Shown here one piece after another: positions 1-64,000 of a stretch of 64,000 nucleotides of DNA. Source of the stretch: Adineta vaga (taxonomy: Eukaryota > Animalia > Rotifera); NCBI GenBank assembly GCA_021613535.1, contig CP075492.1, forward strand, positions 5,022,001 through 5,086,000, read 5' to 3'. Within the stretch, counting starts at the first letter, position 1. Every line of letters begins with the position of its first letter. Both the position numbers and the translations under genes were made by a program. The notes below the pieces were generated by a model. The model worked only from the letters and a program-made list of their open reading frames with translations, did not search any database and was not told the DNA's origin.

Positions 1-837
1 AGATGGCTCGTCTATTTACCTGTTTACTCGTCGTCGCAATTCGTCTTATTTCAGAAACTTTTGGTTTGTTTGATTCTTTAGTTTTCTCATATTCATCTTA
101 TATCGATTTTGAGAACATTTTTCTTTACAACTATAAATCGTTTGTTTGAACCAATGATTGAGATCATTTTTTGAAGAAAATACTAAAACAGATTTGAATA
201 CTGTGAAGTAATTCCTAGTGAATAGCTTAAATATGTCATAATCTATTACTGAATAATCAGATCGATTGCAATCTTTGAAGAAGCGAGTCTTGTTGCTTTA
301 GCATGAGACTAATACCAGTCTTGTCATGTGACTAAGATTAAAGCGCTAGTTCTATCTTTACGCATACGTAGCATCTTGTAACTCAGTTTTCGCACCAGTC
401 ATTGTATATCATGCATTGATCCGAGAGAGATTGAATAGTAAATTTACTCATCTTGCTTAAGACAAAACTGATTCCGAAATGTTCAACATCGCGGAACAGG
501 ATGACTGCTCAAAGCAATAGTATACGAAACTTAGCTTAAGAAGAACTCAAGCGTAGTTTTCTAGGAGTACAGATTTTATTACAGTTTAGAAATAATAATT
601 TACTGAAAAGAAATCCGAATAAAAGGTGACTAATGACTTCTTCACTTCTATTACATTTCTTTATACTATCATTGCTTTTAAAAAGTATTTAAAATTTCAG
701 AAAAAAGTATACACCACACACACCTATCTCGCGCTCCTTTAGATGTTTTTCGTCTATCATTCGCAGGGTGAGTGGATGCATAATTATTTTCGTTTTGGTT
801 CAAACCCACTCCCTATCATTACAGATTCTGCTGTATT

Positions 838-3800
838 ATGAAATTGCTGTTGTTCGGGATACTTTCAATGTTTCAACGAAATAATTGCTATTCGAAGTTG
901 ACCCTTCGAAACTAAATCTCTCCTTAGTAAGAATAGTACCAAAGCAATCATGTCTTGTTCTCGTTGCAAGCGTTAACTGTAGTTAAAATTTCACTATTTT
1001 GTGTGAATTATTATAGTAATAGACTTTGGATTCTTTTTATAAATTTCTGTCCGTTTTCCCCTATACTTTGCATCATTTGCAATGTTACGGTTTACATTCT
1101 GTGATCATCACAGTTATAGACATGCTATTTGTTTTTTTTTCAGCTCATGATGAGGAACCTTTGCACTTTTGCGAAGCTGTGACTGATCCTCACATCAAAA
1201 CTTGGCATTCACCAAGTACCTATAGCAGCACCCAACATCATCAAAATTGTTACTTTCCGGGAATGTTTCCAATTGTAAGAAATAATTTTGTTTATTTTCA
1301 AGTGCTAACTAACCAGAAATTTATGTGTGAGGTAAGTATTTTCATACTGACTATTTCATAAATATGCATATCATTGTTGCTTTCAGCTGACCTTAATGTT
1401 TTCTGATGGAACGACAGTAATTCCAATTTGCACGTTGGTGTCACAGAATTTTGAAATTTATGGAGATAGTCACAGATGTGGTGAACATGGTAGGAGAATT
1501 AAATGTGTGGAATAATGCTTATAGTGCTTTTAGGTATCACATGGAATACAACAAGAAGTGGTGCTTTCTATTTTATGACAATATCTTATACAAAAGCACG
1601 CTTCTCCACTACCATCGAACATAACGTAAATATACGGATTTTAGTTTTTCCTTCACCTATATAGGTTGCATAGTACACTTGATCCAAATTCTATCACTCT
1701 AAATAGATTTCATTATACTTATTATATCGTACTCATAGCAATCTAATTCTAAACAAAGTTTAACAAAATATAGAAAGAGAAAAGGTAAATATGCAAGAAT
1801 AAGATTAAATACGTAACAAAAATGAAAACGTTGATAAATATACAATATTCATACTTTCGATCTTTTATACGTTCACCTATATGAACCTCTATTTTTATCT
1901 AGTCATACGCATTGATCGTTTTATATCAATAGAGATGAAAGTAATGTTTCTAATGGAAATTTATTTTGCAGCTAATTTTTAAAAACTTACTGAATTATTC
2001 TGAATTACAAGAGGTCATTTACGAGCACTAAAGTCACAATATTCTTTTACTTTCTCTCTCTCTCTCTCTTCGTGCACATACGGGAAGATAAAACTAATTA
2101 TATTTTGAAAAGTAAAAACATATTGAGGATGTGGGTGAAATTTCACCTAGATGGTTATGTGATAGCTAAGGTTACCAAACTGTCCATTGAACTTCCGTGT
2201 CTATAGGGAAAAGTCGAGAGGGTGTTGGAAACGGAAGGTGATTGAAATTTAATTCAGTTTAGAGCAACTCATTTGATCGATCTTTAGAATATTTATCTAT
2301 TGCTATGCTTTCGTCCTAATCTGGTTACGTTACACGGAAGTAAGGGCGATTCAGAAGTAAGATACTCACCGCCACACAATATTCGTTGAACTATAGTTTT
2401 TTTTATCGTGGAACTATGTGTATTCGCGATAGCTGAAACTTTAACCCGAAGTCTAAGGCTTTTTGAGTGCAAACTGAAGTGAAGATAGCGCTGGAGCGAA
2501 AACTGTTAGGAAAAGGATGGGGTTTGAAGCGGGAACTGTTGGGAAACGGGTGGATTTGGAATACTACATAGTAGAAGTTGTTCTATCTTAGATATGGGTG
2601 GCGAGATATATTGTAGTATAAATGAAAAATTTCAAGAATAACCCTCTGTGCGACCACTGTCGTTTTCTGACATGTGCAGTTTTCAGTCTGCAAGGTTTTT
2701 GACTATCATCGGGTACCTCCGCTAGTCTATATCTATATAATAATTAATTAGCAACCAATATCGAAATTTGTTTCAGTCCTGTATAGTGACTATAATAAAT
2801 CCAAGACATTCAAGACGATAGATTACTGGCGACATAACATGAACCATTCAAGATGCTCAGGTATATCAAAGTATTTCCTAACACTTCTGCGTCTGATTTC
2901 GGAATTTTCATGCGTGGTAGATTAGACTATATCTCTCAAAACCGTTTTACTAGTGTACGATGGACACTAAGTAGAGCTTGCAAAGACACTTGGTGAGTTT
3001 TCATACTTTTCAACATCTAGAAAAATACATCCTAAATTCCGTTGAACGCCTCTAGAGAATTCTCTTTCTGGAAGTCCTGTAAAAAATATGGCTTATACAA
3101 ATATCTTAAATTTCGTTCATTTTATCAGGGTAATTTGAAAAACCCACGTCATTACAATATTTATACATGGTTACCAGCTTCTTTGGCGAGGAACTCAACA
3201 GGTCTTTGTACAAAATTTGATAAAGATTGTCAATTGACGATTCGAACAAGCATATCAGATCTTGAAGACGATAGTATTCAAGATTCAGGACGTACTTTTA
3301 GGCAAAGTCAGGCACAAACCATTTGTCAAACTTATGTGAATGCATACATGAATAAATTACGTCTAGCACCATATCAACGCAGTGTTAGTATGAACAATAG
3401 TATTGCAAGCGTTTTAACTGACTGTGAAGCGGACGTAATTTTTAGTGGAATACCTGAAGTTAGTAATAATAATTAGTGTATTATCTTTAAAGAATTATTT
3501 GTAAATAGGTGGCTCAAAGTAGTGTGAGTGCTCTCATGATGGAACACGTCACGAAGAATGCGGTATCTATCGAATTAATTCAGACTGCAATACAATCAAA
3601 CGGTCAACAAGCTCTTGTGGAGCTAGAAGACGCAATCGAGGACGCTCAAACTGAAGTTGCAGAGATATTTGGTTTCACAACAACTACAAAAGAAGTAGGA
3701 TACTAGAACGCTTGTGAGATATCATCAAGTATATTTCTTTGTTTAGACAACGTCGACAACAACAACAACAACAACAGCAAGTACTACTACAGTTACAACT

Positions 3801-5129
3801 ACTGAGGGTTAGTTACAACAGATTTCAGTAATATAGCCATTTCCTGAAACTCTTAATAATCATATCATTCTTGCTCTAAATTTCCTTCGCGATATATTCC
3901 TAGGTCATTCCTACTAAATAAAAGTTCTCATCAACAATGTGCAAGCTAATGGATTCTCAAAATAATTGGTTCAGTATTTGGATGCCGCCAGAAACTTGAT
4001 ATAAAATCCTCTATTAGCAAACAGTGTACATTTTGTCGTTTTGTTACTGTTGTCATATGATTCTGTGATATTAAAAAATAGATCTATATCACCGATAACT
4101 GCTACTTTTATGAGTGAAATATATATATTCAAAAAAAGTAAAGCATCCGAATAGATCTTTATATTCTTCATACACAGCATCAGACTCCTAACTGTCTTCT
4201 AGTTCGCTTAATTTTCAACAAGACAATCAATAAATCAATATTCTGCTTTTGAATGTGCCGAATTGCTTTTTATTTATAGCGACCACAACGGCACCTGTCC
4301 CTCTTGCTTCATACAAATGTGCTATCTATCAAGATATGTATGTTCAAACATGGCATCCAACAAATCAAGCATCTCCACCTACACGATCGTGTCTTGGAAC
4401 TACAGGAAATTTCGAACTAGTTAGAAACAAATATGTTCGATTTACATTTCGAACAAATGGATCTGTTATTGAAGAAGTAAGTAATTGATTTTCATCGACT
4501 TCCTTTCTAGCACATTTGTATTCTAGTTAACCTTGCGTTTGATTGATGATCAATCATCGAACGTAATATGTACTGTCTCAATTGCTGATCATCAACCTGG
4601 TTGGATGGATTGTGAAAAAAATGGTTAGTGGGAAAACAAACTATTGCTAGAATTAAAAATAATTTTGTTTCGATAGGAATTAATCCATCACTTATAACAA
4701 CTGCAACACATGAAACGTTAACTGTCTACTATGCTGAGGCAAATTTCACAGCAATTGTTACACGTGATGTAAGTATATCTGAACTATTAGAATATGTTTT
4801 ACCTTGTAAATTTTAATCTGTCCTTCATCAAACATGATTTCGGTAAGGCATTAAAATAATTAATGTATCAGGAATGGTCCTTCATACTTTAAGAAATAGA
4901 CTCTCAATAATAAATTATCGTTTTTAAATCTTATTCTCACATCATCTTTCATGACTTGTATTTTTTTCCATGATGATAGATTGGAATCTATATTGGTCGA
5001 TTTAATATCAATGTTTACCTTAATCCTGAATTAGCTGTTCATTCAACTGGTATCTGTCACTTGACTTCATCTTGTACTGGTAGTACAAATGCACAACCAA
5101 AACAACGTTTCCGCAGAAACATCAGTTAA
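838..5129 (+). CDS. Multi-exon secreted protein with two divergent VWD/RGM-like domains separated by a Thr-rich linker
   Basis: Spliced exons give FCEAVTDPHIKTW (VWD C..GDPH..TF-like), NSTGLCTKF and C..DV..SG, a TTTT linker, a second repeat (YKCAIYQDMYVQTW...STGIC) and a stop at 5127-5129. Most exons have GT-AG borders. The start (MKLLLFGILS) and the exons at 2777-2991 are uncertain. Confidence 0.6.
2170..2725 (+). mobile_element. 5'-truncated non-autonomous Helitron in an intron
   Basis: Ends in GGGTACCTCCGCTAG followed by T, nearly identical to the end of the element at 57041-57691 (GGGTATCTCCGCTAG|T). The G-rich body and the CCAAACT...GTCTATAG segment also resemble that element. Confidence 0.65.
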
Positions 5130-5953
5130 TGAAAACATAATCACATTTTTTAATCCAGAAATCGTAAAATTACTTGATTCTTTTTTTTACGTCACTCTAA
5201 AGAATGGTAACTATAAACATTAAACAATAAATATAAGGTATTACTCTATCTAAAGACTTGAATATGACAAAATCCAGATGAATGAGAGTGAAGATGTCTG
5301 ATGTTTCATCGTCATTATGAAGACAATACTTTTTGCTTAAATTAAATGAAATATATAACTCAAACGACAGATATGCGGTTCGTACTCAGTTTCGATTGCA
5401 TGCATCTGTCTTTTGAGGCGCTTATACTTAATTAATCAATTTAACATTAAAATTCTTTTTTATCCAAAGTTCTCTCTTCATTCATCTTAAATTTGCCATT
5501 TTTTCCTCGATACCTTATGTTATCTGTTGCCATTAAGTGAACATAAACAAGTTTACAATTGTACATCGATATTTATTCTATCGTCACACAAAAACACAGT
5601 CTACTTCAGCTATGAACGTATTTTACTTTTTTTTACAGGCCCATTACTATTATAAATCTTACTAAATCAATATCAAAGGAAAATCTCAAGTAGTGTGCAT
5701 TTCTGATTAGTATAAACTCATAAACATGGTTTTGTAAAACGGTTCTGTTTGCTTATTCTTTTTTGTTTCTATCATAATCAGTCGAAGTCATATATCGAGA
5801 TGGAGTAATAAAGACTCGGCGAAAAAGAAAATGCCGTTCTTATCTATCGAGACAGGAAGAAATATATTTATTCAGGATATTATGTTACTTCATGTTTCAT
5901 CGACAATGATTAGTAACGTAGCATACGAACAGCTTTTGTCATTTGTCTACATC

Positions 5954-7783
5954 ATGTTTCATAGAAAGCTTTGTTTTTTTCTTTTTATCAAATATTTTGT
6001 TTCAATCAAAGCATTGGAAACCTCTTCACAAATCATTCCCATTATACCTAACAATGACATATACAAATGTGTCTCCTATACAACTGCTCATGTTGATGTT
6101 TCACATTGGATCAATCAAGATTTCTCCATCTACAAAGATTGTCAAACATCTGGTCTCTACACTCTCAACAGAATTGATCGACAATTCAAAATTGAAATCG
6201 ATGTACAACGATCATGGATTGTTGAAGTATATCTTCATTTGATATTCTCATATTCACTTACTCTCTCATTTATTCTAGACATCAGCAATCATTTTCAATG
6301 GCACAATCAAACCAATCTGTGGTCTCAATTCTCATAATTTTGCACTTCGTCCAACACAAAGTTGTGCAGATAACGGTAAATCTAAGAATATTTTCAACAA
6401 ATATCTAAAGTTAATATTTATTCACAGGAATCAATGTGACAATCACAGAAACAGATCGATTCGAAACAGTATGTCTATATCATGAAATGGGCAATCTCAC
6501 GATCATTACTACACATAGTGTAAAGTCTCACTCTATCAATCATATTGTTGTTTGAATGTCCATTATTGTTTGTGGATATTTTAGAAAAATGGTGAGCCTC
6601 TTCATTTTAACATCAACATTTGGCAAGCACAAGCAGATGCTGATAGTTCATATGGTCTCTGTACAGGTCTCACCTGTAGTTCAAATTTTCATCGAAATAC
6701 TCTTACAGATGATCTTCGATCCAGTAGTTATCCTGATAATGTTGTGGAACTGATTTGTGATATTTATATTGATAATTATCTGAATACAACTGGACGTGAA
6801 CCGTGGCAACGATCACTTCATTATAATCGAACGATTCAAAATGCTCGACAAGCATGCATTGCTGATGTACAACGAGAAGATTGGCCACATGTAAGATTCT
6901 TTTCGAAAATATGACTATGATTTTGTATGAGATATTTTTGAATGTGTATAAACTTTTGTAGACAGCAGCTGGAAGTGTAGAAGTGTTGTTTGTCGAAGAA
7001 CAAGTGAATTCTGATGAGATAAAAGAAATGGGTGATATTCAAAGAAATTTTCATACTAATTTGGAAGATAAACTTGTGAAGCTTGCAGAAACGATTGATA
7101 AATCAAGAATAGATGTGAATGATATGTTGGCTAAAATAACGACAACGACAACGACAACTCAGGTATGGTTTTTCTATTTTTCATCATCGCTTCAACATGA
7201 TTCTAGGTTTCTTTATTTACATATCATTTCATCTTACTATTCTGAAAAGAAATCATTAGCATGAAATCTGACAGTTAAAATGCTTGTCTCTCTAAAACGA
7301 TAGTCTACATCTAATTAGTGAGAGACAATTGATTGAATTCATTTCATAGAGTACATCAACAGTAACAATATCAGTTACGATGTCACCTACGACTACGACA
7401 TCAGTTAGACGTCATCATTATCATCGAGTACGACATCAGCCACAACTAGATCGAGTTCGACATTGTCATCAACAATAACAGCAGAATCGGTAAATTTATC
7501 GCTCAGCTCATAAATAAAAGAATGATTATCACACTAACAAAAAAAACTAATAGATTTACTTTTTTTAAACTAAAATTCTCAGTGAAAATGCGTGCAAATT
7601 TATGTTAAATACATATTATTTTTCTCTAGACTACTACGGCAACAACAACATCCAGCTGTACAGCTCAGAATTGTAAGTTTGCCGTTTATATAAATATAAA
7701 TATAAATTAATCATTTAGTGAGCATGTATTCATTAATGGGGCTATTATCATTTTTCTTAATCGTATTACAAAAAGAATTCTGA
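5954..7783 (+). CDS. Paralogous VWD/RGM-like surface protein with Ser/Thr stalk and hydrophobic (GPI-like) C-terminus
   Basis: Signal peptide MFHRKLCFFLFIKYFVSIKA; YKCVSY..., SSYGLCTG and ARQACIADV motifs; exon layout parallel to the upstream gene; S/T-rich exons; ends LMGLLSFFLIVLQKEF*. One apparent 1-bp frameshift near 7408. Confidence 0.6.
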
Positions 7784-7980
7784 TACTTTACGTTGTTATA
7801 TTTATTTTTCATATTATTCAAGATTGAAAATAAAATTGTTAATTCGTGAACAATATTCAGAGAATGTAACATTGACTATTTTCTTGAAATATTGCAGCTA
7901 ACAAAGGAAAACAAGAAATATATGAAATAATACAACAGAGAGACAACATACAATCTAATAGTTCAATAATCATATCGATT

Positions 7981-8967
7981 TTAGTTGTCAGTTGTTATTA
8001 GTTTGTTCATTTGAATAGTAATAGGTTTATTAAAAGAAGTATTGAATGGTTCAACACGATTTCGATGAAAATATTTGATAAATACTCGCATCATAAGTTT
8101 TCTCATTTCAGTTGACATATATAAATAAATATAGAATGTTGAAACAAAAATAACATGATAAATTAAACGTGTAATTTGTGCAATTAAATGTTCAATAGCT
8201 TTTCGTAATGGATCTTTAGGTATTTGATTGGTTATATCATCATAAACAGAATTAATACCAAATGGTACTCCAAAGATTGCTAGAATAATTAATTGAGGAA
8301 TAAGCATACGACGAATTTGTTTTGTTAAACGATCATGACGATAAGCAAATGCAGTTGAACGAAGATTTCGAATGGTACCAAGTGTAAAGCCTGTTATTAA
8401 AACAATTGGACCCATAATAAAAACGATAGGTGTTAAAACAAAAGCATGTATTATTCTCAATGGACCATTCAATATTATACAATTACCATCAATACTACGA
8501 CTAATGAAAATCAATGGTGAATAAACAATTGCCCAGAAGATTACTGTACCAAAAATAGCCAATCGAGCAAATTGTATTGAACTATAAAAATAACGAAAAG
8601 ATGCTTGACGATGTGTACTTGCATATTGATCGAATGCTGCCCAACATGGATAGGAAATAGCTGCAACTGTAGTTACATAAAAAAGATAATTACGTTCTCG
8701 ACAAGCCATTTCATTGGTATTGAAAAGTCCAAGATCAAAACCATCAACAAGAATACTTTGAAAATAAATCGATGGTAAATGTATTGCTGTCATAATCGCG
8801 CCTGCGAGAAGATAGATGATTGTTGGATTACGATGAAATGATCGTTGTTCCATGAAGAGAATAATAGTTAGAATAGCCCCAATAATACCGAAACTAATCA
8901 TTGGAATGGCAAGAACATAATTAAGCCAACGTGAAACATCATTGATTATTTCTACAGTTGATGACAT
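7981..8967 (-). CDS. Intronless rhodopsin-like 7TM GPCR (orphan)
   Basis: 328 aa with seven hydrophobic segments, Cys at the start of TM3, AAFDQY (DRY-like) and TM7 FYIY..S.EMR. Confidence 0.85.
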   Translation of the reverse strand: MSSTVEIINDVSRWLNYVLAIPMISFGIIGAILTIILFMEQRSFHRNPTIIYLLAGAIMTAIHLPSIYFQSILVDGFDLGLFNTNEMACRERNYLFYVTTVAAISYPCWAAFDQYASTHRQASFRYFYSSIQFARLAIFGTVIFWAIVYSPLIFISRSIDGNCIILNGPLRIIHAFVLTPIVFIMGPIVLITGFTLGTIRNLRSTAFAYRHDRLTKQIRRMLIPQLIILAIFGVPFGINSVYDDITNQIPKDPLRKAIEHLIAQITRLIYHVIFVSTFYIYLYMSTEMRKLMMRVFIKYFHRNRVEPFNTSFNKPITIQMNKLITTDN

Positions 8968-9411
8968 GATGATTTGAATAATAATTCAACTAACACTTTC
9001 TATAAGACATTCTCTGTCTCTCTCTCTCTACTTATATATAGATAACTTGCCAGAGTCGTTAGCATGATTTGAGTGAGTATACTAATAATCTAGGATAAAA
9101 GGAAATAAAATCGATAACATATAATTAGTATATGATTAGGAAAACAAAAATAACACGTGAGACTTCTCTAATGATAAATATAGGTAATTATCTCAGAAAG
9201 AGAATCTATTTCGTACTTTTGTTATTCTGGAGGACATAGAGTTTGATGGAGTACAGCATCATAAGCCACATTAAACTTTATGTCTGTACTTGATTGATAT
9301 TTTAATGTTTAAAACAATGTATATAAATAAAAGAGTAAAAATTACAAATCATGACAAAAAGAAAATACATATAGAAAGCTTGAAACTGGTCGTGTGTATT
9401 CTTTTTTCTTT

Positions 9412-11871
9412 TCAAAAGTTAGTTGCTTCTCTCCGTTCTTTTGCCATTAGATCCAATATGGCCATTTCATAGGATGGAGGAGGTGGTTCCTCAACATTTG
9501 GAATACCATCTCTGTACATTGGTATTGGTGAAGTTATTTCTCTTGCATTTCTGGCAGCGTAACCTGGACGAGAAGCTTGTTGTTGATTGTTCTGAGAACG
9601 TATTCGAGAAGTAGTAGCTGTTGAAGCAGTCGAAGCTCTTTTTTTTTTATGTCGATATGTCACGTAAGCAGCGATAATTATGACGAGTGCCAAACAACCA
9701 ATTGTGATACCAACAGCTGTTCCAGTGTCTTTATTACCATGTCCACAGGTTCCATACAGAGCACATGAGTTGTAATCTATATGAAAACGGATATACATAT
9801 ATATATAGATAGATAGATAGATCACTAAAAACTATCCAATCTAATAGGATAGAAAAAATTTTCTTACATTCTGTCGTTGTTATTTGTATCGGTCTGCTAG
9901 TTGAAGCTGTGTATGAAGTCCATCCAATCGAACCAGGACCAAAAGCATTGATTCTAAAAGTTCCTGTTTCCATACTGCGATATGTAGTGACAAGTAAATA
10001 ATATGTACTTCCATATTGCAGATCAACAACAATTCGAAACTGTTGATTACCATTACCATCATCATCTTCTTTTATTAAATTTGTCGATGGATACGATGGA
10101 TCGATATTGTTATAGTAAAACATACCATACGTATCTATAGAACTAGCACTTTCAAAACGGTATCTACCAGTGGTATAAACTGATATACGAATAACTTGAT
10201 AATAACGGTATCCAGACGTTAAAGAAGGTGGAATAAATACTGGACTAATCGATGATAAACTACCGTAGTAAGTCGGAGAAATAGTAGAAGCTAAACGAAT
10301 CAAATATGTACATTAATATTCGTTTAAATAATCGAATTTTTAAAAAACAATTACTTACATAATGTAGCTACAGTGGTGCTATCATACGAAAACATATTAA
10401 TTGACGATGGCCCTGATGTTAAAATCGAGAAACTTCCTGTTACTTGAGCGCTGTATGTTGTAAAAACCAAAACATATGTACGACTGTATTCAAGATTTGC
10501 AATGATTCGAAACTGATCATTGCCATTGCTGTCGTCATCTTGTTGGATCAAATTCGAACTTGGATACAATGGATTGAAAGGAAAAGAATATAAAAGACCA
10601 TAGGTATCCCAAGAACTGCTACTTGCAAAACTATATATGCCAGTTCTAGCAGGTTGAAATTGGACAGCCTGGTAATAGTATCGTTCCGTTTTGCCAGGAC
10701 GACTAAATGCTAAACTGTAGACTGAGAGACTACCACTGTACAATGATGTGGCCAACGAAGTTGTACCTAATAAGATAAAACAAAAATTATATTGTCTGTC
10801 CGTCAGTTATATATTGAATTCACTTACTAGTTCGTGGTCGGGTTGTTGATGTTGTATCTGAAGTTCTACTCATCATTTCTGAAGATTCTGCACTAACCAA
10901 TACATTTCCCGAATATCTTGCATCATATGTTGTAACAACCAAAATATATGTTTGTCCATATTGAAGATTCACATTCATTCGAAACTGGTAATCACCACCA
11001 CTATCATCATCGCATGCCATTAAATTCTGCGATGGAACCCCTGGTTTGAATGAACCAGAATATAAACAACCGAACGTATCTATTGAGCTTATGCTAGTAA
11101 ATGTATACACATTCATTGAGTAAATTGTCATTTCAAAAGCTGCGTAATAATAGTCATCTGTAGTTAAAGATTGGGGTCTAACAAAAGATGGACTTCCCGC
11201 TGATAGGTTAATCTCATATGTCGATGGAAAGTAAAGTATAGTTGTCACTAAATAAGGCAAATATAGGATACTAAAAAAGCATTTAACTCTAAAAGTATCT
11301 TTGCTCACTTGTTGTTCTTCCAACAAGATTTCTTGCTAATACTTTTTTCGCTTCAAAATGTACTTTATTTGGTCCAATTGACATGATAGAAAATTGATCA
11401 ACGATCTGGGAATAATTAGTCATTACAACTAGAATATATTTATGATCAGCTTCAAGTTCGATATTTATTATAAATTGATTGTTATCATGCATTGGAATAT
11501 AATCTACGAGCTTATTCAGAGAAGAATTTTCTGGATGAAATTCATCATAATAAATACGACCATCAGTATTGATAGAACTTTTACTCATAAATGTATAAGC
11601 ACCCGCTAAAGGTACGGTTATTTGAATAGGTTCATAATAATATTGTTTTGTCACTCGATTTTCATCCAGAGAAAGTACTGGACTTTCAAGTGTCCAAGCA
11701 CTTGAATAAGTAATTTTTTCTGTTAGTAATGATGGAACTGCCGCAGAATCTACAATATAATATATACAGATAAGATTGTTCTATTGATTTTTTGATATCT
11801 TTACTTTGAATTAATCCAAAAATGAGTGCTAATATAAAAATACTGATCAAAGATGATTGTTCTATCTTCAT
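9412..11871 (-). CDS. Type I membrane protein with four PPC-like (bacterial pre-peptidase C-terminal-like) repeats, TM helix and PPxY tail
   Basis: Signal MKIEQSSLISIFILALIFGLIQ. Four ~420-bp exons each carry YYY..I..Y.F.S.S.IDTYG.LY...DDD..GN.QFRI...L.Y..TY.LV.TTY. TM segment AVGITIGCLALVIIIAAYV is followed by RHKKKR, and the tail has PPPPSY. Confidence 0.75.
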
Positions 11872-12221
11872 TGTGGAGAAATATTTTTTCTTATTCATTT
11901 GAATGTTGTTTGTTCGATATAAAACACCTCTGATACACGATAATATACTGAAATTCTTATGTTTTTGCATGATCGCCGAAAGTTGTTCTCCACTTATTTA
12001 GGTAGAAAAAAAAACCCTGATATATAAATGGTTGTTGCTCTTTTATCTTTGCGTTTTTTTTTCTCTGGGTTATGTTGATTCTATGATGCTCTATTATTAT
12101 TCATATTTATCAATTATGCAAATACGACAACGAAGGAAACTATTTGAAATAAAGAAAAGACGCGTTTATAATTTAATAAAAGTTTGATATAGAAAATGTT
12201 GTTGATAAAACAAGATTAGAA

Positions 12222-13021
12222 TCAATTCATTTCTGAATGAAATCGTGCTCGATCTTGATATGCAATTCCATAATGTCCTGTTTTTGGTGGCCAATGTAAA
12301 TTCGAACCTAAAACATAATATTCACTTTTACTTCGAATAGAATATTCTCGAACAAATGAATCAATTGATCCTTCGGGATTTGGACGATATAATGATATAT
12401 CAAACCAAAGATTTCTTGCACGTTTTGTTGTTAAACCCATTGCATGTGCACACCATCCAAATGCTTTACTACTTAGAATTGTGCGATTTGAAATGTTTGT
12501 AATAAATCGATGAGTTTTATTAGAAAATTTTGGACCACAAATTCCCAAATAAAATAATCCATCTTTCAAATGAATTTCAGGATGTTTCATCATATCTTCT
12601 AATGGATGAATATAATTTCTTAATGAAAAATTTGATGGATTAACAAAATTCACATCATCTTCGAATATAAACGACCATTGTAATTCATTATTTTTCGAAT
12701 ATTTTGGAATTTCATGTGTCCAAACATTGACGAATGATAATAAATTTGATGAGAATTTTTTCGCTATTCGAGATGATGAGAGATGTATACGAGAATCATT
12801 CAATGGAATGGATTGAAAACAATAAATATGAAAATAATTCGGAAAGACTCGTTCAATATTTGTTTTAGTTATATTAAAACGTAATGACGCACAATTATAA
12901 GTAATAATAAATGCATTAAGACGTTGCTTATATTGAAGAAATCAATTTGACAATAATATATACCCATTGGTAAACACAAAAGAAGGAAAAATATGAAATA
13001 TGTTTTCAATTTTACAAACAT
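12222..13021 (-). CDS. Glycosyltransferase family 25-like type II membrane protein
   Basis: FIFEDDV, FYLG and WCAHAMGLT...A..L motifs. N-terminal anchor MFVKLKTYFIFFLLLCLP is joined by one frameshift near 12940. Intronless. Confidence 0.6.
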
Positions 13022-13809
13022 TTATTTGACACCTGATTCTGTAACTTATAGTATGAGAGATCGATCATCGTTCTCAATATAAAAAGAACAAGGAAGAAGT
13101 CTGTTTTTCAATAAAAACAAAGTATATTTGTTTTCAAATATTTCTATTAAATATATGTTTTATTTAACGTTCAATTGATAATGTATTTGTATGCACGGAA
13201 ATGTTTATACTAGGTCAAATATAACATTTTACGTTTGTTTCATGTTTAAATGTGATACTCTTCTAGTTTTATAGGATGATATTTGTATACTATCATAACA
13301 GATTGAAATAATTATGTGAAAAGAAGTTTTCTCTTGACAGATGTCACTTTCATCCCGAAGCAGAGGCACACGAACTAATCTTATGTGATGTCGGAATATT
13401 CATACACAACTATCACGAATTATTTTGATATCGTTGTATGAATTTGAAATAATAAAGGAAGAAAATCACAAAACGGATGCTGTTTTCTTCAAGTACACGA
13501 TTTAGTTCACTGCATGATATTTTCCATTATTTCAAAGAGAACTTATGTGCTTATTTGCTTTTATTCGCTTGAAATAATATTTTTATAGTTATACGAAGAA
13601 AAATAAATTTCTCTTTTCTCTCTCTCTCTCTCTCTTGCTTGCGATGACAACTTGTCGTAGTTTCTAAAGAAAAAGAAACATAACGAATAGAGTGTATACA
13701 GAATCAAACTTTCATCTGTCACACTGTGATCAACAACAGGTTAGAGGATTGAAATATTCTTTCGACAATAATAAAAATCTTTCGTTTAGATTTCTTTTAT
13801 TTATTCCTA

Positions 13810-14961
13810 ATGACAGCAAACGATCAAGGTCATGTAGGTAAGTAACTGCTTGTGCCTCATTCTTGCACATGATAATCAATTTATATTCATAGATAATCTC
13901 GATCGAAATCAACGTGATCTTCTCAAATCTTATTGGCTTGCGTTAACATCAGCAATTAATGAAGATTCATCGAAAGTTATCGAATCAACTCTCGGTGAAG
14001 AACTTTTTCATTTATTTGCTGCCGATAATCCAGATGTTATACTTCTTCGATGGTTACGTGCACGAAAATGGCAAGTTTCATCTGCTGTTGAAATGATGAT
14101 GGATACATTGAATTGGCGACATGATTGGGGTGTGAGAAAACTTATGAATCGAGGTGAAGATGAATTAAATATAGAAGAATGGTCGTCAGGTAAATTTTAT
14201 CATATGGGAAAAGATAAAATTGGTCGACCAGTTAGTTATGTTCATGCTGAAGGACATATTCGTGGAGAATATCCTATAGAAGCAACAGAAAAATGTCTAA
14301 TCTTATTTATGGAACTTGGAAGAGACTTTGCAGAATATCCTGTTGAAGATGGAACTATTATACTCGATATGGGAAATGTTGGTTTGAAAAATTTAGATTA
14401 TCAATATATTAAATTCATGATTAATGCTACACAAAATTATTATCCTGAATGTTTAGGTCTTGCTTTAATTGTCAATGCACCATGGACATTTAGTACTGTT
14501 TGGAATGTGATTCGTCGTTGGTTAGATCCTGTTGTTGAGAGTAAAATTCGTTTTGTAAAAAATATAAATGAATTAACTGATTATATCGATCCAGTCGCAT
14601 TCCACAGCGATTACAAGGAAAACATGCGGATTTTAAATACATTCCATCGAGTAAAGAAGATGAAATTCGTCTAACGACTATTCATAATGATAATGAAGGC
14701 ATGAAACAAGCACGAATGAAATATAAAGAAGCAGCGAAAATTTATTTAGATGCAACATTAAAATGGGCGAGTACACAAACTGATGGTGATGAGAAACATG
14801 AAGAAAAAGAACGAAAAAAAGCATCGGAAAGATTACATGATACATACAAACAACTTGCACCATATATTACAACAGAAACACATTATCATCGAACAGGAAT
14901 GATTTCCAAATCAAGATTTGATCAAACTTACAATCGAATATGTCATGAAGCAAACAAGTAG
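13810..14961 (+). CDS. CRAL-TRIO/Sec14 lipid-transfer protein, fungal CSR1-like
   Basis: MTANDQGHV, a short intron, then DNPDVILLRWLRARKW, QNYYPECLG, NAPWTF, WLDPVVESKI and C-terminal LAPYI...YHRTG. A single frameshift near 14600 joins ORFs 13850 and 14701. Confidence 0.85.
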
Positions 14962-15625
14962 TTGAATTTTGAATGTAATATATTTTATCGTAGAATACAG
15001 TCATTCTTTCTGTCTTTCATATATTCCCTTTTATCTTATTTGTGACTAGTGTTTCTTTCTCTCGCAAGAATTGAATGTTTTTGAAATAAATTACATGCAT
15101 TAAACGGTGATGATAACGGGCGGGGCAAAAGTTTTACATTAATTTCGTTTTTGATGCCGCGCTGTCACTAATATAAAAAAGGAAGAACTTTCCTGGGCAT
15201 GATTTTACGAATTTTTCGTCATCAAGTTGATACTTTAAAAAAATAGTGTCTCCCAAAAAGATTGATTATTCAATACTAGATATTTTCGAGGTAAAAGGAA
15301 GTATATTATTATCTTTCTCACTCAATTGTTGTTCAAATATTATTTTTAATGAATTATTTTCATAGTATAAATTTGTTAGGATAAAGGAACAGCAATAATG
15401 CTATTTCATTTCGAAATGAATCAAAATATCAAGTTTTTCCAAGCTGAAATAATTAAAGTGTCCGTAGAATTTTCTTTCAATTATATTGAAAATGAAAAAA
15501 AAGGAGTGGGATAAGAGTACAGTGTTCTTCTAGAGAAAAAAATAACTCGTAATTTCTCATTATTCATATATATCTTCACTAGTAAGAAACACGCCATCAG
15601 TATTGATGATAGTAATTTGATTTCT

Positions 15626-17700
15626 ATGGCTATGATTCATTGGTGGTATGAACAAGCACGAAATTACAATCTTTTTATACCGAAAGAAAATGATTATGAT
15701 AATGATTTTTTTGAAGCAAGAGATTCAATAGTTGCTATTAATCGTCAAAAATATGCAACATGATTGTATGTTCTTCTTCTTACATGTAAGTAGAACAACA
15801 GATCAAGTTAAATTTCTCGTAATAGTGATTCTCATTACCTAAGACTATACTCAATTTCGAAGAATCTTCAACTTAACTTTGTAACTGTAGGATTCTTTGA
15901 TATTTTTCTTTTCTTTATGAAATTAATCAAACCACAAATCACAACAAATATCATAACATCAATTGCTCCTCTCCTTGTGGATCAGTTCTATCTTGAACAT
16001 ATAATACAAGTTTGTCATGTCAATGTTCGAAAAGTTCAATTGCATACAAAGATTTTATATCCAACACCCTAACATTTCACTCTGTTTGTGAAAGTAAATT
16101 TATTACTCCAGAATGGATCAAAGCATTGTATATAGAAAATGCAAGTCGATATGGAGTGTTAGATTTTCGAACTACAGCTAGTTATTAACAGATAGATATA
16201 TGAATTTACAGAAAATTTGTTAACAATCTATCTCGTTTAGTTTCAACTTCTGACTAGTCTTTGTTCGTTATCTCAAGACATTGTTTTACAAAATCAAATT
16301 AATCTTTATAATCGTGAACTGCTTAGTATTGATCTTCTTTTCTGAATAAGTAGATATTCAATGTGAAGTGAATGCTAAGATACATATTCTACAGTAACAA
16401 TGGATCAAATCGTATCAATCCATTTCTCACCTATTTCCGTACAAATGTTCATTCGAACTTTATGGTTATCATTTTTCGAATAACAATATGTGTGGTAATA
16501 GAAACCTAAATGGCCAAGCTCAATTTCAGACGTTATGTTACAGGAGACATACTTTTATCTTCATATGAATTGGTTGAGATGTCAGATCCGACAGTAAATG
16601 GTTTCTATGCGAGCATGTACACCACTTGAAGCTCTTCTTCAAAGCACACTTACTTGCTGATACGAGATTGAATGTTTTCATTTATTGACTAATTATTTTC
16701 CATCTCTTAATCAATTCTATTTCTAATCTTATTGTTCTATCATTCTTTTTTTTTTCATTCATTTCGATGAATTTAAATTGGAGTGATATCATTCTTACCA
16801 CGAATAAATCAAAGAATACTGTTGAGTCTTACGTTTTATTGTATTCTGAGGCATGTGCTCCTTCATTTTGTACATATAATACAATTGAACGGATGCATTT
16901 GTCCAATGCAATGACACTTTTCATCAGTCTTTATGGTGGTCTCATTATTATTCTTCGTCTAAGTGCATCTCTTTGATTAGCATCTCATGGAAAACAGGAA
17001 ATCATTTAAGAAATATGAATGGCAATATTGGTATGTAATATGGCAATTAAATATACAGTCTAAAATTCGATTTAATCTACATAGAACGTATAGTACCACA
17101 AAATACACAATTACACAAATGTGTTCAATGGTTAAAATGATTAAATCTGTTTAAAGAAGCTACTGAACGTACAGAGAATGATATAAGACAACAAAGAATT
17201 ACAAAACTTGTCTGTTTGATTCTATTATGTGGTATTACTCTGTTTCTAAATGTTACATGGATGAATGTTGAACATTTCGATTTTACTTTTTATTACTATA
17301 GAGCCGCGCCTTGTCCAATCGAATTTCTACCAATAACAGAGTCGACAGCTCTCGAATGCTATCAAACTCAATCTCTTGTTGCTGCGGATTTCAATAGTGA
17401 TGGTACTTTTAACGAACCGACAAACGTTGTTATAGGGACTTCCATTCTACAACATTCAATTATTGTGAGTGATTTCAATTAGAAGGTATTTTAGACATCG
17501 TAGTTAGTCATAGCGAACCATTTACTATAAGTTTGCTAATTGGATTTGAAAATGGAACTTTTGTAATACAATCAATATTTTCCATGGAAGCTTATGGTTT
17601 GTCCGTTCCATTAACTTTTGCTGATCTAAATAATGATGGCTATCAAGATATCATTGCTATGAATAAATACATAGGCATACCCATTATTCTTTTGAATGAG
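15626..17700 (+). pseudogene. Decayed member of a Cys-rich multi-TM family with C-terminal FG-GAP/VCBS repeats
   Basis: Fragments CQCS...YKDFI, C.PSFCTY, SLYGGL, ADFNSDG and ADLNNDGYQDII, interrupted by many stops and frameshifts. Confidence 0.6.
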
Positions 17701-18124
17701 TGTGATACTCGCAAGGCACATAAACATTATTCATTCTACTGTCTACTTATAGACTTCTTCTTTTTGCAGCATTCTTCACTATCAACATTTTTTTGTTATT
17801 CAATCATGAAATAAAATGCTTAACCTTTTTCTTGATTTATGTATGACACTATCTTGCATCTATAGATGGGATTTAATGGAAAAAAAGAAAGATCTTTTGT
17901 TTTTCTTGAAGTTTTATTAATAGGAAATGTATTTACGACCAGTATTTGTATGTTTTTCTTTTAAAGAGAATAAAGGTAACTTTTCTTCATATTCTTATCT
18001 TCACAACATCAGTTTTTATATATAAGAAGAAACGAGAATAAAATGTTTTTATCTTGATAATCAACAACTAAACTTCCATGAATTTTCATTTCTTTCAAAA
18101 CAACTTACAATTGCACCACATAAT

Positions 18125-20407
18125 ATGGCTACATCTAAAAAATTGACGAGTACAGTCAGTCTGCCAGCACATTTATCCACTTATTCTTCAAATCGAAATA
18201 TTCGTTTATTATGGCTTGATCAAGATTTTGACAATGAAGATAGTCAAAATTCTGTGCGAGAATTACAAAAAATCATTGATACTATCAATACATATACCAA
18301 TGTAAATAAATGTATCAAATCGATCGATAGTTTTCCAAATGAAAAACTCTATTTAATCTTTTCTGGTACACTCGGTGAAACAACAGTTCCACTCATTCAT
18401 GATAGATTACAAGTTGATACAATTTACATCTTTTGTCAAAATAAACCTCGACATGATAAATGGGCAAAAAATTGGTCTAAAATCAAAGGCGTACACACAA
18501 ATATCCAAGCAATATGTGCCGCACTCAAACAAACATATCCGAATGATGATGATCTACATTTAGTTTCGATTAGTTTTGTTCAAGCAACTGCTGGAGATAC
18601 AAAGAAAAGTCTCGATGAATTAGATAACAGTTTTATGTATACACAAATATTAAAAGAAATCTTGCTTACTATTGATTTTGAACCAAAACATTTTCGAGAA
18701 TTTCTCGAATATTGTCGTAAAACTCACAAAGATAAGTTAGTGATCGATAAAATCGAAGAAAAATATGATCGACGTGATGCAATTTATTGGTATTCATACG
18801 ATTGCTTTCTCTATTCTATGGTTAATCGAGATTTACGATTAATGAACATTGATGGAATAATTAAAACAGGATTTTTTATTCGAGATCTTCATAATCATAT
18901 TGCTCAACTTCATTCGGAACAATTCAATAAATATAACAATTCAAAACCTTTCATAGTATATCGTAGTCAAAATTTACTAAAAACAGATTTTGATAAAATG
19001 ATAAAAACAAAAGGTGGATTATTATCATTCAATCATTTTTTATCTACAAGTAAAATTCAGAAAGTGTCACTTGGATTTACGCGAAGTACGGAACAACCAC
19101 CTAATATGGTTCGTATTTTGTTTACTATGACAATTGATCCATCAAAATCATCTACACCTTTTGCAAATATAAGTCATCTTAGTGATTTTAAAACAGAAGC
19201 AGAAATTCTTTTTTCAATGCATTCTATCTTTCGTGTTGGACAAATAAAACAAAGTTATTATGATGGTCCGCTATGGGAAGTTAATTTAACATTGACGAAC
19301 GATAGTGATCCACAACTTTCTGCATTAACGGAATGTATGTTAAACGAAACGAAAGGTTCGACGGGATGGTGTCGATTAGGAAAATTAATGGTTAAATTAG
19401 CTCAATATGAAAAAGCTGAAAGTTTATATTATACTCTACTTATACAAAAATCGAATGAACATGATCGTGGAAATATCTTTCATCAATTAGGATTGATCAA
19501 ATATCATCGAGCAGATTATTCAAATGCTATTTCTCAATTTGAAAAATCACTAGATTACTACCAAAAGACTTCTTCTTCTTCTTCTTCTTCAGATGAAGCT
19601 AACATTGCTGAATGTTACAATGATATTGGGCTAGTCTATTACAAAACGGGGGAATATTCGAAAGCTTTAAAGTATTATGAGAAAGCATTGGAAATTCGAA
19701 AGAATGTTCTTTCTCGAGATCATCCTGATATAGCTGAATCTTACAATAATATCGGCTCAGTACATGATCAAACAGGTGACAATCGTAATGCATTGTCTTT
19801 CTTTGAAAAGGCATGGCGAATATATCAAAAACATCTTCCATCCAATCATCCTAATCTAGCTGCATCTTACAATAATATTGGTTCGGTTCATTATAAAATG
19901 GAAAATTATTCTGAAGCATGTAGTTTTCTAGAAAAAGCTTTGGAAATCAATCAAAAGATTCTTTCGCCGAATCATCCTGATCTAGCTGCTTCATATAACA
20001 ATATTGCTATGGTATATGTCAGTATGAATGAGCATCCCAAAGCGCTTTCGTATTATCAGAAAGCATTAGAAATTCTCAAAAGTAATTTTGCAGAGACTCA
20101 TCCTCATATAGCTGCTACCCATGTGAACATTGGTAGGTTGTATGAAAAGATGAACGAATATTCAAAAGCATTAGCATCTCATGACAAAGCATTAAATATC
20201 TTGAAAAAATGTCTTACATCCAATCATCCAGATTTAGCTTGTTGTTATGGACATATTGGAATAGTCTATTCCAAAATGGGAAATCACAACGAAGCCGTTG
20301 CATCTTGTGAACATGCTTTGAAGATAGCAGAAAAATCATTATCTTCAGATCATCCTCAACTGCAATCGTATAGAAAAAATCTGGAAATAGTAAACAGAAA
20401 TTTGTAA
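18125..20407 (+). CDS. Pseudo-receiver + ADP-ribosyltransferase (R-S-E type) + TPR repeat protein
   Basis: 760-aa intronless ORF with LLWLD...LIFSG...IYIFC (REC-like), VYRSQ / FLSTS / EAEILF (ART triad) and 42-aa HP..A.SYNNIG TPRs. Confidence 0.9.
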   Translation: MATSKKLTSTVSLPAHLSTYSSNRNIRLLWLDQDFDNEDSQNSVRELQKIIDTINTYTNVNKCIKSIDSFPNEKLYLIFSGTLGETTVPLIHDRLQVDTIYIFCQNKPRHDKWAKNWSKIKGVHTNIQAICAALKQTYPNDDDLHLVSISFVQATAGDTKKSLDELDNSFMYTQILKEILLTIDFEPKHFREFLEYCRKTHKDKLVIDKIEEKYDRRDAIYWYSYDCFLYSMVNRDLRLMNIDGIIKTGFFIRDLHNHIAQLHSEQFNKYNNSKPFIVYRSQNLLKTDFDKMIKTKGGLLSFNHFLSTSKIQKVSLGFTRSTEQPPNMVRILFTMTIDPSKSSTPFANISHLSDFKTEAEILFSMHSIFRVGQIKQSYYDGPLWEVNLTLTNDSDPQLSALTECMLNETKGSTGWCRLGKLMVKLAQYEKAESLYYTLLIQKSNEHDRGNIFHQLGLIKYHRADYSNAISQFEKSLDYYQKTSSSSSSSDEANIAECYNDIGLVYYKTGEYSKALKYYEKALEIRKNVLSRDHPDIAESYNNIGSVHDQTGDNRNALSFFEKAWRIYQKHLPSNHPNLAASYNNIGSVHYKMENYSEACSFLEKALEINQKILSPNHPDLAASYNNIAMVYVSMNEHPKALSYYQKALEILKSNFAETHPHIAATHVNIGRLYEKMNEYSKALASHDKALNILKKCLTSNHPDLACCYGHIGIVYSKMGNHNEAVASCEHALKIAEKSLSSDHPQLQSYRKNLEIVNRNL

Positions 20408-20522
20408 AAAAACACATTTTTGAAATAAAAATATATTTACAACGTTTGTTTCAAAGATAAGATAAGAACCTACATTACATCAGTTAAATGTTTTTCATTC
20501 TCACCATTACATTTGTGAAACG

Positions 20523-21323
20523 ATGAATCAAATCATAAAGTTATATGATCTTGCACCATCACCTTCATCTCGGTGTTATTTTTCTCCAACTGCATGGAAA
20601 ACTCGTATGGGATTGTTACATAAAAATGTTCAATTTGAAACTGTTCCAACAAATTTTCTTGAATTACGAAATGAACTTACCAAACGCTCAGGTCATCCAG
20701 ATATTACTATACCAGCAATCGAACTACCTGATGGCACCTTTATCTATGATTCGTTTCGTATTGCTGAATGGCTTGAAAAGACCTATCCAGATGCACCATC
20801 ACTTTTCACTGGTGATGGCAAATTATCTCGTGATAGTCAACCTGAACAAGTTAGTTTAGGCAAGAATTACGCTCGTTTAATTGATTTAGGTCTTGGTGCT
20901 TCAAAATCAGAATGGGCTGTTTGGTATGAGCTTTTCTTTCCAGAACAAGATAAACAAATTACTGGCGAAGAACATCGAGCTTATTTTACATCTGATGCAA
21001 GACTTGGTCTACAAGGCTATGAAAAAATGCTGGCATTGAATCGTCAAGAACTAATACGACGTGCTAAAATGAATGTACAACCACTTGTACAAGTCTTACG
21101 TGAACGTCCGAATCAATATTTTCAAGGTACACATCCAGGTCAAGTTGATTATATTATTTTTGGTCGTTATGCATACTGTCGTATGCTTGATCCAGAACTT
21201 ACCAGAGAAATTTGGAATGATCAAGGAGAAGAATTCAACAATTGGATTGAGAAATTATGTCAAGCTTATGATAGTCATGCTCAGAAACTTTTTGAATCAT
21301 GCTTTTATTCAACGAATAAATAA
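20523..21323 (+). CDS. Glutathione S-transferase, LigE/beta-etherase-like
   Basis: FSPTAWKTRMGLLHK, TIPAI, DSFRIAEWLEKTYPD.PSLF and G.HPGQVDYIIFG motifs. Intronless. Confidence 0.8.
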   Translation: MNQIIKLYDLAPSPSSRCYFSPTAWKTRMGLLHKNVQFETVPTNFLELRNELTKRSGHPDITIPAIELPDGTFIYDSFRIAEWLEKTYPDAPSLFTGDGKLSRDSQPEQVSLGKNYARLIDLGLGASKSEWAVWYELFFPEQDKQITGEEHRAYFTSDARLGLQGYEKMLALNRQELIRRAKMNVQPLVQVLRERPNQYFQGTHPGQVDYIIFGRYAYCRMLDPELTREIWNDQGEEFNNWIEKLCQAYDSHAQKLFESCFYSTNK

Positions 21324-22010
21324 ATAAACAGACATTTGATTGCGTCTATGTTGTTTCTATGAAAAATACATCTCGCTATATCATTCTATATCAATCGAAA
21401 CGTTTATTTGAATATCGTATGTTCTCCTAACCAATCATGACAGCAAAACTAAGAGATGATCATTTTCCTTCATTTTCTAAAGTGACATCGGAGGCGTTTT
21501 GCTCATTACTGTCTAATGAAGATGATTACTTGAGGAAAAATGACAATATTTTCCTTTTCGGATTTTATTTGATAGAGAGGAGTTCTTTAAATGAAATAAG
21601 TTACAATACAGCAGAACTAATTTAAGTGAAATTGCTTTTGATATTGTGAGATAAGACAATCGCTTTAGTTCTGTTTGATTACCCAAAAATATTCATTGAC
21701 TATCTAACAATTTTGTTTTGTTTCATGACAATGACTTGCATTGAATTGATTACATTTGTCGGTTATTAATCTTGCATGTCATTATATTTATACTTTTACA
21801 TTATCAGATGATATAAAATGCATGATCATACGACATGGTCAACTATTTCTCTTCAGAAACTCAATGAAATACTTGAAGTAAAAGACTCGATACTTTGAGA
21901 GGCTTCAGTATATTAATAGAAATATGATGATTTTTACTGCTTCATTGTTAATTTTTGAACTTCTAGAACAAATATATTCTTCAACGATTCTTTCAAATAA
22001 TCAGAAAAAT

Positions 22011-23593
22011 ATGTATTTGTGTTTCTACAATGATCGACGATGTTGGTTTATTTTGTTTTTATTTATCAATCGACTTGACTCACAAGTGTTCTCTCAATCT
22101 CGAATCGATTATCTTGACACGGGTACACAATTTTCTCCAGCAAATCTACCAGCTCAACTCATTTCCATATTATCAACAACTTCATTAAGAAGATGTGCAA
22201 TTGCATGTCATACACAAAGCTTATGTCGTATCTTTGATTATGGAGTTAATTCTTCTACCGCATGTCGTCTCTTTGAAGGTGATGTCGTAACTATGGGGAG
22301 TGTCATTTCATCTCCATTGACAAATTCTAGAGTTGGTGTTGTTCAGTTTTCTTCTGAACTCTTCAATGGATATGATCTTCCATGTCCGTCTTACTGTCAA
22401 CAAAGTCGTTATCTAACATGTAACAGTAATTCAACGTGTCAATGTCAACCACGCCATTACTGGAACGGATTTATGTGCATCCCTCAAACACCTGTCCTTG
22501 GCGCCCCGTGTCAATGGTATATACCATGTGTCGAGAAGATATTAATTATACATGTTTACGTTATAAAAAATGTGGACGTAAGTTGCATAAAGTCTATTTC
22601 AAATGTATATGACAATGATAGTAGTTATTTTCTTTTCTAGCATTATCCGTTTACTCTGGTGTAACAATTGCCAATGAAAATACTTCTATAGCAGGCAGTC
22701 CCAGTGTTGGACTCGATCAACCTGCAGATATTATTGTGGACAAACCGACACCTGGTGTTATTCTTGCGTCTGATGCATCCAAAGGTCAAGTTGTTCGATT
22801 TTATGATCGTACATCCATTACCAATAATGGTTCAGTCGTAGTTCGTACCTGGACAAGTGGATATTCTCTCAATAATCCATACGGTATGTTTTTAGACACC
22901 ATTAGAGGAAATAATTTATACGTCAGTGATTCAAATAACAATAGAATAGTGCTGTTTTTTAACATGCAAAGCATTGCTCCAGTGCCAAAAATAGTTGCTG
23001 GTGTTGGCTCAGCAGGAAATCCATTAAATAGTCCATGTGGAGTAGAGATTGATAGCCAAGGCAATATGATTGTGATAGATTTTGATAATCATCGCATTTT
23101 GAAATACGCACCTAACGCTACCAATGGTATTGTGATTGCTGGTAACGGATCGAGTGGAAATGGTTCAATGAGTCTTAACTATCCGTGTGATTCTTATCTG
23201 GATGAACAAAATTCTTGGTTATATGTTGCTGATGTTTTCAATAATCGAATACAACGCTTCTCCCTAAATGCCAGTTTGCCTTTAATAGGTACAACAGTAG
23301 CTGGTAACAATGGTTACGGATCTGGTAGTGATCAGTTGAAATGGCCATATGGTGTTTGGGTGTCAAGTAAGACGGGTGCTGTCTATATAGCTGATAGTTG
23401 GAATAATAGAATTCAACGTTGGGATGTAGGTGCAACTTCTGGTGTGACAATTGCTGGAAATCCAAATGGAGTAGCAGGGAATAATGCTACAATGTTAAAT
23501 AATCCATACAGGATTACTGCGAATGCAAATGAAACTTTTCTTTATATCACTGATACATGGAACAAACGAATACAACGATTTCCACTTATTTAA
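22011..23593 (+). CDS. Secreted PAN/apple-like + Cys-rich + NHL-repeat protein
   Basis: CAIAC...CRIFDY..CRLF module, Cys-rich module, intron ~22578-22640, then NHL repeats (YVAD..NNRIQ). Apparent frameshift near 22520. Confidence 0.8.
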
Positions 23594-23823
23594 AAACAAT
23601 AATATTTCCTTCGTAACTTTTGTTGTTCAATATTTTAATGTATATGACATATGTGTTTGTAATGCTGTTGTTTGTGTATGTTTATATATTTCTAATTATT
23701 TATTCAATTCTTTATCGGCTTTTTCTTCTTGTATCATTTATAAAATAAAATATTATTTATTGTAAAAGAAAAGTATGTCATCTAACACACGAAAAAATGT
23801 TCTCTGTTCTATTGAAAAAAAAT

Positions 23824-24639
23824 TCAATAAGCAAATGAACGATAGAGTTCTTCATCTTTTTCTGCTTCTTCTAAACTATAAAAAACTGGATTGAATCGTA
23901 ACCATTGTCGTGTTCGTGTTGGTACTTGTTCCAATATTTCTCGTGCAACACGTATTTGAACTTCTGGCCGAAATAACCATCGTCGACTATAACCTAGAAC
24001 AACCATGGGTCGTGGCTCATCGGTTCGATTAGGTGTTCCCCGATGTATATGTCGAACATCTCGAATAAGAATATCACCTCGCTTCATCAGAACTTGTTGT
24101 AATGGTATTTCACCAGATTCAATACGACGAACTGCTTCTTCTTTAGGTAATAAGTGCGTAGAAGGTGCCATTTCTAGAGGTCCATTTTCTGGATGACAAT
24201 CAACCAATGGGAAATTAACGGCTAATTGAAATGGTGGTGTTTCTTGATCCCATTCAGGGAAAAGTGATTGAGTATCACGATGCAATGCTTGATATTCTGA
24301 ACCTTGACATGGAGTGTCCGTAGCAAGTTGACAAAATACTCCATCTGCACCAACTAATTCAGAAACAACAGCTAGAATAATATCATTATCAATTATTGAT
24401 GCATCAGTCCATGGAGATCGAAATGGTGGTGTAATATAATATCGATGTGGTCCACGATTACCTACTCCACCTTCGATACGTTCCGTCTCTTTTAATAATA
24501 GTAGGAAAACTCGATTGAGTTCATCAATTTTATCGACTGGAAGAACGTTTTCAATGATAGTTGCTCCAGTTCGACGAACTTCATCGGCACGTTCGAGAAT
24601 CCATGCTCTATCCAATGCACGTTTGTCCTCAAAAGCCAT
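23824..24639 (-). CDS. Phytanoyl-CoA dioxygenase (PhyH) family Fe(II)/2OG enzyme, bacterial-like
   Basis: QALHRD, PLVD...ENGPLE..P.TH and GD.LIRD.R..HRGTPN..DEPR motifs. Intronless. Confidence 0.85.
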   Translation of the reverse strand: MAFEDKRALDRAWILERADEVRRTGATIIENVLPVDKIDELNRVFLLLLKETERIEGGVGNRGPHRYYITPPFRSPWTDASIIDNDIILAVVSELVGADGVFCQLATDTPCQGSEYQALHRDTQSLFPEWDQETPPFQLAVNFPLVDCHPENGPLEMAPSTHLLPKEEAVRRIESGEIPLQQVLMKRGDILIRDVRHIHRGTPNRTDEPRPMVVLGYSRRWLFRPEVQIRVAREILEQVPTRTRQWLRFNPVFYSLEEAEKDEELYRSFAY

Positions 24640-25120
24640 ATTTATAATTGTAATTTTTATCGTTGTTAGAAGAAACAAAACATCGACTTCTCTATTTTGT
24701 TTCTTATCTTATGGCAGACATTATCTCTTGTTTGCTTGTTCTATTCTATTCCTCTATCTTTCTCATTTGGTATGTCGAAGGAGATATAATTCTGATGAAT
24801 AAAGGATTGTGCTTTGGAATGAAAAGATGAAAACAAAAGAAGCACGAGCGATGTAACAATTTGAATCTTTCCTTGCTAATATTCTATTCTACATTCGTCA
24901 TCATTGCACTGTATATATTTAGAAATAGGATATGTTGTATTTAAAAAAAGATAATAATTGACTTTTTTCATCCTATGATGAAATATGATCGTCAATAAGT
25001 TAAACCTTTAATGCACTCTGACATAGCTTTTTCTCAAAATGACATATATAAATGTGCGATGAGACAATAAAAAATAATTCAATATTACTATTGTTTTTCG
25101 AGTAATATATAATTGTTAGA

Positions 25121-26154
25121 ATGATGAAATATTTTACGGTCTTTTGTCTAGCACTTTTAGAAAGTAAGTTAGTAGAAATGTAGAACACATGTAAACGATG
25201 AAAATTTGATTTATCAGCGAAATATTTTTTTACTAAGTGCAAATCGGTGTAAGAACTGTGATTACATGTTCATTGGATGTGTGGAAGTCAGAAGTTGGGA
25301 CACGAGCAATACGAATGAATCTTCCCGAAGATGTATTTATTGATAATAACAATAATATTTACGTTCCAGACAACTACTATAGTATTCAGAAATGGTTACC
25401 AAATGCAACAAATCCAATTATTGTAGCAGGTGGAAGCTCAGGATCGGGTATGAATCAATTGAAAAATCCAATTGCTGTCTTTGTACGTAATAATAATATC
25501 TATATTGTTGATAACGGAAATTTTCGAATACAAAAATGGAGCGAAGGTGCCACAACTGGTATAACTGTTGCTGGAGGAAATTCTAAAGGTTCTGCTCTCA
25601 ATCAATTGAGCAATTGTTATGGTATTTATGTAGATGAATACGAAAATGTATACGTAGCTGATAGAGATAATAATAGAATTTTAAAATGGATTCCTGGTGC
25701 GAAAGAAGGAATTGTTGTCGCAGGTGGTAATGGTGAAGGTAATGGTTCAAATCAACTGAGATTTCCTTTAGGTATTTACGTAGACAAAGATGCTAATATT
25801 TATATAGCAGATTATTATAATAATCGTATTCAAATGTATATGTCTGGTGCTAAACATGGTATTACAGTAGCTGGTGGTAATGGCGCTGGAAGTAATCTAA
25901 ATCAATTGTCACTACCACGAGCAGTTTCAGTTGATAATGAAAAGAATGTATACATTCTTGATACATTCAATCATCGAGTACAAAAATGGAAATTAGGCGC
26001 ATCAAGTGGTTTGAAAATAATTGGAGGTGATGGTCCAGGTCGCAGTCCAAATGAATTAAATATGCCATTTGGAATGAGATTCGATTCATATAATAATATC
26101 TATGTGGCAGACACTTACAATTATCGTATACAAAAATTCAGTTGTCGTGATTAA
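25121..26154 (+). CDS. Secreted NHL-repeat beta-propeller protein
   Basis: Signal exon MMKYFTVFCLALLE, an intron, then ~6 repeats of VAGGNG.G...NQL..P..IYVAD..N.RIQ. Confidence 0.85.
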
Positions 26155-26507
26155 TTTTGACTTTGTCTCAAAATAAAGTTAATCATTCTTGTAACTACAT
26201 TACTTGATATTATATCTATGCTTTTTACTCTTACAATCTTATTTGAAATGAATAAACAATCATGATTTGCTTCTAAATCTACATTGAGAATTGTTAGTTA
26301 ATTATAGTTTGATTATCTTTGTAAAAGTTAATGACAAAACAAAAATGCCTGTAGAATTTAAATCTTTCATTACTTGAAATGTTTTCAAGTAGATATAAGA
26401 ATGAAAAATATAATGTAAAAACGTATCTTATCGTATAATTTTATTTACTTTCAAAGTTGGAATACTACGATGATTTGCTTCTATTGAAAATGTAATAAAA
26501 AGAACCA

Positions 26508-27521
26508 TCAATGATATTCATCACCACAGTCACCGATACTTTGAAATAAATTTTGTGATTTCCGAGAGATGACCTCAATCTTCTCAATATCATCAGCATC
26601 AAGATTAAATTGAAATACTTTATTAGTGTCTTGTAAATGACTTAATCCTAATCTAGCACCGATAATAACACCTCCTACTGCTGGTTTATCTAGAATATAA
26701 CGTACAGCAACGTTAGCAATACTAACATTGTATTTGTTGCCAATTTGTTTGAGAATAACAAGAAGTTTTTGAAATAATTGCCAACCTCCCCATCGATCAA
26801 TCATATTCTTATATTTTTTTAAACTAGCAGTATTAAGATCTACATTTTGTGGTTCAAGTTGATCAAGATATTTTTCTGATAATAATCCGCCACAGATTGT
26901 CCCATAAGTTAAAAGTTTAATATTGTGCTGTTGACAAAATGGTATCATAGACACTTCGGGACGACGATCTATGATAGAATATTGTACTTGATTGGAAATA
27001 ATTTTAATACCCGCTTCATAAATGATTTGTAATCGTTTCGTATCAAAATTCGTTAGAGCGAGATGTTTAATTTTACCTTCTTTTTGTAATTCAGATAAAT
27101 AACGTAAAGCATCGAGATAACTGTTATTATCGTAGTCCCACCAATGAAACTGAAGTACATCTAATGATTCCATACCTAATCTTGTTAGAGATTTGTTAAT
27201 ATTTTGTTCAACCAATTGTTTCGTCATTTTTGTCGGTTGTGGTACCCATTTTGTAAAGATTTGTAGATTATCTACAGCAGCTTTATCACGTGATGCAAGT
27301 AATTGTTGTCTGAATTCACCCATTATATCTTCAGCTGGTCCATAGATATCGGCAAGATCCCATGTAGTATAACCACCATCCAAATAATCAAACATCTGTT
27401 TCACAGCAGCTTTCGCATCAATTCGGCCATGTGCTCCACTCACTTGCCACATACCAGTTAAAATGCGACAAATACTCATGTCAGGTGTTAGTTGAAGTCG
27501 ATTTAATGTAGATAAAGCCAT
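26508..27521 (-). CDS. Aldo/keto reductase, bacterial/cyanobacterial-like subfamily
   Basis: G.WQ, D.ADIYG, TKW, LQFHWWDY, NQVQYS.ID.RP and C-terminal GDCGDEY. Intronless, 337 aa. Confidence 0.9.
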   Translation of the reverse strand: MALSTLNRLQLTPDMSICRILTGMWQVSGAHGRIDAKAAVKQMFDYLDGGYTTWDLADIYGPAEDIMGEFRQQLLASRDKAAVDNLQIFTKWVPQPTKMTKQLVEQNINKSLTRLGMESLDVLQFHWWDYDNNSYLDALRYLSELQKEGKIKHLALTNFDTKRLQIIYEAGIKIISNQVQYSIIDRRPEVSMIPFCQQHNIKLLTYGTICGGLLSEKYLDQLEPQNVDLNTASLKKYKNMIDRWGGWQLFQKLLVILKQIGNKYNVSIANVAVRYILDKPAVGGVIIGARLGLSHLQDTNKVFQFNLDADDIEKIEVISRKSQNLFQSIGDCGDEYH

Positions 27522-28119
27522 TAATATTAGTTTGATGTGTATACAGTTTTCAAATAAAATTCCTCAAGATATACTTGATGAAATAAAGAGTATGGTCTAG
27601 AAGCACTACGGAAATCAATGATGTGAAAAAGAAAGATTTTGATCTGTTGTGTTACTCGTATGAAATGATACTACTTATGATGCTATAGATCCAGTATAGT
27701 GGACATGTGTATTTAAATTTATTTCACTATTTTATTTATATTTGAATGTGAATCATAATGTCAAGCACTTTGATTGTTGAATGTCTAATACAATTACGTA
27801 TCAAAATGACAGATGGCAGGCAACTATGAGTGATATGCTAAATCGAGTAATATAGCATATATCCGAAAAAAGTAGTTTGAGATGGCCATTATGTCACTAA
27901 TCGATTTCTATTTGTTATTATATTTAAAATCGATATGTACAAGAAGAAAAATAAAGATTTCTTTGACAGGAATAAGTCAAAGATGAGAAATTTATTTTAT
28001 TCAATGGAAAAAAAAGTTAAACAATTGTTTGAAGTAACAGAATAGAAGATTATAATGATGAAATTCATCTGTGAGGGTTTGGAAAATCAAAATGTGCCAT
28101 TTCTCAATGATTAATTCTG

Positions 28120-28880
28120 ATTCAATTTCGATTACTTAAATCTCTTTGTGATATATTGAAACAAACTGTTGCGGATGCCCTCTTACAATTGAATACTAGT
28201 AATTTTATCAATATTTACCTTTTATCTCCATATGTATTCAATAAAAGAATTCAGATTAGTATCGATCAGTTTCAATTGACAATACCAAATCGGTTTCGCA
28301 ATTTATTTGATTTAATTCGTGACGTGATAGGTGCCAATATGATTATGAGTATGTTATCTACGAATTGGTTAATCATCACTGAAGATATAATCAATCCTGG
28401 ATGGAATGCATATACAAAAGCTGTTGTCTATGGTGACTGTAATTGTGGATTGTCATATAGATGTACTGAAGAATCACAGGGTATGATGATTGGTTGTTAT
28501 TCATTAGAAGCTCTCCTTCGAACAACAACTGAATGTTTTTAAAATCAAGATTGTATTAATTCACATGGAAATTTTTCAAATTTGAGTATTTCTACTCTGG
28601 AAATGAATCAAATCAATCTTAATAGAACTGTTGGGTCATTAATCAATTATCTTATGGTCGAAAAATATTTCACGAATATATCTTATGAAAACTTTTTCTC
28701 AATGTAAACCAATCTTATGTACGTACTCTTAAGACGACTCACAAAGTACCATGGAAGCAGTTACATTCATCGTCGCATTATATGGTGGTTTGGTTGTTCT
28801 TACTCGTTGTATTGCTGTTATTATTGTGCAATTATATAAATTTCGAAAACATCAAATCCATTCACAGACATTGACATAAT
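28120..28880 (+). pseudogene. Fragment of the same Cys-rich TM family as 15626-17000
   Basis: CNCGLS..C, GCYSLEALL..T.ECF*, C.P..CTY and ALYGGL motifs, with in-frame stops and no 5' exons. Confidence 0.55.
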
Positions 28881-29279
28881 CAATGAAAACATTCACGTTT
28901 TCTTTGAACCTTTATTTATGTTGTATACCCTCAGTGGCGACTCACTGCTCAATAATATGTTGTTCAAAATGTTTTGCCGAAAAAATATTTTATATTAACA
29001 TAGTTGTTAAATTATATGTCGGGCAATGTGATGATTTTGCATAGGTAAATGTTATGTCAATTATTTCTATCATTTTGTTGATGATACATTTGAAATGAAA
29101 GAGAGAAAACGTGTTATTGCGAGGCAATACTTGTACATAAGAGTTCAAAATAGGACTGGTTAAATCTTCTGAAAGTCTTCTTATCTGTCGACTTCCATTG
29201 GGTGCAATAGAATCGAGTCTTTTTTCAGGTACAGTTAAATCCATCGTACTGATTTGAATGCATTTGTTCTTTATATCGT

Positions 29280-30165
29280 AGGTGCTACTTTTTATTTATC
29301 TAATTGGGCTACAAGACGTGAGTACTTGCTGGAGCTTTGGGTGGTATTCTTGGTTATTTGATTAATAAAATGAATAAAATAGGTGGTCAACAAGGTTGGC
29401 GATGGATTTTCTACGTCGAAGGAATAATAACGGTTTTTGTTGGCGGACTAGTGTTCTTTATTTTGCATGATTTTCCAACTGACCGGCTAATATTTCCTAT
29501 TGAAAAGGAATTTAATCGAGTACTTACACGTTTATAAACTGATACTAACCTAGGAACAAGTATGTACAGTATTTTCAGAATGAAGAGTTTACCCTTGGTC
29601 ATTATTTTTTCCGGATATTTCTGTGTCCATCTTTTCACTTTCTCTTTTCTCACTCACGATTGTACAAGTCTTGGATTTGTTAGTTATCAAGCACACCTTA
29701 TTGCAACAATGAGTACGGCCTATTTCTCGGATATATAGGCTAGACGTGCAACTTTTATTCTCTTCTTGTTAACTATTAGTATTACAAGACTTTTGTGTTG
29801 CAACATGTATTACATTTCTACCATGTGATATTAGTCCACATACAAAACGAAGGACTTCATTAGCATTTATGTTACCAGTAGGAAGTTTGGGAGGAGTAAT
29901 TAGTGGACAAATATATCGACAACAAGATGCACCTCGCTTTATACGTGGCCATGCGTTTAATCTTGGTTTTTGTGGCTTGACTTTTATTGGTGTGGTCATT
30001 ATTCTGATCAGTCTTCATCAGTCAATTTCTAAATTCACCGCTGAATCAGAAAAAAACACCAACCAATTGGATTTTGAAAATATATCTACAGAACAGATTC
30101 GTAATTTAGGTGATAAGCATGTGTCATGGCGATATATTCTACGGATGTACTTTTTTATAATGTGA
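29280..30165 (+). pseudogene. Decayed fungal-type MFS transporter (Dal5/Tna1 anion:cation symporter family)
   Basis: GG..GWRWIF..EGIITV, LHDFP and GG.I..QIY..QDAPRF..GH motifs in different frames, with deletions between them. Confidence 0.7.
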
Positions 30166-30526
30166 TAGACATTTATTCATTCAATTCACATATTTTGAAT
30201 TGAAAAATATAAGCTACACCAGTGTAGTATTAGATTTAAAGAAAAACAAATAATATATATATACAGACACAAACGTCACTCACTACGAAAATTGGTCTTG
30301 AAAATAAAATGATTACCCTTTTTCTTATAGTGCTGTTCTAATTCTTCTCAGTTCCGTCGAATTTTCGACTACCTTATACTCTACGCTTCATAATTGCTTC
30401 GAGCAATAAGCAAAGAAAAAAAAATTTCTCACACATTTTGAAAGAAATCATATAAAACAAATAGTAACGCGAAAGATGAAAAAAAATTGTTTTTCGTTGA
30501 TTCTATTTGTTAATAGAATACACATA

Positions 30527-32075
30527 ATGCAAATTTTTATAACATTGATTTTATATACATTTCTACTAGGTGTTCAAAGTTCGTTGATCTATATCTTTCC
30601 CTGATTGACTTATTTTAAATGATACATTTCAGGTCAACGTGCGAGTCCATTTAACTATTACTGTCCTGTGAATAATTCAACGATTGAATTTACATTAACT
30701 TCGACTGATCACTCTGCATGGCAACTGACAACAAATTGTTCCATAGTACCATGTGACGCAAACTTGAAAAATAATGATAGCTGTCGGTCATTATCGGGAC
30801 CTTGCTTTGATTATCGTACAATCGGTAATATTAGTTATTGTGCACCGGCAATTTCATGTTCAACACTGGAACCTTGTGATAATGTGACACGTTTTTGCAG
30901 ATCAAATAGTTCTGTTTGCATTACCAACTCATGCTGTTCTCCACAAGCAGTGTGCTTACCATTATCTGCAACAAATTTTTGTATGAAAAGTAAGGTTTTT
31001 TGATTATTAAATGATGAAGATTTGAGATGATGTATTATCCTGTACATATATATATTAGTTTCTTCATTTAGAATGGTTAAACACCAATAGAATGAATCAT
31101 CCACGCGTTGGGCACACTGCAACTGTATTACTAACTGGTGAAGTGCTAGTTGCTGGTGGTGAGAATTTAATAGAAGGTGATTTAAAAAGTGCTGAAATAT
31201 ATGATTCACTTACAGAACTTTGGACAATGACTGATAATATGGCATATCCAAGACAACAATACACAGCAACTTTACTAAATAATGGGAAAATACTAGTTGT
31301 TGGTGGATATAACAATGCTACTTGGACGAACAGTAGCGAATTGTATGATCCAATAACAAGAAGATGGATAGTAACTGGTAGTCTAGCTAACGAACGATTT
31401 CAACACGGAGCTTCTTTGTTACTTAATGGGAAAGTTTTAGTTAGCGGTGGAAGTAACTCAGTATCAGATCTGAACAGTGCTGAATTGTATGATCCATCAA
31501 CAGGAGTATGGACTAGCACTAACAATATGCGAGATACCCGAGGTCTACATACGTCATCTGTACTTTTCGATGGTCAAGTATTAGTTACGGGAGGGCGATA
31601 TCAAGGCTTGAATAGTGCTGAATTATATGATCCATCAACAGGAACTTGGACAGTTACTACCAGTATGCATATCCAACGCCGTATTCATACAGCATCTGTA
31701 TTATCAAATGGAAAAGTGCTAATCGCCGGCGGAGATAATAACAGTCCAAGCCCTACTTATCTGACAAGTGTTGAATTATATGATCCAATGACTAGACTAT
31801 GGACGAACATTAACAGTTTAAATCATGCTCGTGCCAAGCATACAGCAACTATTTTAAAGAATGGCAATGTGTTGATTACGGGTGGATACGATGGAATCAA
31901 TTTCACAGCGACTGCTGAAATATATGATGTTTCAACAGGAATATGGACAAATATTGGAAATATGTATGATGGACGACATTGGCATGTAAGCTCGAAACTA
32001 TTAAACGATAAGATTCTAATCACTGGTGGAGGGCGTGAAAACGGTGGGGTCTTGGATGGAGCAGAGATATTTTGA
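30527..32075 (+). CDS. Secreted Cys-rich + Kelch-repeat (galactose-oxidase-like propeller) protein
   Basis: Signal MQIFITLILYTFLL, a Cys-rich exon, then ~7 repeats of R..HTA..L.NGKVL..GG...AELYDP.TG.W. Confidence 0.85.
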
Positions 32076-32976
32076 TCATTACAGAAGAAAAACTAAGATA
32101 AATGATGAAATTTTCAGTTTTATTTTTAACAGATCGTACAATAAATAAAAAAGATGGGAAAAAGTTATTTCTTTTTATCTAATCCAATTTGTGATTGAAA
32201 ATCTTCTGTATTCAATCGATGCGTTAGTTTAGTCAGAACGCAGTATGTAATAACTGTATTATACTTTATGAATTTTCGCGTTTAGAGAAGATCATAAGAT
32301 TTTATTGGGTATTTTTGTTCATTTATGATAATTTGTGGATAAGGAAAATTCGATGTTCTCCATATAAATTTCTTTTTCGAATGAAATCGTCATGTATGAA
32401 TGGATCATCAGCGGAAATTTTGTGTTTGAAGAAATACTTGAATTCTCATTATTTTCATGTCTACATTAGTTAATGACAAGAGTTTCTTTGTTTTAAAGTT
32501 CAATCGTGAATGAGAGAAAGAAAAATTACCTATTTTCTCTCTGCTTCGTATGATAAACATATTTCAATATTATTATGTTCCTAAAAGATTCTTTGATTGC
32601 TTAAAAAAATAATAAAAGGTTAGTAGTGAGTGCTATTGTTGAGGACATTTTCACTCATACACTTGAGTTAGTTAGAAACAATATTTTTCTTTAATAGTCG
32701 AAAAGGACATTCTGTTGACGCTATTCATTGATGACGTTTATAGTTTTTAATTATCAGAAGTCGTCTTTCCAGGAGAGTTTTTCCATTGATGCAATCTGTT
32801 TATTATATTGTGCGCAATAAGAAAAATATGCTGAGGTAGTTTTCTAAAAGCACAATGGTTTCTTTTTTTTTTCTTTTCTCTCGCGATTAAATATTAATTA
32901 GGCCGTTGTTCTTATAATGAGAAAAAAATGATAGTACTGGAAAAGATGTGTATAAAAAATAGAAAGAATTGTAGAG

Positions 32977-35123
32977 ATGTTGTGAATAGTTGTTTCTATA
33001 ACATTCTGCTCTGTTGTGAATTCTCTGCGAATTGGTAAAATTGATAATTTTCGAATGATCGGTGTGATACAAAAATCATTGGTCAATGTCAGTCAAGAGC
33101 AATGTATTTGTGATATGATGATGAATAGAAATGAATCAATATCTGCATTAAATTACTATCTCAATGATCGGAGTTGTGACATTTTCTTTTCTAATAGTAG
33201 TTTAATTAGGGTGACAATGCAGTCGAATACTTCGTTACTATTTATCAACGGATCACTCATATTATTCACGATTGCTTCAACCACGTGTAAGTTCTATCAT
33301 CATTTGAAAATGTGTCAGAGAAGGACTATTCTTTGATTTAAAAAAAACACTTGAGCGAAGACTATCAGAAAGAAACAGAGAGGACTTTCATTTGAGATTA
33401 AAAAAAGCAGTTTTTCATACGTTGAAACATCGACTGTATATCATTTAATTAAATTAGCAATAAGCACATCGTCATCATCTTCTAATACAATCTCATCGTC
33501 CACCACTGCAACCTCATCATCGTCATCTTCTTCTACTACAACATCAATATTTCCTCGTAAGTGACATGTTTCATCATTTCTTGTGTTTTTTCGTGGAATA
33601 TTCGTAATGAAAATCACGAGTATTTCTCTCCTAATACATACAGAAGAATATTTGTGTAAGTCTCACTCATAATGCATCGATTTCTTTTATCTATCATCAG
33701 TTTACACTGAGAATAGAGAATGAAAAGCTTTAGGAGCAAAATGCAAAGTTCTGAAAATGTCTGATCTTAATGAAAATGATTTATTCAGATATCCGAATGT
33801 CGTTGTTTGCATTTTTGAAACTTTAGATGTGACACAATATTTTTATTCACTACCTTCTGTCGTTAATAATACTTCGAGTATTTAACAAACTTGAAATTTT
33901 TCATACACGACAGTCTTCTACTAGATCAATTATTTACAAACGCAGGTAGAATGAATAACAAATAGTATCTCGTGTAAGAAATGTTTTTATTCCAATTGCA
34001 TCAATGAAAAGCTGAATATCTATCGAATAGTGTAGTATGTTAAAAGTATGATAAACTTCGAAACAAAACTGTTTTTTTCTGACAGCTTGTGCCAACAACA
34101 GTTTATTCTACACACATACTACTTGTCCAGTTGGTTATAATCCAAGGGCACTAGCGGCAGTTGATATGAACCATGACAGTATGCCTGATATTGTTGTCGC
34201 AAATTTTCTTTCAAATAACGTCGGAATTCTTTTGAATAATGGTAGTGGTTCGTTTTATGCTCAAAAAACTTATTCAGTCGGTGATAGTCCACCATCAGTA
34301 GCAGTGGCTGATGTGGATGGTAACAATGAATCTGATATCATCGTTTCTCAATGGAATAGAAAGGTCGTAAGTGTGCTTGCTAACATACGTAATGGCACCA
34401 TTACTTCTTTCTATAACTATACTGTTGATTCTAATCCGGCATATTTAGCAGTCGCTGACATGAATGGTGATAACAAACCTGATATCGTTGTCACAAATAT
34501 ATATGCGTACAACATCAGCGTTTTTCTCAATACAGGAAACGGCACATTCTACCAACAAAGTGAGTATAATGTTGGTACTACTCCATGATCAATAGCATTA
34601 GCTGACGTAAATAACGATAATCAATCTGATATTATTGTTGGTAATTTTGATTCACATGACGTCAGTGTTCTTCTCAACAAAGGTAATGGTACATTCTATT
34701 CTCAAATTAAATATTCAGTTGGCTTTTATCCACGATCAGTAGCAGTAACTAATATTAACAACGACAACATGCCTGATAGTGTTACTGCAAATAACGGCGC
34801 GAATAGCGTCAGTGTTCTTCTCAATATTGGTAATGGCACATTTGATTCTCAAATCAAGTACTCGGTGGGTGCAAGTCCAATAGCAGTAGCAGTAGCTGAT
34901 GTAGATTATGACAAAAAAAACTGATATTGTTGTTGCAAATCACGGTACTAATACTATCAGTTTACTTCTCAATAATGTTAACGGTTCTTTTTCTCAAATT
35001 GTCTGTAAGGTTGAAAATAATCCACATTTTGTTGCAATATTGGATGTGAACAATGATGACAAATCTGATATTCTCGTGACAAACTATGGTGATGAAACTG
35101 TTACTGTTCTATTTCATTGTTGA
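32977..35123 (+). pseudogene. Apple-like + S/T linker + FG-GAP/VCBS repeat secreted protein, disrupted
   Basis: Repeated D.N.D...DIVV.N motifs. In-frame TGA at ~32983 and at 34586, and a frameshift near 34910. Confidence 0.7.
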
Positions 35124-35286
35124 AGCTTTACTTGTTCGTAAACATCACATATGCTTATCATGCAACACTTGTTGGTAAACTTTTCTAATATTTTTTTTGC
35201 GTACTCAGCTTTATAAAATTTCTGTGACGTACACTGCTTAAACTTTTAAAAGTAAATTATTCTCAATCAGAATGAAAGATCTCATA

Positions 35287-38200
35287 TTATGTATCGGATG
35301 TTGAGATAGTCACTATTGGTGGTGGTCGTTGTGATGACATTTTAACTCGATCCATAGCAGTCATAATCCAATTCATCGCAGGAATCGACTAAAAGAAATG
35401 ATATTTATACATATCAAAAAATTATTCTTATTCATCTAAGTACATACTTGTTTCGATTGTGCGTTCAAACTATCAATTACAGTACGCATTTGATTACTTT
35501 TACGTTTTAAATTTTCAATTTCAGCTTTAAGTTCATCTGTTTCTGAAAATCTATAGATTAAATTCACATTTAAATCTCCTCAATAGAATGATATAAACAT
35601 TAAACATACGTTGGTACGATTAGAGTCGAACTATCACAATACATTCGATCAACAAAAGTTCGTGTATAATTGTATGTAGCAGCATTTTCAAAATCTGTCC
35701 AATCACAATCCATTTGTTTTGTAGCCAAACGCTCTAAATCCAAGAACTGATTTTGTATTTTTTCAAAGATTTCTAACTTACTAAATACTCGTACAACATT
35801 TCCACGTCGAAGACAATACTTTATCAATGTACAAAAATAACCCACTATTGACAGAGGTGGATAGGCGAATAAAGGTTGTTCAAAATAATCACGAATTAAT
35901 TCATATCGTTGATAACGCCAGAAATATTCAGATTTCTCTTGTACATCATTGATCGTAAAACTAAATAATATAATTTACAAATCTTGACTTTCCAATTTTA
36001 CTTACTTGAAAACAGCAATCAACAAATTGAGAATCAGAATATTAATGAAAAGCATATGAAAAGCAAGTAGTATATGATTGATCGTTGCTTCAGCAATTGC
36101 ATCTTTAGTACTGGATTCTGAATCAATAATATCTTATTATAGAAAAATAGATATAGACTATCGATATTCTTTACAAATATTAATCTTCTTACCATCTAAA
36201 TCCTGTCTTTCGTCATCAACAATTGAATATAAAAACCAATAAGGTCGATATAAAATACTAGCCGATAAATGCTTTGCATTCAATTCAATATTCGCATATC
36301 TTGTCAATGATCGTGATACAATGCCATATGCCGCAATACAAACAAAAATAATATAAATAAATCCAATCAAATCTCGTAACTAAAACATGAATAGTATAAT
36401 TTGATGTCAATTAATTTTAATACATACCATATTTCTTATCATGAATAATTTTGGTCCAAGAAGTTTAATAGCACTTACAAAACGTAGTGAAAATAGAAAC
36501 CATACTTCTAAATCAATTGCTAAGATAATTCTATAGAGAAAAATCAATACAATAATAGATTATTTATCATTGTAGAAATACCTAGCTGATGTGAATAGAT
36601 CTGATCGAGTTCTTGAAACAAATTTAAGTCCAATACCAATATAAAACAGAACATATGGTAATGCATATACACCTAGCATCCATACATCAGTTTGATGCCA
36701 CCGTTCTAACATTTGTGTTAAATATTCGAACAAATGCTATATTCAAAAGAGATATATTAACATTTTAATGAACGAAATTTATATTACCTTTCGAATATCT
36801 TCAATAAGCATGGCAGAAATAGTAATAATTACATAGATTTCAGTCCAATGTATTCTTGTTTCTGAAGATTTCATTTCAAATAGCATCATATTGCTAAAGG
36901 CAAGTAGCATCCAAATGTAGAACAACTATATATATATAACAATGATTTATACATGTGAAAGAAGAAACACATACGAAATCGTAACACATTCTAACGAGAG
37001 GTGTACGGTGAAATTCTCGCACTTTTTGAAAATAATTCAATTTGGTACCGTCTTGATCTTTGATACCTTCCCATCTAAATAAATTCGTTTAGTGAAAATC
37101 TAGTTTTCAATCATCTTAATAATAAAATGTATACCGTCGTTTAGAAAACGATTCTTTCTCATCTGGAGAAGTATTCAACTATATAAATAAAGAAAATTAA
37201 TATTAATCTATGAAGAAAGTTATCAATAATTCAAAACTACATTTCTTTGTGTATTCGTTTCTCTAATATCATTTCGATAGGAAAGAAACCATGGAGCAGG
37301 TAAACCAATAAATAGAAGACTTGTAACGAATGCTAACTTGGATAGTGACGATTGATTCGTAGTTTCACGTAAAACTCCACACCATTGTCGATTGAGTACT
37401 TGATCAAAACATCGACTATTAATAAATGATCTAATACGAAAATGAATTGCTACCTAAGATAATCCTGTATGATTCGATCATTGAAATTAAATGTCTTAAA
37501 AGAATCTTACTTGCATACAAGTAATATTTCCAAACAAGGGAATTTCACGTAAAAGTAATTGACAAGCTCGACGTTCACTTCGTTTATAGCAATCATCGAT
37601 ACACGCAGTGGCAAATCGTTCATAATCGTTCGATTGTTTTTGAAACTTATGTACTCGATCTAAATAACTATCTGACGTTGACATCAAACGATCAGTTATA
37701 CCAGTAGCTACAAGAGCGGCACTGATTCGAGATTTTAATTGAAGTAATAACACAAATGCCATTTCAGAATATCCTTCAACAACTGCCCATAAGAAAATAT
37801 CACGTAACATTTCTTGATTACCAAATGTTTTAGCAATAGCAAAACGTTCTAAATTTATTTGCACTGGATCTAATCCAGTGATCATTACTATAGCTGGTAA
37901 TTTAGATGGATCTTGTCCTTGAGAATTCTCTCTATTTAAATCACTCCAATGTGGCTTCTCCGGTGGTTGATATGGTGATACTGTTGTATATTTCTTTAAA
38001 CATATCAATCGTTTATACAAAGAATGAAGTTTAGTACGTAAATCTATTTCAAGACGATCACTTGCTGATCGTACACGAAAGAATGATTCAGCATAAGGTC
38101 CAATAAGTCGGTAATAAAGATGATCGAGATCACTAAGTGAATAGACATGATCAGAATTCTAATATAGAAAAACATACAGAATATATACAAAAAGAACTTC

Positions 38201-40417
38201 TTATTGCGAACAGTATATAATTACCTTACGATGTTCATTTGTGATACGATATAAATGAGTAATAAGAAATTTAAGAGCATATGAAGCACGTATATTTGCT
38301 TCGTCAATTTCATATTTTGTAATATCATCTAATGTTAAAGATTGTTGTTTACTATGATCAGCTTGAATTCTAATTTTATTTCTATCAACTTGTAAAGTTA
38401 ATATCGCAGCTCGAAGTGATGCAATTATATCTTGTGCCATATTTCTATCCGGAGTCTTCTTAAAATTGATATATTCACTTGTTTCAAGTACATCGTATTG
38501 TCGTCGAAGGAAATAGTCGACAAATGCAGGACGATTCGTTATTAATGCTTTTTCGAACAAGTCAACATTCCACATTGGATTATTTTTAAATATCTGTATA
38601 TATAGATGAAGAAGAATGTAAGACATATTCAATTAGTTTCTATACCTCAGTATTTTCAAATTCATTGATACCATCTACATAATTCCATTTCACTGCTAAA
38701 TCTAACATTTTTTTTACATGATCAATTTGAATATTCGTATTTTCTCGATGCATATGAGCTAATACAAAGATGAGATTTAGTTGTATTTTGAAAAAGAAAT
38801 ATCTGAATAGCAAACAAACCTTTGAAAACAGCTAAGAAAATAGTATCAGTAAGACTAGTTTTGTCACTTAGTCGAAATAAAGTTAAATACGCTCGATTTT
38901 TTGGTAATAGGATGAATTGAATATTGGAAAAGATTTGTTCTGATAGTCTTTCATTTCTATTATGCAATAAGGTAGTCACACTCTTGAATTGACGTTCAAC
39001 TTCATCTTTTCTAGAATCAATATAAGCATGTTACTTATATCTATATCCCAATTAGATTTTCATACCCAACAGTGGAATGATTGTACGTTAATTCTAATAA
39101 ATTACCAATTGCAGTAGCTAAACGACCACTACCATGAATAATCACTACAGGACGTTCTGCATCGAGATCATGTCTAATAATTTCAAGAGAATTTAATCCA
39201 CCTTCGACAAGTATTGTTACTGTATGACATTGAGTTAGTTTTTTTAATTCTTCGACAAAAATCGAACGTGGTTTATCGGTAATATAGAATCGTTCCGTTA
39301 TTGTAGATGTACAACGTTCACCTTGACTACCATCATCGAGTAATAATAAATGCGTATGATTATTTTCAAATGTATCAGGTTGATTTTCATCTAATGTAGA
39401 CCATGAAGCAATATCATCATCTTTATCACGTCTGAGTAGTAATGGTGCTTGCATTTTAGGAATGCTTGTTCGTCTCGTTTTATTTTCAGCTAAATCTGCT
39501 TGTGCCTATAGAGAAAAAGATGTATACACGATGAAATAGTGATTATTAAAGAATCAAATACTTGTTTTCGAAGTACATGTCGTGTTCGATCAGACAAACA
39601 ACCCCAACTACTGAGTCCAATTACAGTATGAGTGGATGGCTTTTCATTGAGTAATGCATATCGTTCGACACTTTGACCAATTACTTTCGATATACCACTA
39701 TTCAAACCTGCGGTTAATATCCATACACCTTTGAATGAAAATATTCGTCTTTTTCTTTCAAAAAAAAGAATTAAATCTACCTTCAGTGGCAGCAGCTAGA
39801 CCAATACCTTCCATAAATTCTTTTTCTAATTTATCATTCATTTTAAAATATTTAGCACCACCATAGCAACTAATTAGTAAATCTGGATTCTTGTTATTTG
39901 CATCAATCTTTAATATTTCAGCCATAGTTGATAGACTTGTTCTAAATAAACGGAATTAAAATGAATTCGAAATAAAAAGAGATATTCACTTCGGTTCTTT
40001 ATTTTCGGTAGTTGTACTTGTAACTGCATTCATTGTCGTACGTGTATGATCCCATCGTACAAACTAAAGTAATCATAAACAGAGATCAAATCACACTAAT
40101 CGGACTTTTTTTGTGTATTATACCTTTGTTTTATTGTTCCATATACCGTACACAGATACGGGAACTTCAGTAGCATGTTCAAACTTTTCCCAACTTTTAC
40201 TTTCACGAAGATTAGTTAGAGGATTTTGTTCGAAACTATGAAATCGTAGACGACGACCACAAACACAAGGATCGGGAGTATTCTTCGCATTAGTTTCTTC
40301 TTCTCTTGAATATAAATGGCATGTTGAACCAAATAGTTCTCTTTCTGTAACTGCTTTAGAAATCAGTCCTATCCAAGAAAGATCTTCAATATGTTCTGTT
40401 TCATGTCTCTCAGTCAT
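35287..40417 (-). CDS. TRPM-family cation channel (SLOG/MHR N-terminus, 6TM, TRP box, coiled coil; no NUDT9 domain seen)
   Basis: Multi-exon. LLISCYGG, WILTAG.NSG, IG.SSWG, NHTHLLL.DDG, VEGG, GSGR.A, LGPKLFMI, NLLIAVF and WRYQRY...PPLS motifs. Confidence 0.9.
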
Positions 40418-40616
40418 GATTCTAAAAATACTGAAAAAGAAAAATTTTTGTCGTTTTTCATTTTGAAAAACTTGTCAATCTTTTCTTTTTCTTCCACTTT
40501 TACATATAAGCATTGGTAACCATGGTGTAGACAACTTCCGTCAATGTCTTTTTTCTCTTTCCTGCTTTTTTTTTCTAACCATCCCTACATCATAGTGTAA
40601 TACGTGTGTTTAAATT

Positions 40617-41020
40617 ATGACGACGTTTGAGAGAATGCAACAACCTTGGACACTCCTTGATTCAAAAGAAAACGTTTTTGAGCAGATCGAGCATTACAAA
40701 GACAAACTTGTAGTGATCATATTTAATTTAAAGTAAGCTATGAAAATTTTAATGAAATATAATGAACAACTAGCTGTTGTAGTGATCTCCCACGTAATTC
40801 TATTGAACAAACACTTAAATGGTAGAGACATAAATATGAAGATTCATTCGGTACTGTTTTCTTCAAATGTTCGGTTTTACAAAAAAGTGATGAATTAGCT
40901 CGCGATTTCAAAGTAGATCAAGCACCAACAATTGTATTCTATCGGAACAATAGTGAATGTGGACGTTTAATAAAACCAACAGACGAAGAACTAATGAATA
41001 GATTAGAAGAACTTAAATAA
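40617..41020 (+). pseudogene. Thioredoxin-fold small protein lacking WCGPC, with one in-frame TAG
   Basis: KDKLVVIIF, an intron, then CCSD...FFKC...ELARDFKVDQAPTIVFYRN..E. TAG at ~40823. Confidence 0.55.
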
Positions 41021-41631
41021 ATGTTTGGTTTTATACTATTCAACTATCTACCCTTTTCTATTTATGATCAATATGAAAGAAAAATATATTGAAGTCTATC
41101 TGATGTACAACACTATCCTTTAAATCGAGATAAATATGTTGTTTTTCTCGTTTTTGCAGATAAATATCTACACTTTACTAATCGTATAGTAAATAAGGTT
41201 CCTTTTCGCATATAGAATCGTATCATTTTACTATAAAAACTTGTCTCTACTATAGGATTAGATATATATAGTTTATACGAAAAATATTTTCTCTCAATAA
41301 AATTTATTTTTGAATTCTATATATTTCATCAACGCATAGCGTATAAATTCTTCGGAGACAATTCACTCTGATATCATATTTTTATTGTGAATCAACAGAA
41401 TATGTAGGTTGCAAAGAATTTGCGTGGTATTTATGTATTTCGTGATTTTCAAAATAGATTACTCATGTACAGAAAAGAGAACAATCATCTTTTTAAAAGC
41501 CGGTATATTCTTTATTCGGTAATATGATCTATCTACCAAATAAATTCCCTCCTGTATCAAATTTTATCTATATAAAAGTCGTTGACATACTCATATCCAT
41601 CAGTTACAATTATACTTATTATTACACGAAA

Positions 41632-43671
41632 ATGAACTTTTTCCTACTCACATTTGTGGTATCATATTATCCGTAGTTAATGGGCAACAATGTTCTGCAA
41701 GATTCAATCAGTCCATTATTGGCCTATGTTCATCGGTGAATAATTGCACTGGAACTCTGTTAACTTCAGATTCATGTGGTAGACAACTATGTTGTATTCC
41801 TACTAGATTACTATCAGCCCCAGGAACTTGTCTCAGAGAATATCAGTTTGATGATTTCTATAACAATACACCACGAATACGAACGCTTCGAAATATCCTC
41901 AATTATGGCATGTATACTGCTCATATATGCGACAATTGTCAAGCGAAAGCTGCGTTTCTAGCGATAGCAGCAACAATGACAAAAAACTTTTCAATAGATG
42001 AACGATCTGCTAGTGATGTTCAATTTGCTGCTGATGATAATAAATATGGAAATAGAGAGAAAGGTGATGGATCACGTTTTCGTCGCCGTGGTTTCTTTGG
42101 TCTTCGTGGAAGAACAATGTACGAACGATCAAAACAAAATTTAAACAATACAGAATCTGCTGCTCTTGTTGAAAATGCTATAGTTATTGCTGCAAAACTG
42201 TGGCAAAATCCAAATTTTATAAATGGTAATTAAAAGAAAAAGCTATTTCAAATCTATTTCATTTTTCTCCTATACTTTATGATAGAATCGTCTTTAACAC
42301 ATCATAGTGATGGATCATTCTACAAATTCTCCATGCTGTGGTAAGAAGAACTTTTATACATGATACATATCCTTTTCTTCCAATTTCTAAAGGTATAAAT
42401 TCAATGGAGATATGAAAGAACTTGCAATTGCTACGAAATATTATCAAACATTTCTTCGGCGATTTAAATGCGGTAGTGATCTATATCAAGGCGAAGGAGC
42501 AAAATGTGAATATAATAAGACTCATTCAGGCACCTGTTCGCCTGAATGTATCAAAGGTTTAGAAGATTCAAGTTCGTTTTGTGGATGCAGTGGTCCAAAA
42601 GGTCCACAATGTCCCGGTAGTCCAAAACACATTCGTTGTTGTTTAGATACATGCGCACAAGAATTAAAACTCGATCTTGGATTTGTTCTTGATGCTAGTG
42701 GTAGCATAGGTAAAGAGAATTATGAATTACAATTAAATTTCACAAAACAGTTACTTCAACAAGTAAATGTCGGTCCCAATAAAACTCATGTGGGTATTAT
42801 TAACTATTCTACTGATCGTGAGACACTAACATGGCTGAATAGAGACTATGGATTGACTGATAAACTTCGTCGTGTAGACAATGCAACATATTACGGAGAC
42901 GGTACGGACACTGCCCGTGCTCTTAAACAAGCACTTTCTGTTTTCTCATATGCACAAGGTCGTCGACAACCAGAAGAAGGCGTTACTCTAGTGATATTCG
43001 TTGTTACTGATGGTGAAAGTAATAATCAAAGCGAAACAATTCGAGCAGCAAATGAGTTAAAACGACAAGATATCACTTTGGTTAGTGTTGGTGTTGGTAA
43101 TGCACCGAATCGTGAAGAATTACTTGGTATTTGTTCATTACCAATCGATGAAAATTATTTTGCCATATCAGATTATCAAGCTCTTCTACAAAAATTGAAT
43201 CAATTCAAATCTAAAACTTGTTCTGAACCAGTAATAATTCCATCAAATACAACGATTACAGATGAAATTCAAAAAGATAAATATAAATTTTTAAAAATTA
43301 AAATTATATTTCTTGGAAACAAAACTTTAATTACAGTAACATTATTGAGAGGTAATGTGAAATTATTTTATTCATTTACAAATCGAAATCCAAAAGATCC
43401 AGCGGACTTTTTTGATTATGAAATAGAAACAAGAGATCGATCGATGACAAGAACTATTCCTAAAAAGAATAACGAAGTAACAATGGTCATTGATAAACCA
43501 GATGGAACATCCGAAGATTACGCTTATATCGGTATTAAAGGTTTAGAAGATAATAATCAATTTAAAGTACAGTTTGAGGATTGTGCAAAGGTGAACTGTC
43601 CCGCATCAAATGCAATGATGATAAAATTCAGTATTATCATGACTATTCTTTGCGGCTTGTTCGTATTATGA
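41632..43671 (+). CDS. Surface protein: Cys-rich + GH19-like + Cys-rich + VWA + beta domain + GPI-like tail
   Basis: KAAFLA...YGN.EKGDG.RFRRRGFFGLRGR..Y (GH19-like), CPG.PKHIRCC, DLGFVLDASGS...T...VTDG (intact MIDAS) and a hydrophobic C-terminus. Two short introns; frameshift in the signal region near 41660. Confidence 0.75.
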
Positions 43672-43928
43672 ATAAACTATAGCAAAAATACTATTTTATT
43701 CTTATGCATAATCGGATTCTTGCTTACATAAATTTAACCTGATTTATTATTCAATAAAAAAAGACTTTTATTAAAAGAGATGCAAAAATATGTTGAGGAT
43801 GGGTGTGGGTGTGCGTTTGGAATAAACAGAGAAGCAATACGCCCACACTCGCATGTTTATTATTTCTATATAGTTGATGTGAGTTTGAATTCCTTCTTCT
43901 TCATTCATTTTAATGTGAAAGATATAGA

Positions 43929-44286
43929 TTAATATAGTCCGTTGTCACACAGATGAAATAAGAAATACAAAAATCCACCAATATGAAGTATAACTATAAT
44001 CCAATAAATGATTTGAAAACGACGTTTACTTTTTTTATGTCGAAATAAATGCTGAGCAATGAAAGCGGCTGGCCATCCACCAAGAAAACTGAGTGAATGA
44101 AGAGTGAACTCCATAATACGCCACCAACCATTGATGACAGCGATCTTATCCCATCCATATAATAGAAAAGTATAATGATATTTATTGTAAATAAATAGAT
44201 TAACGTCAAAGGTTTCAGTTGTTCACTATAGCACAAAATTGAATCAAAATGGCAATTGTGATACAGACCAGGATTGCTTGGATCAT
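43929..44286 (-). CDS. DUF1294-family small membrane protein, bacterial-like
   Basis: LYGWDK..A...WRI.E.TLH.LS.LGGWPAA..AQ..FRHK..K..F. The 5' part needs two frameshifts to join. Confidence 0.75.
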
Positions 44287-44742
44287 GTTTTGTCAAGTCT
44301 ATAATGATAGAGAAATTAATTTAATAGATGATTTAAATCAAAACTTACTGGTTTTGTGTGTAAAAGTAACATACAATAACGAAATTTAAGTGACGAATAC
44401 TCAAATTTTTCTTTCAATGAATACTAAAAATCGATGGAATAATGTAAGTATGAAATTGAAAAGAGCCATAGTTCTTCAGAATTTCTTTTAGAAAATATTT
44501 TGACCGTATTCTCTTCGACTTGAGTTTCATCCTCAAGATGGCCTGCATTCTGAATATAGTGAGATCTAATAAATGAATTTCTTGATCAGAATCTTTGTCA
44601 GATGTGTATTTTGTCCATTTAGTGTTTCTGATGTCTTTCGGCTACATATACTGGAATGAAAAAATGTGATCATAATTTCTTTCTTTCTTTCTTCTCTTTT
44701 GTGCGATTTATTTTTGCATTTTCACATCAGCAAATACATCAC

Positions 44743-46242
44743 ATGGCAACAGCAACTACCAAAACATATTGTATAACTTGTAATAAAGAAAAAGTGACAT
44801 ATAAATGTGGAGGATGTTCACAAGAGTTCTGTTATAAACATCTTGGCGATCATCAATTAGAACTAAGTAAACAATTTGATGAAATTGAAGTAAATCGTGA
44901 TCTCTTTCGACAAGCATTAACAGACTATATTGAACAATCAGATAATCATCAATTAATTGAACAAATTGATCGATGGGTACAACAATCCATCACAATTATT
45001 CAACAAACAGCCGAACAAACGAAACAAATATTAATTGAAACAAAAACTCAATATTTTCAAGAACTTGAAATGAAATTAAGTAAATTAACAGATCAATTAC
45101 GAAATAAACGACAAGAGAATGATTTTAATGAATTAAGTTTACATCATTTTCAAGAAGAACTCAATCAGCTAACGAAAGAACTTGCTGAATCATTGACAAT
45201 AACAATTGAAGAAGAATCGACTTCATTTATAAGTCGAATTTTTGTTGATACATCTGGTAAGATTAGCGTTCCGTATGTGCATGGAAATTTCGTACATGTA
45301 TAGATTGTTATAGGATTGTCATTATTTGATTCGGATATTGATAATAAAAATTGGGAAACACATAGTGGTTTGACAGTCGCTGGTGGAAATGGAATGGGTG
45401 ATGGATCGAATCAGTTTTTTCGACCAGTTGGCATCTTTGTTGATGAAGAAGAAACTGTCTATGTAGCTGATAATGAAAATCATCGTATTATAGAATGGAA
45501 ATCTGGTTCAAATACGGGTAAAATAGTAGCTGGTGGAAATGGACAAGGAAAGAAAACGAATCAATTAAATAGTCCAACGGATGTTATTGTTGATAAGGAT
45601 GGAACTCATTTGATTATTTGTGATCTGGGAAATAAACGAGTGATACGTTGGCCACGTCAGAATGGAGAAAATGGACAGATAATTATTTCAAATATTGATT
45701 GTTGTCGGATAACAATTGATAAAGAAGGATATTTTTATATATCTGATCGAGAGAAACATGAAGTTAAACGATGGAAAATGAATGATGCAAATGGACGAAT
45801 AGTAGCCGGTGGTAATGGGAAAGGCGATCGATTGGATCAGTTGAATAATCCAACATTTATTTTTGTCGATGGAGATCATTCTGTTTATGTATCCGATTGG
45901 GGAAATCATCGAATCGTTAAATGGACTGATGGTGCAAACGAAGGCATCGTCGTTGCAGGTGGCCACGGCAAAGGAAATAGTCTCATGCAATTAGCAAATC
46001 CTCAAGGTGTAGTTGTTGATGATATTGGTAGCGTTTTCGTAGCTGACTTTACGAATAATAGAATAATGTGTTGGTGTAAAGATGCAGTGCATGGAAATGT
46101 TGTTGTTGGAAGATATGGACAAGGTGATGAAGCAGATCAACTTAGTCGACCGATGGGTTTATCATTAAATCAACAAGGAGATCTCTATGTTGTTGACCAA
46201 TGGAATGCTCGAGTACAAAGATTCGATTTCGATCGAAAGTGA
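44743..46242 (+). CDS. B-box-like zinc finger + coiled coil + NHL repeat protein
   Basis: C..C......C.GC...FC..H..DH, a coiled coil, an intron after 45256, then six NHL repeats. Confidence 0.85.
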
Positions 46243-46369
46243 AATTTTACCTAAAACAAAGAATTTCATTTAATTTTCTTGATTAGTTGTTTGATATAGA
46301 TTTCATTAAAAAAAATGAATACATAAAAGTAATCTATTAATTAAATTAATAATATTTTTAATCCATGAT

Positions 46370-46790
46370 TTATACGCTGAGGGTCAGAATCCATTGACCA
46401 TTTGATTGATACATGAGTGATCCACCAGAATCTCCTCTACACGTACTAAAACCGTTTATGAAATCAGATGCACAGAATAAAAACTTAACGATAATAAATG
46501 ACAGAATAAGTCTTACTTTGTTTGGTTTTATCTAGCTTATTTCTCCAGAATCTTTTACAATTATCCACTATTTTCACGATCGCTCGTGTTAATTGATGAT
46601 AACCTGTACCACTCATACGTTCTGAACCGGAACCGCTGACTATAACACGCGTATCATCCTGAGGATTGAGTCTAGATAAGCAAGGAACTTGTACATATCT
46701 ATTAAGTTGTACTGGCAAAGATAAATGTAGGTTAGCAATATCATTTGCCCTAGTTTTATTGTTATATTCAGGATGAATAACGATAGGTAT
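46370..46790 (-). pseudogene. C-terminal fragment of a trypsin-like (S1) serine protease
   Basis: IHPEYN....NDIA.L.L..PV....YVQVPCL and, after an intron, C.GDSGG.LMY. No His-motif exon is visible and there is an early stop. Confidence 0.7.
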
Positions 46791-47355
46791 TAGTATGAAA
46801 AACGATCAAATTTCAAGAATGAATGAGAATTATATTCTGACGAAAGTTAATGACGCATACTTTTTTGGAAGCGAATTTGCAATGAGTGGAACATACCGGT
46901 TTATCTTCCTTAGTATTAATATTTTTTATTCTCATCTATTATAATATTTGATAAACAAATGTCTCTCTCAGAGTTTGAAAGTCATTTCAAAACTTAAAAC
47001 AGTCATATGATTTAAAAATTCATGGAAAAAACCTTTGTGAAAACCTCAATATTTTGTCGTATGAATACTATATGACTGATCTCTTGGTCAAGTTGAAGTT
47101 TTTTTCGACATTTAAATTTTGTTTTCAATTATATTTTGATGAATTTTTCTTTTATCTGAAGTATTTAAGAAAAAAGCTATTATTGAGAGTAGAAATACTC
47201 TGTCACACTTACTAGTGAAAATGCACTTTGGTTCTTGTCTCTCTATATCAATAAGTGCTTTTAGAAGAAAAATGAAATAGTCACTTCAGTATAGAAAAAA
47301 CTTTCAGGACGAATAGATAAAAACATTAAAATCTAGAGCACATTCATTTGTTACC

Positions 47356-48763
47356 ATGATCCAAACAAGACTATTTTTTCTTATTTTTTTCTATACAATA
47401 TTTCCTTCGAACTTGAGCATTTTAATAAGAAAATTATCGTATCAAATATATGTTCCATCAATTGAAAATAGTACTCAACCAACACTATTGAATTACTCGA
47501 ATAATTGTGAAGAATGTTTGTGTTATGGTATTAGTTCAACGATCACAACTTTTTTTGCAGTTAACTGTCTAATCGATGCACATCTATGTATGTTTTATTT
47601 CAATCAGAATATCAGTTATTCACTTCAATGGAATGCAACAAGTCATTTGTATATTTTCGGTGAATCATCGGCGCTAACAACGGAGAGAATGTCAACAGTA
47701 GCAAGTGAGTTACTAAAAAAAAGAATCGACATCATTCATTTCTCTCTTTAGCGACAAGTTTTTCTACTAGTTGGAACCCAATAGCTTTAACAGTAGCTGG
47801 TATAACGGGTATACAAGGTATTGCAGCAAATGTATTCAATCATCCATTTTGTTTGGCACTAGATTCATCGAATACACTCTATGTTACTGATCAACCTAAT
47901 CAACGCGTTCAGAAATGGATGGCAAATGCAACAACTGGTATTACTGTAGCAGGACAAACGAATGGAACGATGGGTTCTTCATTAGGACACTTAATTTATC
48001 CTTCTGATTTAGTATTAGATTCCAATGGAAACATATATATTGCAGATGCAGGCAATCATCGAGTGGTACTGTGGAGAAAAAATGCATCCGTAGGTATATT
48101 GGTTGCGGGTAATGGTAAGTAATCTAATCGTAAATGAATTTATAATCTATCGCTACAAAAAAAAACTTTTCTGCAGGTACAAATGGTAGTGCAAATAATC
48201 AGTTATCCAGTCCATTTGGTATAGAAATTGATTTAAATGTCGATACACTCTACATTGCAGACACTGAAAATCATCGTGTCGTGCAATACTTATCAGGTGC
48301 ATCATCTGGAACTGTAGTTGCTGGTGGTTATGGTGCAGGAACGGCTAATACACAATTATATAATCCTAGAGGCCTCTGTTTTGATTCCTCAACCAACAGT
48401 TTATTCATTGCAAATAATTATGCTCATAACATCGTTCGATGGGTAATAGGTGACAACACATGGACATTAGTGGCAGGAAGTGGTAGTGGTTCCATTGGGA
48501 TTACATCAACAATGTTAAACTATCCTACAGATGTTACATTTGATTCAATGCGTAATATGTATGTATCGGATGAAGGAAATCATCGTATTCAATTCTATTT
48601 AGCTGGTCAATCGACTGGAACAACTGTTGCTGGCGTTACAGGGACGTCGGGTAGTACGTCTGACTTGCTGTATACTCCATCTTCAATACGTGTTGACAGT
48701 CAATTTAATATATACGTAGTCGACTACAATAATTATCGCGTCCAAAAGTTTTTACATAACTGA
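47356..48763 (+). CDS. Secreted apple-like + NHL repeat protein
   Basis: Signal peptide, CEECLC...NC...C.F module, two introns and NHL repeats. Confidence 0.85.
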
Positions 48764-49957
48764 ATGAATGAATATCAATCATAACTTTCTCTGTCTTTTA
48801 TTCTGTATTGACGTTCATAATATGACACAGAGTTCAAGCAATTAAATTGGCATTTCTATGTTTTTTCATCAATTTGCATGCAAATATTCGGTTCGATCTT
48901 TATGTTACAAGTAGTGACGTTGCAGGAAAATGATGGATTTATTGAAGGCAGACATCCAATAAAGTTATTTTGTTTTGATTTACTAATTGCACAGAAATGT
49001 CATAAAATGTAACAACATTTCTATTATTCTTTAATAAATACAAATATCTAACTATTCAATTTATCAATGCCTGCAGCCGAATTGTCAAGTTATATTATAT
49101 GGTAATACGTAGTTTAAAAGAAAATTGATATAGAAAAAAGGTATTATGATACTGCAGATGTGAAGTCACAAGATGCAACAAATGTTATCTAAATTGCTAA
49201 TATCCGTTAAAAGTAAACATATAAAAATATCATACATTCAATGAAGCAATTGTTCTGAATAAAATCTTCGTTAAAAAGTTCGTATTTTTTCGTACGAAAT
49301 CATTGTAAAGTTACTTTCATATAACATGCTGTCGAGTGTCTTATTATTTTTACATGAAATGTAATTATGCTTTTACCTTCACATGTGTTTTAGTTTCTTT
49401 TCTAAATTTGTTAAATGCTTAACATGAAAGGATTACAACATGTAATATTATTTCACAATTATTCATATAATTGTTTCTTACTTTCTTTCTAAACATTTAT
49501 GACTATACGTTGAGGAGAACTTCGCATAATTGATTTTGATTATTCATATGCATGCATTTCTCTTGCTTTTTCAAAGCATTGTATATACTTTTTTTTCAGT
49601 CACCTATGATTGATTATTGATAGACTGTTTTTGATGTATGAGAAAGACTCTGAATTCTTCTATAATGTCTTGTTTATTCATACTTTTACTCAATGTCATG
49701 TCAGTCTTCAATGCACATATATAAAAATCGATACATTCTGAAAAAATTTAAAAGATTCCTAGGGAGTGAAACTATACGTTTTATTTTTCAAACACTTTGA
49801 CGTCTTAAATTTCTCGGGCACAATTGTTTTTCTTTCAAATAACAAATTATTGCGTGTCTACGTTTAACATATTTTTTCATAGAAATGTGGCAGGTGAAAT
49901 TCAGAATCGGATGAAATAGATCATTGACAATTATGATCTTGCTCTTGATTTATTCAG

Positions 49958-51547
49958 ATGGTTCATTTTAGATTCAATTCTATAGATAATTCGACGTCGA
50001 AATGTCACGATCATCAGGTATTAAATTTAGTCTATTCAAAGATTTGTTTGATGATTATACTTTCTATGATTTATAGTAATTCAAAATCGAAATACGACCA
50101 ACAATACATTATCATTTACATCGTTAATACAATCGGATCGTACTATTCAGGTTTATGTTCGTCTTGTATTTCTTCGAATAGGTAATTGAAATAATTACAA
50201 TGGAATTCTGTCTACTATAGTATTTCATAGGTGAAATCGATACATTAAATGAAAAATATCAAGCTCATGCATCAATTGAATCACGTTGGATCGTTTCATT
50301 CGATCAATTCTCTTCGATCGAACAAGATCGTTTATTAAACGGCAAATCGCTTGTACTTGAAAAATACACGGAAACTCATTGGCATCCTCAACTTTACATT
50401 GAAAATGGTTTAGGTGATCTTAAAGAACAAATAAAATATAGTGCAAAATTAAATAAAATTGATAAAGAAATTTACATTTGTGAACATCGTATTGTAAAAG
50501 GATTATTTTGGGAAAAACTTGAATTATATCATTTTCCAACTGATGTACAAGATTTATCAATTTCAATAACATCTATGTTATTTCATGATAGAGTTCTTCT
50601 TCTTGCTGATCCATATTCTTTAAGTGGAATCAATCGAGAAGCATTTGTTGATCAACAAGAATGGTCATTGTATGAACATGTGAATACAGAACAACGATTT
50701 ATTAAAGATTTTCTTTTTCGTACTGGTGATGATGATGAAAATGAGAATGATGGAGATAATGAAACAATTCAAGGAAAAGAAGATCGAAAACGATCGGTAT
50801 TAACAGTAACTTGCCATGCTGGTTTGTATTTTTTTTTGAAAATGAATATGATTTCATTGTTTTTCTTGTTATCAAAGCACGTAAATCAACGTACTTCTAT
50901 TGGAATGGATATTTTCTTATTTTTATGATTACGTTCGTATCTTTTTGTACTTTTGGAATGCCTATGCAGTGAGTATTGTTTTCATTAAATTTCAATTCTA
51001 TAAATTTGTTCAGAGTTGCAATCAATCGACTTCAAGTATCATGTACACTTCTATTAACATCTGTGACATTTCGTTGGACAGTAAATAGATCTCTCGTAAG
51101 TATTAACTAATTATATTACAACTCATTTTATATTATACGTACAAATATTGTTTCATTTAGCCAACAGTTTCTTATCTAACATCATTGGATAAATATGGAA
51201 TAATATGTATGCTTATTCTTGTTTCTCATTCTATATGGCATGGAATGATTAGTACGATTACATGGGTGCGTACAACAGATTATCGTGCAGCAGGTGATCT
51301 ATGGATTTCATATGTAGATCATGTGGCATTTTATGTTTTTATGGGAATTTTTATTACCATACATATTATTCTGATTATTTGGTTCTTTTGTGTTCCATTC
51401 AGATATCGAAAAAAAATGCGACAAAATGATTATATCTATCGAGCACAAGTATTGGAAATAATGAAAAATAGAAGTAATCATGTGGTTAGAAAACAAATTC
51501 AAGAGTTCTCATCGACTGGTAATCATATCGTAATGAGCGAATTTTGA
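49958..51547 (+). CDS. Cys-less pentameric ligand-gated ion channel subunit
   Basis: GEIDT.NEKY, WHPQLYIEN, LELYHFPTDVQDL (Pro-loop with no Cys pair), RLQVSCTLLLTSVTF (M2) and LPTVSYLTSLDKY. Start codon uncertain. Confidence 0.8.
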
Positions 51548-51552
51548 AATGT

Positions 51553-52029
51553 TTAGCCTTTTGCACATCGAATTTTATATAAATGATTTTTTACTTGTCC
51601 CGTAGCCTGTGTTCCTGCATATGTTTGTTCATCTGTTTTAAAGGACATCCATCCTGACCATGATTTATATGGAATTTCTTCTAATAGTTTTTGACCAATC
51701 ATCCTTATTCTTTGTTCATCAACCGATGGACCACAGTAGAAAATAATCACACCTTGTGATGCATTACTAGCACGTTGATTAGGACGTCCTGTTGACACTT
51801 TCAGTGAATGAATACCAATCAATCTTCCAGCACGATATTTAGCTTTAGCATATTCCCACATTGTGTCTAATTGAGATAAATCGTAGAATTGCAACCATTT
51901 GCCATCTACCGACGGAGAATTTCTAGCGATTTCTTCATTGTATTCGAATAACCAGAATGAATCTGTAACCTCCGTAGGTTTTGGATTAGAATCGACATAA
52001 AGATCCACATCCATGTTCATGGAACTCAT
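51553..52029 (-). CDS. DUF1917/UPF0696 (Bles03/C11orf68-like) protein, complete copy
   Basis: GKWLQF...D..W, KVST, GVI.FY and FKTD.QT.AG motifs. Intronless, 158 aa. Confidence 0.65.
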   Translation of the reverse strand: MSSMNMDVDLYVDSNPKPTEVTDSFWLFEYNEEIARNSPSVDGKWLQFYDLSQLDTMWEYAKAKYRAGRLIGIHSLKVSTGRPNQRASNASQGVIIFYCGPSVDEQRIRMIGQKLLEEIPYKSWSGWMSFKTDEQTYAGTQATGQVKNHLYKIRCAKG

Positions 52030-52603
52030 TTTTGGTTAATCGAAATGAAATATATCTAAAACGATTCTTACTTATACATTTCGTCATACTTTTTTCACTT
52101 CGGTTGATCAATAGTAATGTGAAAATATATTTTACCTCCACATGTGTGTGAGAGAGAGAAAAGAAAAAGAAATCAATCCGTCTTATTCTACAGACGAGTA
52201 AACACATGTGACGCAGCTATTGATCGATTGCAAATGACGTCGGAATGAAAATATTTTCATTCTCTATTTTGACACGATAATAATTACAAATGACACATTT
52301 ACATAAATATTTTATTCACGCTCACGATTACCTTCTGTTCCTCTACTCATTTCATATGTTTCTTCATTCTTGTAGTTTTCAGTTCGAAAATGTTTTACTC
52401 GTCTTGCAATCCATTCCTGAGCTGTTAATATATGTTCATCATATAGTTCATCTTTACCATCATGTAAAAGACTCTTCATTTGAACATTATTTTGCGGTCG
52501 AGAAAAATAAATAATGCTATAACGATCTGTTGATTCAGTCAAATCAGACGTAGTTATCACACGATGAATATTTGATTTGAGAATACCTCCTGTAGGTTTC
52601 ACC
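51675..52603. repeat. ~930-bp direct duplication, copy 1 (copy 2 at 57692-58634)
   Basis: Near-identical sequence with scattered substitutions and small indels. Covers the oxygenase 3' end and the DUF1917 5' part. Confidence 0.95.
52312..52603 (-). pseudogene. 3' fragment of the 2OG-Fe(II) oxygenase gene
   Basis: TGGILKSNIHRV...RYSIIYFSRP matches the gene at 58344-59356. It is fused to Helitron sequence upstream. Confidence 0.85.
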
Positions 52604-52763
52604 GATTGCTTCCAGTAAGTGTGGGATACATTTTTTTCGAAACAAAGTAGACGTCGACCTTTCCCTGGATGTTGAGACCATTTCTGGAAGGTTTCATTGC
52701 ATTTACTTGTACGGTCTTCAAATGCATAGCGAACAGACAAACATTCTTCTTTATATGTATAGA
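52604..52763 (-). mobile_element. Helitron 5' end fragment (truncated)
   Basis: Minus strand reads A|TCTATACATATAAAGAAGAATGTTTGTCTGTTCGCTATGCATT, matching the 5' end at 57691. Confidence 0.7.
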
Positions 52764-53175
52764 TTTGTATAGAAATAGACACATAACACAAGAAGGAAAG
52801 AAAAAGTCAGTGTCCGGTAACGATGATACACAGATAAATAACCATTACAATACCCAATTAACACTTTAGTCAAAAAATTAGTTCAGTGATCACTTCCTAT
52901 ATAATTAGCTTTACAAAGTTTTTCAACGGATTTGATTGATGTAAATGAAGCAAATTACTAGCTTTTATATAACTAATCACCAAAACAGATATGTCTACAC
53001 AATGCAAGACGACACTAAATCGATTCAATGTCTATTGTTTGTTGAATGAGTGATGATCACATCATTATTATTAATGATTCAAGTTAACTACGTGAACCAT
53101 ATGATAAGATATATAAAAATGTATTAATATCATTCTATTTTAAAATTGAGTTGACTCTCGTAAAGAATTTCTCTT

Positions 53176-56100
53176 TCAAAGCCAAATAATAATCTCTTCA
53201 TTGGCATCAATAACGATTTTAGATGATGAATAATGATTACTTATCGAACGAACATGTTCTGTAAGAAGCGTTAGAAGTATATCACGAGATGTGCGCGGAA
53301 AACTTATATACGTCACACAACATCTATTCACATGGAATATGATAAATTTTGACGAAGAAGATATGAGAGCATCGAAACATGAAAGTATCTGTGTTGCAAG
53401 TGATTCTGGTCGGGTAAATGAGAAACGACGACCACCAAATGAAAGATATTGTAATTGAGGAAAAGCTTTATCTGTCGGTAGTTGTTTGATCAAAGATGCA
53501 GATGGAAAGTTTGTATACGATTCCATAAGAATATTAAGTTGTCGAACAGTTGGCCAAGGTGAAAAAGAATGTTCGAGAAGAAGTTCAATAACAGACCAGT
53601 TTAGGGTTAAACATTCAAGTAGAGAACTACATCGACGAAATTGCTCGAGAATAACACAACGATAATGATTCGGTGTTACAGATCGATAATATGACATTCC
53701 TGATTTGATTGGATTTGAATCAAAACTAAGTTTCAGATGACGTAAAAATGGAAGTAATACATTCCAAGAATTTATGTTCATGTTCATTTCCTAAACAATT
53801 TATATGAATGAAAATGTATCATAGATTTACATTAGATAGTTACTTGTAAATCAAAAAATAAAACAAGTGATTTAACATGTTGAAAGTGAACAAGAGTGGT
53901 ATCGATAGATAAAGGATCACGATCAACTATCCATTCAATATGATTAATACTATTATTAATTGTTGATTGTCCTGCAAACGTATGATTATATACTTGTCTT
54001 TGACTATTTAATAGATATGGAACTGTATACAGTATCATCATTCCATTTATCTCATATTCAACAGTATCATGATTTAAATTAAACCAGTAGAGATCAATAT
54101 TTTCAAGCTTTGTTTCGCCAGGTAGATAGAATAGAAAGCGAAGACAACGTAAACAAATCATAAAATTTGTAATACAATTTCTAAATAGAACAAGTTCATT
54201 TTTATCTGAAAATAAGAACAGAATAAAAAAGTAGTACCATCATCTATAATGGTTGATAATCTATATTATCTAACCTTTAACATTACAATTCACCAAAATT
54301 AATGATTCTAGTTGACACATTGATTTCACATGTTGTATCAATACAATAACATTACTGATGGCTATTTGTCCCAATTGTAATCTGCGTAAATGTGGTAGAT
54401 TGACTCCAGTTATGTTCAAATCTTCAGGACATAATATAGAAGAAGCTCCATTCTTATACCAATTATTTAATTGATATGAAGTATATATTCCCGTTTCCAT
54501 TGTAACATGAAGATCTTCTATATGCGGTAAAGTATTACATTGCATCAATAATGCTAAATCAGATATATGTTGTAACGAGATACGTAAACGAACAGTTTTT
54601 GGAAATGTAAATATTTGATTACAATAAGTAGCGCATTCGGCTAAAGAACTCATCCATTTAAAATATTTGCTATCTAAAACAAGATAAGATTACATTTCAA
54701 AGATTATTAGCGAAAAAATCATAAATATTTTCTTACTCAAGTCGTCTGAATTGTTCTGTAATTGTTTTCGGTAACAGTCAAGAATGTCCTTTAGAAAACG
54801 TCCTTGCAAAAATGTCCTTGGGTTTTAGTCCTCGGGCAAAAGGCCCTTTGGTTTTTTGTCCTTTGGAAAATGTCCTTTGGAAATATTTTCTCATCTATAA
54901 AAGATATCTTTTTTGAACTAATTTATTAAGTTTATGTACGTATGATGTTTTAAACATAGGTGGCAGTGTGTTTTAGACTCAGTACATATAGATATGTACT
55001 CGATCTATATTTAAATGGAATTTTTTCTTTCTCTATAAAGTGAAACAACTTAGAAGAAAAGAAACTGTACGGAATTGGGATTGGTGCTTCACTTACTATA
55101 TAGACGAAAACAAGGAAATCAAACGAAATATCTTCGAAATGGCTGCTGAAGACGTCGTAATGATGGATGATGATTTATCATGGTTATCCTCATCAATATC
55201 AACTGAAAGTTCATTATCATCACCAACATCATCTTCATTAACTGAATATTCATCATCATCGATTGATTTACCGAATGTTACTGTTAACAAGACAATGTCG
55301 AACAAACGAATTATATGATCGGTTCAAAAAAATACAATCACAGTGCAAGGGTTATTTGAAAAACTTTCATTTTTTGTGCCCAATGATTAAATTAATTAAA
55401 TTTTAACCGTTCTTCTCGATTACAACTCATTCTTAATAATTTTAACGAACATTGTCGGGTTCATTTAGAAAGAGAAAGTTTTCGAAAGGACATTTCCAAA
55501 GCACATTTTCCTAAGGACATTTTGTATAGAGGACATTTTATATGAAAGCCATTTTCTGAAGGATCAACATCCAAGGACATTTTCTAAAGGACATTGCTGA
55601 CTGTATTCATTCGTCTCGATATGAACATATCTGAGAATAATTTTAATGATCAGACTTTCGAAATATCATTTCTCGAAAACTCAATATGAGGTTAAACCAA
55701 AATTTGCTATGTACCATGTTGTTTCATCGAGTTCACTATGAAATTCAAATATTTTGTCAAGAAATCATAAATGGATTCGATGAAGATAAATGCAGCAATG
55801 AAATAAATTTATACATTTTTTTTCTGCGAATTCTTAGAACAAATGTAATCCTCAATATATATCATATGTATGATGAACTATCTCGTTTGCACTATTATGA
55901 ACAAAAAACAATTCTTTACCTTCCATCATGATGAATTGCATTGTATGTAAAGAAATACATTCTTCGATGATCTTTTTCATTATCACATAATACCTATCGA
56001 TTCTCTTGAAATAAAACACAATATGACGCAAAATTAATGTGTGTTGACGAATGAGTAGAATAATATTTGTGCGAGCAGACCTATTGAGAAGATCAATATA

Positions 56101-56442
56101 GACGGTGCATTTTCGTAAACGTGGAAGAAAAGATTTCTCATTTTCAAGCCATCGACTAATAATTTCATTTGATATAATTGATTCATTGAGGAGAAGAGAA
56201 GTGATACGATGAGCTATAACTGGATGCTCATATTCAAAATAATGCAACCATTCACCGTACGCTCTAAACGATAATGATGAAAGTAACAAAGCGACTCGAT
56301 TCTGCGCTATTTGAGCTAACAATTGTATGCGGATATTAAGTTTCCACTGAAGCCATGTTGAATTCAGTTCCGACCATGTAAAATAGACGAAAAGTTCTAA
56401 CCACAGCTCATTTGGTAGATCTTCTAATCTGGCAGCAAACAT
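53176..56442 (-). CDS. F-box-like/LRR-like multi-exon gene, possibly disrupted
   Basis: RLEDLPNELWLELFVY (F-box-like), repeated LP.L..L.L segments and ILYTVPY. A TIR element sits inside it at 54775-55603 and the exons around that element read poorly. Confidence 0.6.
54775..55603. mobile_element. Non-autonomous DNA transposon with long TIRs made of AAAATGTCC-type tandem subrepeats
   Basis: Left end CAGTCAAGAATGTCCTTTAGAAAACGTCCTTG matches the reverse complement of the right end, CAGTCAGCAATGTCCTTTAGAAAATGTCCTTG. Contains a Ser-rich ORF remnant. Confidence 0.85.
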
Positions 56443-57040
56443 ATTATAAGAAGAACAAAACCTATATATTATTACATATATATATATATATAGACAATAA
56501 AGAGAGAAAGAGATGACAAAGGCCACAGAGAAATAGAACAAATAAAAGATAATTAACGAATAGAATCGCTCGAATCGTTCAATTCGTTACTTGTTTCATC
56601 CTCTCTCTCTGACTGGCCCTGAATAATAATTGTCCGTCCATGGTATGAATTAATTTTTATTTCTCTATTTATCACCTAAATCTCGAACCATCAAAACAAT
56701 TCGATTATTTCTGTATCTACGTACGTTTATGAAAGAGAGATTTCCTCTTCTCAGGAACCAATTCCAGGGATCATCTAAGCACCATTGAATAGAGAATGGA
56801 ATTGTTAATCAAACGGACACTCACTGAGCTGTAATTGATGTTTAAATTTTGAAAAATATTTAATTCAATATATATGAGATCTGAGGGATAAAGAAATAAT
56901 TACGTTTGATTGACACCAGGAACTTACGAATAAGTGCAGTTCTTGTTGAAAAATATAAACATCACGTTTGTTTGGAAAGATACAAGAATGGTATAATAAA
57001 TGTTGTTTACGAGATTTGAACTAACTCTCTTTAGCTGATA

Positions 57041-57691
57041 CTAGCGGAGATACCCACTGCAAAGAGGACACAATTTACATATTCCATCTGCAACAGCGCT
57101 CTTCTCATCACCCACCGGACCTCGACGTTGGTATTTCCCCGTCGTGTATCAAAAAAATCTCACACCCTCCTTTGCCGCCCTATCTCAGCTATTGTAATCC
57201 TTCAGGTCTTTTTTTTCGAAACTTTTCGCATCTCTTCATTAGTTGTTTCCTACTGGTCTTGTCTCGCATGCATCCGACATACAGCTTTGTGCCTTTCAAA
57301 ATTCACTCCCACCGTCTCGCTGCAACTCCAGTCCCATTCTACACCCACTCTCCCGCTGCGACTCCCACCTCTCGATAGATCTACCTATTCTCAGACGCTT
57401 GCTGCAAGGCATTCTCTAGTTTATAACCTTCACTTCGACTCCATACAGGTAGAGTAGTCATTTCACTCCGGATTCAGTTTTTTCTGAGAACCCAACCAAG
57501 GCAATGCAGTTGTCCATCTTGGATGCAGACACCAACTCCCTCCCCCTCGATGACCATTCTAACCCCATATGAACCTTTCTATAGACCTAGAGAAGCATTG
57601 TGGAAAGTTTGGGAATGTTATCTATTACAGGGACTGAATGCATAGCGAACAGACAAACAGACAAACAAACTTTCTTCTTTATGTATATAGA
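57041..57691 (-). mobile_element. Non-autonomous Helitron (~650 bp)
   Basis: 5' end A|TCTATATACATAAAGAAG...GTTTGTTTGTCTG; 3' end an imperfect hairpin then CCGCTAG|T. The homologous empty site in copy 1 reads GAAGAAA|TTCC. Confidence 0.8.
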
Positions 57692-58052
57692 TTTCTTCTA
57701 ATAGTTTTTGACCAATCATCCTTATTCTTTGTTCATCAACCGATGGACCACAATAGAAAATAATCACACCTTGTGATGCATTACTTGCACGTTGATTAGG
57801 ACGTCCTGTTGACACTTTCAGTGAATGAATACCAATCAATCTTCCAGCACGATATTTAGCTTTAGCATACTCCCACATTGTGTCTAATTGAGATAAATCG
57901 TAGAATTGCAACCATTTGCCATCTACCGACGGAGAATTTCTAGCGATTTCTTCATTGTATTCGAATAACCAGAATGAATCTGTAACTTCTGTAGGTTTTG
58001 GATCAGAATCGACATAAGGATCCACGTCCACGTCCATGTTCATGGAATTCAT
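57692..58052 (-). pseudogene. DUF1917 copy truncated at the Helitron junction
   Basis: Protein matches the complete copy up to QKLLEEI, then reads into element sequence. Confidence 0.85.
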
Positions 58053-58634
58053 TTTTTGTTAATCGACATGAAATATATCTAAAAAGATTGTTACTTATAC
58101 ATTTCGTCATACTTTTTTCACTTCGGTTGATCAATGGTAATGTGAAAATATATTTTATCTCCACATGTATGTGAGAGAGAGGGAGAGAAAAGAAGAAAAA
58201 GAAATCAATCCGTCTTATTCTACAGACGAGTAAACACATGTGACGCAGCTATTGATCGATTGCAAATGACGTCGGAATGAAAATATTTTCATTCTCTATT
58301 TTGACACGATAATAATTACAAATGACACATTTACATAAATATTTTATTCACGCTCACGATTACCTTCTGTTCCTCTACTCATTTCATATGTTTCTTCATT
58401 CTTGTAGTTTTCAGTTCGAAAATGTTTTACTCGTCTTGCAATCCATTCCTGAGCTGTTAATATATGTTCATCATATAGTTCATCTTTACCATCATGTAAA
58501 GACTCTTCATTTGGACATTATTTTGCGGTCGAGAAAAATAAATAATGCTATAACGATCTGTTGATTCAGTCAAATCAGACGTAGTTATCACACGATGAAT
58601 ATTTGATTTGAGAATACCTCCTGTAAGTTTCACC
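57692..58634. repeat. ~940-bp direct duplication, copy 2
   Basis: Matches 51675-52603. Confidence 0.95.
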
Positions 58635-59356
58635 ATGGCATCACCAAGATTGACAATCGCATGTTCAGGTAAAGGTTCAATATCTAACCATTTACCATCC
58701 GACGCTAGTACTTGCAAACCACCCAAACGATTAAATAGAATTGTAACCGATCCGAAGTCAGTATGTGCACCTAACGCTATATCTGTTGAATATTGATCGT
58801 CATTTGGATACATCGTAGATTTAGTAAGTCTCAATTGATCACCACTGGGTTGCATAAGTCTATGCAAATTGGGAAGTGTTTGTGAATTTAATCCCAAGTG
58901 TATTGATAAAATTTCGAGAATGACAAGAATAATTTCATGTGATTTAATCATATAATTTTGTATTATGTTTTTTACGTCGAGAATAGCTTGAGGAAATTTA
59001 GTTCCATCTTGTACTAGTATTTCATCTTTAGAAATATTCCAAAATTCAATCGCATCTGGTGTACCTTTTCTATCGGCATATGTACTTCCAACAGCTTTGT
59101 AACCAAAATAAACACCATTTTTACCATCCATTGCATATTCGTTCTTAGTATCTAATGGTAATGCAAAGACTTTTTCTGCGAGTGTAAACATGGAACATGG
59201 ATCGAGTTGATCACCTAATTTCAGATAGAAAAATCCCAATTTGGTTGAAGCATCAAAGAGTTTCTTGATTTCTGTTGGATTTCTTTCAATAAGTCGGTTA
59301 TAGTCGATAATTACTAATGATTTATCAGATACTAATTCAGTAGCTATCGAGGTCAT
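58344..59356 (-). CDS. IPNS-like Fe(II)/2-oxoglutarate oxygenase (DIOX_N + 2OG-FeII_Oxy), fungal-like
   Basis: GFFYL, HTDFGSVT, NLGD, HRV and RYS motifs. Intronless. An A3 versus A4 homopolymer frameshift near 58500; the intact C-terminus is visible in the duplicate. Confidence 0.85.
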
Positions 59357-59776
59357 ACTACGCGAATCGTCAAATTTTTATTTCGTTGTTATATATAATA
59401 TCAAGAAGAATCAGCGACTATGCACGTTGACTTTATTGTTATCTTCAACGTTCTGATAAGAAAAAGTAAAGTATTCGTCGACAAACAACTGCTTAGTGGC
59501 AAAAACAGAAATGTATGACATTGCAATTATTGAGTATCTCGTGTCTATACGTGATGCCATAGTTATTTCCATCTATCGTGATTGCAATTTTACAACAGTT
59601 ATTTATTCCAATACTCTTAATCACAATTCAATAAGTAGAATATATTTATTATTATAAGCCGTCAAAATCTGTCTCTAAACACCATATTCAGTTAATAAAC
59701 GATGATGATCGAAATGAATACATGAGCTATTGAACTAGTTTTGTTTTTGTACGATGAATACAATAAAAATAATCTA

Positions 59777-61837
59777 TTATTTGAGTTCATGTGAGACGCG
59801 ACGAATATCCTTTTCAATGCGGACAAGATATTCTTGTGCACAGATGGCCCTTGTTTACGTTGAATCGTTGCTGATTTTTGAAGATATTCTAATGCTTGTC
59901 TAAATTTACCCATATCTTCATGTACTAAACCTAAGTTTCTATAACTTTCAGCAATATGTGGATGATCAGCAGGAAGCGACTTCTGTCGGATATTTAACGA
60001 TTGATTGATGTGATCCAAAGCAGGATCATAGTTACCTAGATAACGAAGGACATTACCAAGATTATTATGAGATAAACCAATATCTGGATGATTAGATGGC
60101 AAATGTTTTCTTCGAATAGTTAGTGCTTTCTTATTAAAGTTTACAGCTTTCTCATCTTCTTCCAGTTGTTCGCAAACAATTGCACTATTATGATAAAAAT
60201 GAGCCATAGTTAAACTGTCTTGATCATTGTTTTGTTCAGGAAGTGCAATTCCTTTGTTAAACCATGAAAGTGCAATATCATATACATCCTTCTTTTGATG
60301 AATAGTACCAATTACATTGTAACAATTACATAAAGATTCGTAATTTTTTGGAAACAGTCGAATTTTTAGATCAAGTGACTTATATAAAAAGTCAAGACTT
60401 GAATCAAGTTTTCCTTGATCTTTCAATACTAAACCGAGTGAATAATACAAACTAGATAGGAGAAGATCATTGGAGGACAACTCAGCTAGTAATCGACGGT
60501 AGAACTTCTCGGCCATATCAAACTCACCCATACGCCGTAATACTCTACCGAAGCTAAGTAGATCAGTTTCATTATCTCCTCCTCCATATGTTTCCTTCAA
60601 GTAGGCGAATAAATTTATTAAATCGTGTTCATTTTCATCACACCATATCATATGAATTCTCCATATTTGATCTTCCTCTTTTTGTATACTTTTGATGCGA
60701 AAATTCGATCCAATCATGAAAAGAACTTCCAATTCGCGACTATAATAACTATATTTACTGATTTCGGCAAATGGTTTTGTAGTTTGTACGCGAGGATCAG
60801 CATCGATAACAAATAACACTCGTTCTAAATCATTAAATCCAACAGAATTAATTAAGAATTGCCTGGCTGCATCACGATTAACAGTGGTTGAGAAAAATGA
60901 GTTAATAGAAATCATTTTACCAATGGATTTTCGAAGCTCTTTCAGCTCGTCATATGAAAGAACTTGTCCTCGGTACACACGTATCGATGATTGACACTGA
61001 AGCCGTTGTAATTCCCGATAAATATCACGTATGACAAAACGAAAAAGAAATAATATATCGATGTTTGGTACTCGTAGAGCTTTATTGAGCATTTTGTATA
61101 TAAATGCCTCACTAGTGTACCAATACAATGCTGTTTTTGCCGAATACTTAGTTTCAAATTCTTGAATAATAGCTAGCTGTGTCTTATTATCTTTGTAATG
61201 ATTTCTACAGAAGTCAACAAGTTCTTGTTTTTCTCCTTTGATAGTCTTCATTCGAAGTAAAACATCAATAAGTAATAAGGAATGTACAAAACCTCCATTG
61301 ATTCCACTCGTTGATTGCTCTGAATTGGCTCCGGCCGTGAAAATATAGAAGGCTATGGGATTTTCTTCATTTGCGCGACTGTTTTGATCTGCTTTGATTT
61401 GAGATATGAGATGATCAAGATTCACAGCAACAGCTTTTATCTATGACAAAACGAGTAAATCACTGTAAAGAAGAATAGAAAAAATGCATTACTTTCGGGA
61501 AACTATTCGCCCATTTTTTGTTTCCTTCTTTATCCATACAATAGACGTAAATAGATGACAGTTGTCGAATCTGATGAATACGAGGTACTACTTCACGACC
61601 CAATCGTCCACTGACAATAAGTATCAGTCGATCTTGAACAGAGGTAGACATAATATATCTTTGAAAATGGTCAGGGTCTTCGAAAGTCATAACATGATTG
61701 ATGGTCTCACGGAGTTGTTTCTGTGCCTCTCGATTTTTCGGATTTGTATGAACGGCGGCATCGAGCCAGAGAAGACCAAATGTTTCTAAATTATCATTGT
61801 TATTATAATAATTATAGTTGGCCATGCCCATTGCCAT
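59777..61837 (-). CDS. Second pseudo-receiver + ADP-ribosyltransferase + TPR protein
   Basis: LLWLD...LIVSG...IYVYC exon, intron ~61441-61490, VYRGQ / FFSTT / ELEVLF and HPDIG.SHNNLG TPRs. A probable frameshift near 59835 puts the true stop near 59777. Confidence 0.88.
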
Positions 61838-62195
61838 TCTTATTAGTAGCTAATAATCTAAGCAAATAAGATCTATTGATAGTTCTGAAAAGTGTCGTAA
61901 AAGCTCCACAGAATCGAAGTGGAATAGAAAAAACATGGGCGGACATATTTTTTCCACGATGTTCAACGTCATGGAGTAGAACGTATTATCGTTATGTCGA
62001 ATGCTATGTTTTTGATCGATGGACACTTTCGTCGATTAAACACTCCAGCAGAAAGAAGAAAGGTCAGAAAAACCAAACGGGTATTGAGGTGGAGTGTGAG
62101 TAGGTTAGGGTGAGGGTATAAATGTATGTGTATCAAGAATATAATTGTTCGAATCTTCACATCTTTACTCTCGTCCACGCTCATACGAGCAGTCA

Positions 62196-62339
62196 TCCTA
62201 TTCCGTGATGCTGAACATTTCGAAATCAGTTCCGGTCTAAAAACCAGTTCCCACTCATTCTCGGAATTCCACTCCAGAATTGCGTCGTGTACAAATTGGT
62301 TGGAACTGATTCCGAAATATACACCCTCGTGGAATAGGA
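62196..62339. mobile_element. MITE-like element (~145 bp) with ~38-bp imperfect TIRs
   Basis: Left TCCTATTCCGTGATGCTGAACATTTCGAAATCAGTTCC versus reverse-complemented right TCCTATTCCACGAGGGTGTATATTTCGGAATCAGTTCC. Confidence 0.7.
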
Positions 62340-63075
62340 ATTATTCTCTTCAGTCGATTAAAAAGTGTATACTCGAGATAAGAAAACAGTCTGAGAAATG
62401 TAGTACTTTTAGACACATATATATATAAAAAATACAAAAAAAAAAACTCTTAACAGAACATGTGCATTATTTGTACACAGTATTATTGATCTTCTGTTCT
62501 GTGTTTATTGAAATCGGAAGAAAGAATTCGTCCAATTTCATAATGGTATTTTTTTTAACTTGAGTGTCTATTGAATACATTCCAAAAAGAAACGATTGTC
62601 AATTCATTTTGAAGACTTTTTTTCACCGAAACTAAGTTTTTTTCACTTGTTTGTCATTTAGCGTCGAACAGTTTTGTCAAGATCAAAAATGTTGTATGAT
62701 TCTCATTTAATCATCCACGCATTGTCGACGATTTTTATAAAAATAAATTATTTTACGCATTTCACAATTGTTTTTATATACTTTATTTTTATCACAAGAT
62801 GAAATTATTGAAATAGTAGATCTGCTATCTGACTATCGTTATTATTTCAAATCTTAATAAAGAAATTTTCTTTTCTGAAGAATAAATTAAGTCGATCTGT
62901 CAAATGCTTTGTTGAATATATAATTTTTATGAAAGTACGTCAATTAATACTGAATAAAATAATACATCTGTTGGAAAATATTTATTTTTCTCAAAACGGA
63001 ACAAACGTTTTCTATATAATATAAGAATATCCATAGTTGCCGTTCATTTTTTCCACTCTTATTCTCTATAAAAAC

Positions 63076-64000
63076 ATGTTCTATATAAAATATATCTTTT
63101 TCATCCATTGTACTATGGCAATACCACAAATAAATCTTTATTTTACAACGAATGAAGTCACTGAACATGAATATAATGATGCAATAGGTATACGTTACAA
63201 TTGTTTTCGTCTTTCTTCAAATATGGATCAAGCAAGTCTTACTCGAGAAATTACATCTTATTGTCTAAGTGAACCATCAACAAAATTTCCTATTACAAAT
63301 GATATATCATTACAAATCTATTCTTTTTCAAATCTTGCGAAACAGAATGTAACAAGTGAAGAATTATATCGTTGGTCAACATCAATTGATATCATTGAAC
63401 AATATCAAATCTATTTAGAATCAAATGATCCATTATTAGCAAGAGAAATCTTCTATAATTGTACATTACCAAGATTTGGACCAATGTGTCAATATGAATT
63501 ATACTATTATTATGAGAATTATTCAACGTTATATGAAATGATTCATGCTTATTATGAAATGTATCCATATAATCCAACTAACTTGACTTGTTATGTTCAT
63601 CTAAAATGTAATCGTGGTTATTCACCAGCATGTTTAGATTGGACAGAAATTTGTGATGGTAAACTTGATTGTCTTGATGGAGAATACGATGAAGAACATT
63701 GTTGGCAACTTGAATTTAATGAATGTCAACAAAATGAATACAAATGTACAATTGGACAATGTATACCTAAGGAATTTGTTCAAGATGATTTAAAGAATTT
63801 TGATTGTATTGATAGATCGGATGAAAATTCACGATTTCTTCATAGTTATGAAAGATCTGATAAACATGAACCGGCGTTTGCATTTGAAGATGTTACATGT
63901 GAAAGTACATTTCTAACAAGTTCTTGTATACAAATACGACATTATTTACTATCACAATCGATGTTTTCAATTAAAGATAATTCTGTCTCAGATAAATGTT
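63076..64000 (+). CDS. 5' part of a large secreted or receptor protein with EGF-like and LDL-receptor class A repeats
   Basis: Frame is open to the window end. Motifs C....FGPMCQY, CLDWTEICDGKLDC.DG..DEEHC and C...EYKC..GQCIP...DC.DRSDE. Confidence 0.8.
   Translation, partial: MFYIKYIFFIHCTMAIPQINLYFTTNEVTEHEYNDAIGIRYNCFRLSSNMDQASLTREITSYCLSEPSTKFPITNDISLQIYSFSNLAKQNVTSEELYRWSTSIDIIEQYQIYLESNDPLLAREIFYNCTLPRFGPMCQYELYYYYENYSTLYEMIHAYYEMYPYNPTNLTCYVHLKCNRGYSPACLDWTEICDGKLDCLDGEYDEEHCWQLEFNECQQNEYKCTIGQCIPKEFVQDDLKNFDCIDRSDENSRFLHSYERSDKHEPAFAFEDVTCESTFLTSSCIQIRHYLLSQSMFSIKDNSVSDKC

Follow-up and report, generated by a model that had tools for sequence, protein, structure and literature searches.

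A 5,087-bp block of DNA (block B) lies between two direct copies of host gene sequence in the bdelloid rotifer Adineta vaga. On balance, we favour the view that block B originated at another locus and arrived by Helitron read-through, followed by microhomology-primed resolution. The block begins with a complete Helitron, for which the empty target site survives. It ends in a second Helitron, cut off at a microhomology to the target, and has no counterpart at the syntenic locus of the outgroup Adineta ricciae. Coordinates refer to the window, a 64,000-nucleotide stretch of contig CP075492.1 (5,022,001 to 5,086,000).

Architecture of the locus

A preliminary description, made from the DNA letters, had placed Helitron ends, a captured gene and a flanking duplication at 51675-58634. 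That structure is borne out, as assembled. Direct copies A (51674-52603) and A' (57691-58634) flank block B (52604-57690). Alignment of A with A' confirms the duplication of about 930 bp: there are 920 identities in 956 columns, 17 gap columns and about 1.8% substitutions. The indels are in a GA/GT microsatellite, plus one of 6 bp. On the minus strand, each copy contains the last 97 or so codons of an oxygenase gene, about 280 bp of intergenic DNA and roughly the first 120 codons of a DUF1917-like gene. Copy A has the oxygenase 3' end from 52603 to 52312, then intergenic DNA, then the DUF1917-like 5' part from 52029 to 51674, and runs unbroken into the remainder of that gene. Copy A', annotated from 57692 to 58634 on the same strand, has the DUF1917-like 5' part cut at an A|T site. 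Its oxygenase 3' end carries a 1-bp deletion and directly adjoins the oxygenase 5' part. We also considered the 930-bp repeats as LTRs. This was ruled out because the repeats are host gene sequence, syntenic with A. ricciae.

Block B contains, in minus strand order, a 651-bp Helitron (Hel1), 4.3 kb of unique DNA with a predicted 4-exon gene, and the first 160 bp of another Helitron (Hel2). As first described, the DNA following the Hel1 CTAG does not continue DUF1917; it is unrelated to the target gene. The unique DNA between this CTAG and the start codon of the predicted gene (56443-57040, minus strand) is presumed to be donor flank and promoter. The unique DNA 3' of the gene (52764-53175, minus strand), for which the genome search gave no other match, is likewise presumed donor flank.

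Helitron termini and the two junctions

Hel1 (57041-57691, minus strand) is a non-autonomous TC...CTAG Helitron. The TC start (57691-57690) is immediately 3' of GAAGAAA, and the A'/B junction (57691/57692) falls at the first base of the element. The same A|T is intact in copy A. Here, the uninterrupted site GAAGAAA|TTCC, at 51674/51673, is the empty site for the 5' junction. Hence, the initial observation of a Helitron starting exactly at A|T, with an empty site in the other copy, was correct. At its 3' end, Hel1 has CTAG at 57044-57041, followed by T. The adjacent hairpin (57046-57061) is mismatched, as had been noticed. Its stem reads AGTGG...CCGCT, compared with AGCGG-GTATCT-CCGCT, then AG, in the family. 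With this C to T change, the hairpin energy is -1.3 kcal/mol, compared with -4.5 kcal/mol for a consensus-type copy. Note that the mutation could postdate the event. All nine aligned Hel1 copies have an A just before the 5' end and a T just after the 3' end, and a hairpin precedes the 3' terminus; the terminus is CTAG in eight and CTTG in one. The TCTATAT... start is seen in Hel1 and eight other copies.

Hel2 contributes only its 5' end (52604-52763, minus strand). The element starts at 52763, with TC after A, and its unique part extends to 52604, in line with the truncation after about 160 bp originally described. Hel2 and seven other copies of this second family begin TCTATAT..., and TC follows A in most of them.

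The ends also behave as repetitive Helitron termini genome-wide. The 5' terminus motif has 117 matches, compared with 5 for the control, and the 3' terminus motif has 92, compared with 2. Within the window, there are two matches per terminal motif where 0.01 or 0 are expected. Together with the copy alignments, these counts support the assignment of the ends, made in the preliminary description, to Helitron termini at A|T sites. Hel1 and Hel2 each represent a genuine Helitron family. The Hel1 3' terminus also closes a copy encoding Rep and PIF1 helicase (C3:700177-705000, minus strand), with ORFs matching PF14214 (Rep) and PF05970/PF21530 (PIF1 helicase); GGGTACCTCCGCTAG is found about 370 bp farther on. 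At C1:~40 kb, a Rep ORF has a Hel2-type 5' region 1.9 kb upstream. Upstream of the Rep ORF at C3:700-709 kb, a search for the 5' terminus motif gave no match. For the C1:40 kb copy, the 5' tip is degraded and no 3' terminus was found within 16 kb. We found no Rep/helicase-encoding copy with both termini intact.

The second junction of block B (52603/52604) differs from the first. On the target, it maps 930 bp upstream of the insertion site, and not to the same A|T site. Hel2 is cut precisely where a microhomology, GGTGAAAC (52596-52603, minus strand), begins. This sequence is shared with Hel2 family copies. The preliminary description had suggested looking for such a match, and the result was positive: GGTGAAAC(T) sits in the Hel2 family at the exact point of the break, an identity of 8-9 bp. 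The longer form, GGTGAAACT, is present at the junction position in Hel2 family copies L028 and L031, and the intact oxygenase also has GGTGAAACT, running from 58634 to 58626. The probability of sharing 8-9 bp by chance is about 4^-8 per junction.

The target genes and the outgroup

The oxygenase (58457-59356, minus strand) is a 2OG-Fe(II) enzyme of the fungal type, with Pfam domains DIOX_N (PF14226, 2.5e-10) and 2OG-FeII_Oxy (PF03171, 9.4e-18). As assembled, its ORF encodes 299 aa, compared with 331-343 aa for the orthologues. This is the only 5'-complete copy, and the 1-bp deletion lies in one of its A-runs, near 58498. Beyond about residue 286 the reading frame is shifted, which costs the product some 55 conserved C-terminal residues. 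The correct C-terminal frame is kept only in the copy A fragment. The Bles03/DUF1917-like gene (51553-52029, minus strand), which bears the empty A|T site, is complete and encodes 158 aa. Its match to PF08939 is sub-threshold (E = 0.028; 14.8 bits, cut-off 23.1). The 'DUF1917' label of the preliminary description is based on this below-cut-off match. An exact-protein look-up of the gene product, made to find an independent assembly, gave no match, in a collection from which records of this or very near genomes may be missing. The earlier statement that one full copy of each target gene remained is correct for the DUF1917-like gene. It fails for the oxygenase, because of the 1-bp frameshift in the assembled sequence.

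In A. ricciae, the syntenic order is TPR-oxygenase-kinase-DUF1917, with single copies, and the DUF1917-like gene is 68% identical to its A. ricciae neighbour gene. In the outgroup comparison proposed at the outset, the A. ricciae locus thus has single target genes and no B-like block. DNA and protein searches of the A. vaga genome found no second copy of either the oxygenase or the DUF1917-like gene. There is, therefore, no ohnologous empty site.

The cargo gene and the search for a donor

For the cargo gene, exons were searched one by one, and a script checked that GT-AG combinations give an open frame. The open model (53176-56442, minus strand) has four exons (56442-55920, 54673-54275, 54205-53844 and 53790-53176) and would encode about 632 aa. 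The gene is apparently intact. A MITE/foldback-like insert occupies part of intron 1 (54770-55600), with inverted arms at 54797-54844 and 55548-55595 and GGACATTTT sub-repeats. The paralogue on C2 is without this insert.

The predicted protein has an N-terminal F-box-like motif, LEDLPNELWLELF, and a possible LRR-like beta-alpha periodicity. The family is small and orphan; a search of 1.84 billion representatives turned up only 10 relatives for exon 1. The name 'F-box', given in the preliminary description, derives solely from the LEDLPNELWLELF motif and found no backing in Pfam, PDB or fold comparisons. Exon 1 and five relatives had no Pfam match at E <= 10, a PDB profile search returned nothing relevant, and Foldseek with the AlphaFold model gave no match at E <= 0.001. 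That model has pLDDT < 50 over its first 60 residues, and its strands at residues 82-85, 111-115, 140-145 and 169-174 alternate with helices; in RNI-like leucine-rich repeat proteins, the beta-alpha units measure about 28-29 residues. Weak Foldseek matches were to RanGAP, ribonuclease inhibitor and NLRC4 (E 0.4-0.7). Pfam analysis of exon 2 gave a weak LRR_At5g56370 match (E = 0.021).

The donor locus that the preliminary description called for was not found in this assembly. Searches of the full genome with the whole block, the Hel1-flank junction region and cargo exon 4 returned self-matches and paralogues only, and the region 52764-57040 matched only itself. The nearest cargo paralogue (C2:15308529-15311104) is 80-83% identical in DNA and 65% identical in protein, and no Helitron sequence was found at its locus. 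A further paralogue, at C3:3.69 Mb, has 49% protein identity. Since A and A' have diverged by only about 2%, a retained donor should still be recognisable. This counts against the transduction reading.

A model for the origin of block B

Our favoured model begins at a donor locus where a 0.65-kb non-autonomous Hel1 would lie about 600 bp upstream of the 4-exon gene, with Hel2 about 400 bp downstream of the gene and in the same orientation. Rolling-circle transposition would start from the Hel1 5' end and fail to stop at the CTAG terminus. Read-through would then cross the gene and continue for about 170 nt into Hel2. The transposase would link the 5' TC to the A|T site within the DUF1917-like gene. 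For the 3' end, joining would proceed without transposase, by pairing of GGTGAAAC(T) with its match in the oxygenase, 930 bp upstream of the insertion site. The pairing partner might be the same duplex, the sister chromatid or the homologue. Synthesis from this 3' end would recopy the 930 bp and continue into the rest of the DUF1917-like gene, giving A'-B-A. The polarity fits: upstream pairing of a free 3' end, followed by extension, yields a duplication, whereas downstream pairing would yield a deletion. We infer the order of these steps, their occurrence in a single event and the role of the weak hairpin as cause of the bypass. Loss of the hairpin increases read-through in Helraiser assays (PMC4778049). 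Overall, the interpretation offered in the preliminary description stands with respect to the termini, the unrelated DNA, the microhomology and the outgroup; it is not supported for the donor, the full oxygenase copy or the F-box.

An identical final structure could arise in two steps, which we consider unlikely. Here, a composite Helitron, built from the 5' end of Hel1, the gene and a full-length Hel2 that still has its 3' terminus, would insert in canonical fashion into the A|T site of one homologue. Break-induced or template-switch repair would later pass from about position 170 of Hel2 to GGTGAAAC in the oxygenase of the insertion-free homologue, replacing the rest of Hel2 and creating the duplication. 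Such a route calls on nothing beyond canonical transposition, using an upstream 5' end and a downstream 3' end (exemplars are in PMC4778049), and microhomology-mediated repair. The 2% or so divergence of A and A' would then be allelic. Nevertheless, two independent events are needed at one locus, and we found no copy of the composite element elsewhere in the genome. Fork stalling without any transposase (FoSTeS/MMBIR) is very improbable. A stalled fork would switch to the donor at GGTGAAAC, copy 5.1 kb and return. Although a duplication plus an insertion is a typical MMBIR result, and one junction has microhomology, the other falls exactly at the first nucleotide of a Helitron at A|T, with no microhomology there beyond the T. 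The chance of such placement is roughly 1 in several thousand.

The degree of divergence between A and A', and their indels, would also permit an older age for the duplication. We also considered an older tandem duplication of the oxygenase-DUF1917 pair, in which a later Helitron-associated insertion deleted the DNA from the A|T site of the first DUF1917 gene to GGTGAAAC of the second oxygenase gene. This is topologically compatible. However, it requires an extra event, the genes are single-copy in A. ricciae and a third copy or remnant is absent from the genome, so we regard it as very improbable. Least probable of all is an assembly artefact, either a chimeric join or a haplotype kept in tandem. 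The A/A' difference is about the haplotype level and the frameshift sits in a homopolymer. Yet both junctions are biologically marked, one by a transposon end at A|T and the other by an 8-9-bp microhomology predicted by the family consensus. Moreover, long reads easily span a 5-kb spacer, and any read-supported junction between block B and the oxygenase would imply duplication.

Returning to Helitron read-through with microhomology-primed resolution, a more specific form of it can be put forward tentatively. The locus may be the fossil of an aborted, one-ended Helitron transposition, where the 5' end was transferred, the 3' end was never cleaved and the host completed the joining by microhomology-primed synthesis, duplicating 930 bp. 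If so, it would be natural evidence that integration of eukaryotic Helitrons can be sequential, 5' end first, and not only via a closed circle. It would also mean that a complete gene, with its promoter, can be relocated in this way.

Relation to known systems

The closest parallel is end bypass by Helraiser and Helibat elements (Grabundzija et al. 2016, PMC4778049). In both situations, the canonical 5' terminus is at A|T, an internal CTAG with a weakened hairpin is bypassed, and downstream host DNA, including promoter and gene, is carried along. The new 3' end of the published transductions shares the target site of the 5' end, and any overlap there amounts to about 2 nt at most (PMC4778049). 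By contrast, the 3' junction described here is 930 bp upstream, involves 8-9 bp of microhomology and leaves the interval duplicated. Furthermore, a whole multi-exon gene would have been moved, rather than a fragment. Canonical end-bypass transduction has both junctions at one A|T site, and a donor with Helitron and flank; at this locus, the junctions are at different sites and the donor was not found.

One-ended transposition by the bacterial IS91 family also starts at one end, misses the terminator and stops arbitrarily in flanking DNA. Those elements differ in being bacterial and plasmid-borne, and termination is still by transposase. We know of no long target duplication reported for IS91-family one-ended transposition. 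A microhomology-guided switch between transposon and unrelated host DNA is likewise seen for Pack-TIR elements, by filler-DNA/FoSTeS and gap filling (Tan et al. 2021, PMC8277862). In the Pack-TIR case, it is a resident transposon that gains host DNA through the switch, whereas here the free end of an incoming Helitron strand would be tied to the target. In L1 3' transduction, a weak terminator lets flanking DNA travel with the element, 5' junctions can be microhomology-mediated and long target duplications occasionally arise. As proposed for our locus, the element's enzyme attaches one end, and host repair attaches the other at a microhomology. L1 differs because it moves via RNA and has the reversed polarity. 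We conclude that known mechanisms had an unusual outcome here, of which the locus is a clean natural example, and that no new kind of element is involved. Each component mechanism is already described, and this is a single locus.

Helitron gene capture is usually inferred from fragments in old, multi-copy elements, where the junctions no longer reveal the capture route. Here, one insertion retains the 5' end at A|T with its empty site, the bypassed terminus with a weak hairpin, 4.3 kb of cargo with an apparently intact gene, the beginning of a second Helitron and the non-canonical 3' junction. Since all of these informative parts are kept together, the locus documents how read-through and host repair can combine. 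Through a Helitron event, two host genes can be disrupted and partly duplicated while a third is relocated. In the setting of a bdelloid rotifer, this bears on how double-strand-break repair shapes transposon outcomes.

Anatomy of the duplicated locus

Genome-wide searches covered a 100.8-Mb assembly of six contigs, in which the window is C3:5022001-5086000. The base composition (~31% GC) is consistent with a bdelloid rotifer of the genus Adineta. Repeat searching and pairwise BLAST identified two direct copies, A (51674-52603) and A' (57691-58634), with 920/956 identities and 17 gap columns. The copies differ by ~17 substitutions, a 6-bp indel, changes in GA/GT microsatellite length and a 1-bp A-run difference, and are identical through the central 300 bp. 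The spacer between them, block B, is 5,087 bp long (52604-57690). On the minus strand, each copy contains the last ~97 codons of a 2OG-Fe(II) oxygenase gene and, after an intergenic stretch of ~280 bp, the first ~120 codons of a DUF1917-like gene whose product is 158 aa long. Upstream of A', the oxygenase 5' part is unbroken to 59356. Downstream of A, the remainder of the small gene runs to 51553. Hence, the order is oxygenase 5' part, A', B, A, DUF1917 3' part, as the preliminary description claimed. What it observed at the locus is confirmed; the core of its interpretation is supported, with details corrected below.

Helitron sequences at both ends of the block

The last part of B on the plus strand is Hel1 (57041-57691, minus strand), a 651-bp repeat with dozens of genomic copies. 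Its termini were defined by aligning nine copies with their flanks. In all nine, the 5' end (TCTATAT...) lies immediately 3' of an A and the 3' end (...CCTCTTTGCAGCGGGTATCTCCGCTAG; CTTG variant in one) immediately 5' of a T. Sequences outside the termini are unrelated. Genome-wide counts are 117 for the 5' terminus motif, compared with 5 for its control, and 92 for the 3' motif, compared with 2. Furthermore, at C3:700177-705000, on the contig carrying the window, ORFs for Helitron_like_N/Rep and PIF1 helicase are followed after ~370 bp by a Hel1-type 3' terminus. We conclude that the Hel1 family are Helitrons by each defining feature tested. Note that the 3' hairpin has a 5-bp stem, AGCGG/CCGCT, with AGTGG in the window copy. 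Predicted stability is -1.3 kcal/mol for this copy and -4.5 kcal/mol for a consensus-type copy.

At the other end of B, a second family, Hel2, is represented by its first 160 bp (52763 to 52604, minus strand). Hel2 copies begin with TC after an A, extend well beyond position 160 and have only the first ~45 bp in common with Hel1. Elsewhere, a ~200-bp Hel2-type 5' piece runs directly into a Hel1-type 5' end at L035 and L036 (C1:16936531-16936651 and 16956738-16956858; mirror copies 20 kb apart) and at L033 (C2:1643700), which suggests nested or tandem Helitron starts. Another Helitron 3' terminus of the same superfamily (GGGTACCTCCGCTAG) lies at window positions 2711-2725 (plus strand).

Junction sequences

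The A'|B junction reads ...TTAGAAGAAA|TCTATATACAT... on the minus strand. The corresponding site in copy A is ...TTAGAAGAAA|TTCCATATAAA..., running on as the small-gene open reading frame. Hence, the first base of Hel1 sits in an A|T dinucleotide preserved empty 6 kb away. On the 3' side of the Hel1 CTAG, the sequence TATCAGCT... is not the continuation of the DUF1917-like gene. The target 8 bases just before Hel1 (AGAAGAAA, 57692-57699, minus strand) recur in its own 5' end (TCTATATACATAAAGAAGAAAG, 57670-57677). This is probably chance, since other Hel1 copies have no such flank.

The B|A junction reads ...GGAAGCAATC GGTGAAAC CTACAGGAGG... in the window, ...GGAAGCAATC GGTGAAAC TGACCAATAGG... 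in Hel2 family members L028 and L031, and ...GCCAT GGTGAAAC TTACAGGAGG... in intact oxygenase sequence. Thus, the microhomology predicted for the second Helitron family, GGTGAAAC, is common to both parents exactly at the switch point. The following T is probably shared too. An 8-bp overlap is expected by chance at ~1 in 65,000 random junctions. Two predicted chimeric ORFs span the junctions on the minus strand. One (52312-52791, 159 aa) would fuse Hel2-derived codons to the oxygenase C-terminus; the other (57618-58052, 144 aa) would join the DUF1917-like N-terminus to 24 Helitron-derived codons.

Target genes

The oxygenase matches PF14226 and PF03171. The sole Pfam match of the 158-aa gene is Bles03/DUF1917, sub-threshold at E = 0.028. 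One full copy of each gene had been claimed; as assembled, this fails for the oxygenase. The copy with the 5' part has AAA (58490-58505, deletion near 58498) where copy A has AAAA (52460-52475). The missing base puts the downstream codons out of frame and costs ~55 conserved C-terminal residues, leaving no intact oxygenase ORF in the assembly. Accordingly, the 5'-complete copy aligns to orthologues only to residue 286 of ~342, and the copy A fragment aligns along all its last 94 residues. The deletion could be genuine or an assembly error in the homopolymer.

The nearest protein relatives belong to Adineta ricciae, A. steineri, Rotaria and Didymodactylos, again consistent with an Adineta bdelloid. 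Beyond rotifers, those nearest to the oxygenase (58457-59356; relatives P0033, P0112, P0041-P0120) are fungal (Penicillium/Aspergillus, 44-47% identity), and the sciarid fly proteins are unexpectedly similar (Bradysia coprophila 64%, Pseudolycoriella hygida 69%), a distribution suggestive of horizontal acquisition.

The cargo gene

Between the Hel1 and Hel2 pieces lie 4,277 bp with no second occurrence in a search of the full genome. They carry a four-exon gene on the minus strand. GT-AG combinations were checked for an open frame, and at least one passes, with ~632 codons (56442-55920, 54673-54275, 54205-53844 and 53790-53176). Similarity was searched exon by exon. A foldback/MITE-like insert (54770-55600) accounts for the ~1.2-kb length of intron 1; its inverted arms (54797-54844 and 55548-55595) are imperfect, and it includes GGACATTTT sub-repeats. 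A relative of this insert is at C1:14127106-14127694 (72% identity). A paralogue at C2:15308529-15311104 is 80-83% identical to the cargo gene across exons and introns; it lacks the insert, and no Helitron sequence was found nearby. A third, weaker relative is at C3:3.69 Mb. No donor locus for B was found in the assembly.

The preliminary description called B an F-box cassette. The N-terminus does have an F-box-like motif, LEDLPNELWLELF. However, Pfam gave no F-box match for this N-terminus or five relatives, a PDB profile search gave nothing relevant, and the AlphaFold model is unreliable across the segment. The rest of the model has beta-alpha periodicity, weakly resembling RNI-type leucine-rich repeats. 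The exon 1 family has 10 relatives among 1.84 billion representatives. Hence, "F-box cassette" is a label rather than a finding.

Origin of the arrangement

On A. ricciae CAJNOJ010000162.1, a TPR gene, the oxygenase, a kinase, the DUF1917-like gene and the next gene lie in one orientation. Each shared gene is 73-78% similar to the window in DNA, in the same order. The oxygenase and DUF1917-like genes are single-copy there and nothing matches B, which indicates that the duplication and B are derived in the A. vaga lineage. The cargo gene, whose presence here in outgroups would count against capture, is absent from the A. ricciae locus. In that species the protein kinase gene (L051:9513-10613) separates the two target genes; in A. 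vaga they are ~280 bp apart, without it.

The simplest account is Helitron end bypass, with the 3' side completed by the host. Transposition would initiate at the Hel1 5' end and miss the weak Hel1 terminator, so that the displaced strand extends through the cargo gene into Hel2. The transposase would link the 5' end to the A|T site. The free 3' end would then anneal, via GGTGAAAC(T), to the oxygenase 930 bp upstream and prime synthesis. Since this pairing lies upstream of the insertion point, extension would recopy the interval, giving A'-B-A with the right polarity. In Helraiser experiments, read-through occurs and rises on hairpin loss (PMC4778049). For other elements, microhomology template switching near the transposon is documented; for Helitrons it is cited (PMC8277862).

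A two-step history is also tenable: canonical insertion of a Hel1-gene-Hel2 composite, then a template switch into the homologue, would yield the same product and explain the ~2% A/A' divergence as allelic. Transposase-free MMBIR is unlikely, since the Helitron sequence at one junction begins precisely with its first base, at A|T. Both junctions bear biological signatures, making assembly error unlikely. Had the gene pair been tandem-duplicated earlier, insertion with deletion could follow, but one more event is then needed, and A. ricciae offers no support for it.

In open-access text, we found no description of a Helitron insertion that is joined canonically at its 5' end and through microhomology at its 3' end, and that leaves a long duplication of the target. 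The locus is a single case in which known processes led to a non-canonical outcome, and it can be read with unusual clarity. Its interest is moderate, mainly for those studying Helitron mechanism and bdelloid genome dynamics.
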